64,000 nucleotides of DNA, taken from NCBI GenBank assembly GCA_951406725.2, contig OX597821.1, positions 23,622,001-23,686,000 on the forward strand. Reading direction: 5' to 3'. Source of the stretch: Octopus vulgaris (taxonomy: Eukaryota). How positions within the stretch are numbered: position 1 is the first letter of the stretch; every line of letters begins with the position of its first letter. The position numbers were made by a program, and so were the translations under genes. Below the pieces are notes generated by a model that searched no databases, was not told where the DNA came from, and saw nothing but the letters and a program-made list of their open reading frames with translations. This document shows, in pieces, positions 1 through 64,000 of the stretch.

Positions 1-43
1 CATCCTGGGAGTGAGCTTTTTTCGGATATGTGAACTATAAACG

Positions 44-92
<49 letters not shown>

Positions 93-94
<2 letters not shown>

Positions 95-335
95 GGCACG
101 TGGCCTAGAAGTTAGGCTGTTGCACTCATGATCGCTAAATCGTGAGTTCGGTTCCCTGAGGAGGCGACGCGTTGTGTTTTTGAGCAAGACACTTCATTTC
201 ACGTTGCTCCGACTCAATTTCGATCAGGGGAGGATGTTGGCCTGCTCGTTTAGCTAGCGGGGTGGCGTCACTGCAAAAGCGCATTGGGACCAGCGATGTG
301 TAACAGTATCTGAAAGCCTGGTCGGGCAGGTGATC
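93..335 (+). mobile_element. Degenerate tRNA-derived SINE
   Basis: tRNA-like head (ggcacgtggcctag...gagttcggttccc) followed by ttgagcaagacacttcatttcacgttgctcc, shared with copies at 28951 and 55437. Confidence 0.75.
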
Positions 336-349
336 ACGTGACATATTAC

Positions 350-880
350 GTAATAGAATTTTGTGTACTTTGGTACTCTTATAACCAATGACAACAATGA
401 CACCCGTGAAATGAAGTGAAGACTCAGCATAGCCAAGAATGCTATGATATGACTGAATAGTATATGGAAGAATAAGGCCATCTCCTTGCGGACAAAGAAA
501 AAATGACTCATCAATTCATTAATGTTTTGCATAGTCACCTATGGAGCTGATGCTGGATTATAAAGAAAATTGATAAAAGGCAAAATCAAAACATTTGAAC
601 AATGGTGTTTTAGACGCATTCTCAAAATAAGCGGGACAAATAAAAGAAATAATGAGTGGGTCCTTCACAAGATAAAGTAGCAAGAAATGCTGTTAAATAC
701 TATCATACGAAAATGGATCTTTACCGGTCAATACACTTAGAAGACAAGATCGAGACGAGTTGCTGTTAACAGGTGCGGCATATGACAAATGAACAAGAGG
801 AAGAGACCTAAAACCAGATATAGCGATAACATCAAAGAGACCGGTGGCGGATGTTTTGCAGAACTTTACAGACAGACACA
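350..880 (+). pseudogene. RTE-clade LINE reverse transcriptase C-terminal fragment, frameshifted
   Basis: Pieces translate to VYFGTLITNDN.., RLSIAKNAM..LNSIWKNKAISLRTK, VTYGA, FEQWCFRRILKIS..KRNNEWVL, KRKRPKTRYSDNIKE, the typical RTE/BovB-like ORF end. Confidence 0.8.
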
Positions 881-1081
881 TGGGTGGAAGGTCACGCGTG
901 TGTCTGTGTGTGCGTGCATGCGTGTGTGTTTGTGTTTGTGCCCCACCCCCACCACCACCACTACCACCGCTTGACAACATTGGTGTTTTCATGCAGCCCC
1001 TCCCGTAACTAAGCGTTCCGGCAAAATACGCAACAAAAAAATATTACTGCATTATAGCAGTAATATTTTTTGTTGGGAGAG

Positions 1082-1280
1082 AGTTAAAAGTTATGGCTAG
1101 CCATAGAGCAACGGCCAGTCGGACAATTATTTTTTGTTCAGAAACCAGCTCAATGTTATGTACTGTATGTCTTTCCTCAGTTCTAGATAGGTTATGCGCA
1201 TTCGGCCATTTGAGTGTCACTAGTCACCTATACTACTAAGCGCTTTATAGGTGCGAAACTAATGGCCATAACCTTTAACT
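1082..1280. mobile_element. Small MITE-like element with 16-bp terminal inverted repeats
   Basis: agttaaaagttatggc at 1082 and gccataacctttaact ending 1280 (one mismatch); no clear TSD. Confidence 0.5.
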
Positions 1281-1314
1281 TCCTAATATACATGTGCGAG
1301 TGTGCATATATATA

Positions 1315-1800
1315 TCTTTATATATATATAAAACTGAGAATGTGTGTCTGTCTGTGTTTCCCTAAAACTTGAGAACTACACGACCAATTTCATTCAAATT
1401 TTACACATGCCTTACTTAGGGTCCGGGGAGTGTCATCGGCAAAAAAATGTTCGACTTCTTGCCTAGGGCGAACCCATAGCAATATCATATCTTCTCCACT
1501 ATTTCAGTATTACTTGTTAAAAGTGAAACACAAACATTTCTCTATTTTATGTCAGATACTTTCACTTTAACAATAAAAATTAGAGATAATAATAACAATT
1601 GAATTATATGTGGCAAGTAATAATTAAAATTAAACTAAAGTATAATATAATCGTAACATAACAAAAGTAAAAATAGCAATTGGTTTAAAATTGCATCAAT
1701 GACTTGAACTTGAGTAAGTGGTTTCACATGAATGGGAATAAATTAAAAATAAAATTAGCGCGCAGAATGGAATAGTCCAGATGGAGCTGTGCACATACCG
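1315..1800 (+). mobile_element. Non-autonomous Helitron-like element, 5' part
   Basis: a|TCtttatatatatataaaactgagaatgtgtgtctgtctg start resembles the complete Helitrons at 33994 and 35279; 3' end not identified. Confidence 0.45.
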
Positions 1801-2178
1801 TTTACTACGGCTTTTACATTAGATTATCTGCTAATTAGCTAGCATTAAGTATCTATATGAAGTTTGGCTGTATGTAATGTCTGTTTTCTCGAACAGCCGC
1901 TTCTACTGAGTACTGCTGTTGGTTTATTCAACTGCGTACTGCTTTTTGATTCACCGTAAGGTTTGTTGTTATTATTATTACTGTTTAACTATTGTTATCA
2001 CGTTTGTTGGTTCCTCGTAAGGGAAACGTTGTTGTGTTGCATTTGTTAAATAATTGTAAACTGTAACCCTCCCCCTTTGGGAGAAGGAGCTTTGGTTATT
2101 GCTTAAAAATTGAATGGTGTCCCTGTTTAGAGAAATTGACAATATTTTCACCGTTTACACGGAAGCATTTTTGTTAGA

Positions 2179-2595
2179 ATGCCTTCGATAGAAGAAAGTC
2201 CAAAAATGAATTTCGCTACAGCCGTTGGCGGGCACGAACTCATTAAAATTAAAATGGAAGAAATACAAATCTATTTCGGATTGATCACCGACAAAGACGG
2301 TGAATCTAGGATAACACCACCAAACGAAATAAAAAATTAAATTAAAGAAAAGACTATTGTCTATAAAGTATACAATGTAGAGAAAAAACAAAGATTTGAA
2401 CACCAGGAGGAAAGCACCATCGAAAAGTGTCTTGGTGCTACTATGAAAGATATCTAACCAGAGCGGTAAATTCGCCACAATAGAAGCAAGGTTCGAGTCA
2501 ACGGAGCGTGCAAGGGAGTACTCGACTCGAACCTTGCAAAGTGGAAATATTTTATTTTTACCTTTATATCTGGGACGTAGGACATCCCGGATAAT
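2179..2595 (+). pseudogene. Decayed ORF1-like region of a LINE (L1/Tx1-like)
   Basis: Coding-like tract with stops and a frameshift: MPSIEESPKMNFATAV...KFATIEARFESTERAREYSTRTLQSGNILFLPLYLGRRTSRI; assignment by resemblance only. Confidence 0.4.
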
Positions 2596-2917
2596 AATAA
2601 TACAGAAGGAAATCATACGAAATTTATACTGAATAAAATGTATTATACATGCAAACATTATACAAATTTGGAACACAAAACAATAAGCATTTCCAAATAT
2701 ATGAAGGAAATATTAATTTTCAAACGTTACAAAAGATATGTACACCCCAAAGGAAATTTGCTACATTCAATATTTCATCCACTTTTTTTTTTTTTTACTA
2801 AATTCAGATATTGCTGATAATTTCAATTCTAATCAATTTTGCACCGGTCATTGTTATTGCATCTGCAGGAATTCTGATTTGTGTACCGCGGTGAAAAATT
2901 TCTTCGTTGTGATTAAA

Positions 2918-3898
2918 ATGGCTCCAAAAGGAAAAGAGATGCCTGAAGATTTGAAGAAAATTATTTTTAATTTGCACAATAATGGTTTAGGATACAAGCT
3001 AATAAGCAAACGAATACATATTAGCGTAAACACAATTGCCAAAGTAATTCAGAAAGTACAAAGCTATTGGACGGCAATAAACGTTGCCCAGGCCGTCCTT
3101 CTATTTTAACTGCGCGTGATATTCGCCACATCCAACGTTGTGTGATGGACGACAGTTGTCGTATCGCTTCATCTTTGGCCCAGGAAGTGTCTTCTGTAAG
3201 TGGAAAGTGTGTATCCGCCCAACCAGTTCGCCGAAGTTTGAACCAGTGTGGTCTTCATGGAGGCATTCCTCGTAGGAAGCCTCTCCTCACCACCAGGTAT
3301 AAATCAAGTCGTCTTTCTTTCTTGCTTTTTTTTTGTTTTGCTGAAACCTATGCAAGTAAGGGTAAGGTTTTTTTGGAATAAAATTCTTTCTTCTGACGAG
3401 ACTAAAATCAACTTGATTAGGTCAGATGGTATTAAACGAGTATGGTGACGACCAAGTGAAGATGATAGCAACAAATGCACTGTGCCTAGCGTGAAACACG
3501 GTGGCAGAAGTGTTATGCTTTGGGGATGCATGAGTGCTGCTGGTGTGGGAGCACTCGCATTTATCGAGAGAACAATGGCTTCAAGGCTTTATTGTGACAT
3601 ATTGCAGAAAATAATGTTGGAAAGCATCAAGGGACTAGGAAGACATCCAAGTTCCAACATGATAATGACGCTAAATACACTTCAAAGATGACAACTAAGT
3701 TTTTATCAGATAAAAAGGAAAAGACATTGCCTTGGCGTACCATGTGTCACTTGATTTAAATCCAATAGAACATCTGTGGGATGTTTTGAAAAGGAAGATT
3801 GAGGAGAAAACCACCCGAAATGTAACACAGTTAAAAGACATCATTCAGAATAAATGGGGGTGGATTTCATCTGTTATATGTGGAAATCTAGTCAACAC
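2918..3898 (+). pseudogene. Tc1-family (DD34E) transposase, frameshifted and 3'-truncated
   Basis: MAPKGKEMPEDLKKII..GYKLISK HTH, GRP, RRKPLL, SDETKINL, VKHGGRSVMLWGCMS, FQHDND, DLNPIEHLW motifs spread over several frames. Confidence 0.93.
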
Positions 3899-3900
3899 AC

Positions 3901-5055
3901 TTTTCCCATTTCAGCGGTAGCTTGTTCAGTCCGGAACTGTAAAAGCCTGGCAATCTAGAGTCAACAAAATCTTGGAAGACTTGTTTTATAGCATCGTCGG
4001 AATTAAATTTTTTACCTATCAAAAAGTTATCAAATTCTGAAAGAAGTGGTAGTCAGTGAGTATGGCGGATGGCGAAGAACTTCCAACTCCAACTCCTGTA
4101 GTCTCGCCATTGTCATTTTTGCGATGTGTGATCTGACGTTGTTTTGCAGTAGGAGTGGATCTGTTGACTAATCTATGCTGTTTTTTGTAAGTTTCTGCAT
4201 CATTTGGTCCACTTGGCTGCAGTATACTTCGGCCGTGATTGATGAGCCAAGTTTAATGAAATCATAATGGATCACATCTGCGCCAGACCATCAAACACAC
4301 ACCATCAGCTTCTTTTGATGAATTTTGCTTCTGGACTGTGTCTTGGTGGCTCGTCTTTGTTCAACCATTGTGCTAAACCTTTACGCTTGTTGTATTGGAT
4401 CTATTTCTCATCACATGTTACAATTCGATTAAAAAATTATTCATTTTTGTGATGAGAAAGTAGCATAATGCAGGCTTCCAAACGTTGCTGTTTCTCTGAA
4501 TTTCATTGAGTTCTGGTGGAACCCACTTATCCAAATTTTTCACTTTACCGATTTGAACTAGGTGAGTCTATATTGTTTGCTTGCTAACACCAAACAACAA
4601 CGATAATTCACGGGCACTTTGAGATGGGTTTGACTCGACGGTGGCTTTCATTTCGTCATTATCCACCTTAGTTTCTGGTCGACCGCGTTACTCATTTGTA
4701 AAGTCAAAGTTACCAGAACGAAATTTTGCAAACCAATTTGATACTGTCTGATGTGTAATAACATTAGAATGAAATACTCCATTAATATTACGAGCTGTCT
4801 GTGATACTGTATTTCCAAGAAAGAACTCATATTTCAAAGCTGTACGAATTTCTGACTTATCCATCTCTAAACAAAAATAGCAAAAAGCGATTTATAAATA
4901 CTTTATAAAGCGCAAAATGAGTTAGAATAAAGAAATAGATGTGTCAGCTTTCTAACAAAAAATAAAGATTGCCAAAGTATAATAATGGCGCAAAATGAGC
5001 AGCTGTCAAAGTTTACCATATACCTTACTACAAATTTCATACTTGACAACCTAAT
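3901..5055 (-). pseudogene. Mariner element: 5' TIR plus decayed transposase (ATG about 4864)
   Basis: Minus strand: MDKSEIR.., KWVPPEL, RIVTCDEK, HPPYS, DYHFF, GLNKLPLKWEK; TIR-like ttaggttgtcaagtatgaaat near 5035-5055. Confidence 0.9.
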
Positions 5056-5094
5056 TACTAAAAAAAGTATTCATTACCAATGCACAGTCTGATA

Positions 5095-5320
5095 TTTTAA
5101 ATGATTTTAATGATGGTGACTCCAATGTTTCACGAAGTGGCTTATTCAAACCGTAAATGTAACGGTGTTACCTTGGATTTAGATAATGTTCTGTTTAATA
5201 TAAGAGACAATGGATAAATTAGTATAAATGGGAGGAGTTAGGATGAAGATGGTAACGATTGACAGTGGTCAGTATTTAATTTTTAGAAGGAGGTTTAAAT
5301 GAATGGGCGGGATTTATGCT
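5095..5320 (-). pseudogene. Possible Penelope-like RT thumb fragment
   Basis: Minus strand gives ..TDH.. and YHLHPNSSH resembling the K.TD..QYL...S.HP motif; very decayed. Confidence 0.3.
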
Positions 5321-5825
5321 TGTCAGTGTTTGGACGTGTCGTGAGACGAAGGTCTTTTCACGTTCAAACACCATTTTCGTTGTCTTGAACACCATTTTTA
5401 TTCTCTTGGTGTTTTAGGTGTATGTGTAGTCGTGAGCAGACATAGTTGTCTACCGAGTTTCGGAAGTGTGGGTCAACGGAACATCAGGTATGTGACTACT
5501 GGAGGGAGAGATCGAGCTGTGGCAGCACGAAGCTGATACTAATTTCCATCTGAGTAGATTGGAGCAACGTAAAATGAAAAAGCTTCACCCAAGGACACAA
5601 CGAGCCGTTCATTTCAGGAATCGTACACACTATTTTATGATAGTGAGCCAAACACTCTAACTGTTAGGCGACAAGCCTTACATACATGTATAAATGTGTG
5701 TGCGTATATACATATATGTGTATATGTTTACATTTGGACATGAGGGGCATTTACAGGTGTTTGTAAGTAGAATTGCGACCATATGTGATTACATATACAA
5801 ACGCGTGTGTACTTACATTTAACCG

Positions 5826-5970
5826 TATACATACATACATACATACATACATACATACATACATACATACATACATAATACATACATACATACATACATA
5901 CATACATACATACATACATACATAATACATACATATATACATACATACATACGTACGTACGTATGTATGT
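5826..5970. repeat. (TACA)n microsatellite
   Basis: Direct reading. Confidence 0.97.
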
Positions 5971-6254
5971 GGGGGCGGGGTTCTGTGAGTAAAGCACAAG
6001 GGCGCATGGCTAATGACTAGGGTGTAGTACTCACGATCGCGAGATCGCGGTTTCCATTCCCGGACCGGACGATGCATATGTTCTTGAGCAAAAGAGTTCA
6101 TATTGTGTTACTTTGTGATCACTTCGGCGTCTGACGTACGGCACCCGTAACAGCTTATACCTGACGTAAGGCACACCGTGCACCCGTACAGTTTATATCG
6201 ATTTCATAAAGACAGTGAGCTAATTTACAGCAGAAGCACTTGCTCACTATAAAT

Positions 6255-6497
6255 CAGTTGTTCTCAACCGGCGTCCCTATGACCGTTGAGGGCCCACATA
6301 AAATTTTGTTGTTAAAGAGTATGTGCAGTTAGTTATAATTCTATAGTACATAAAATACTTTAATTTCTTTTTATACACTTTTAATTATAAAACCACAATA
6401 AGGTTTTTTCTAACATCACATGGCCATGAGGGTCCACTCGAGTTTTAAAAAAAGGAATGAAAGGGTTCCATAGTAAATAAATGGTTGAGTGGTACTG
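6255..6497. mobile_element. hAT (Charlie-like) MITE
   Basis: cagttgttctcaacc...ggttgagtggtactg termini; related pieces at 7380-7450, 58480-58620 and 60170-60242. Confidence 0.65.
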
Positions 6498-6739
6498 CTT
6501 ATAAACAAATCACCTGTACAGCTTTATTAGACCTTCTCAGTGAAACATTGCTTGTCAGTAAGAGATAGATCTTGGAATGACTCGGGGATGATATAGGACG
6601 AACGTTATGTATCAAAAGAAGGACAAAATAAAATAGAAAAGGAAAAAACGTAGGGATGTCCGCTTCATGGAAACATGACAGTAATGTAGTCGTTAGCATG
6701 CGTAATATAGTAGCCTAAAACATTTGATTAATTGAAAGT

Positions 6740-7126
6740 GGTGGAAGCACTCCGTCGGTTACGACGATGAGGGTTCCGGTTGATCCGAATCAACGGAACA
6801 GCCTGCTCGTGAAATTAACGTGTAAGTGGCTGAGCACTCCACAGACACGTGTACCCTTAACGTAGTTCTCGGGGATATTCAGCGTGACACAGAGAGTGAC
6901 AAGGCCGGCCCTTTGAAATACAGGTACAACAGAAACAGGAAGTAAGAGTGAGAGAAAGTTGTGGTGAAAGAGTACAGCAGGAATCACAACCATCCCCTGC
7001 CAGAGCCTCGTGGAGCTTTAGGTGCTTTCGCTCAATAAACACTCACAACGCCCGGTCTGGGAATCGAAACAGCGATCTTATGACCGCGAGTCCGCTGCCC
7101 TAACCACTGGGCCATTGCGCCTCCAC
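6740..7126 (-). mobile_element. Full-length tRNA-derived SINE (family B, about 390 bp) with 10-bp TSD
   Basis: Head gtggaggcgcaatggcccagtggttagggcagcggactcgcgg..gtttcgattccc on minus strand; TSD aattgaaagt at 6730-6739 and 7127-7136. Confidence 0.93.
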
Positions 7127-7776
7127 AATTGAAAGTACTAGCCGTGGTAATGAGAACAATCCAACTTTTTATTTAAACAGACTCTATTTAAGAGTATAAT
7201 ATACAATGTGTTCTTCCTTTTTAAAGAAAGCAGAGGGTGAATCGAGGATTATTTAACAAAGTTTCTAGCCACTGAAACATGTTTCCTCAGAGAATGCTCT
7301 TACAAACCTACACAAGTGAACGTGTGAAAAACAAAATAGGAATTTAGAAACAAGTAACTAGTGTTTAAACATAGAATGGATATGGGGGCCCACCAGAATA
7401 AACTTGCAATTAAAGAGGCCCATAGGTCAAAAAATGGCTGAGAACCGCTGACCTTGAGATTACTGTTGTTGGCTATTGTTAATTATTGTTCTTGCTTTGA
7501 TGTTTGCGTCGCTGTTGCTGATATAGCAGTAACGAAGTATGAAAATCCCTGATTATAATATTTGATGTGCCTTTTACTTATTCAATATAATAAGGTGAAA
7601 ATTGAGTTTGAAGTAGCTGTTATGTCTAGCATGTGGGAGAACTAAATAAAGACTCACTTGTCCGGGTGTTCAATAGTATTGTTTATGTCTGTAGAAGCAA
7701 TAAAAATGCCATATTTCACTCTAGATATTTAATAACCACTTGATATATATATAAGGGCAAAGGCTATATAAAATAC

Positions 7777-7838
<62 letters not shown>

Positions 7839-8140
7839 GATAAATACAGATAGATACGTATATATATTCTTTCACACGTTTCAGTCATTTGACTTCGGCC
7901 GCGCTGGAGCACCGCTTTTAGTTAAAGAAATAGACTCCAGGACTTATTCTTTGTAAGCCTAGCACTTATTCTATCGGCTCTATATACATATACATATATA
8001 CATATACATGTACACTTAGCAAAATATACATCCTTACCTATCGAGACCCAACTAATTTCAATATCTAATCCCTAACCTGATATGAAAAACTTATCTTGTG
8101 CGAGTGTTTATAAGCACCTATATATGCACTTGTGTGTGGG

Positions 8141-8215
<75 letters not shown>

Positions 8216-8553
8216 ATATATATATATATATGTATTCTTTTCATTCTCTTATTCTTTTACATGTTTTTCTCATTTGACTGCGGCCATGCTGGAGCATCGC
8301 CTTTAGTCGAACAGTTCGACCCCAGTACTTATTCATTGTAAGCTTAGAACTTATTCGATCAATCGCTTTTGCCAAACAGTTAAGGTACGGGTACACAAAC
8401 ACATCAACATTGGTTGTCATGTGATGGTGGGGAGACAAACACACACACACACAAAACACACATGTATATATATATATATATATATATAAACATATATACG
8501 TACACACAGAAAAATGCATACATACATATATGCATACATATAAATGTATGTGC

Positions 8554-8603
<50 letters not shown>

Positions 8604-8618
8604 GCATGTATATACATA

Positions 8619-8815
8619 TGTGACCGCGTGTGTATCGTTGGCGATTTTCTTTCTCCGTCTTCCCTTCTTTGGACTTTTACAATATTTCTGACGAAGAGCT
8701 CCGCTCGAAACGTTAAATTCTCCTTCTTTCTTTCCTTTCCTGAGCGTCTAATAACACTACACTTAGTCTACGTCCTCGCGTTGTTGTGATTTTCTTTGTT
8801 CATGTTTGGATTAAC
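8619..8815 (+). mobile_element. Short Penelope pseudo-LTR-like element with minimal hammerhead motif
   Basis: attt-CTGACGA-aGAGCtccGCTC-GAAAC-GTT-aaat at 8684-8718; homologous copy at 12631-12837 on minus strand. Confidence 0.75.
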
Positions 8816-9089
8816 TATATATACATGTATATATAAATATGCTAATATCTATATGCACACGCACATATACACTCACACACACATATATGTACTCTATCTA
8901 CACACAATTTTGCCCTTTGTGGGCAAAATTTAAAAAATTCTCGTAGGCCTCGTGTTGTATTTTAGCCATTTTTTTTTCAAAAATGGCTACTGGTCACCAC
9001 GAGGCTGAGGCGCAACTGAAGTGTGACGCCAAAACAAAAAAAAACAGGATGCCCTGTCACCATGCGCTGAACTTGACTGTGTAAACACT

Positions 9090-9390
9090 ACTTACACCAC
9101 CACCACAACCACCACCATCAGCATCGACAACAGCAACAAATACAAAACAAAGGTCGCAAGGCCAAGCACCGTCACCGCCACCAGTGATTCCACCATCAAC
9201 ACCGACACCACCACCATGGCAGCATTTGCTACTACAACTGCTATCTCTGCTAACGACACCACTACCAACAACAATAACAATACCAACATCACCATCACCG
9301 CTACCAAAGACCGTGCCGTCAATGCCTCCCTTGCTACTAATACCACCGCCGTCACCAAGAACGACAATAGCAACAACAACAACAATTCCC
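9090..9390. repeat. Degenerate (ACC/AAC)n trinucleotide low-complexity tract
   Basis: Direct reading. Confidence 0.85.
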
Positions 9391-9577
9391 TTCAGTCACT
9401 GTTCACTCCATCACCAACAAGTGAAGGTGAGAAAAAAATAACAGCGACAATCAAACGAGGTGCCGAAATTTGCGCTAATGCAGGACCAAATTACGCAGAC
9501 AATTTTCCACCCCTTGCTAGTTGCATAATCAGCAACCACAAACCTAATATACCCACAACCCACACCCCTGCCATCAA

Positions 9578-10491
<914 letters not shown>

Positions 10492-10878
10492 AAAAAAAAA
10501 AAAGAAATATAAAATGTGACTTCATTGACCGAGGTTACCGTGGTCTTTTCCGTAGGCTTTTCTTTCCACGGGTAAACCTCACCTGTCCTCCCCTTTACAC
10601 TTCATATTGACATTTCTGTGATAACGATCCCTATTGATCAATTTTTTTTCCTCCCCCCCTTTTTTTAACCCCCCTTTTTTGTCCTCTTTCTCTCCTTTTA
10701 CGATCCCTTTTGATCGAAACTCCCCCCTTCCCTTTTTTTTTTTTTTTTCTAACCCTTCAAAAGAAAAGCTCTACCTTGTAATTTGTTCTATCTGTGTGCA
10801 GCCCGGTGTGGCTAATAAAGAAACATATCTATCTATCCATCTATCCATCTATCCATCTATCTATCTATTTATCTATCC

Positions 10879-10945
<67 letters not shown>

Positions 10946-10954
10946 CATCTATCC

Positions 10955-10995
<41 letters not shown>
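10492..10995 (+). mobile_element. Second copy of the same LINE 3'UTR with (TCTA)n tail
   Basis: atgtgacttcattgaccgaggttaccgtggtc...gctaataaagaaac nearly identical to 9860-10168. Confidence 0.85.
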
Positions 10996-11116
10996 AAAAA
11001 GGTAGGTCGACTTATACAAGAAGACAACTTTGTGCGGCCCAAAAATTCCATGTGAATTGCTGCAGGATTTGGAAAGCAAATGATGATATTTACATGTCTA
11101 CGCTACATGTTTGCAC

Positions 11117-11542
11117 TGAAGTTTTGTCTCGCGAAAGATTCAAAAAAAGATGGGTGAATGTTGCAAAGATGGTGCGTGCTAGTAACGAAACCATTTTGAG
11201 CATGATCCTGTAGATCGTAAAAAAGAAAGAAAGAGAGCATTTTTGACCTCATGTGTTTATTTCCTCCCTGACTGGGGTTCCCGTGGTCTTTTCTGTAGGC
11301 TTTTCTTCCCACGGATGAACCCAATCTTGTTATATCAATGTTTACACCATTATTTCTGTGATACACGATTTTCTTTTTTTCCTTTTTTTTTCCTCCTCTC
11401 GATCCCTTTTGATCGCAATCTTACATTTTTTATTTTTTTCCACCCTCGAAAAGAAAAGCTCTGCATTTGTATTTGTCCCCTCTGTATTCAGCCCTGTGTG
11501 GCTAATAAAAGAAAGTTATCTATCTATCTATCTGTCTGTCTG

Positions 11543-11623
<81 letters not shown>

Positions 11624-11632
11624 GTATGTCTG

Positions 11633-11706
<74 letters not shown>

Positions 11707-11716
11707 AATCTATCTA
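11117..11716 (+). mobile_element. Third, more diverged copy of the LINE 3' end with (TCTA)n tail
   Basis: [31 protein letters not shown] plus homologous UTR and gctaataaa. Confidence 0.8.
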
Positions 11717-12557
11717 TTCTTTTCTTTTCTTTTCTTTTATGTTTCAGCCCCCTTTATTCCTTTACTGGCTTCAGTCATTCGACTACGGCCGTGATGGGGT
11801 TTTAGTCGAACAAATTGATCTCAGGACTTACTATTTTTCTTTTAAAGCTAGTACTTATTCTATCGGTTATTATTTATTTTTTTGCCGAACCGCTACCTCA
11901 CGGGAACGTAAACACCAGTATCGGTTGTCAAACGTGTAGAGGAGACAAACACAGACACACGAACATACACACTATCGCGCGCGCATATATGTGTGAATGC
12001 ATATATGTATATATATTTGTGTGTGTGTGTGCGTGTCTGTGTGCGTGTGTGTGAGTGTGTGTATTTGTGTCTGCGTTTGTATCCCCAATATCGCTTGACA
12101 ACCGATGTTAGTGTGTTTACGTCTCCATAACTTAGTAGTTCGGCAAAAGATACCGATAGAATAAGTATTAGGCTCACAAAGAATAAGTCCTGGGGTCGAT
12201 TTGTTCGACTAAAGGCAGCGCTCCAGCATGACCGCAGTCAAATGACTGAAGCAAGTAACAGAAAATAAAAGAAATATATATATTTTGTTATATTTCGGGA
12301 TCCTGCTGAGGATACACGTGGGATGGAAGAGGTCACAGATGTGTGGAGAATGATTTTCAGACAATGGACGTGTGTGTGTGTGTGTATGTGTGTGTGTGTG
12401 TGTGTGTGTGCATGTGTATGTGTGTGTGTGTTTATATATATATATAAAGAGAACGTCAAAAATCACGCACCAATAAGGTCAATACGCTTCGGATTTGTCA
12501 AAGACATGCTTCAGTGTTTCTAAAATTGAATAAAATAAATAAAATAATGATGAAACA

Positions 12558-12630
<73 letters not shown>

Positions 12631-12632
<2 letters not shown>

Positions 12633-12837
12633 AAGTGAATCCAAACAAGAACAAGCAAGAAAGAAAAACAACAACGCGAGGACGTGGTACAAGTACAGTG
12701 TTATTGGACGCTCAGGAAAGGAAAGAAAAGAAAGAGGATTCAACGTTTCGAGCGGAGCTCTTCATCAGAAATATAGAAAAAGTCCAAAGAAGGGAAGACG
12801 GAGAAAGAAAATCGCCAACGATACACACGTGGTCACA
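12631..12837 (-). mobile_element. Short Penelope pseudo-LTR-like element with minimal hammerhead motif
   Basis: Minus strand attt-CTGATGA-aGAGCtccGCTC-GAAAC-GTT-gaat; reverse-complement homologue of 8619-8815. Confidence 0.78.
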
Positions 12838-13111
12838 CACACACACACACACACACAGACACACACACACACACACACACTCACACATAAATAAATATAC
12901 ACACAGACACACATACACACTCACAAATATATATATATATATATATAAATGGACCATAAACAAAACTTGACTTAAACAGGATTTATATAATCCTATCAGG
13001 TGGTGCTATTAAGTTAGATATGACCTGGACCTATCTTTGATCGAAACATATCAGGTATACATATATACATACATATCTAAGTTATATATATATATATATA
13101 TATATAATTAT

Positions 13112-13289
13112 AGTCCGTATGTATCACTTAGGTTTTCGAGGGAGGATGACCTCCCTTTGCAAATAACACAAGGGCACTGAAATTGTGTCTAAGGCCAGCT
13201 GGAGACGTCGATCTCCTGGGGCTAAAAGCGTCAGTAACACCCACCCCCAGTGGCTAGCCACATTCAGATGGCTAGTACACTTTACGTTA
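13112..13289 (+). repeat. Structured dispersed repeat (copy A)
   Basis: Aligns end to end with 51827-52004; four predicted hairpins. Confidence 0.85.
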
Positions 13290-13493
13290 TTATTTGAGGG
13301 TTATATAAGTTAGCAAAGTTAGTGGTTGGAATAACTTCTAAGGTATCCGTTTTTACTACCGGTTTAAATTATATATTTAGAAGTTTGTTTGTTATGGCGT
13401 GTTTATGATTGATCATTGGTTTCGCACCCATAAAGCGTTTATCTGTATAGGCAATTCGTCAGGTTCAAATGGCCAGAGGGTACAGCTATCTGC

Positions 13494-13706
13494 CTATTGT
13501 TCGTTTCTTACCAATGCCTATTGTTCGTTTCTTACCAATGCTATTGTTCGTTTCTTACCAATGCTATTGTTCGTTTCTTACCAATGCTATTGTTCGTTTC
13601 TTACCAATGCTATTGTTCGTTTCTTACCAATGCTATTGTTCGTTTCTTACCAATGCTATTGTTCGTTTCTTACCAATGCTATTGTTCGTTTCTTACCAAT
13701 GCTATT
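13494..13706. repeat. Minisatellite, 23-bp unit ctattgttcgtttcttaccaatg, 9 copies
   Basis: Direct reading; units identical apart from one extra base after the first. Confidence 0.97.
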
Positions 13707-13812
13707 TTGGGTAAATATGGAAAATATTTTGAAAAATAGGGGTTTTATAGCTCTATTCTTCCCCTACAACTTTATATATATATAAAAAAAATTTTTACTT
13801 CTTTTCAGACGT

Positions 13813-13970
13813 ATGGCTATAGAGTACCGAGTAGGAAACGAGCATTTTCTACACTTGTTTCTTTTTGCTTCCAATCAAGCTCGCAAAGCTGCCAAGCTGC
13901 TCGAGAGATTTCTGCTGTCTACGGGGAAAAGGTAGTATTACTGAAAGAACTGCAGAGAAATGGTTTTTTT
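13813..13970 (+). pseudogene. Mariner transposase N-terminal fragment
   Basis: EYRVGNEHFLHLFLFASNQARKAA..AREISAVYGE..ITERTAEKWF matches the mariner HTH start. Confidence 0.7.
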
Positions 13971-14280
13971 ACTTAGGTCATTAGCGCAAGAGATTCTGGC
14001 TAACGAAACACAACGATGTCGAAACAACGGTTGTCCCAGAGTCCTTTGCGCTAATCAACTGAACGAGTTACGAATACTCATTCGTCGTAAATGAGAAGCT
14101 GTTCTCCTGCGGTGAAGCACTACAGCCATTAAGATGATCACGTGCGAATAAGTGAGAAGGCATTAAAAATAAAGGTGCAAATCATCATACGTGTGGGCGT
14201 GTATGTGTATATGTGTGTATTCACAAACACACATACACACATATACATACACACACATCTATATACATGTTATTTTGTTT

Positions 14281-14436
14281 AGAGTGGTTGTGTGGTAAGT
14301 AGCTTGCTAACCAACCACATGGTTCCGGGTTCAGTCCCACTGCGTGGCATCTTGGGCAAGTGTCTTCTGCTATAGCCCCGGGCTGACCAATGCCTTGTGA
14401 GTGGATTTGGTAGACGGAAACTGAAAGAAGCCTGTC

Positions 14437-14489
<53 letters not shown>

Positions 14490-14715
14490 CGTGTTTGTGT
14501 GTCTGTGTTTGTCCCCCTAGCATTGCTTGACAACCGATGCTGGTGTGTTTACGTCCCCGTCACTTAGCGGTTCGGCAAAAGAGACCGATAGAATAAGTAC
14601 TGGGCTTACAAAGAATAAGTCCCGGGGTCGATTTGCTCGACTAAAGGCGGTGCTCCAGCATGGCCGCAGTCAAATGACTGAAACAAGTAAAAGAGATAAA
14701 AGAGAAAGAGAGAAA
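14281..14715 (+). mobile_element. SINE family A (tRNA-like head, internal TA/TG microsatellite, aaagag tail)
   Basis: gagtggttgtgtggtaag..ggttcagtccc..cttgggcaagt..(TA)n(TG)n..gcggtgctccagcatggccgcagtcaaatgactgaaacaagtaaaagag; many copies in the window. Confidence 0.93.
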
Positions 14716-15107
14716 GAGACACCATTTTGGGCTTGTGATTACCTGAATTACTAGATGTGTGTATGCATGTGTGTGTGGAAAAAGCTTACATTCGGATATG
14801 CGCGTGTCACTGTGCACAACTTTCGTTCCATGTGATATAAAGTTATATCTAGATATATCAGACCTGCTCTGCTTAAACCGCATTGTTGCTTTCATTGTTG
14901 TGTTCCATCAGCATTCTTTATTTTTAAAGGTCTAGATACTTTCTGTCTTTAGTGTGTCTTTGTAATGGCCGTCAGGATAATCCTTCTTGTGAATAGTATT
15001 ACAAAGTGCCTTAGCAACAATGTTATGTCACATGAAAATGTAATATCTCCCGCATACTTTTGGGCTGCTGCTGATGATATGAACGATACGTTTTATATTA
15101 GTATATA

Positions 15108-15292
15108 TTTCTTTACTACCCACAAGGGGCTAAACACAGAGGGGACAAACAAGGACAGACAAAGGGATTAAGTCGATTACATCGACCCCCCAGTGCGTAA
15201 CTGCTACTTAATTTATCGACCCCAAAAGGATGAAAGGCAAAGTTGACCTCGGCGGAATTTGAACTCGGAACGTAACGACAGACGAAATACGG
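15108..15292 (-). mobile_element. SINE family C, partial
   Basis: Reverse complement of the 28702-28932 element; further copies at 15770-15950, 16160-16510, 36600-36800, 50070-50257, 52930-53092, 54410-54870, 62735-62792. Confidence 0.85.
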
Positions 15293-17780
15293 CTTGGCAC
15301 TTTGTATCGCAGCCAGGAGGTTTCGAGGCATTCTTTTCTCTTTTGCTGATCAGGTGTTTAGTAGCTGTCTCCTGTTCTTGACTATCATAAACATAGCTTT
15401 TAGATGTGATGTATTTATCACACAGGTTCTGTAGAGCTGCTCTTCCTATTAATGTTGCAGGAATTCTTTAGCTAGTGGGATGAGTACCTATGCATAACCT
15501 TCTCTTGGTCAGAATATTTCTCTTCCAAGTCTGTGTTGGTCAATCCAGCCAACTTTGGTTCACATGGATCAGCTATAAAATCGGAATTCTTGTAAGGAGT
15601 TCTTCGCCCAATCTCACGATGTTATTACCTTAACTCTTGAGTATACATGTGATGTATTTATTTCTTTCTTTACAGATCAGTAGGTGTTGTGACACTCAAA
15701 TGCCGACAACTGTGACACTTAAATGCCGGCAGGACTGATCCTATAATATAAATCCAGTCAAAGTCTTTACCGCCTGCGAAAAATGCTTAGCGGCATTTCT
15801 TCCGATTTTACATTCTGAATTCAAATGCCGCCAGGGTCCACTTTGCTTTTCATCCTTTCGGGGTCGACAAAATAAGTACTGGGGTTGATATAATCGACTT
15901 ATCCCTTCCACTAAAATTGCTGGTTTTGTGCCAAAATGTGAACCACTATTGGTGTCACTATTGATGTGGAAGTTACCAGTTATTCTTATGTATCTTCCTA
16001 GTCCAGACGTCCAAGTTACAGATTTCTTCAAGTGTCCAGTCTGATATTCTAAATGTTGATATTAGCACTGACACAGCGGAAGCATTATGGGATATAGTTT
16101 TATTGAATGCAGAGAGCTATGACTTCTGAAGTATTCTTTTGTCGCTTAAGCTTTATTTATTTCTTTATTGCCCATAGGGGTGGGGTGGGGGCTAAACATA
16201 GAGGGGTAACTGGTACTTATTTAATCGACCCCGAAAGGATGAAAGGCAAAGTCTACCTCGGCGCACTTTGAACTCAGAATGTAACGGCAGACGAAATACC
16301 TATTTCTTTACTACCCACAAGGGGCCAAACACAGAGGGGACAAACAAGGACAGACACACGGATTAAGTCGATTACATCGACCCCAGTGCGTAACTGGTAC
16401 TTATTTAATCGACTTATTTAATCGACTCCGAAAAGTCGACCTCGGCGGAATTTGAACTCAGAACGTATCGGCAGACGAAATACCGTTAAGCATTTCGCCC
16501 GGCGTGCTAACCTTCAGCTTTATTCATGGCACCAACATATGCGTTATTCTCATCGATTCCAAAGTATTTGCAACGTTCATTACCGGTGACAGCGATGATA
16601 GACAGGCCATTGATATTCATATTTCTTGCCTGGTTGGCAATCTTCTTGCGATTAACTACCAGATACGAGCACTTGTCTTGGTCAAACTTCCTTCTTATGT
16701 CCCATGAGAAATTGTAACTTATTCTGTTTCTGGGCGTCAAAAATATTATTTGAATAGAGCTTAAGGCTATCAACAAAAAGTGTGTGGGTGAATTTAATCT
16801 TTCTGTCATCCGCAGTATCTGTCATGTAACCTTCGTATTGCCTTAACAAGGCTGCCAAGGAGTTTACTCTTCAGACGAAAGGTGTTACAGATACGCTATC
16901 GCCCTAGAATATTCCTGTTAGCAACTAATTTTGTTAGTGACCATAGTGGTAGCTTCAGTTCTTATCGATATCTCTAAGGTCCATGTTGTAATCAACCTCT
17001 TAATGGCATTGAATTTAGTAGTTGGAGCGCTAGCAAGGGGTAATGACTCCATTATCCACGCATACAGACAACAAGTTTCGGCGGTATTGTTTCGTTTCGT
17101 TAGAGACAGCGTTGTCGATAAGTTGTCCGGCATAACTCCAGACGGCTTTCTTTCCTACTGCCTACTCTTTAGTTACTACATTGAGTATTTCAAAGTGATT
17201 CTGGGCAAATACATTCAAACAACCTGTGTATAATTAATACATCATATTCATTCACGCTATGGACCGTAGTTTTTTTTAACTCATGCACCTTCTGGTTTTT
17301 AGCTACTAATGTAGTACTTGCGACTACTAAGCGGTCTGGCACATCAAATTTAGCGGTTGAATTTAGCATTTGGTTAACGAAGGCTGCCCTTTAGAATGGG
17401 AGCTTTCTCTACCAATAACTGACCATTATTCTCTCTCAGATGTTTTCCCGTTCGGCAGTTTTGCAATAACCGTTAAGAGAATTTCAATAGGAGAGACGTT
17501 TGCGCAGGACTCATTCTGTAGTTCAATTAACTACTTTGCACCACGGATATGTAGTTTGTTTTCATTCAAGATTCTTAACCAAAATCACTCTAGGTCATCC
17601 TGAGCGATTTTCCCAACTTGGCCGATGTTACTTTGTATACTGCGTTGCTTTATCGAAAATTCGAGATTGTTGGCTTTTCTTTCTAGTTGGTGTTTTTTAT
17701 GACCAAATTGTTTCCCTTACCCCTCACAGTTCGTGTGTACGGGCAACTGGCTTGCTCATTATTGTTTCTATTCGACTTGA
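15293..17780 (-). pseudogene. R4/Dong-like non-LTR retrotransposon, decayed RT region interrupted by family C SINEs
   Basis: Minus strand: GIF.GDSVS, FSWDI..KFDQDKCSYLV, KYFGIDEN.AYVG..NK, QEQETATKHLISKRE..CDTKC. Confidence 0.8.
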
Positions 17781-17784
17781 GATT

Positions 17785-18112
17785 TCCGGCACTCCGTCGG
17801 TTTCAATGAGGAGTCTTCCAGTTGATCCGATCAACGGGACTGCCTGCTCCTGAAATTAACGTGCAAATGGCTGAGCACTTCACACATGCGTATCCTTAAC
17901 GCAGTTCTCAGGGGGATTCAGAGTGACACAGAGTGTGTGACAAGGCTGGCTCATTGCAATTCAACTACAACCCATTTTTGCCAGCTGAGTGCACTGGAGT
18001 GACATGAAATTAAGTGTCTTGCTCAAAGACACAACGCGCAGACGGGAATCAAGCTCAAGAAAATACGATCGTGAACCGAATATCCTAACTACTTAGCTAC
18101 GTGTCTTCACAC
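17785..18112 (-). mobile_element. tRNA-derived SINE related to family B
   Basis: Shares gttgatccgatcaacgg..gaaattaacgtgcaa..gctgagcact core and aagtgtcttgctcaa box. Confidence 0.8.
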
Positions 18113-18122
18113 GTGATAATAT

Positions 18123-18787
18123 ATTATATAAAATCCGTTCTATTTGTCTGTGTGTGTGTCTTCAAGGATCTCGGGCATCCTCCATCCGATTGCGCTCAAA
18201 TTTGACATGTAGATACCGACGGCATCAGGGCGTGTATAAGTCTTGAAAAAATTACAAAAATCGATTCCAGGTGAGAATGCGATCGATAAAGCCGTGGGAA
18301 CGTGCATTTGTACGCGCAAGTACATTAGCTGTTGCGATCGATTTTCCATCTAGAATTACCTCCAGCTAACTCATTTGCATGCATCGTTTTTGTCCTGCTT
18401 TTCTTCCGTCAACCTGTACATAACTGCACCTTCCATTTTTTGTTGTTTTTGTACTGCTCAAAAGCACGTTTCTTTCCTGCCAAGCTTACTGTTTAAACCA
18501 TGTTTGTGTTCTCCCTGTCAACAGCCTTATCATTACTGGTACTTTAAATTCTTCGTTTGAATATTTGTGTGAATAAAATCGTTTTTCTTTGGAATAGAAA
18601 AAAGTCTATCTTTATTTCTTCTTTTGCTGGTGTCTCAAATTTAGGTTAAATTAGTGTTTCTCAAAGAGGAGGCCTATGGGACGGTCGGACAAGTTGTTAT
18701 GAGAAAATTTGGTTTAAATGTTTGACAACTCAGCTCCGTCCATTGGACGGGCGATGGTGGTGGTGGGGGCGGGGGCGTTTTGCTCGT
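18123..18787 (+). mobile_element. Non-autonomous Helitron-like element
   Basis: tatataaaa..ttgtctgtgtgtgtc 5' pattern and GC-rich end cgggggcgttttgctcg|t. Confidence 0.45.
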
Positions 18788-18992
18788 CTATCATAAAATG
18801 AAAGCTGGTGGTTCATGAATTTATTATTCACTTTGCTTTTAATGATAATATCCAGTTATCCAATATTTTCCTGAGTCTGTCGATATGTGGCTGGAGAGAG
18901 GTAATCCATTTTAGGTGTTTCTTCTCACTACGATCGATCTCCGCTACTCACTTCGGCTGGCGAATAGTAATCGCAGTACACTACAGCAGAAA

Positions 18993-19382
18993 GTGGAGGC
19001 GCAATGGCCCAGTGGTTAGGGCAGCGGACTCGCGGTCATAAGATCGCGGTTTCGATTCCCAGACCGGGCATTGTGAGTGTTTATTGAGCGAAAACACCTT
19101 AAAGCTCCACGAGGCTCCGGCAGGGGATGGTGGTGATCCCTGCTGTACTCTTTCACCACAACTTTCTCTCACTCTTACTTCCTGTTTCTGTTATACCTGT
19201 ATTTCAAGGGGCCGGCCTTGTCACACTCTGTGTCACGCTGAATATCCCCGAGAACTACGTTAAGGGTGCACGTGTCTGTGGAGTGCTCAGCCACTTACAC
19301 GTTAATTTCACGAGCAGGCTGTTCCGTTGATTCGGATCAACCGGAACCCTCATCGTCGTAACCGACGGAGTGCTTCCACTCC
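18993..19382 (+). mobile_element. Full-length SINE family B with 10-bp TSD
   Basis: tRNA-like head with A/B boxes; TSD acagcagaaa at 18983-18992 and 19383-19392. Confidence 0.93.
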
Positions 19383-19864
19383 ACAGCAGAAAACATTCAA
19401 CGTTCAAAATTTGAGTTGGAGTTTCAATCTCTGCTAATTATTCGTTAGCTATTTAGTCGATCGCGGATAACATTAGGTCGGTAGGTTTTCTATCGATTCG
19501 TGTTGTAATTGTTTGATTTTTAGTTAATGTTGATGGTGAAATTTTGCTTGAATTTTGCTGTTAAGTGTTTCTTCCGTTGTTCGGATTCTTCACAAATTAT
19601 TACTGTTCGTTTGTAATCGGTTATTGCTTGCTCGTCTAATGGCAAAATGGCCGTCTGTTATATTGTAAACGCATGGTCTGTATTGTTTACGACCTTCTCT
19701 GACCAATACACAGACACACACTGACACACACAGACAGACACATACACACACACAGAAACACACACACACGCACAAATACATACACACACACGGATACATA
19801 CACACAGACAGACATATACAAACACAGACAGACGCAAACATGCACGCACACGCTCGCACGCACG

Positions 19865-19913
<49 letters not shown>

Positions 19914-20749
19914 GCACACACGTATATATGCACACAGAAATATCTACACACGTCAACTCACATCAATACGCACCCAAACACACACACATACACACTCTCC
20001 TTCTCTCTCTCTCCCCCTCGAGTAATTGGGATTTTTATGGTCTCAGTCATTTCTCATCCATTTCATGTAACTTATGGAGAGAGCTTCCCCAACCTTTCTA
20101 TAGAATTGATAGTTCAATTAAAAATTCCATTTGCCGTTTGCAATTGGCTGACCTTATTTTCTTTCCTAGCCATGGTATATATAACATTAATACAATGTGT
20201 TGAGTTTCAGGTAAATTTTCTCCGCTTGATTATTGCTAAGGTCATCCTGAAAAAAGGATGCTTCTTCACGTTTTTCAAAGAAGATAGACAATTATTTTTA
20301 TGTGAAATTTGTTAATAGAAAAAAATCCCGGAGGACAGTATTTATTACAGAAAGATGCGTAGCAACTTGATGCTGATGTGATTGACTTCGACGCTATGTG
20401 TGTATGTATGTATGTATATATGTATGTATTTATCTATGTATGTATGTCGTCGGTATGGCTTTAAATTGCATACGGTAGTTGCACCCTAAATCGAGAGTTC
20501 CAGGGATTTGTGAAGTGTTTTGAGGAGAGTGAAACCACCTCTTAGCCAGCGTTGTTCTGACTTTCCCAGGTGTAATCAGAAGCGAAGTAGTAGCACCTGT
20601 CAGGGTCTATTACTTTTGCATTTTATTGGGGCTTCTACAACGATATTCCATCTGTACCCTTTCATATGAATGGTTATGGTCTCTGAGGCACTGTGGATTC
20701 TTATGCCTTTGGTCTCAGAACTATCCCTCCAACGGACCCTATTGTATAA

Positions 20750-21300
20750 TAGCTTGGCAAATAATAACGTGATGACATTTTTGAAGAATTGCTTATGATG
20801 TGGGGGATGACTTCAATGTCTTGTATGCATGTATGTACATACGTACGTACGTACGTATGTATTATGTATATATGTATGTATGAATGTATGTGTGAGTATG
20901 TATGTGTATGTATGTATGTGCGTGTATGTATGTATGTGTGTGTATGTATGTATGTATGTATGTATGTATGTATGTATGTATGTATGTATGTATGTGTGTG
21001 TATGTATGTATGTATGCGTATATGTGTGTATGTATGCATGCATACATGCATTAATGTATGTCAGTATGCATATATATATATGTATTTATTTATGCATGTA
21101 TGCAGGCATGTATTCATGTATGTATGTATGCATGTATGAACGCATGCATGTATGTATGTGTGTATGTATGTATGTATGTATGCATTTATGTATATATCTA
21201 TGCATGTATGTTTGTATGCATCTATATATGTATATATATATATATATAGATGTATGCATGAATGTATATGCGCAAATATGTATGTACATATTCGTATTGT
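20750..21300 (-). repeat. R4-like zinc-knuckle fragment abutting a long (TATG)n tract
   Basis: IEVIPHIISNSSKMSSRYYLP matches 43080-43140; (TATG)n-type repeat from 20822. Confidence 0.7.
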
Positions 21301-22028
21301 CCAAGCCTTATCGCAATAATCCAATGACGTACACTTGTCTCTTTATGGTGACCTCATTTGTCGTTCCACTAAGTCGGGCGATGCAAGAGTAGCGACGTAC
21401 AAAGACCTAATCATTTCGAAGCACACAGTAAGTTACAGCTTTGATTTGACAACTATCATCTGAGAGGTCACGGACGGAAAATCAGAAATGCCAATAACAA
21501 CGAAGATGCACTAGGAGACGGCAATCATCTGTGAAGATGGAACAATTATCATGTTTGCATGTATGTATGTATGTATGTATGTATGTATGTATGTATGTAT
21601 GTATGTATGTATGTATGTATGTATGTATGTATGTATGTATGTATGTATGTATGTAGGTATTTATATATGTATGCAATGTGAATGTGTGTGTATGTATGTA
21701 TGTATGTATGTATGTATCTATGTATGTATGTGTATGTGTAATGTGAGTATATGTGTGTATGTGTGTCTGTAATGTGAGTGTATGTGTGTTTGTATGTGTG
21801 TGTATACATTTGTGTGTGTATGCATATGTGTGTATGTATGTTTGTGTGTATGCATGTATGTATGTGTATGAATGTATGTATGTGTGTGTATGTATGTATC
21901 TATGTGTGTGTATGCATGTGTGTGTGTGTATGTATCGGTGAAAGATATCCGCATAGGCGAAAAAAAAACGGATAAACCAGAATCTTGATACTTATTCTGC
22001 TCTAGTTACACGCCTGCACGCACACACA

Positions 22029-22097
<69 letters not shown>

Positions 22098-22385
22098 ACA
22101 CACACGCACACACACACACAGGTATATATGCACACAGAAATATCTACACGCGTCAACTCACATCAATACGCACCCAAACACACACACACACACACACACA
22201 TACACACTCTCCTTCTCTCTCTCTTCCTCTCTCTCTCTTTCTCTCTCCCCTTTCTCCCCTCTCTCTCTCTTTCTCTCTCTCTCCCTCCCCCCCCTCTCTC
22301 TCTTTCTTTCTCTCTCTCTCTCTTTCTTTCTCTCTCTCTCTCTTTCTCTTTCTCTCTCTCTCTTTCTCTCTCTCTCTCTCACTCA

Positions 22386-22424
<39 letters not shown>

Positions 22425-22683
22425 TGTTGCCATCTGAAATGTAGTAAGCCAACGACTGGTTCGTTAGAAACGCAGTAACCAACGACGCTAATCTTCACCG
22501 GATGGCGATGATGGAAACAATAAACAGCAAAAATAAGTAAATCCCAGTGGAAATCCATACTGCAGTACTGCAGAGAACGACGCAGCTGTTACACACACAC
22601 ACACACACACGCGCACACACACGTACAGACACACATAGACACACAAGCACATTCACATAGACACAAACACACAGACACACTCA

Positions 22684-22835
22684 TGGTTGTGTGGAAAGTA
22701 GCTTGCTAACCAACCACATGATTCTGGGTTCAGTCCCACGGCGTGGCACGTTGGGCAAGTGTCTTCTGCTATAGCCTCGGGTCGACCAAAGCCTTGTGAG
22801 TGGATTTGGTAGACGGAAACTGAAAGAAGCCCGTC

Positions 22836-22903
<68 letters not shown>

Positions 22904-23118
22904 TTATGTGTCTGTGTTTGTCCCCCACTGCCCAACATCGCTTGACAACCGAATCTTGTGCGTTTACGTCCTCGTAACCTAGCTGTTCGGCAAAAGAGAC
23001 CGATAGAATAAGTACTGGGCTTACAAAGAATAAGTTCTGGGGTCGATTTGCTGGACTAAAGACGGTGCTCCAACATGGCCGCAGTCAAATGACTGAAACA
23101 AGTAAAAGAGTAAAAGAG
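22684..23118 (+). mobile_element. SINE family A
   Basis: Same sequence as 14281-14715. Confidence 0.92.
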
Positions 23119-23153
<35 letters not shown>

Positions 23154-23173
23154 TAATACATACTCACACAAAA

Positions 23174-23372
23174 TGGCGGCGAGCTGGCAGGCACGTTAGC
23201 GCGCCGGGCGAAATGCTTAGCAGTATCCCGCCGAGGTAGATTTTGTCTTTCATCCTTTCGGGGTCGATAAATAAAGTACCAGTTTCGCACTGGAGTCGAT
23301 ATAATCGACTTAATCACTTTTTCTGTGCTTGTTTGTCCCCTCTATGTTTTGCCCCTTGTGGACAATAAAGAA
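23174..23372 (+). mobile_element. SINE family C with internal deletion
   Basis: ggcggcgagctggcag..gaaatgcttag..catcctttcggggtcgataaa. Confidence 0.85.
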
Positions 23373-24193
23373 ATGAATACATACTCACACAGACATACAT
23401 AGGCACACACACACACACACACAAACAAACACGCACATACATAGACACACACAGACAACACCTTCGTACGCTCACATTTGCAAGCAGATAAACACATACA
23501 GGCACACAAGCAGATATAGACAGACACACAGACACAAATACACTTACAGAGACACACTTTCAAACATCTACCGAGGCACACACACACATACACACACACC
23601 CACAAAGATTAATACACACATACGCAGACATGTATATACAGGCACACTCATTGATACATATACACATACGCGAGCTCACCCACGCACGCACAGACACACA
23701 CACACACACACACTTGCAGATACATAAATCTAGAGACATATACACGCACACATATACAAAGACAAACACATACATACGAATACACACGAAATCAAACACA
23801 CGCATACATAGATACAAGTATTCACACACAAAGACAAACACACGAATACAAATACACTCAGAGACACAGACATTCTGGACCAGAACCAAACAAGATCACG
23901 TGACTCATTAGCCAACCTCCAGCACCCCCATCACCACCACAATCACTGACCGTTAGTAGTTAATGAAGTAACGAACTACGTAGTTACAAACCTACTGGGT
24001 TTAACTACTGGTCAACGACGGTGCTTGAACCTGGTCAGTCGATCGGTTTAAAGCAAGTTAAAAATCTCGGAATGCCACCTTTACTGTATTACAGGAATAT
24101 GTGGTCCTTAACGAGGACCTCATGGCCGTCGCCATGACTGGAACGCCTGCCTTTAACCAAGGACCAGCTCGCTTTGATCTGACCTGAAGCTAA

Positions 24194-24194
<1 letters not shown>

Positions 24195-24243
<49 letters not shown>

Positions 24244-24281
24244 CACCACCACCACCACCACCACCATCTTAACTGCTGCTG

Positions 24282-24351
<70 letters not shown>

Positions 24352-24417
24352 CACCACCACCACCACCACCACCACCACCACCACCACCATCTTAACTGCT
24401 ACTACTACTACTACTAC
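24195..24417. repeat. Compound (CTA)n(CCA)n microsatellite with a duplicated atcttaactgct spacer
   Basis: Direct reading. Confidence 0.95.
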
Positions 24418-24489
24418 ATGCAAATTCTCAACGAGGGAGAGAGAAGTGTGATGGTGGTGGTGGGGGGATGTAATCAATTTTCTTTTTTA

Positions 24490-26580
24490 TATGCTAAGTC
24501 GGAGATAGAAGTGATAGCAAAAAGAGAACACGCAATTGCAAAGTGAACACTGCCAGGCAGGAGGTAAAGGCTATCAGTGAGAAACTCTGACATCAGAGGA
24601 AAACAACCGAAAGGAAAACAATAACCGGAACCAGGCATCAGTCTACAGCAGTGCTTTTCAAACTTTTTGCTGGAGTGGAACCCCAAGGAAACATTCCACT
24701 GACTCGAGGAACCCCTGTGCAATGATATAATAGTCTTATGCACACATATCTGCACAGGAGAATTAAAAATTACTGCCGATTTTAGCAGTTTTGTAACTTC
24801 TTGCGGAACCCCTAAACTGTACTGGCGGAACCCTAAGGTCCCGCGGAACCCTGGTTGAAAAACACTGGTCTACAGAGACATGAGAAGAGAATTAGTAAAT
24901 ATCATAGAAGCTCTTTCACGAGAAGTCATAGACTCCTACCGGGGGAAAATCTTTTGCGAAGAGATGGAGTTTAACCGAGTTACTCTGTGACTGTAAGAAA
25001 TTCGGATTAATCATTGTCCCTTCATTACACCTAACACATGCAGCACCGATTGTGATGCCGTTGTGACTGTAATCCAGAAACATTGAGGATAGAAAAGACC
25101 TGGAAGAGACTTGATTCTTGGATACTGGCACAAGAAGCTAACCTACCGACCTCGGAATTCTCTGCGTTCAATAAAGCAGTGGCTCACAATGCGTTTGCAG
25201 TACTAGTACTCATACCAATATTTGGGCTACTTGACTGACCGCTTGGTGAAATACGAACCATTGATATGAAAACCCCGAAGATACTGACCAACTCAAATAA
25301 ATTTCACATCAACAGCGACGTAAACCGTCTCTACCTGAAACGAAAACAAGAAGGCAGAGGTTTAACAGATCCAGACTGCCTTTAAGTTTTTTATCATATC
25401 CCTTCGGCAACATCTTTTAACCGCCAAGTGTTGAAAGGCATTTCTTGACCAAGTTTACACATACGTGACAGAAAGCAGCTCCTCGAGCAACATTCCTTGT
25501 CTGTTAACCTTGAGTTCATACACAAACAAGTTACACGACTCTACTCAACCGCATCAGACGAAATGATGAATGTATATGAGCAGAAGACCACGTTTAGAAA
25601 TGGTATAAGAAAGCTCCAGGATGACAGTAACATTGATAATCAAAGCAGTCTATCATGGACCAACAACCAAATTACTAAATTTCACTTTGAAGGGTATGTC
25701 TTAACAATCTAGGAACTGGAAATATCAACCAAATACTAGAGGCACAAAAAAGGGGAGATGCAGGAAAAACATCAAAATGTGATAACCGATGCAGACCTTG
25801 TGGAGTCAACACCGGATATATCACCCACATCATAGGCAGCTGTCGAAAAATGTTATTGCGGTATTATCTACGGATGAGACATATAGTTCTTGTCAAAACA
25901 CTGTATAATGAGATCCGACGGAAGGATAATCATGACGCCAAAGAGTTAAGAACCCACAGAATAGCCATAATCCTTCATAATATGAAAGAATATTGGTGGA
26001 ATGTCCGAGTGAAAACCTCGATAAAATGTAATTATAATAGACAAGGCATAGTGATTTGGGACAGAGAATAGAAACTATGTACAGTAGTGGATATCAGCTG
26101 CTCAGCGGATGTCATCATAAAGCTAAAAATCAGTGAAAAAGAAAACACCTACGCTAAACTATTGAGAAATTTACTATTATTCTACTCGGATTACAAGTCC
26201 AAGATCATACCTGTAGTTATTAGATAATTGGAATATGTAACAAGAGAAAGCTAATTCGAAGATTATAGATTTAAGGACAATCAATGTAACTGTAAATTTA
26301 AAGTCAATCAATGTAAAAATTTGTAAAATTTTCCAGAAGTTTGTCATTTAAATATATATGCGCACGTCGAGAATGCAACTATTTGCATGAGAATACACGC
26401 ATAAAACAAAACATACAAATCTGCACATACACTAACTCCAAAGACTGGACATATACACGCATACATGCAAACATGCAGTATTGATGTTGTTGAAATCCAA
26501 GTGAAGGAGTTTAGGATCAAAATTATCAGCCAGTTTTTTCTATATTCGCAAGAAAGCTTGAAATGTAACTAAATACAAAC
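24490..26580 (+). pseudogene. R4/Dong-like LINE (internally deleted): post-RT region, CCHC knuckle, restriction-like endonuclease, 3'UTR
   Basis: AFNKAVAHNAFAV, FHINSDVNRLYLKRKQEGRGL, CDNRCRPCG..ITHIIGSC, YWWNVRVKT..KCNYNR..IVIWD..CTVVDISC; followed by (TACA)n. Confidence 0.85.
24649..24867. mobile_element. hAT (Charlie-like) MITE with perfect 8-bp TSD
   Basis: cagtgcttttcaa...ttgaaaaacactg TIRs; TSD gtctacag at 24641-24648 and 24868-24875. Confidence 0.93.
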
Positions 26581-26689
26581 ATACATACATGCATATATGC
26601 ATACATACATACATACATACATACATACATACATACATACATACATACATACATACGTACGTACGTACATACATACATACATACATACA

Positions 26690-26720
<31 letters not shown>

Positions 26721-26956
26721 GTACATACATACATACGTACATACATACATACATACATACGTACATGCATACGTACATACGTACATACATAAATGCATAA
26801 ATACATACATACATACATACGTACATACATACGTACATACATACATACATACATACATACATACGTACATACATACATGCATATATGCATGCATACATAC
26901 ATACATACATACATACATACATACATACATACATACATACATACATACATACATAC
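26580..26956. repeat. (TACA)n microsatellite
   Basis: Direct reading. Confidence 0.97.
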
Positions 26957-27560
26957 AGATGATTGCCGTCTTCTTGTACTTTCTCTTTGTCAATGATGTT
27001 TCTGACATTCTGTCCATGACCTCTCAGATGACTTTTCAGTCCTGTTGCGGACCTGCATGTTTGGAAGCCTAGATGACAGATGAAAGTTGCATCCTGCTGT
27101 GCTCTTCCAATTGGTTAGGTCTTTATACAACGCCACTCCTCCATCGCACGAAGACTTTCACTAGATGGAATGACAAATGAGGTCACCATCAAATTGATAA
27201 CTGTAAATCATTGGATCGCCATGTTAAACGCTTGTACAACATAAGTATCATTCTTTGAGTCTCCACGATTTGTACCTGGTTATAAGCCGAAGCGAAATTA
27301 CCTGTAATCACATGAATCCGCTGGTTTTACATTAGTTTCTGTCAAGATGGATGCTGTGACAACAGCTTGGGTTCTCTCATTGCCCGTGGTTCTTCTTCGC
27401 ACTCTGGTACCAACCAAGGATATTTCTGCCTTCTCACATCTTCATTTACGCTAGTTAGTCCATAGCTGGGACACTCATGGGTACCACTATTCACTATTCT
27501 GGGAAAAATAGTGGCTAACAGGGGGTTCCACACCACAAAACCCCGAAACACTCGAACCAG
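26957..27560 (-). mobile_element. LINE 3' end (RTE-like) ending in (TATG)n
   Basis: Minus strand CRSATGLKSHLRGH zinc-finger-like end; homologous piece at 21455-21532 (+) also runs into (TATG)n. Confidence 0.5.
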
Positions 27561-27630
27561 AGTCGCACTATCGGATGCAGTTTAAAGTCTTAAATGTATA
27601 CATGCATGCATACATGCATACGTACATATG

Positions 27631-27824
27631 CTCTCTTACTCTCTTACTTGTTTCAGTCATTTGACTGCGGCCATGCTGGAGCACCGCCTTTAATCGAGCA
27701 ACTCGACCCCGGGACTTATTCTTTGTAAGTCCAGTACTTATTCTATCGGTCTCTTTTGCCGAACCGCTAAGTGACGGGGATATAAGCACACCAGCATCGG
27801 TTGTCAGACAATGCTAGGGGTCAA

Positions 27825-27863
<39 letters not shown>

Positions 27864-28034
27864 CATATATACGACGGGCTTCTTTCAGTTTCCGTCTACC
27901 AAATCCACTCACCAGGCTTTGGTCGGCCCGAGGCTATAGTAGAAGACACTTGCCCAAGGTGCCACGCAGGGGGACTGAACCCGGAACCATGTGGCTGGTA
28001 AACAAGCTACTTACCACACAGCCACTCCTGCGCC
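27631..28034 (-). mobile_element. SINE family A, full length
   Basis: Reverse complement of family A consensus from ggcgcaggagtggc to the aagag tail. Confidence 0.93.
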
Positions 28035-28421
28035 TATATACATAATGCATACATACATGCATGTATACATACATACATACATACATACATACATACATAC
28101 ATACATACATACATACATACATACAAGTGGTAACCTTGGTGGAGGCCGGTTTAGAGAATGGAAAAAAAAAGGTAGATACAACTGTAATTACACCTGTTGA
28201 TATATGGCGGGATGGCGGCGAAGTTGGGTGGATGAACAGTTAGTTGTATGGATGATAGCAGGAACGGAAGAAAGGAAAACAGACAGAAAGATCGAAGGGG
28301 AAAATAAAGAAAACGAAGAAATCAATAAGTAAATGAAAAAAAAAGGAAGAAAGAAAAGTGGAAGAAAATCAAGAAAAGGAAAAAAAAGAATAATAGATAG
28401 AAATAGAGAATTGAAAGAACA

Positions 28422-28468
<47 letters not shown>

Positions 28469-28701
28469 TGAGAGAGAGGGGAAATGGTAGTAAGAATGAC
28501 AAGAAGAAAGAGAGAGAGAGAAAATAAAGCCACTGACCTGTTTTTTGAGTGTGTTTTAGTACAGATAGGAAAGAGTATGAGAGTAGGTAGGTGAGTGTCG
28601 AGAGTTGAAAGTGAGTGAAGTAGGAGAGGGGGAGGAAGAGAGAGAGAGAATTATACAAGGTGGCCCAAAAGTAGGTTTACAGCTATTCAACTGGCTCTTA
28701 A

Positions 28702-28932
28702 GGCGGCGAGCTGGCAGAGACGTTAGCACGACGGGCGAAATGCTTGAGCGGTATTTCGTCTGCCGTTACGTTCTGAGTTCAAATTCCGCCGAGGTCGACT
28801 TTGCCTTTCATCCTTTCGGGGTCGATAAATTAAGTACCAGTTACGCACTGGGGCCAATGTAATTGACTTGATCCGTTTGTCTATCCTTGTTTGTCCCCTC
28901 TATGTTTAGCCCCTTGAGGGCAGTAAAGAAAT
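28702..28932 (+). mobile_element. SINE family C, full length
   Basis: ggcggcgagctggcagagacgttagc..gagttcaaattcc (B box)..gtcgactttgcctttcatcctttcggggtcgataaa..gtaaagaaat. Confidence 0.9.
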
Positions 28933-28950
28933 ATATATTAAGTTTAGTGA

Positions 28951-29270
28951 AAGCGCGTGGCTTAGTAGTTTGAGCGTTCGGCTCACGATCGTATGGTCGT
29001 GAGTTCAATTCCCGGCGATGTGTTCTGTCCTTGAGCAAGACACTTTATTTCACGTTGCTCCAGTCCACTCAGCTGGCAAAAATGAGTAGTGCGTGTATTT
29101 CAAAAAAGGCCAGCCTTGTCACACTCTGTGTCATGCTGAATCTCCCCAAGAACTACGTTAAGGGTACACGTTTCTGTCGAGTGCTCAGCCACTTGCACGT
29201 TAATTTCACAAGCGGACTGCTCAGTTGATCGGATCAACTGGGACCCTCGTCGTCGAACAGACGGGGTGTC
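28951..29270 (+). mobile_element. tRNA-derived SINE with gtccttgagcaagacact box and family B core
   Basis: gcgcgtggcttagtag..gagttcaattcccgg head; core shared with 18993 copy. Confidence 0.85.
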
Positions 29271-29698
29271 ATGATTAACAGTTTATATTTTAATTATAAA
29301 AAAAATATGAAACCATTATTCTATGCTAATTTAGTTAATTTTGTAAAGCTCCCTTTTCAGTTTCTAAGATAGAAATTTAAATGTAATAAAATGTTTTAAA
29401 AGAATTTTAAAGTGCCTACGTGATAACTATAAACCTACATTTGGGCCAACCTGTATGTGTACATATGTGTGTGTGTGTGTTTATTCTTTTGTTTTACTTA
29501 TCTCAATCATTTGACTGCGGCCGTGCTGGTGCACCGCCTTGAAAGCGTTTTAGTCGAATAGATCGACTCCCCCCGGACTTATTTTTTGTAAGCCTAGTAA
29601 TAATTCTATCGGTTTTTTTAGCCGAACCGCTAAGTTACGGGTACATGAACACACCAGCATTGGTTGTCAAGCAATGACGACAAGACAAACATAGAACT

Positions 29699-29729
<31 letters not shown>

Positions 29730-29924
29730 ATTCTTTTATTCTTTTTCTTGTTTCAGCACCACCTTTTGACCAAGAAATCGACTCCAGGACTTATTCCTTT
29801 TAAACCTAGTTCTTTTGCCGAACCGCTAAGTTACGGGGACATAAACATACCAACATTGGTTGTCAAGCGATGGTGGGAGGACAAACACAGACACAAACAT
29901 ATACATATTTATACATATATACAT

Positions 29925-30195
29925 AGGGTATCATTGGACTTCGAAGATCTGTCCATCTGTTCACTCTATGTTGACTGCTGAAGAAGATTTTATTCGTGTG
30001 AGAAGATCGCATGAAGAGCAAAAAAGTAACTTAATACAAGTTACATTCTTCGTTTTTGTATCTGGTTTGCAAGATCTTTGATGTGAACTACTGTCTTGAA
30101 ACGGACAGATCTGAAGTCAGCCTGGAGTTGGGAAAGCGTGTCCATAGAAGAGGCCGCGAATGGCAACTATATGACCTTGGAAAACACAACTGACT
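29925..30195 (-). pseudogene. Probable RTE-like LINE 3' fragment
   Basis: Minus strand GHIV..LFYG..RFK..; heavily decayed. Confidence 0.4.
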
Positions 30196-30374
30196 ATTTG
30201 GTTAGTCGAAACACTTGTTTTCAGTCAGTTAATTGAATTATCGAACAGTATTTCACGTTCAGCTGAGTTACGGGGACGTAAACAAACCTAAAGCGCTTGC
30301 CACGCGATGAGACAAATGCAATATATATATATATATACATATATATGAGAGAGAGGGGGGGAGAAAGAGATACA

Positions 30375-30609
<235 letters not shown>

Positions 30610-31105
30610 CAACGTATGTGTATGCGTGAGAGCGTAAAATCGGCTTCTGCACAGTTTTCGTATTCCACATTCGTTTACAAGGAATTGCCCGGTGGTGGGA
30701 TTGGACCTGAAACCATGTGGCTATAAAACCAATTCCTTAACCATAATACCCATGCCTGCTTCTATTTTTATGAATGTCTAAATTTAAAGATTTAAAATTA
30801 ATCTCGGTACAAATGTACTTATACTGGTGCACACGTACCGGCAATTTGATTCCTAGTGCTGAAAAAGCTCCCCAATCATAGTGCTAAGTCATATTTGTAG
30901 GGCTTGGAACAACAATACTCTTGGGTGCACTTTTGAGTGCACTTACAGGGTTAATGAGTGCAATGAATTAGCATATTAAATATAGTTATTATGAAGGGTA
31001 GACTTTTCTTATAATATATTCTACACACTCGTGTACACAAACGCACACACACACTCACGCACACACTCACACACATACACACATATTATATGTACTCACA
31101 TATAA

Positions 31106-31140
<35 letters not shown>

Positions 31141-31883
31141 ACATGTATAAACGCATATATATAGAAATATATATATATGCACATAAATATATATACTCCC
31201 CCATCACCACCCATAAATATGTATATATTTATATACAGACATATATATATAAATATATATGTACATATGTCTGATGTTAAACATCAGACATATATATGCA
31301 CACAAAATATACATATGCATAGATGCACATACATAATCATACTTAAGTATGTATATGTGTGTGCGTGTGCTGTGTGTGTGTTGTGCATGTGTGTGTCTGT
31401 GTGTGTACACATTCATACATACATGCAAATATATATATATATGCATTAAACATTCATACGAAACTGCACAGATGCGTTAACACCTACGCATATATATATA
31501 TATGTATATATATATATATGTGTGTGTGTGTATATGTATATATACGTATATATGTATATATATATATATATATATACATACATATGTATATATGTATATA
31601 TATGTATACATGTATGTATGTATGTATGTATGTATGTATGTATGTATGTATGTATATATACATACATACATAATAAATACACGCATGTTTTTCGCATAAT
31701 TATTTTTTTGTTTAATTAACAAAGCAAAACTTAAATTCTTTGAGGATAAATATTAATCACACTTTTCTAGTGTTCTAATATATATATACAACATTTATTG
31801 AAAACCTGCGGCGAGGCAGATAAACACAAGCGAGAGCACACTCACACACACAAACACTGCCCCCATAGATACTTATTCGATAA

Positions 31884-32011
31884 CTAGCAGTATAACCCAG
31901 CCTTGCCCGGGATTAAGTTACGATTATTAAGCTAATCAAGTTCTTTACTTCAAACCAAACTAAGTAATATAGACGTCAAATTCGGGCGAAATCCGTTGAA
32001 ATTAGTTATAT

Positions 32012-32043
<32 letters not shown>

Positions 32044-32634
32044 TATATATATATAATATAATATAAATATATATGGGCAACAGACACGATCACACATACA
32101 CACACGTACGTACACCTATTGCATTTTTTGTGCACGCATACATGTTCATAAACAGAAATGAATGGAAAAAATGTTGTTAAATTTGTAGATTAACACTCGC
32201 ACGATTTTCCCTAAAGTATATATATTATGATTATAAAATATAGTGTCTTTCAAAAACAAAAAACAAAACATTTTACATTTTATTTTTTATGAACGTCATA
32301 ACTTACTCTCTCTGTCTCTCCCTCTTTCACTTTGTCTTTCCTGTGAAACTCTCTGCCTCCTTCTTCCACTTTTCTCTATCTTTTTTTTTTCTGTTAGACG
32401 TCATCAAAAAAGCCAATGCTGATATTTTCGTGGCTAAAAGCTATGTCAGAAAATAGATATTTACGCTACCCACGGGTGCCTCGGGGAAAAAAATAAGTTG
32501 ACAAAACCCAGATAGGATGTTGACAAATGTCCTCCTAAAATTTGAGCGACATGCGTGCTAATTTGTGGACGTGCATAAATTACAATCACGTACACACACA
32601 CACACACACGCACAAACATCCTCCCTTTTATAGA
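31884..32634 (-). mobile_element. Non-autonomous Helitron
   Basis: Minus strand starts a|TCtataaaagggaggatgtttgtg and ends cccgggcaaggctgggttatactgCTAG|t. Confidence 0.7.
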
Positions 32635-33581
32635 TATGATGTGTGATATGCCGAGAAAGCTTTAAATTCTTCGCGCACACGCACATACAACCACACACAC
32701 ACACAGAGTCACACTCACTCACACACACATACATGCCATAACATGCATGCATGGATGCTAAATATGCATAATTATTCACCGTGCACGACGCGCATACGCA
32801 CGCACACACACACACACACATGTGTTCTTCTGTTTTTAATTATTTCAAATTTTTATCTGAGGAAGGAACTAGCTTCTAACAGAGATACAACGCTTCCTTG
32901 TTAGATGTAAATAACAAACAGGAATTAGCATTTTAAACTTGAGAAAAGCCTCGCATATTTTTACTGTTTCACTTAAAGATAATATTTGTAATGTACGAAT
33001 TAACTAGTTGATTTATTTTTCTAAAAACCCTAGCATATGCAGCTTGTGTAAATGTACGTATGTTTGCTCGTTTGTATGAATGTGTCCATATATACTTTCG
33101 TATGTACGTACGTACGTATGTATGTATGTATGTATGTATGTATGTATGTATGTATGTATGTATGTATGTATGTATGTATGTATGTATGTATGTATGTATG
33201 CATGTATGTATGTATGTATATATCATCGTGTGTAATATAGACTTAAAAGAAAGGATTATAGACTTAAAAGAAAGGATTATAGAAAACTGATGATTGTGCA
33301 TATTTCATATGAAACGTTCAGATCTCAAATTGTCTTAAGGATATTTAATATAATATCTTACTATATAATTATATTGTTGTCAACATATTTAAATGTGTAA
33401 CTGAATAAAACCATTGAAATATTTGTATCTCAAAATACCCCCCACCTCGATATCGGTTATTGGGACATAGACAATTACATACCAATTTAAATTGTATATA
33501 ATACAAATTTTAATGCATTTTAATACATTTTGACACACACGCACACACACAGAGACAGAGACACAGACAGACAGACAGACA

Positions 33582-33630
<49 letters not shown>

Positions 33631-33633
<3 letters not shown>

Positions 33634-33963
33634 GTAAAGGGTAAAGATCCCTTTCGGTCACAAATAACCATGGGATTTCATTTATAAAGTTTCGTTCGAA
33701 GGCGCAAGTCTGGACAATGTTGTTTGTGGAAGGTCAGTAGTCAGCCATGCATGCCAGCCTTCCCTCTCCGCGCCAACGAAAGGCCAAAGGCCAATACAGC
33801 TTGGCAACAGTGACTTCACAACTCATTTCTACAACTAAGTAAACCAGATAGAGCAATGAAACGAAGTGTCTTGCTCAAAACACAACACACAGCTCGGTCC
33901 GGGAATACGAACTCATAACCTCACGATTGTAAACCCGACGCTCTAAGCACTGAACTATGCGCC
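33631..33963 (-). mobile_element. tRNA-derived SINE with (TTTACC)n-like tail
   Basis: ggcgcatagttcagtg..gagttcgtattcccgg head and ttgagcaagacactt box on minus strand. Confidence 0.75.
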
Positions 33964-33993
33964 TTAATTTATATACATACACATATATATATA

Positions 33994-34388
33994 TCTTTAT
34001 ATATAAAAGTGAAGTTGTGTGTCTGTCTCCTACGATTTAGATTCCTAACTACTCCCACATTTTGCGGTGCAGTGTAACCAAAAGCGGGTATCTTATAGTT
34101 GTGATTCATATCGAGCCCTTCTGGGTATTAGCGCGCGTCTACGATGAGTCTACGATTTAAAAAATAATTTACCATAATTTTTTTCCATTTTAATGCATTT
34201 TTTCGCTATTATATAACGGAAGTAACTCTCTAAAAATGTCTACGATGAGTCAACGATTTAAAAAAAAATTACCATCATTTTTTTTCCATTTTTAATGCAT
34301 TTTTTTGCTATTTTTTGGCTATAACTCTCTAAAAATGCTTATATTTATTTCCCTTACAAACCCGAGCAACGCCGGGCGATACTGCTAG
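33994..34388 (+). mobile_element. Complete non-autonomous Helitron
   Basis: 5' TC, 3' hairpin cccgagcaacgccggg, terminal CTAG, inserted between A and T with no TSD. Confidence 0.92.
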
Positions 34389-34655
34389 TATATATATATA
34401 TATATATATATATATACGTGTGTGTGTGTGTCTGTGTGTTTGTGTGTACGTGTGTATTTGTAATATATCTACATATCTATTTTGTATATCTATCTATCTA
34501 TCCACCTTTCTTGCCATCCGTCCATCCATCCGTCCGACCGTGCATCAGTCCGTCCGTCTATCTATCTGTCTGTCTGTCTGTCTGTCTATCTGTCTGTCTA
34601 CATCACTAAATAATTTAATTTATACTGTATTAAGGACGACTCTATGGTTTTGTTT

Positions 34656-35037
34656 GTGGAGGCGCAATAGCCAAGTGGTTAGGGCAGCAGAGTCGTAGGA
34701 TCACGGTTTCGATTCCCAGACTGGGCGTTGAGTGTTTATTGAGCGAAAACACTTCAAGTTCCACGAGGCTCCGGCAGGGGATGGTGGCGAACCCTGCTGT
34801 ACTTTTTTCACCGCAACTTTCTCTCACTCTTTCTTCCTGTTTCTGTTGTACCTGTATATCAAAAAGCCTGCCTTGCCGCACTCTGTGTCACGCTGAATCT
34901 CCCCGAGAACTACGTTAAGGGTACACATGTCTATGGAGTGCTCAGCCACTTGCACGTTAATTTCACGAGCAGGCTGTTCCGTTGATCGGATCAACTGGGA
35001 CCCTCGTCGTCGTAACCGACGGAGTGCCACGATGACG
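34656..35037 (+). mobile_element. Full-length SINE family B
   Basis: tRNA-like head; flanks atggttttgttt and atggtttagttt (TSD with one mismatch). Confidence 0.9.
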
Positions 35038-35278
35038 ATGGTTTAGTTTAGTAAATGCCATCAACATCTTCACCAATATTACTATCTGCACCACCACCAC
35101 CACCACCACCACTACCATGTGTTATGCGTTATGTTTCAGTGCAACATTTTACACGAGGATGCCTAAAGACAGGGGCTAGAGGAATTAGTAGAGCTCCTAG
35201 CAAAATGATAGTTGCTACATTTTAAATTGAAATCCTGCCGAAGTCAGCTTGGCATTTCATTGTACCAGGTTAGATAAA

Positions 35279-35676
35279 TCTTTATATATAAAAGTGAAGT
35301 TGTGTGTCTGTCTCCTACGATTTAGATTCCTAACTACTCCCACATTTTGCGATGCAGTTTAACCAAAACCGGGTATCTTATAGTCGTGATTTATATCGAG
35401 CCCTTCTGGGTATTAGCGCGCGTCTACGATGAGTCTACGATTTAAAAAATAATTTACCATAATTTTTTTCCATTTTAATGCATTTTTTCGCTATTATATA
35501 AGGGAAGCAACTCTCTAAAAATGTCTACGATGAGTCAACGATTTAAAAAAAAATCTACCATCATTTTTTTTTCATTTTTAATGCATTTTTTTGCTATTTT
35601 TTGGCTATAACTCTCTAAAAATGCTTATATAGTTATTTTCCTTACAAACCCGAGCAACGCCGGGCGATACTGCTAG
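35279..35676 (+). mobile_element. Complete non-autonomous Helitron, second copy
   Basis: Near-identical to 33994-34388; A|TC...CTAG|T. Confidence 0.92.
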
Positions 35677-35909
35677 TAAATAGTAAAACCCAATTGAAAC
35701 AGATTTATGCTTCAAAGACTTTCCAATCATCACCACCTTCGCCCTGTGTTCATCGCTAAACATATTGTCTTGTCTGTACTACCTTATGATTTAAGGGAAT
35801 TTAGCTGCTATGCTTGACATGTCATATGACTACTTGGATGGATTCGAACGCAGTACACCCTCCTACAAACCTATTACTCTAAAGCTATTATGCAATTTTT
35901 CAGAATATA

Positions 35910-36199
35910 TATTGTTGTTGCAGTTGTTGTTGTTGTTGTCGTCAGAGGTGGTTGTGTTGGTAGTGTAGTGTGGTGGAGGCGGGGCTGCTGGTAGTGGTGG
36001 TGGTGGTGGTGGTGGTGGTTGTGGTGGCGCAGGTGGTGGTGAGGCAGGTGGTGATCGTGCAGGTTGAAGTGGTGGTGGTGATGATGGTGGTGCGTTACTG
36101 GTGAATGTGTTGGTGATGGTAACGGTGGTGGTGGTGGTGGTGGTGGTGGCGGCGGCGGCGGCGGTTGTGATGATGATGGTAATCGTAGTGTTGTTGTTT

Positions 36200-36243
<44 letters not shown>

Positions 36244-36407
36244 GTTGTCTTGCCCTTGTTTACCTTTACGTCTTTTAAGCTAATTTGACACTTCGGAGAT
36301 ATAAGAACCAAAATACCTTCACTATATGCATCACAGGAAGTGACCTTTCACACGTTGTGTCACAGCAGCTTTGCACTCGTTCACCGAAAACCACCACCAC
36401 CACCACC

Positions 36408-36487
<80 letters not shown>

Positions 36488-36500
36488 TGCTGCTACTACA

Positions 36501-36580
<80 letters not shown>
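35910..36580. repeat. Trinucleotide microsatellite clusters (GTG, GCT, ACC, ACT, AAT, ATT)
   Basis: Direct reading; blocks at 35910-36245 and 36390-36580. Confidence 0.95.
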
Positions 36581-36581
<1 letters not shown>

Positions 36582-37081
36582 CCTTTCTATTAAAGGCACA
36601 AGGCGTGAAATTTTTTTTTTGGGGGGTGGGTGAGGACTAGTCGGTTACATCGGACTCCAGTAATCATCTAGTATTTATTTCATCGGGCTCGAAATGACGA
36701 AAGGCAAAGTCGACCTCGGCAGAATTTGAACTTAGAAGTCGGACGAAATAGTGCTAAGCACTTTGCCCAACGTGCTAACGATTCTGCCAGTTCGCAGCAG
36801 CCTTACTACCACGTGGCTTCTTAACGACTCACGGGTAACACGTGGGTATATTATTTTTGAATACAAATACATCGTGAAAAGCAAATTTACTACGGTATTT
36901 GCCTGTAAATATCTTTTATGAACGTTCTACGTTTAAAAATACAATATATATATCGGGGGGAGACGAAAATCATTATAACAGAGGATAGTGAGAACGCTAC
37001 CTGCATTTCTGTGTCGTTGAGCGTTATCAGTAACATGTACTCACAGCTAACCACGTACTTAGACTAAATTAGTATATGTAT

Positions 37082-37239
37082 TACTCTTTTACTCTTTTAC
37101 TTGTTTCAGTCATTTGACTGCGGCCATGCTGGAGCACCGCCTTTGTAAGCCCAGTACTTATTCTATCAGAATCTTTTGCCGAACCGCTAAGTGACGGGGA
37201 CGTAAACACACCAGCATCGGTTGTCAAGCAATGCTAAGG

Positions 37240-37276
<37 letters not shown>

Positions 37277-37454
37277 CATATATACGACAGGCTTCTTTCA
37301 ATTTCCGTCTACCAAATATATTCAATTTCCGTCTACCATTGGTCGGCCCGGGGCTATAGCAGAAGACACTTGCCCAAGATGCCTCGCAGTGGGACTGAAC
37401 CCGGAACCATGTGGTTGGTTAGCAAGCTACTTACCACACAGCCACTCCTGCGCC
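37082..37454 (-). mobile_element. SINE family A with small deletion and duplication
   Basis: Reverse complement of family A. Confidence 0.9.
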
Positions 37455-38496
37455 TACGTATGTATATATTTGTATAATGTATTGTAAATTCGTATATGTA
37501 AGCGCAAGCGTGACAAACCACATAGTTCCGGGTTCAGTCACCACTACGTGGCACCTTGGGCAAGTGTTTTCTACTCTAACTCTGGGCCAACCAAAAGATT
37601 GTGAGTGGATTTGGTGGATGGAAATTCATCGTGTATGTGTGTGTGTGTGCGTATGTATGTATGTATGTATGTGTGTATGTATGTTTGTATGTATGTATGT
37701 ATGTATGTATGTATGTATGTATGTATGTATGTATGTATGCATATATTTATATATTATTCATATCATTATATGATCGAACACCACGCATCCTTTTCCAAGT
37801 AAGTTTTATCTTAATAATCATGATGCGCACTCTTCTATCTCTATTATCTCTTCTCCGTCTCTCTCTCTCCCTCTCTTGTTCTTCATCCTTTCTGGTTTTC
37901 TCTCCCACCCTTCCCTATTCTTCTCCTCTCCTCTTCACCGTTCCCTCTCTCTTACTCCTCCTCCTCCTCCTCCTCCTCCACGAATCTCTCGTCATTGACA
38001 CGTGATCAGAGGGAAGCCATCTTTCCAATTGCTATCTTCACCAAGAACAGACCAGCTTATCCTGTCTCTTTCATAAGCTGTTTCCTTAAGCGTTCACAAT
38101 AATTTTTTAAACCTAAAAACTAGAGCCAGCACTTAGAGTTACGACGTTTTGTCTATGTAAACAATGTGATCGATAACATAAAAATGGGTAACGGGTGTAC
38201 ATGCATCTTTCTGGAGTTCTTGCTTCTTCTTTAGCACCACATTCAACCCATTGACCAGCCACGAACTCATTGCTTCAACAGCCACCAGATTTAGTGATAT
38301 CACAACTGGATATACATAATATGTAAAATATACATATTTTACATATTAAACACATTCCTGGTCACATATATGTACGTATTATTATAACTACAAAGTATAT
38401 TAAAGGTTCATTAGTCAACAGAGTGTCCAACCTGTGTTAGCAGTGCTATTCAATCACTTTTTAAAGTTGTCTTTACATATTTCTACAGAAAACCAA

Positions 38497-38907
38497 GGCG
38501 TAGGAGTGGCTGCGTGGTAAGTGACTTGCTTACTAACCACATGGTTCCGGGTTCAGTCCGACTGCGTGGTACCTTGGGCAAGTGTCTTCTACTATAGCCT
38601 CGGGCCGACCAAAGCCTTGTGAGTGGATTTGGTAGATGGAAACTGAAAAGAAGCCCGTCGTATATATGTATATATATATATATATATCTATGCATGTGTG
38701 TGTTTGTGTGTCTGTGTTTGTCCCCCTAGCATTGCTTGACAACCGATGCTGGTGTGTTTATGTCCCCATTACTTAGCGGTTCGGCAAAAAGAGACCGATA
38801 GAATATGTACTGGGCTTACAAAAGAATAAGTCCCGGGGTCGAGTTGCTCGATTAAAGGCGGTGCTCCAGCATGGCCGCACTCAAATGATTGAAACAAGTA
38901 AAAGAGT
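38497..38907 (+). mobile_element. SINE family A, full length
   Basis: ggcgtaggagtggc... to gaaacaagtaaaagag; a diverged copy follows at 38996-39431. Confidence 0.93.
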
Positions 38908-39116
38908 GTATTAACCAAGAGCGCGTATATATATGATGTTGGACATTAAGTTTCTTTGTAATTTATACCGATTATAACAATAAATATATATGTCCCCACG
39001 GTTCCGTATTCAGTTCCTCTGCATGGCACCTTCTGCAAATGCCTTCTGCTATAGCCTCGGGCCAACCAAAGCTTTGTGAGTGGATTTGGTGGACGGAAAC
39101 TGAAAGAGGCACATCG

Positions 39117-39192
<76 letters not shown>

Positions 39193-39486
39193 CATGTATG
39201 TATATATCTATCTGTGTCTGTGTTTGTCTCAAACCCTGCTTGATAACTAGTATTGGTATATTTACGTCCCTGTAATCTAGCGGTTCGACAAAAGTGACTG
39301 ATCGAATAAATACTAGGCTTAGAGATTAAGTTCTGGTATCGATTTGTTCGACTAAAACCCTTCAAGGTGGTGCTCCAGCATAGCCACACTCAAACGACTT
39401 AAACAAGTAAAAGAATAAGAGAATAAAAGAATACTCATTCACTGATTTCTATTTACCTTGTTTCTTCTATTGTGTGTGTGTGTGTG

Positions 39487-39517
<31 letters not shown>

Positions 39518-39522
39518 CATTA

Positions 39523-40345
<823 letters not shown>

Positions 40346-40651
40346 TTCAATATTATTTCTAGATTTCTAGCCTAGAGAGAAAGGGCCGGTTTCTAACATA
40401 GCTCCAAGCTCCTTCATTGGAATTTCAACTACATCAACAGGATATTTTTGCATACATATGTGTGCATATATGTTTTATATAAATAAAACATATATACACA
40501 CATACATGCAAAAATACCCTGTTGATGTAGTTGAAATATGTATGTATGTATATACAATATATAATACATGTATGTATGTTTGCCTGTATATATGTATAAT
40601 ATGCATATGTATGTTTGCATGTGTATATGTATGTATGTATGTATAGACAGC

Positions 40652-40682
<31 letters not shown>

Positions 40683-40740
40683 TTAGGTAGATAGATATAT
40701 GGATGGATGGAATATATGTTTATACTACTAATGCGTGTGC

Positions 40741-40785
<45 letters not shown>

Positions 40786-41003
40786 TATATGTGTATATAT
40801 ATATATGTATATATATACATACATATATGTGAATGCATGCTTGTGTGTATATGTGCATATGTTTGCGTATTTAAGCCTGTGTATGCATGTATGCATATAT
40901 TTTGCCATATATGTACATGTATATATGTGTGTGTGTCTATACTGAAAGGTGTAGGTGTGCGTGTAACCTATAAATGCTGCTCTGTATACTCATATTTGGA
41001 TGT

Positions 41004-41230
41004 ATACTCTTTTACTCTTTTACTTGTTTCAGTCATTTGACTGCGGCCATGCTGGAGCACCGCCTTTAATTGAGCAACTCGGCCCTGAGACTTATTCTTT
41101 TGTAAGCCCAGTACTTATTCTATCGGTCTCTTTTGTCGAACCGCTAAGTAACGGGGACATAAACACACCAGCATCGGTTGTCAAGCAATGCTAGGGGGAC
41201 AAACACAGACACACAAACACACACACATAC

Positions 41231-41266
<36 letters not shown>

Positions 41267-41421
41267 GACAGGCTTCTTTCAGTTTCCGTCTACCAAATCC
41301 ACTCATTGGTCGGCCCGAGGCTATAGTAGAAAACACTTGCCCAAGGTGCCATGCAGTGGGACTGAACCCGGAACCATGTGGCTGGCTAGCAAGCTACTTA
41401 CCACACAGCCACTCCTGCGCC
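41004..41421 (-). mobile_element. SINE family A, full length
   Basis: Reverse complement of family A. Confidence 0.92.
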
Positions 41422-42174
41422 TATGTGTCTTTCTCATAAAAATATATTTTATTTACTTTTCCAAGGACGTGCTTGTCATTACTTTCTCCCTAATAGTTGT
41501 TGCTGACCTTATATGTGTATATATATAGTGTATATATATATATATGAATGTATGACTATATAATACATTTATACACACACACACACACATACACACACAC
41601 ACACACACACACATACACATATTCATTAGCATCTACCTCTCTATACATACATATTTGTATAATATGTATATACTTATGCCCATAACATATAAATATATGT
41701 ACATATATATATATAAGCACACACACTGTTTGTGTAGGTATATACTATGTGTATATGAGTCTGTATCTTCTCTGTGTGTGTGCGCGCGCGCGTGTGTGTG
41801 TGTTTGTATGTGTGTGTGTGTGTGTGTGTGTGTATGTTTAAAAATATATGTCAGTTGATATATCTCTTTCCTGTCGTGTAGGCAGTAACTGCTGCACAGA
41901 GGGGACAGATGCAATACGACACTGTTGCACATTGTTGCATATATAGAGAATAAGCGTTCCTAGCATAACGGTCAAAGTGTTGCGCAGTGGAACCATTGTC
42001 ATAGATGTCTGGATATGTGTATTGTTTCAATTATAGAGCGTGGGTGCTGTTAGTGGTAGCAGCGATGAAGGTGAGCAGCTGTTGTAGGTGTTTGTAATAC
42101 GGCTACTAATACTGTGTTTGTATGTATACACACACACACACACACACACACAATTCTGTTGCCTCTGCTAGATA

Positions 42175-43370
42175 ATGTATGTATGTTATTAGTCAGTTTA
42201 TTACAAAATGTCTTGCCAACACTGAAAGAACTGGTTTCTAACCTAGATGCAAGGTTCCTTCATTGGAATTTCAACATCAACAACAGAGTAATTTTGTATG
42301 TATGTATGAATGTATGTATGTATGTATGTATGCATGCATGCATGCATGTATGTATGTATGTATGTATGTATGTATGTATGTTTGTATGTATGTATGTATG
42401 TATGTATGTATGTATGTATGTATGTATGTATGTATGCATGCATGCATGTATGCATGCATGTATGTATGTATGTATGTATGTATGTATGTATGTATGTATG
42501 TATGTATGTATGTATGTATGTATGTATGTGCAGATTTGTACGTTTTATGTATGTATTCTCATGCATATAGTTACATGATAAACTTCTGGAAAGTTTTACA
42601 GGTTTTTACAGTTTCAGTGATGGAATGGGTATGTAGCCTTCGAATTAGCTTTATCCTTTCTGGTTTTGAGAAGCTTAATTTCTCAAGATTGGTATTTAGG
42701 CAGTGTGTTACATATCCCTTGGTCCCCAATAATTACAGGTACAATCCTGAATTTATAATCTAGAGTAATTGCCGATTTCTCAATAGTTCAGCATAGGTGT
42801 TCTCTTTTTCACTGATCTTCAGCTTTATGTTAACATTTGCTGGACAACTAATTTCCACAACTGTGCACAGTTTATCTTCTCTTACCCCAAATCATCATAT
42901 TAGGTCTGCTGTGCTTACATTTTATTGAGGTCTTCATTAGTACATTCCACCAATATTCCTTTTAATTATGAGTGGCTATGGTCTTTACCATTGTGGGTTC
43001 TTATTTCTTTGTCCTCGGGATTATCCTTCCGACAGATTTCATTATAGAGTGTCCTAGCTACAACGTCATGTCTCATCGGTAGATAATATCGTGATGACAT
43101 TTTTGGACAACGGCTTATGATGTGGGTGATATCTTCAGTGTGAACTCCACAAAGTCTGCATCGGTTGACACATTTTACGGCTTTTCCTGCATCTCTATTC
43201 CTTTTTGCATCAGGTATTTGGTTGATATTTCCTTTTCTTGGATTGCAAACATATACGCCTTCAAAGTGTCTGGTAGTAATCCGGCTACTGGTCAATGATA
43301 AACTGCTTTCATGATCGATGTTACTATTATTACGGAGCTTTCTACTAACATATCTTCTGACTAATATGAG
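42175..43370 (-). pseudogene. R4/Dong-like LINE 3' part: CCHC knuckle, restriction-like endonuclease, 3'UTR containing (TACA)n
   Basis: CRLCGVHTEDITHIISRCPKMSSRYYLPMRHDVVARTLY; KCKHSRP..MIW..CTVVEISCP; ends CKTFQKFIM*. Confidence 0.88.
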
Positions 43371-43768
43371 CATAATGAGATACTCTTATCTACAGGCTGA
43401 AACAGCTGTAAGATCAATTTGGTATTATCTTACTTATTGATGTGTATTATCTTACTTATTGATGTGTATTGTTTTATTCTGTATTATTCTGTTTGATCTG
43501 GCTGCTCCTAAATAATTGGTTAATAAATTATATGAATTGGTATTATCTAGTAGTTGATGATTGAAAGAAATATATTCTTCCATTTTCTTATTTTGTATTA
43601 TGAATTTGAGGTAAAACTTTTTACCTTCGCCCATATAATACAATAAATGAATTAATTGCATTGCAATTCTTAGCATTTATGTATTAGCCTTTTGGGAACT
43701 TTACTGACAGTATATTGCATAAATGATATCCCATAGTGGGTTACACTTATAACCCCTATCTCACTTTG

Positions 43769-43817
<49 letters not shown>

Positions 43818-44053
43818 CGCACACACACACGCACACACACACGAGGACATGTGTGTGTGTATGTGCGTGTGTATGTATTTGTTTGTAGTGTAATGTATGG
43901 ATGGATTCATATAGTCATGTGGTTATCACATAAAGCTCCTCTAGTGATTTCGGCTATCATATTATATAATAAACAAATACGGGGCAATATAAAGCAGAGT
44001 TCTACGCAGATGAAATCCAGGAGACCCAATCGCTGAAATTATTTCATAAGAAG

Positions 44054-44530
44054 TATATAAACCATAAAAAATCAGGCGGTATTAGATATATATACTTATC
44101 TTTACGACTTGTTATCGTTAGGATTACGGCTGTTTCGCACCCTTCATCGCGTAATAATAATTTTAGTGTATGATAATTTATTTTACATATCTGCACCAAT
44201 ATGCATGCTACACATTGTACAATACAATCGTACATTAACAAATCAATGCAGATAAAGAAGGCTAGTACATCAGATCACCATGGTTACATCTATCCTTCAA
44301 CTCTGCATATACATGCAAAAGGAAAAGTTTATCTGCATTGATTTGTAAATGTACGATTGTATAGTATAATGCGTAACATGCATATTGGTGCAAACATGAA
44401 AAATAATTTAATATACACAGAAATTCTGAGGTGATGAAGGCTGCGAAACGGCTGTAACTCTAAGGATAATAAGTGGTTAGATAAACATATTCGTTTCTCA
44501 TATCTCATGACTTTTTATGGTTTATACATA
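44054..44530. repeat. Diverged ~200-bp inverted repeat (fold-back), Penelope pLTR-like
   Basis: Arms 44054-44256 and 44328-44530; both contain gatgaagg..gcgaaac.gc.gta. Confidence 0.8.
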
Positions 44531-44532
44531 TA

Positions 44533-44663
44533 CAGGGTGTCCCAAAATAATGTATACACACCTTAAATAATTGTAAATTTGTTATTCTTTGTAAACCTAG
44601 TACTTATTCTATCGTTCTCTTTTGCCGAACCACTATGTGTATACATTTTTTTGGGACACCCTG
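44533..44663. mobile_element. Tc1/mariner MITE
   Basis: ta|cagggtgtcccaaaataatgtatacaca...tgtgtatacattttttttgggacaccctg|ta. Confidence 0.9.
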
Positions 44664-45170
44664 TATGTATGTATGTTGACAGACACACGCACGCGCATGT
44701 GCACACACATACTTACACACACATGCGTATGTATAGACACATGCCAAATGATGTTTATATATATATATATGGGTAGATTTACACACACATGCACACACAC
44801 ACATGTACATATATTCTGGTACGTGGTATTTCAGGACTACTGTATACGTGCGTGCATCCATGTGTGCGTTTGTTCTTTTCGCTGTGTGTGCGCCCGCACG
44901 TGTGTATGTATGTATGTAGGTGTGTGTGAATGTGCCTGATATACGAGCGTCAAAAGAACCCTATAAAGATTCCTTTCAGAAAATTTACAAGTAGATCTAA
45001 CAGCTGTCGTATCGAAAGTAGGAGGTATGCATTAAAGTGGGCTTTAGGAAGGGGTTAGTTCAACCAAAGATCAATAACGCTGCCCTATTTCTATTTATTC
45101 CCATTTATACATACAACATATATGTATATATGTATGTCAGTGCGTATCTATTCATATGTCTGTCGTCTGG

Positions 45171-45270
<100 letters not shown>

Positions 45271-45451
45271 GTATGTATATATATACACACATACACATAC
45301 GTACATACATACATACATAGCCATATACGTACATGCATACATAAATACGTGCATATACATACGTACATACATACATAGATACATATATACATACATACAC
45401 ACATAGTACATATATTACATATATACATACATGCATACACACATACACACA

Positions 45452-45492
<41 letters not shown>

Positions 45493-45798
45493 TTACATCA
45501 TCGATCCATCCATCTATACATACACATACTCACATATATACATGCATGCATACGTACGTACATACATACTTTCAAGATAGAAGCATTTATATGAAATGAC
45601 ATCGAAGGCAACGTTGTCTAATTCGTGATTAAATTGTGTGTGTGAGTGTGTGTGTGTGTGTGTGAAGAGGGTATCTATCAGATATCTCACTTCTTATCGT
45701 GCATTGCAGATGCATACATATATTTGTGTGTGAATTTATGTACGCGTATAATTGCGCGTGCGTGCTTGTGTATAACTATGTGCATATGTATGTATGTG

Positions 45799-45884
<86 letters not shown>

Positions 45885-46048
45885 CGTATATACACCACAG
45901 TTTACAACAGATGTCCATATTATTGTCCTTCCAAGCCGTGTTTCGTTTTTCACTATTTCTACGCAACAGATGACATCTTCAATATTCTCCCATGTCTTTC
46001 CCACAATCTTTCTTTTTCTCTATACAAAGACTCAAACGCACATGTAAG

Positions 46049-46168
<120 letters not shown>

Positions 46169-46184
46169 TAGATAGATACTTTTA

Positions 46185-46616
46185 TTCTTCTATTCTTTTA
46201 CTTGTTTCAGTCATTTGACCGCGGCCATGCTGGAGCACCGCCTTTACACGAACAAATCGACCCAGGACTTATTCTTTGTAAGTAAGCTTAGTACATATTC
46301 TAAGTTACGAGGACGTAAACACACCAACATCGGTTGTCAAGCGATGGTGAGGCAAGAAACACAGACACAAGCGAACACACTCACACGCACATACACACAC
46401 ACACACACACACACATACACACACACTCACGTACACACACACACACGCACGCACATATGCACACAACGGATTTCTATCAGTTTCCGACTCACTAGACTCT
46501 GGTTGGCCCGAAGCTATAGCAGAAGACACTTGCCCAAGGTGCCACACAGTGGGACTGAACCCGGAATTATGTGGTTGGGAAGTAAGCTTCTTACCACTCT
46601 CAGCCACTCCTGCGCC
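46185..46616 (-). mobile_element. SINE family A
   Basis: Reverse complement of family A. Confidence 0.88.
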
Positions 46617-46619
46617 TCT

Positions 46620-48220
46620 GAGTATGGTAGTGTTGGAAGGTAGGGCAAGTTTGGCAGCGTGGGCGGGAGCAAGGGAACTAGCCTGGTTAGGAGGTGGGGT
46701 TAGGGAAGAACTTTGGACCAGGAGGTCATGTAGGTTGTGTGCTTGTTTGAAGGAGCGGATGCGAGGAGAGAGAGAGAGCAGATGCTCAGTCCACGGAACG
46801 TGTTGTGGCAAGGGCGGTGTAGAGGTGAGGGCATATCCACCGAGGATGAAATGGTGAGTCATGAGCTGAGACTGAGTCTCAAAGTCATGATTGTCACTGC
46901 AGAGCCTGCGCAGACGGAGGAATTAGGAGTAGGGGATGGAGAGCTTGGTGTGGGTAGAGTGGGAGAAGGAGAAGTTGAGGTATGAGTGTGAGTCGGTGTG
47001 TTTGTTGTAGATGGAGGTAATGAGAGCGGAGTTGTGTGTGTTAACCGAAATGTCAAGAAAGGCGACAGAAGTGTTGGAAATGGTACAGGAGAATTCGAGG
47101 GCAGGATGGAAGCATTGGACAAAAGAGAGGAAGGAGCCTAGTTAGGGTTAGGGTTACCCTTCCTCGCACCGATACAGTCATCAATATAACGACCGTATAG
47201 TTCGAGAGTGGGACCAGTGAATCTTGAAAATATTTTGGGCCTCAACGTAGCCAACGAACAGGTTCGCATAGTTGGGGCCCGTTCTCGTTCCCATGGCCAC
47301 TTCCGATAATGTTGGTAAAACTCACTCGCGAATGAGACTCTTGATATCAAGAGTGAAGAGAAGATTAGAAGGGCCAGGAGGGAAGGAGAAAGAGTTGAAA
47401 AGACGAAGAGCGTGGTTACTGTCGTGGATGTGTGAGAGGAGGGAGGCCACTAGAGGGCATGGACACGGTCAAGGTATTTCGAGATCAGTTCCGTGTGACA
47501 GTTACAGGCGGAGACGATGGGACGGCCAGGGTTGTTGGGCTTGTTGATTTTGGGAAGGAAGTAAATGATGAGAGGGCAAGGAGTGCGGACAATGAGGCTG
47601 GAGATCATGGATAGTGGAGGACACAGTCTGTTGATCGCTAGGTATGGGGTTGGGGTGTATATGGCAATAGAAGGAGGTTTCGTGAAGTTGACGGAAAGCT
47701 TCAGCCTTGTAGAGGTCTGCGCACCACACCACCACGACTCCACCCTTGTCGTCCGGTTTTATGATAATGTCTTTGCGGCGTCGGAGACATCGAAGAGCCG
47801 AGAGTTCGGCTGGAGAGACGTTCAGATGTCGGGGACGCCTGCGAAAGTCAAACCGATCCACAACACGTTGGCAGATGCCCGCAAAATGATCGACTGCATG
47901 GGACAGGCCGGGAGCTGGCGTCCAGTGGGATGGTCGGCGGCCCAGATCGGTGAAGCACTCTTCTTCGTTAGATGCAGGTGGAGTGTTGTGGAGTAGTGCA
48001 TATAGCCTTACACGGCACACAAGGCTATGAATATCAGCACGGATCTGAAATTCGATACTGGGTGGAATGAGGGGGATGAAGCGCAGACCCCTACTGAGAA
48101 GAGAGCGTTCCGCCTCAGAGAAGTGGTAGATCAAGAGGAATGGCAGCAACAGACTGATGTGGGAAGGGGATAGATGGGTTAGATGTGGGAGGGGTGGTGG
48201 GGAGTGGAAGGCTGGGAGGA
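46620..48220 (-). pseudogene. Penelope-like element (Neptune-type) RT, frameshifted and internally deleted
   Basis: LLSRGLRFIP, DIIIKPDDKGGVVVVW..YKAEAFRQL, YFLPKINKPNNPGRPIVSAC, YGRYIDD, then NLHDLLV and a Cys-rich linker. Confidence 0.9.
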
Positions 48221-48609
48221 AAGAGAGGAGCTCCTAAGTTATGGCGACGTAAACAAACCAACACCGGCTATCAAGCAGTGGTGGCGGTGAGGGGGATAAA
48301 CACATACACAAAGACAAATGCGATCACACACACACACATATGTATATATATGCACGATGGTCTTTCGCTTTCCGTCTACGAAATGCATTCACACAGCTTT
48401 GATCGGTCCGGGGCTATTGTAGATGACACTTGCCCATGGTGCCATACTGTGGAATAACTTCCTCAATTCACAGGTTGCCGTTCTAGAAATTGTTCAGATA
48501 CAACACACCACCCAGTCTAGGAACCGAACTCCTGACCTTATGATCGTAAGCCCAACACACCTAACCCCCTAGGGTATACCAAGCTAAACAGCAACATAAC
48601 ACCAACAAG

Positions 48610-49170
48610 AATTTCAGTCACAAAACTCTCATCAGAGAATATTTCAGGATCTGCTCCACAAAAGAAACGCTAGACAAAGAAATTAATAGGCTAAAACAAA
48701 CGTTAGTTTATAATGGATATTTGAAGCAATTTGTACACCGAGGCAGACAACAATACAGAAAGACATTCAACACAATAAATACAGCAGACATTATTATTCA
48801 CGAAAAACAAGCAACATTAACAAATGAAATAAATGAAATGATCTTCACTATAGAATAAAATGAAAGCGTTATCAAAAATGTTATTAAATAAAACACAGGA
48901 TGCATTACGTCCAGTCTCAAAACGCACTAATGATATATTACAAAACACGAAAATTTGATTTAAAAACGTAATCTTTTCGTTAATAACAAACCAATGCACT
49001 GAATTAATTTCAAATGACTAATGTAATTTACAAATTCCGATGTTAACATGGCGGTAGTAAACATCATGACACTAACCGTGACATTGGACATACAACTACC
49101 GCACTTTCTTGCTGACTGAATATGCATCTATAATAAAAAGCCATTGTTACGCATTACACTATATAACACT
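48610..49170 (+). pseudogene. Penelope-like element fragment: RT thumb and GIY-YIG endonuclease
   Basis: RICSTKETLDKEINRLKQTLVYNGY; NVIYKFRC...IGHTTTALS.RL..HL. Confidence 0.75.
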
Positions 49171-50893
49171 ACATCTTCTACGTGTTTGCTAGGCCTGGTA
49201 CAGTGAAATCTTCCTCAAATCACAGCTTACCGTTCTGAGGATTAGAAGGAAGCATTGAATAATGTAATCTAAGTACGCTATGCCGTAAAAATTGACTCAG
49301 GGTTATAGTTGAAATGGTATGATCATATGTGTTTACACAGTCAGGGTTGCTCCTGAGCAACAAGCAACCACAACAACAATAGCAGTTGATAATGCAACTA
49401 TCCTATACAAAATATCCCACCCACTCTCAAAACAAAACTAGAGATGATTGAACGAGGAGAGCTATATTAATAAAAAGAAAAATACTATAAACAGGAAGAC
49501 ACTAGTGCGTCTGTGTAATAAACTAACGCCAGACGCAGCAGAACAAATGTATTTCTTGATTGCTGAAGCGACCCTGCCAATTGTCAGGACATTTGATGAC
49601 GGAAAATAACAATACAGAATCATAAGTAACATTGCTTCTGTGATTTTCATTTATAATCTGTTTTTTTTTTAACACAGTAACAATTTTTAATTGCGACCAA
49701 TTTAGACTGAAGATCGGACAATGGGCATAAAACCCTCCGGAATTTGTGCTATCCGGCAAGTGACAGGATATGTAATATTGGGGGGGGGGACTTAGAATTC
49801 AAATAATATTCCTCCCTTAATTGTCATCTATAATTTTGTTTTTTATATGCAATAACAGATCATTAACTACAGATAATATATACAGAAAATAAGACGTAGA
49901 AGGGTATGAAACACCCAGAAGTTTGTACTTCCCAACAAATCCTGTGCTGATATGATATACATTAAAAAAGGGACTGAATCCGTATCTTTTGCAGAGATTC
50001 CCAGACTGGTGATGCTGATGTGGTTGATGTGTGTGAAACGCATGTTGTTAATATTTATATGGTGAAATAGGGTGGCGAGCTGACCGAATCGTTTGCACGC
50101 CGGGCAAAATACTTATCAGTATTTCGCCCGTCTTTTACATGCTGAGTTCACATTCCACCGAGGTCGATTTTTGCCTTTCATCTTTTTGGCGTCGGTGTAA
50201 TCGACTTACCCCCCACCCCTCAAAATTGCTGGCCTTGTGCCAACATTTGAAACCAATATTTATAGGGTGTGAGTTTCAAGGATCAAAATTTGGAGCCGAA
50301 CGATAGGGCTGAGGAAACACGGTGAGTAGGAAAGATAAGTTGCAGTGTGTTGGTGGTCGTCGAAGTATGTGGACTTTAGTTTAGGCCGTATGTGTGTGTG
50401 TGTGAGAGTGAGTGTATAAGTATGTGTATGTGTGCTTATGTGACTGTGTGTGTGTCAGCATGTGCGTGCGCGTGTAGCAACAGCAGCTCAGTCCCAGGTG
50501 TAGGGCGGTAACTCTAATGCTGGTCATATCTTTGCATTATCGACGGAACAGCCTGCGTTCCTCAATACGATTGTTAAAAATTTAGAATGGTTTTGTTTTA
50601 GTTACACACACGCACACACCACACACACACTCACACACTCACACGCACAGATGTGCGCACAAGCACACACACATACAGACACTTATACACACATATGGAT
50701 ATAAGGACGTATGAACGTAAATGTGTGTGTGTATATACACGTATGTATGTATGTATGTATGTATGTATGTATGTATGTATGTATGTATGTATGTATGTAT
50801 GTATGTATGTATGTATGTATGTATGAATGTATGTATGCATCTATCAATCTATCTATCTATCTATCTATCTGTCTGCCTGTCTGTCTGCCTCTG

Positions 50894-50936
<43 letters not shown>

Positions 50937-50977
50937 GTCCACCTCTCTCTCTCTCACTACACACACACACACACACG

Positions 50978-51035
<58 letters not shown>

Positions 51036-51103
51036 CATACATAGTATATAATTTTAGTGTGGTAAGTATCTTACCATGCACATGGTTCCGGGTTCAGTTC
51101 CAC

Positions 51104-51271
51104 TGCGTGGCATCTTGGGCAAGTCTCTTCTACTATAGCCTTGACCCAACCAAGGCCTTGTGAGTGGATTTGGTTGACGCACTTCTTTCAATTTGCGTCA
51201 ACCAAATCCACTCACAAGGCCTTGGTTGGGTCAAGGCTATAGTAGAAGAGACTTGCCCAAGATGCCACGCA
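51104..51271. repeat. Perfect 78-bp inverted duplication of a family A SINE segment
   Basis: Arms 51104-51181 and 51194-51271, 12-nt spacer. Confidence 0.95.
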
Positions 51272-51783
51272 TCTATATATATATCGAAGGATGACTAGGA
51301 AAGTAGGGCATGCAGTCTACCCATCCCCACTGAGGTGTGTGTGTGTGGGGGGGGGTGTCCAAGTGTTCCACCCTTCCCTGTTTTCCGTGAAAAGTATAGT
51401 ATTATACATGTTTTGAGATATAGGAAGTCTGAAAAGGAAAATAGTTTCGCCACCTACGATGCACCGTTTTGAAGTAGTTATATGTACGATAAACGTACAT
51501 ATAACTCTGGAAATCACCTTCCAACAATTTCATCCAGTAGGAGCTATTCAAGCCGTCGTCTTTGAGAAAATAGTCGAAATTTGGAATAAAATTCGACATT
51601 CACGAACTCTTGAAGCTGATTGAGAGAGTACCAAATTAAGTGAATGTGTATAACAATGTACAACTTCTGTTAGTAACGTAGCATTTCTGCCTTTACTGAC
51701 ATCGACTTGTCCCCTAAACGTGTGGTTACTGGGAAAAACATTAAATAGATATTCGCAAACAGGTCTCTCCTCATCGAAAACCG

Positions 51784-52004
51784 GTGATTACCGTACGCTG
51801 ACAAGGGGCAAAAACCTCGAAACTGCAGTCCGTGCGTATCACTTAGGTTTACGAGAGGGGATGACCTCCCTTTGCAAATATCATAAGGGCACAGAAAGTG
51901 TGCCTAAAGCCAGCTGGAGACGATGATCTCCTGGGGCTAAAAGCTACAGTAACACCCACCCTTAGTGGTTAGCCATATTGAGATGGCTAGTATACTTTAC
52001 GTTA
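51784..52004 (+). ncRNA. Hammerhead-like motif followed by a structured dispersed repeat (copy B)
   Basis: gtgattacCGTACG-CTGACAA-GGGGcaaaaaCCTC-GAAAC-tgca-GTC-CGTGCGtatcac; downstream matches 13112-13289. Confidence 0.55.
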
Positions 52005-52458
52005 CATTATTATTATATATATATATACATATATATATATATTTTACACACACACACACGCGCACACATAAATATATATGTGTATGTATTAAGCTATGTA
52101 TTTAGCGCTTAATTTGACGTAGATTGTTGTCAGAGGGTACTTTAACTTAAAGGTACAATACTCAGCTGGTATTCGAGGTATGTGAGCTCGAGTCCCGTGT
52201 CTGTTGACAACTTTTTTTCCATCTTATAAGGGTAATAATACCCGATCTTTCTGCTAATTTCACGACTATACTGGGTTCGAAATATTACCTTCTCTGTATA
52301 ATACGATACACCTAGCGGTTCGGCAAAACAGTTCGATATAATAAGTACTAGGCTTACAAAGAATAAGTCCTGGAGTCGATTTCTTCGACTAAAGACGGTG
52401 TTCAAATGACTGAAACAAATAAAAGAATAAAAGAAATATGTGGTTATATATATTCACA

Positions 52459-52629
52459 GACGCAGGAGTGGCTGTGTGGTAAGTAGCTTGCTAACCAACC
52501 ACATGGTTCCGGGTTCAGTCCCACTGCGTGGCATCTTGGGCAAGTGTCTTCTGCTATAGCCCCGGGCCAACCAATGCCTTGTGAGTGGATTTGGTAGACG
52601 GAAACTGAAAGAAGCCCGTTGTATATATG

Positions 52630-52664
<35 letters not shown>

Positions 52665-52867
52665 TTGTGTGTCTGTGTTTGTCCCCCTAGCATTGCTTGA
52701 CAACCGATGCTGGTGTGTTTACATCGCCGTCACTTAGCGGTTCGGCAAAAGAGACCGATAGAATAAGTACTGGGCTTACAAAGAATAAGTCCCGGGGTCG
52801 ATTTGCTCGACTAAAAGGCGGTGCTCCAGCATGGCCGCAGTCAAATGACTGAAACAAGTAAAAGAGA
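52459..52867 (+). mobile_element. SINE family A, full length
   Basis: Near-identical to 14281-14715. Confidence 0.93.
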
Positions 52868-54892
52868 GACACACAGATACATTCGTATATAACAATACCA
52901 GGGTGCAATCTCTATCAATCCTTTTTACTATAGGCCTAAGGTGAGGAGGGGACTAGTCGATTACATCGACCCTAATACTCAACTAGTATTTAATTTATCG
53001 ACCTCGGCGGAATTTGAACTCACAACGTAAAGACGGATCAAATGTCGCTAAGCATTTTGCTCGGCGCGCTAACGATTCTGCCAGCTCACCGCCCAATCTC
53101 TATCAATGAGATAGCAACACAAGACTGAGGCAAACGAATTGTTTAATGAAGCCGGAGTATATAAACAGCCGAAAGACAAGCTACACAAAAGACGGAGTAT
53201 GAGCGGGTGGATGGGAGCACTGGTGAGAAGGTGATAGTGGGTGGAGTGTGCAGGCATTTAGGGTTTGCTGGCTAACTTGGTTGGCTGACGGGTGGGAAGG
53301 GTGGACTAATGGCTGAATGTGTGGCTTATGTATATAATTAGAAATTCTAAAGGCTTTTCTGGAATTTTCTACCCCTCTCTAACATCGCCCTACTTTATCA
53401 CCTCTCACTCTTGCTTTCCCCGCTCTCCCTGTTTCCCCTTCTGCTCCCCTTTCCCATCTCTTACGCCATTCCACCACCCTCTCTCCGTTTCGAGTTCTCA
53501 CAATTTCACTCCATGTTTCTATGTTCATTAAAATGAAATGCAACGTGCTTCGTGTCTCCTGCGTATATATATTTATTATGTATATGTATATGTATGTGTG
53601 TGTGTTTGTGTGAGTGTAGATACACGTCCATTCACACACACACACACACATACACACACACCATACACTATACACTATACACGTGTACGCGCATGCATAC
53701 AGTCGCGTGCCAAGAAAGCGAATGTGATTGCTTTTGCTGTCGCACATGGAACAGCACGGTGGTGAACGTACATACATACATACATACATACATACATACA
53801 TACGGGTATGTATGTGTGTTTAGACAGAGAAAATACACACACACACACACACACACACATAATATATATATATGCACATGTATGTGTGTATATGTATGTG
53901 TGTGCATGTTTGTGTGTATATATGTGTACATAAATGAGAAATTGTGTATGAGTTGATGTAATATGTGTGTAATATGAACCTATATGTGCATATATACTCA
54001 TAAAGCCTCATATGTACGTTTGTAAGTTTGTTTTGTGTCAGTGTGTCTGTATGCGTAAGCGTGTATGTTTGTATGTGTGTGCGTATATCTAGAATTCGTC
54101 TTGTAAAGTATTTAGTATAACTTTCTTTGTCCTTGCTATCCAAATTTATTCCGGTTAATAACCCGAGTTATTTCTTTCCACAAATTTTTATTTAAATTAA
54201 GCAAATTACGCGGCCCATAAATGCTTTTTACTCATTGTTTAGATGCCTTGTGTCTAGTTGGAGTGAAGTTAGTGTGAAGCTAAGCGGATGACGCACAATG
54301 AGGCAGAGATATCCCTTGTTGCTAGAACAAACTGTATTTTCCTCAGTGGTATAATATAATTCTGGAGAATTGTTATCTCCGGTTTTCATTTAGATTTGAT
54401 TACAATTGCAGCGAGGTGAAAAGCAAAGTTGACCTCGACGGAATTCGACCACAAAATGCCAGATGGTGGATTAAACACTGCAAGGTATTTCGTCCAATGC
54501 TCGTTCTGACAACTCTGCCTGTTCACCGCATGGTTTTGGTACTCCGTTTTATCGATCCTGGAAGAGTAAAATGCGAAGTTAGTCTAAGGTGAACTTGAAC
54601 TCACACTGTAGAGAGCCAGAATTTAATATTTCGAGGCATTTCGTCCGACACTCTAACGAGTTTGCCATTCCAATGCCGCCAGATAGATACTTCATTTATG
54701 ACCAACAGAAGACTGAAAAGCAAAGCCAGTTCACTGCTTGGTACGCTATTTTTATTGATCCTGGAAAAGTGAAATGTGAAGTTAACCCCGGCGGGATTTG
54801 AACTCATAATGCAGAGAGTCGGAATTTAATACCTCTAAGAGATTCGTCCGACGCTGTAACGATTCCACCATTCCACTTCCGCGCAGATCTTT

Positions 54893-55117
54893 TATCTTTT
54901 ATCGTTTACTTGTTTCAGTCATTAGACTGCGGCCATGCTGAGGCACTGCTTTGGATAATTTTTAGTCGAATGAATCACTCACAATACTTATTTTTAAAAT
55001 CCTGGTACTTATTCTATCGGACACTCTAGCCGAATTACTAAGTTACGGAATCGGAAACACACCCGCACCGATCGTCAAGCGATGGTGGTGGTGGTGGTGG
55101 TGATGGTGGAACAAACA

Positions 55118-55176
<59 letters not shown>

Positions 55177-55333
55177 AAGGGCTTCTTTCAATTTCTGCCT
55201 GCCAAATACAGTCACTGTACTTTGGTCGGCCTGAGGCTATAGTAGAAGACACTTGCCCTAAGTGCTACGGAGTGGGACTGAACCCAGAACCATGTGGTCG
55301 GGAAACAACTTTTTTACCACACAGTCATGCCTA
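54893..55333 (-). mobile_element. SINE family A, older copy
   Basis: Reverse complement of family A, diverged. Confidence 0.85.
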
Positions 55334-55436
55334 CTCCAGATAGATACTTCATTAATCGCAAACGAAAAGATGAAAAGCTTGGATGACTATTAAAAACCAG
55401 TAGAAAATAGAGATTTAACTAGTCTATAATGCTATC

Positions 55437-55689
55437 GTGGAGGCGCGTGGCTTAGTGGTTAAGGTGTCAGCATCATGATCGTACGATTGTGGTTTCGATT
55501 CCTGGACCAGGTGACGCGTTGTGTTCTTGAGCAAAACACTTCATTTCACGTTGCTCCACTCCACTCAGCTGGCAAAAATGAGTAATGCTGCAATGGACTG
55601 GCGTCCCGTCCAGCTGGGAAACACATACGCTTATGAAACCTGGAAACCGGGCCCATGAGCCTGGCTGAGCTATAAAAGGGCACATTTAT
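55437..55689 (+). mobile_element. tRNA-derived SINE with Meta/V-domain-like body and 12-bp TSD
   Basis: TSD tataatgctatc at 55425-55436 and 55690-55701; body ctgcaatggactggcgtcccgtccag. Confidence 0.88.
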
Positions 55690-56084
55690 TATAATGCTAT
55701 CAATGGACAGTTATGTGAGGACTTATTAAAGCGAGCCTATAAAATAAGTTTTTGTTTTCCTCGGGCGAAGTTTAACTCTTGTCTAGTCTCATTTTCGTGT
55801 TCATTTTAACAATACAAATATTACTCAACCCAACAGAATTTTATCAGAAAATTTTTACCTGATATTAAGGTTTCTTTTTCTTTCCTTTCCTTTTTTCTTT
55901 CTTTTTTTTTTTTTTTTTTTTGGATATGCTTAATCCAAAAATGGAATCCGTTCCTTTTTTTTACCATTACATTTAGATTTCAAAATAACCCCTACCCAAT
56001 ATTTTACCCCATTTTTCAGAAAAATGCAATATATATGTGAAATTCAGTACAAGTGTTTATTACAATTTATTTATTCTGCTTCTT

Positions 56085-57446
56085 AATGGAAATATATTGA
56101 CCTCTGGGCCAATGCTCACTCTGCAAAACTAGCAAAGAAATATGAAGTCGTGAAAGCAATGCTAGAGAAAATTAAGTACCTCAATCATCAGTGACATGCG
56201 TAGGCTTTAAGAGGTAAGTTTTCTCCTGCGACAACAAAGTGGACACGCCAAATACTCATGCTTTTCCTGTATGTGGGGCAACACAGCTATGGTAAAGCAT
56301 TAGGTGATCAAAGAATGGCCGCAGCAAGCATTAGTTACAAGGTCTTTTAATATGGTTGAAGAGCTTTTAGTTGAACTGGGAGAAATCATCCTACCTCTAC
56401 TCCACATCAAATTTGGTATTACGAAGCAGTTTGGACTATGCTTTCATTACATCTACAGCACATTTCTCGGTCTAAGCAGTGCAAAAATAAAAACATGAGA
56501 ATTTCATGAGCCACAAATCACTAAATTGATGAAAGATGGGAACTGTGAATCCAATGAATTTCATTGAAGCAGCAGCATGGAATTCGTTTATGATTTTAAA
56601 TTACTTTCTGGGCAACAAGAAAACAGCCAATTATGTCGAAATAATCGACAACATGCTGAAGAACTTTCAAAAGTTGTGAGTAAATATGAACACAAAGCTA
56701 CACTCCCGCCACAGCCACCTAGATAAATTCCTTGAAAATCTTGGTGCCGCAAGTGACAAACTGGCAAAATGTTTCCATCAGAACATAACATCAATGGAAC
56801 AAAAGTATCAGGTCAGATGGGATTTACATATAATGGTTTCAAATTCTGGCACAAGGCTAACAGTTTGCGGGGAAGGATTAAGTCGATTACATCGACCCCA
56901 GTGTTTAACAGGTACTTATTTTATTGACACCGAAAGGATGAAAGGCAAAGTTGCCCTCAGCTTCATTTGAACTCAGAACATAAAGACGGACGAAATTCTG
57001 CTAAGCATTTTGCCCAGTTCACTAACGATTCTGCCAGCTTGCCGCCTTAAAGAACTTTCATATGATGGCAGACTAATGCTGGAACTTGGCTCGGGATCTT
57101 CCTGAGGTTTAGCACTCAAGAAAATCAGCCAAATGCGAATTCATGAGAAGTTAGACATAATCATTGACGTAAATTGCTAGTAGGAATTTTAGGGTTTTTA
57201 CTAGTTTTTCAGTAGTTTGGTGAAAAACCAATTTTTATGTATGTTTGTATATTATGCCTTGTTACTCACAAGTTATTTTATTGAAAAAAAAAACCAAATT
57301 AAATTCTATGGCTACTGCATCTTAAAATCTTGACTTGATGGCAACAAATGGATGTCATTTTTGCACTCTGTGTCAAAAAAAAAAAAAAACCTAGTTCCGG
57401 TCCAAATCTTATGAGAAGACGGAATTTTTGTTTTTGTTGTCCTGTG
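56085..57446 (+). pseudogene. Chapaev3-like (CMC) DNA transposon: decayed transposase C-terminal half and right TIR
   Basis: LEKIKY, QQSGHAKYSCF.CMW, LPLLHIKFG..KQF, PQI.KLMKD, HSHLDKFLENLGAASD..FHQ.I..MEQKYQ.RWD; ends ttttgttgtcctgtg|tta. Confidence 0.75.
56841..57047 (-). mobile_element. SINE family C inserted in the Chapaev3-like transposase
   Basis: Interrupts RWDLH|MMAD. Confidence 0.85.
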
Positions 57447-57754
57447 TTATTCCAGTGACCTATCTACTAGAATTATTTTCCTAATACTAATTACAGTCAG
57501 AATATCGAGCAGAATTATTTGTTTCTCTAGTTATTTATTCGATTTTCTCCATCTAGCGTCTGTAAGGTTTACAAAACTGACATTTGAACTCAGAACATCA
57601 GAATAAATGCAGAGAGGAATTTTCTCCGATGCGCTAACGACTCTGCCAATTTTGAATAAACTAAGCATGCATTTACCTACATCACTGTCTCGTCACCACA
57701 CTAAGAGTTGCTGCCAAAATGTTCCCCTCTTACCTCCACTGCCGCTACACCTCC

Positions 57755-57772
57755 GCCACCACCACCACCACC

Positions 57773-57803
<31 letters not shown>

Positions 57804-58245
57804 TTAAGATTGCCAGGAAGAAAACCAAACCGAGGTGAGAATTCTAACCATTTCCACCGTTACTGAACTAATTCAACCGAATTTTAGTAATTTCATTCAT
57901 TAAACCGTCTTGTTAATTGGCGCTACTGTTGTTATTGGTGTCGTTGCTGTCTTTAATAGGCAGTAGTGGAAGCAGTGGTGGTGGTGGTGGTGGTGGCGGC
58001 GGCGGCGGCGTCAATGGTGGTTGTGTTACTGCTGGTGGTGGTGGTTCTGGTAGTGGCGGTCACGATGGTGTTAATTGCTGGTGGTGGTGGTGGCGGCGGC
58101 GGCGGCGGTGGCGAAGGTAGTGGTATTGGTATTACTGTGACATTGACGGTGTTGGTGGAGGCAGTGGTGATAGTGAAAGTGGTGGCGGTAGTGAGAGCAG
58201 CAACCTTTATGGTGGTGGTGGCGGCGGCAGCGGAGGTGGTGTTTA
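57755..58245. repeat. (CCA)/(CAA) and (GGT)/(GGC) trinucleotide tracts
   Basis: Direct reading. Confidence 0.9.
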
Positions 58246-58625
58246 GCTCCAGTGCAACACATCATCCAACAAACCTGTCATCAAAGCTGTTCTAGCTGTA
58301 ACTATCCAGTAATTTATTTCAGACTTAAATGTATCTAGGAATAAATTATTTGAAGTGTCCTTCTATTATTTCAAGTACGTATTGTATGATTTGAAGGGGG
58401 TTTGGTTGCTACGTTTAACAAGTCAAGCGCCCGAGTAAAGGGTTCTGTCTTTTATCGTAACTCAGGCTATAATATAGACCAGTGATTCTAACCGGGGTCC
58501 ATATGGCCCTTGGCGAGGGTCCACATAAGATTTTATTGTTAAATTTATGCGCAATAAATCGCTTATACTTCTACAATACACGAAATATTCTAATTTTTTT
58601 TTTCCATACAGATCCTAACTAGATG

Positions 58626-58955
58626 ACACTCCGGCAGTTACAACAAAGGTTCCAGTTTTGATCCAATCAACGTAAAAACCAGCTCGTGAAATTAACGTGC
58701 AAATGGCTGAGCACTCCAAAGACACGCGAATCCTTAACGCAGTTCTCAGGGAAATTCAATGTGACACAGAATGTGACAAGGCCGGTTCTTTAGATTACAG
58801 GGTGCAACTCACATTTGCCAGTTGACTGGACTGGAGCAACGTGAAATAAAGTGTCTTCTTCAAGGATACAACGCAGAGCTAAGAATCGAACTCACAACCA
58901 TACGATTTACGATCGTGAACAGAATACCCAAACCACTAAGCCAAGTGTCTTCACT
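58626..58955 (-). mobile_element. tRNA-derived SINE related to family B
   Basis: Same core as 17785-18112; another core fragment at 59990-60133. Confidence 0.8.
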
Positions 58956-58964
58956 TACAACTTC

Positions 58965-59163
58965 TTTTATTCTTTTACTTGTTTCCGTCATTTGACTGCG
59001 GCCATGCTGGAACACCGCCTTAAAGTGTTTTTTGTTGAACAATTCGATCCCAAGACTTATTTTTATGCCTAGTACTTGTTCTATCGATTTCTTTGCCGAA
59101 CCGCTAAGTTACGGAAACGTAAATACACCAACACTGGCTGTCAAGAAACAGAGGCACAAAGAA

Positions 59164-59230
<67 letters not shown>

Positions 59231-59781
59231 ACTTATAAATAAGGGCAAAAAAAAATTTTTAATGCCAAATATGCCGAAAATTGGACATATTGTCCATTAC
59301 CATATAATTTATCACAATACGCACGCTACTCGAAAAAAAAAGCCGACAGAAATTTCTAAAAATTCCATTATTACCATATCGGACCGATTTCAGGGTTAGT
59401 TCGTGAAAACCTCCCTTCGTCAGTGATAAATGTGGTAAAGAAATAAATATTTATTTCATTTATTTCTTTACCACATTTGTCACTGACGAAGGGAGGGTTC
59501 TTACGAACTAACCCTGAAATCGGTCCGATATGGTAATAATGGAATTTTTAGAAATTTCTGTCGGCTTTTTTTTCGAGTAACGTGCGTATTGTGATAAATT
59601 ATATGGTAATGGACAATATGTCCAATTTTCGGCATATTTGGCACTAGAAATTTTTTCGTTTGCTCTTATTTATAAGTTGTTTATAATTTTAACCGTTAAA
59701 GGTATTTTTTAATATGCTGGCCATTGATAAAATTTTTTTTTTCGAAATATTTATATATAAATATTTTAAAATATATATATA

Positions 59782-59832
<51 letters not shown>

Positions 59833-59986
59833 GACAGGCTTCTTTCAGTTTCTGTCTACCACATCCATTCACAAGGCTTTGGTCGGCCCGAGGCTATAAT
59901 AAAATACACTTAACCAATGTGCCATGCAATGGGACTGAGCCCAAAACCATGTGGTTGGGAAGCAAGCTTCTTACCACACAGCCACA
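58965..59986 (-). mobile_element. SINE family A interrupted in its microsatellite by a palindromic element
   Basis: 3' half 58965-59160, 5' half 59830-59986. Confidence 0.85.
59230..59678. mobile_element. ~450-bp near-perfect palindrome, inverted Penelope pLTR-like, one hammerhead motif per arm
   Basis: Arms 59230-59448 and 59458-59678; CTGACGA-agggagggtt..aaccct-GAAA-tcgGTC at 59483-59525 and its mirror. Confidence 0.85.
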
Positions 59987-60659
59987 CCTTGCAGTGGATG
60001 AGCACCCCACAGACACGCGAAGCCTTAACGTAGTTCTCAGGGAGATTCAGCGTGACACAGAATGTGACCAGGCCGGCCCTTTGAAATACAGGCACAGCTC
60101 ACTTTTGCCAGTTAACTGAACTGGAGCAACGTGTATATAATTACATTAATTTTTTTTATATACATCGAATGGCTGTGTGGGCCCAGGTGAGAAAAATAGG
60201 TCTCAAATGAGTTGATAGGCAAAAAATGATTGGGAATATCTGATACAGGGTCAGTGATAAGAGCAAATATAGTCCTTGGGCCTGTTGTTATTTAGTGCCG
60301 GGTCAAAACTGGTCCAACAAATTGCGAGCATTCATTGTATAAATGTAATCTCCCCCCCCCCCACCTTCTCTGTTTCCTTCTCTTTTTCTGAAGAGTGCGT
60401 TTACGTGTGCATATATGTTCTTTATCTTTTACTCATTTTACTTCGAGCTCCTTGCAGTTTCCGTCTACCAGATCAACTCACAAAGTTATGGCCGGTCCAA
60501 GGCTATAGCAGTAGACACTTGCCCAAGTTGCCACGCCGTTGGTTTGTACTGGAGCCATGCGCTTGGGAAACAAACTTCTTACCACACACCTATATATATA
60601 TATGTGTGTGTGTGTGCATAATATAATATAAATAATAATATAAATAATATAAATGTATA

Positions 60660-61063
60660 GGCGTAGGAGTGGCTGTGTGGTAAGTAGCTTGCTAACCAAC
60701 CACATGGTTCCGGGTTCAGTCCAACTGCGTGGCACCTTAGGCAAGTGTCTTTTACTATAGCCTCGGGCCAAACCAAAGCCTTGTGAGTGGATTTGGTAGA
60801 CGGAAACTGAAAGAAGCTCGTCGTATATATGTATATATGCGTGTGTGTGTTTGTGTGTCTGTGTTTGTCCCCCTAGCATTGCTTGACAACTGATGCTAGT
60901 GTGTTTATGTCCCCGTTACTTAGCGGTTCGGCAAAAGAGACCGATAGAATAAGTACTGGGCTTACAAAAGAATAAGTCCCAAGGTCGAGTTGCTCGATTA
61001 AAAAAGGCGGTGCTCCAGCATGGCCGCAGTCAAATGACTGAAACAAGTAAAAGAGTAAAGAGT
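60660..61063 (+). mobile_element. SINE family A, full length
   Basis: ggcgtaggagtggc... to aaaagagtaaagag. Confidence 0.93.
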
Positions 61064-61107
61064 ATATGCATATGTACATACATCTATATGTATATATATA
61101 TGCATAT

Positions 61108-61695
61108 GTGGACACAGGACGTCACGAAGCGTGTACAACCAAAAATACGAAGCACGAGTACATGGAACATGAACTATTCTTTCGAACATCGAAAGACACA
61201 AATGGAAAACAAAACAAACAACATAAAGAACGACCCTTCATCAGTTGTTGGCTGTTTTTTTAGTCTCGTATTTCGAGCATTTAACAAAAATATACGCTTT
61301 CGATAAAACAGTTGCTCCCACAAAGCAACTTAAATAAAATTTGGGATTTTGTGGAGGGTCAAAATTGGTAACACAAACAGGACAGTGAAAACAAACAGGA
61401 AAAGTTGCTAAGCCTAAACGAGGTTCTGGTGGTGAACGCGTAAATCAAGTTTAGACAAGAGACAAACAAGAACACGTCTTCCTTGTTCCAGCTATAACAA
61501 AGAGAAAGATGGTCGATGGTCACGTAGGAGCCACGTGAGCAAGGGAAGAGGAGTTAGGGAGAGAGAGTGTGGGAGAAGAGGAGGTAAAAGAATAAGAGAG
61601 AGAAAGAGAGAAAAACGAAAGAGTAAAAAGATCGTATAGAGTGCGCATCAGAAATAAGATAAAACTTACTTAGAAGCGATGCGTGGCGTTCAGTC
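61108..61695 (-). mobile_element. Unclassified repeat, possibly Penelope-related
   Basis: Bounded by TA-rich tracts; weak similarity of 61434-61527 to 38000-38095; contains ctgatgaaggg on minus strand. Confidence 0.4.
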
Positions 61696-61809
61696 ATATA
61701 ATAATCATACAATAATATAAATAATATATGTATTTATATATATATATGCATATGCATACGTATATGTACATACTTACATCTATTCGAATATATATATATT
61801 ATTATTTAT

Positions 61810-61858
<49 letters not shown>

Positions 61859-62553
61859 CGAGTTCATGGAGCATGACAATAGCTAAATTACGAAAAGGTT
61901 TCATGCCAGAGTTGGAGATTAAAATCCAGTAGCCATCAGAAATGGTTAAATGGAGCATTATGGCCTGTGGTCATTGTCACTGGAAGCCTGAAAATGTTAC
62001 ATCTACTTTACGGATCTTAGGGCCTGAAGTGAAAAATAGGAATGGAGTTCATGAAAGAGTTCACCCAGATTAAAACCAAAGAAAACGGATATTTAGTTCA
62101 TCGGAGTTATACCACTTGGATTGGGACCTCCACCCAATGTCCGCCACAGTATATACGATATTTATTTGTAGGGTAGAGATAAGGCAAAGTCGTGGTGGAG
62201 ATAGAGATGTTGGGGGTTTGTGAGGATGGGAAAAGTATGGAAAAGTCAAGTTTAAAAGCATGCATGGTCTTGTACATGTGTGTGCGTGTGTATGGGTTCA
62301 CATGTATCCGAGTCAAATGTAGTGGCAACAAACTTAATGTTAATTCTTCACATTGCTTTGTTTACGTCCTCGGTTCGGCAAATGTCCCCGTGGGGGAAAT
62401 GCCAGACTCAAAAACAAAAACCAAAAAAGAAAAATGTAAGAAATACTGTGGTTGATCTGTTCGTGTAAAATTGGGAGAAAACTCCGATGGGGAGAAGAAG
62501 CAACGTTTATATTTATGGTGCAGCTGGTTCAGTTTGCAGAGGATATCAGCCAG

Positions 62554-62588
<35 letters not shown>

Positions 62589-62792
62589 GCTAGATTTGTC
62601 AGTCATCGTTTCAAAACATTTGGGTGATTGATTGAATGACCGAACGATTATTCAAGCAATCCATTAATTTATCGGTTAAATGGTTAACCAATTGACTAAT
62701 AATGATAATAATAGTTTCAGATATTTAGTGTTTCACTTGTACTTAATTTATCGACCTCGAAAGGATGAAAAGCGGAGTCGACCTCGGCGGAA

Positions 62793-62843
62793 TATATAGT
62801 TATTTCCCTTACAAACCCGAGCAACGCCGGGCGATACTGCTAG
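62793..62843 (+). mobile_element. Isolated Helitron 3' end
   Basis: tatatagttatttcccttacaaacccgagcaacgccgggcgatactgCTAG matches the ends of the 33994 and 35279 copies. Confidence 0.9.
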
Positions 62844-62915
62844 TATATTATAAGTACACATATATGTATAGATACAAACAATTCTCCCAGAAATATACAA
62901 CCAAACGTGTGTATG

Positions 62916-62981
<66 letters not shown>

Positions 62982-63175
62982 TCATTGTTTCGATATCCAC
63001 TGTCCATTTTTTTAAAAGATAGTAGGATGTGATGAGGTAGGTTTGAGTATTATTTCTAACGGGTTAGGACACTTAAGAGACTATAGATGTGTATGCGTGT
63101 GTATGGCGCGGCCGCTGTTTTTTCATTTGTTGTTATTTTATATGTTCTCTCTCTCTCTCTCGCTCTTTCTCTCTT

Positions 63176-63228
<53 letters not shown>

Positions 63229-63799
63229 GTGTGTGACCTATTAGCTGCTGTCATTTGACACGTTCATCTGAAACAAACATCTTTGAAGACGCTGTCTTTA
63301 ATAGATAAAATTAATGGCAAACAATGAGAACGTAAATCTTGTGTTCAAAACATTATCTACAACAACAACGACAACAACAACGACAACAACAAAACACACA
63401 CATACACACTTAAAAGTAATATCAGTAACCGTACACAAACAACACAACCAACCACCACCACACCCACGAACGACAACAAAGATTAAAGATAAACAATATA
63501 ACATATTTTTTTCTCTCACTCTTAATACAAACTCACGCACGCGCCACACACATAATATGCATATATATATATATATACATATATAGATATATTATTTATA
63601 TACTATATATATATGTATAATATATATACTTATATATACACACATCTAAAATAGATGTGTGAATAAGTGTGTATTTCTGTATACATGTATATGCATATAT
63701 ATGAATACGTATCAATATATATATGTACAATATATATATATGTATGTATATATATCTATATATTTATACATTTGTATTATGTAGGTATATGTATGTATA

Positions 63800-63831
<32 letters not shown>

Positions 63832-64000
63832 GGTGTTGGTGATTATGCTAATTTTCATATCATATCTTTATCTCAAAAATTGAAGTGGTCTTGGGTGTGT
63901 GTGTATATATATATATATATCATTTACATATACTTGTGTGTGTGTGTGTGATGATGTATATATATATATCATTTACATATGTGTGTGTGTGTATACAATT

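What the first reader, a model, noticed from the sequence alone, without database searches (positions are those of the whole stretch)
51784..52004. Core-variant hammerhead heading a structured two-copy element whose other copy starts at the cleavage site
Seen: type I hammerhead topology. Stem I is CGTACG/CGTGCG extended by GTGAT/ATCAC, the core reads CUGACAA, stem II is GGGG/CCTC, then GAAAC-UGCA-GUC with a palindromic loop III; predicted cleavage is after C51830. The downstream ~175 nt folds into consecutive hairpins (GGCAC/GTG[CT]C, GGAGA/TCTCC, [CT]TAGCCA/TGGCTAG and a GGGAGG/CCTCCC-type stem). A second copy at 13112-13289 begins within 4 nt of the predicted cut, and in these hairpins the differences fall mostly in loops or keep G-U pairs. 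Known: hammerheads occur in retrozymes and Penelope pLTRs, whereas LINE 5' ends usually carry HDV-like ribozymes; the canonical core is CUGANGA, so the G8-to-A change should impair cleavage unless tolerated. Inference: either a retrozyme-like RNA or a LINE 5'UTR processed by a hammerhead variant.
Basis: partly seen in the sequence, partly recalled or inferred. Interest (0 to 1): 0.75.

Follow-up and report, generated by a model that had tools for sequence, protein, structure and literature searches.

The report
Penelope-borne hammerhead retrozyme, mutated copy
This is one copy of a non-coding jumping repeat, present in thousands of copies, that carries a predicted self-cutting RNA motif; the odd core seen here is a mutation found only in this copy, and the shape of the family's insertions suggests that Penelope-type enzymes likely paste it in.

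Summary
The hammerhead and second copy are real, but both headline claims fail. CUGACAA occurs once in the genome against 128 UUGACAA matches: the family carries the published U3-A8 core, and this copy has a private U3C change that likely breaks it. The second copy keeps the GUC upstream of the cut. Family-wide, 5' ends ignore the cut (1 of 50 stop there, 2.5 expected). The element is a ~355-nt non-coding head-to-tail unit with thousands of dispersed copies. Its type I hammerhead covaries, and loop III stays palindromic in four versions, as expected for a dimer. Copies end at two fixed sites 47 nt apart (187 of 212 segments). Two-armed insertions usually use one site per arm (40 of 61), with target duplications in AT-rich DNA. 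This is the Penelope 'tail' footprint. Best reading: a non-LTR retrozyme mobilised in trans by a Penelope-type enzyme, probably from a circle. Cleavage, circles and the partner element were not shown. Large subfamilies with impaired-looking cores also spread. The scan has reported this kind before, probably this family (e1-8670037).

The parts
51722..52003 (+). 5'-truncated copy (282 nt, unit positions 75-356) of the ~355-nt retrozyme-like unit, subfamily A
51784..51842 (+). Type I hammerhead motif; predicted cut after C51830
51798..51804 (+). Core CUGACAA; C51798 is a private change from the family's U3, leaving C3 opposite A8 (51803)
51822..51829 (+). Self-complementary helix III / loop III (ACUGCAGU), predicted to pair between two units
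51748..51883 (+). Predicted long interrupted rod extending stem I; competes with the local GGGAGG/CCTCCC-type hairpin
   Evidence: not recovered in the alignment consensus
51888..51990 (+). Downstream hairpins GGCAC/GTGCC, GGAGA/TCTCC and TAGCCA/TGGCTA
51995..52003 (+). Fixed 3' end, site 1 (inferred reverse-transcription start), followed by AT-rich DNA
13109..13288 (+). Second copy, subfamily B, 5'-truncated inside helix III; keeps GTC 13113-13115; ends at site 1

Best explanation
The window holds two truncated copies of a ~355-nt non-coding head-to-tail repeat with a type I hammerhead motif, a non-LTR retrozyme that is likely copied into the genome in trans by a Penelope-type reverse transcriptase/GIY-YIG endonuclease. 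Steps: (1) inferred: loci with two or more units are transcribed. (2) Predicted: two hammerheads pair through the palindromic helix III and cut out a unit-length RNA, whose ends are held together by the extended stem I and are joined into a circle. A lone hammerhead in the circle would be near silent. (3) Inferred from shown insertion shape: the enzyme makes a staggered cut of about 9-13 nt in AT-rich DNA and primes from both ends, at two fixed sites 47 nt apart. Copying runs through the cut site and beyond one unit, leaving two opposed arms with random 5' ends and a target duplication. (4) Shown: the window copy's C3 is private; inferred: this copy's ribozyme is impaired.
For: Unit and permutation. 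Abundance: 2475 first-look candidates, 838 exact matches to a 31-nt 3' pattern. 3' ends: site 1 111, site 2 76, other 25 of 212 segments; 88% AT in the next 15 nt against 63% in the loci overall. Two-arm insertions: 40 of 61 pair site 1 with site 2, 1 pairs site 1 with itself, 0 site 2 with itself; duplication of 8 nt or more in 38 of those 40 (19% in shuffled pairs); non-simple ones 18 of 40 against 1.5%. This matches the two start sites, tail and AT-rich target of Poseidon in vitro (PMC11167929) and the inverted arm with tail on one end (Craig preprint). Covariation on 70 hammerheads: 94.6% of cells paired, 8 of 20 pairs with compensatory change; 3-8 pair U-A 39, U-G 21, C-G 8; loop III G-C 45, A-U 23. 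Older subfamily D has CUGAUGA (13 of 14 rows) and loop UCGA (20 of 30). A natural dimer folds into the double hammerhead as its minimum-energy structure. Circular units fold at z -5.4 to -6.6. Arms and tandem units share rare variants: 29 of 78 and 10 of 41 pairs against 35 of 600 controls. The genome holds young RT+GIY-YIG elements with intact 781-aa frames that also show two 3' ends and a U3-A8 hammerhead.
Against: No cleavage, ligation or circle was observed. No autonomous element sharing sequence with the unit was found among 50 Penelope loci; tail likeness to the 781-aa family is not significant (p 0.19). Read-through of the cut fits an uncleaved multimer as well as a circle. Tandem units within one arm differ by 4.0% against 6.1% between insertions, and some insertions mix variants (L035, L027), which points to more than one template in some cases. 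Subfamilies with impaired-looking cores are abundant, so cleavage may not be needed. The long rod was not recovered by the alignment consensus. Covariation counts are inflated by relatedness: they rest on a few subfamily-level events. In the vertebrate preprint only 1 of 9 predicted dimers cleaved in vitro.
Confidence: 0.78

Rival explanations
1. Same element and same Penelope carrier, but the template is an uncleaved linear multimer from a few master arrays, and the hammerhead is an inherited, largely dispensable passenger.
For: Cores with U3.G8 (68 of the first 100 listed of 520 matches) and with C4 plus a C.A mismatch at the base of stem II (71 of the first 100 listed of 172) amplified widely. 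Hammerhead mutants do not block Poseidon insertion in vitro. A 10-unit array exists (L201).
Against: Compensatory changes in stems I and II, the 3-8 pair and the loop III palindrome across subfamilies 73-86% alike imply selection on the fold. Natural U4C variants stay viable in a viroid. The 10-unit array has near-identical units and a 3' flank like that of single-copy L011, so it looks like a local expansion.
Confidence: 0.3
2. The copies are truncated ends (pLTRs) of an autonomous Penelope element not yet sampled.
For: The end anatomy is the same as in autonomous elements. Most Penelope insertions are 5'-truncated.
Against: Upstream of the hammerhead the unit runs into its own tail; 20 of 88 unbiased segments exceed one unit. 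No frame adjoins a copy; the Penelope frames near copies in L199 and L202 are separated from them by TA runs.
Confidence: 0.08
3. A LINE 5'UTR processed by a G8A hammerhead, so that copies start at the cut.
For: One window copy begins near the cut.
Against: 5' ends are not enriched at the cut; G8A with C3 is unique; the fixed ends are 3', followed by target DNA.
Confidence: 0.02

Closest known systems
Metazoan non-LTR retrozymes (mussel 350-390 bp, axolotl 330/350 bp, coral; PMC7229834, parts 2-4 of 6 read; vertebrate survey bioRxiv 10.64898/2026.07.22.740005, parts 1-3 of 5 read, supplements not seen)
   Same: Non-coding unit of ~355 nt, GC 43%, type I hammerhead with short helix III and palindromic loop, tandem copies, target duplications longer than 4 nt, Penelope elements in the same genome.
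   Different: Mostly dispersed 0.3-1.5-unit insertions with opposed arms rather than arrays; U3-A8, U3.G8 and C4 cores; no pLTR homologue found here, unlike 24 of 57 Xenopus families with database homologues; cleavage and circles untested.
Endonuclease-bearing Penelope-like elements (Poseidon PAc, PMC11167929, parts 1-2 of 4 read; structure passages in 10.1101/2021.04.23.441226)
   Same: Two 3' ends bounding a tail, inverted truncated arm, tail on one end, AT-rich targets, hammerhead whose cut site does not mark copy ends.
   Different: No reading frame; tail 47 nt against 30-40; first end lies 172 nt after the cut.
U3-A8 hammerheads of Schistosoma Cercyon elements (PMC4209133, parts 1-2 of 4 read; PMC3088659, passages)
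   Same: Same compensated 3-8 pair.
   Different: Here the motif has canonical 6-bp stem I and 4-bp stem II with a 2-bp helix III, and one family spans C-G, U-A and U.G.

Membership tests
Non-LTR retrozyme | Type I hammerhead in each unit | tested here: met
   the window copy's own 3-8 pair is broken
Non-LTR retrozyme | Head-to-tail units of 150-450 bp | tested here: met
   353-357 nt; partial tandems common, one 10-unit array
Non-LTR retrozyme | No protein coding; GC under 50% | tested here: met
   no significant match of the unit to Penelope proteins; 154 of 357 G+C
Non-LTR retrozyme | Target duplications longer than 4 bp | tested here: met
   38 of 40 two-site insertions; none clear at the two window copies
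Non-LTR retrozyme | Self-cleavage, better as dimer | not testable with these tools
   only predicted
Non-LTR retrozyme | Expression as unit-length circular RNA | tested here: inconclusive
   only assembled contigs of runs guessed to be RNA were available
Autonomous Penelope-like element | RT plus GIY-YIG reading frame | tested here: not met
Penelope-mobilised insertion | Two 3' ends with tail; inverted arm; AT-rich target | tested here: met
Penelope-mobilised insertion | Sequence shared with the pLTR of an autonomous partner | tested here: inconclusive
   none in 50 sampled loci out of 6136 first-look GIY-YIG candidates
LINE 5' ribozyme | 5' ends at the cut, coding body downstream | tested here: not met
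Active hammerhead (window copy) | Watson-Crick pair between positions 3 and 8 | tested here: not met
   C3 opposite A8, 1 of 129 exact matches

The most novel reading that the evidence does not exclude
A Penelope enzyme writes both arms of each insertion from one small RNA circle, starting at two fixed sites, and the family is a natural mutational series of the hammerhead core (C3-G8, U3-A8, U3.G8, C4, with or without the first pair of stem II) in which the dimer-pairing palindrome is always kept while catalytic strength is traded away. The ribozyme would then be tuned for slow, dimer- or protein-dependent cutting that protects the circle.
Probability: 0.3. Interest if true: 0.65.

Novelty: new member of a known kind. 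Interest (0 to 1): 0.4.

Why it matters
How animal retrozymes get into genomes is open: the 2020 paper proposes Penelope enzymes and the 2026 preprint supports this by co-occurrence and pLTR likeness. This family adds a footprint of mechanism (two start sites, opposed arms, staggered duplication) and gives exact start sites that can be tested with purified protein, as was done for Poseidon. Its subfamilies supply natural core variants for asking whether cleavage is needed. Standard CUGANGA descriptors would miss the U3 and C4 subfamilies. I found no paper describing cephalopod retrozymes in searches 'hammerhead ribozyme'+'octopus', 'retrozyme'+'cephalopod' and 'octopus'+'Penelope' (PMC13282606 main text has no 'ribozyme'). 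Repeat libraries and supplements were not seen and may already hold the family.

Tried and rejected
G8A as a tolerated family variant: rejected. 5' ends at the cut: rejected. Rfam: no hammerhead on the focused stretch; the whole-window scan listed only 150 of 381 hits, all microRNA models on simple or inverted repeats. Partner search: blastn and a profile of the unit against 50 Penelope loci found only further non-coding copies and family E. The L199 copy near a Penelope frame is a separate, older insertion. Written-back A-to-I editing (lead from e1-8807236): no A>G excess on the RNA strand in A (0.0031 vs T>C 0.0028, p 0.70); B shows a T>C excess instead (0.0015 vs 0.0048, p 0.004), unexplained. 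Expression: no RNA holder listed on record; contigs of four guessed-RNA runs cover the unit but cannot show ends, strand or circles, and no silent control stretch was laid. Alignment fold did not recover the long rod. Counts merged some TA-flanked segments by a deduplication slip; one search replaces them. The 118 hammerhead rows came from the earlier set and include 8 rows from one array. Przybilski and Hammann 2007 and Lunse 2017 were not held; what I say of U3.G8 and C3.A8 activity is recalled or inferred from the C3G and G8C results.

Full report
Observation. The hammerhead elements lie at the stated coordinates and a second copy at 13109-13288 aligns at 87.6%. The window is G000:C8:23622001-23686000 in a 2.8-Gb genome of 227 contigs. 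The window is repeat-rich; its frames of 150 aa or more are mostly microsatellite read-throughs.

The core. The 29 other best copies all read TTGACAA. Exact 20-nt patterns give 1 match with C3 (the window itself) and 128 with U3. U3-A8 is a published natural covariant (PMC4209133; PMC3088659). Single changes at 3 or 8 abolish cleavage in a Penelope hammerhead and the double change partly rescues it (PMC11167929), so I infer that the window copy is impaired.

The unit. Upstream of the hammerhead the sequence continues about 135 nt and joins its own 3' end: the unit is 353-357 nt, head to tail. The window copy covers 51722-52003. Subfamily A (window copy 1) and B (copy 2) are 86% alike; an older subfamily D is 67-82% alike to A. 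A distantly related 360-nt family E was found by profile search (E 5.5e-11). First-look candidates number 2475, 2022, 2619 and 2710 for the four queries; these overlap and are not copy numbers.

Structure. On 70 of 79 distinct hammerhead regions (9 with indels left out), 94.6% of cells pair and 8 of 20 pairs show changes on both sides; no shuffle of 500 reached the covariation score, and slid controls pair at 22-54%. These cells are related, so they reflect a few events: G-C to A-U and C-G to U-A in stem I, G-C to A-U in stem II, and three states of the 3-8 pair. Loop III is UGCA in A and C, UAUA in B, UCGA in D (20 of 30) and CAUG in E (29 of 32 rows), always self-complementary. A natural two-unit stretch of L201 folds with the two helix III strands paired to each other. 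Circularised units fold at z -5.4 to -6.6 (60 shuffles each). In single-sequence folds stem I extends into a long rod that would hold the cut ends together; the 37-row alignment fold kept the local GGGAGG/CCTCCC-type hairpin instead, so the rod is unconfirmed.

Ends. In loci L001-L160, 212 distinct segments end at site 1 (111), at site 2 47 nt further on (76) or elsewhere (25) (left out: L047, five pieces captured in another repeat, three duplicates in L121). The unbiased set came from the first 100 of 838 matches to a 3' pattern. In it, 3 of 99 5' ends fall within 5 nt of the cut (3.1 expected). Of 88 site-anchored segments, 50 reach the cut, 1 stops there (2.5 expected), 20 exceed one unit and 3 pass two cut sites. 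Of 61 two-armed insertions 40 combine one site-1 and one site-2 arm; 38 of the 40 have a duplication of 8 nt or more, and 18 are non-simple against 1.5% in shuffled pairs. Family E shows the same with ends 59 nt apart. This is the signature described for Penelope elements.

Carrier. GIY-YIG matches are abundant (148 matches, 6136 candidates). A young family with a 781-aa RT plus GIY-YIG frame has two 3' ends about 38 nt apart and a U3-A8 hammerhead. Its linker carries a cysteine motif of the kind described for Neptune and Nematis; no tree was built. It shares no significant sequence with the unit, so the partner is unidentified.

Template. Arms of one insertion and tandem units of one arm share rare variants far more often than controls (29 of 78, 10 of 41, 35 of 600). 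This fits one template molecule or one source locus and does not separate a circle from a uniform multimer. Some insertions mix variants.

Is cleavage needed? B-type cores have 520 exact matches, 68 of the first 100 listed with U3.G8 (counted by hand). C-type cores have 172, with 29 CUGAAGA, 61 CCGAAGA and 10 UCGAAGA among the first 100 (counted by hand), and an unpaired C.A at the base of stem II, which D shares. U4C lowers activity in vitro but supports viroid infectivity. Either weak cleavage suffices or the ribozyme is partly dispensable.

Verdict. A new member of the non-LTR retrozymes with a clear Penelope insertion footprint. The flagged core variant is a private mutation on a known U3-A8 background, and the start-at-cut claim is chance. 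Earlier notes of this scan describe the same kind (37 findings) and probably the same family; I looked at them after reaching this reading (one search states it), and they are not independent support.

Noticed in passing
L204:440-990 (G000:C13, about 22.648 Mb); L241-L270: Family E: a young 360-nt hammerhead unit (UUGAUAA core, CAUG loop) with two 3' ends 59 nt apart; its end region resembles that of family A (p 0.001 against shuffles).
   Followed up: partly
L201:3260-6880 (G000:C4, 13.62 Mb): Ten-unit array with intact U3-A8 hammerheads and near-identical units; its 3' flank resembles that of single-copy L011, suggesting local expansion.
   Followed up: partly
L016:2307-2369, L094:440-503, L123:857-919, L147:2134-2197: A 62-nt piece of the unit's 3' end sits inside another dispersed repeat whose ends look Helitron-like (label recalled, untested).
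   Followed up: no
L191, L192: Young Penelope family with intact 781-aa frame, a preceding frame of 333-359 aa, a minimal U3-A8 hammerhead and a ~38-nt tail.
   Followed up: partly
window 51104-51271: Long near-perfect inverted repeat built from a common short repeat, 450 nt upstream of the element.
   Followed up: no
window 59223-59685 and 44056-44526: Two further long self-inverted stretches (93% and 74% in self-alignment).
   Followed up: no
window 47502-48233 (-): 243-aa open frame that reads like a piece of a retroelement protein; not searched.
   Followed up: no
window 14282-14704, 27594-28045, 38496-38907, 41003-41425, 52444-52867, 60625-61101 and others: Many copies of a ~420-bp dispersed repeat, SINE-like by size; no tRNA gene called.
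   Followed up: no
subfamily B copies: Private changes show T>C above A>G on the RNA strand (p 0.004); unexplained.
   Followed up: no
L121 (G000:C1:94.32 Mb): One B copy repeated four times with its flanks at ~1385-bp spacing, a local tandem duplication.
   Followed up: no
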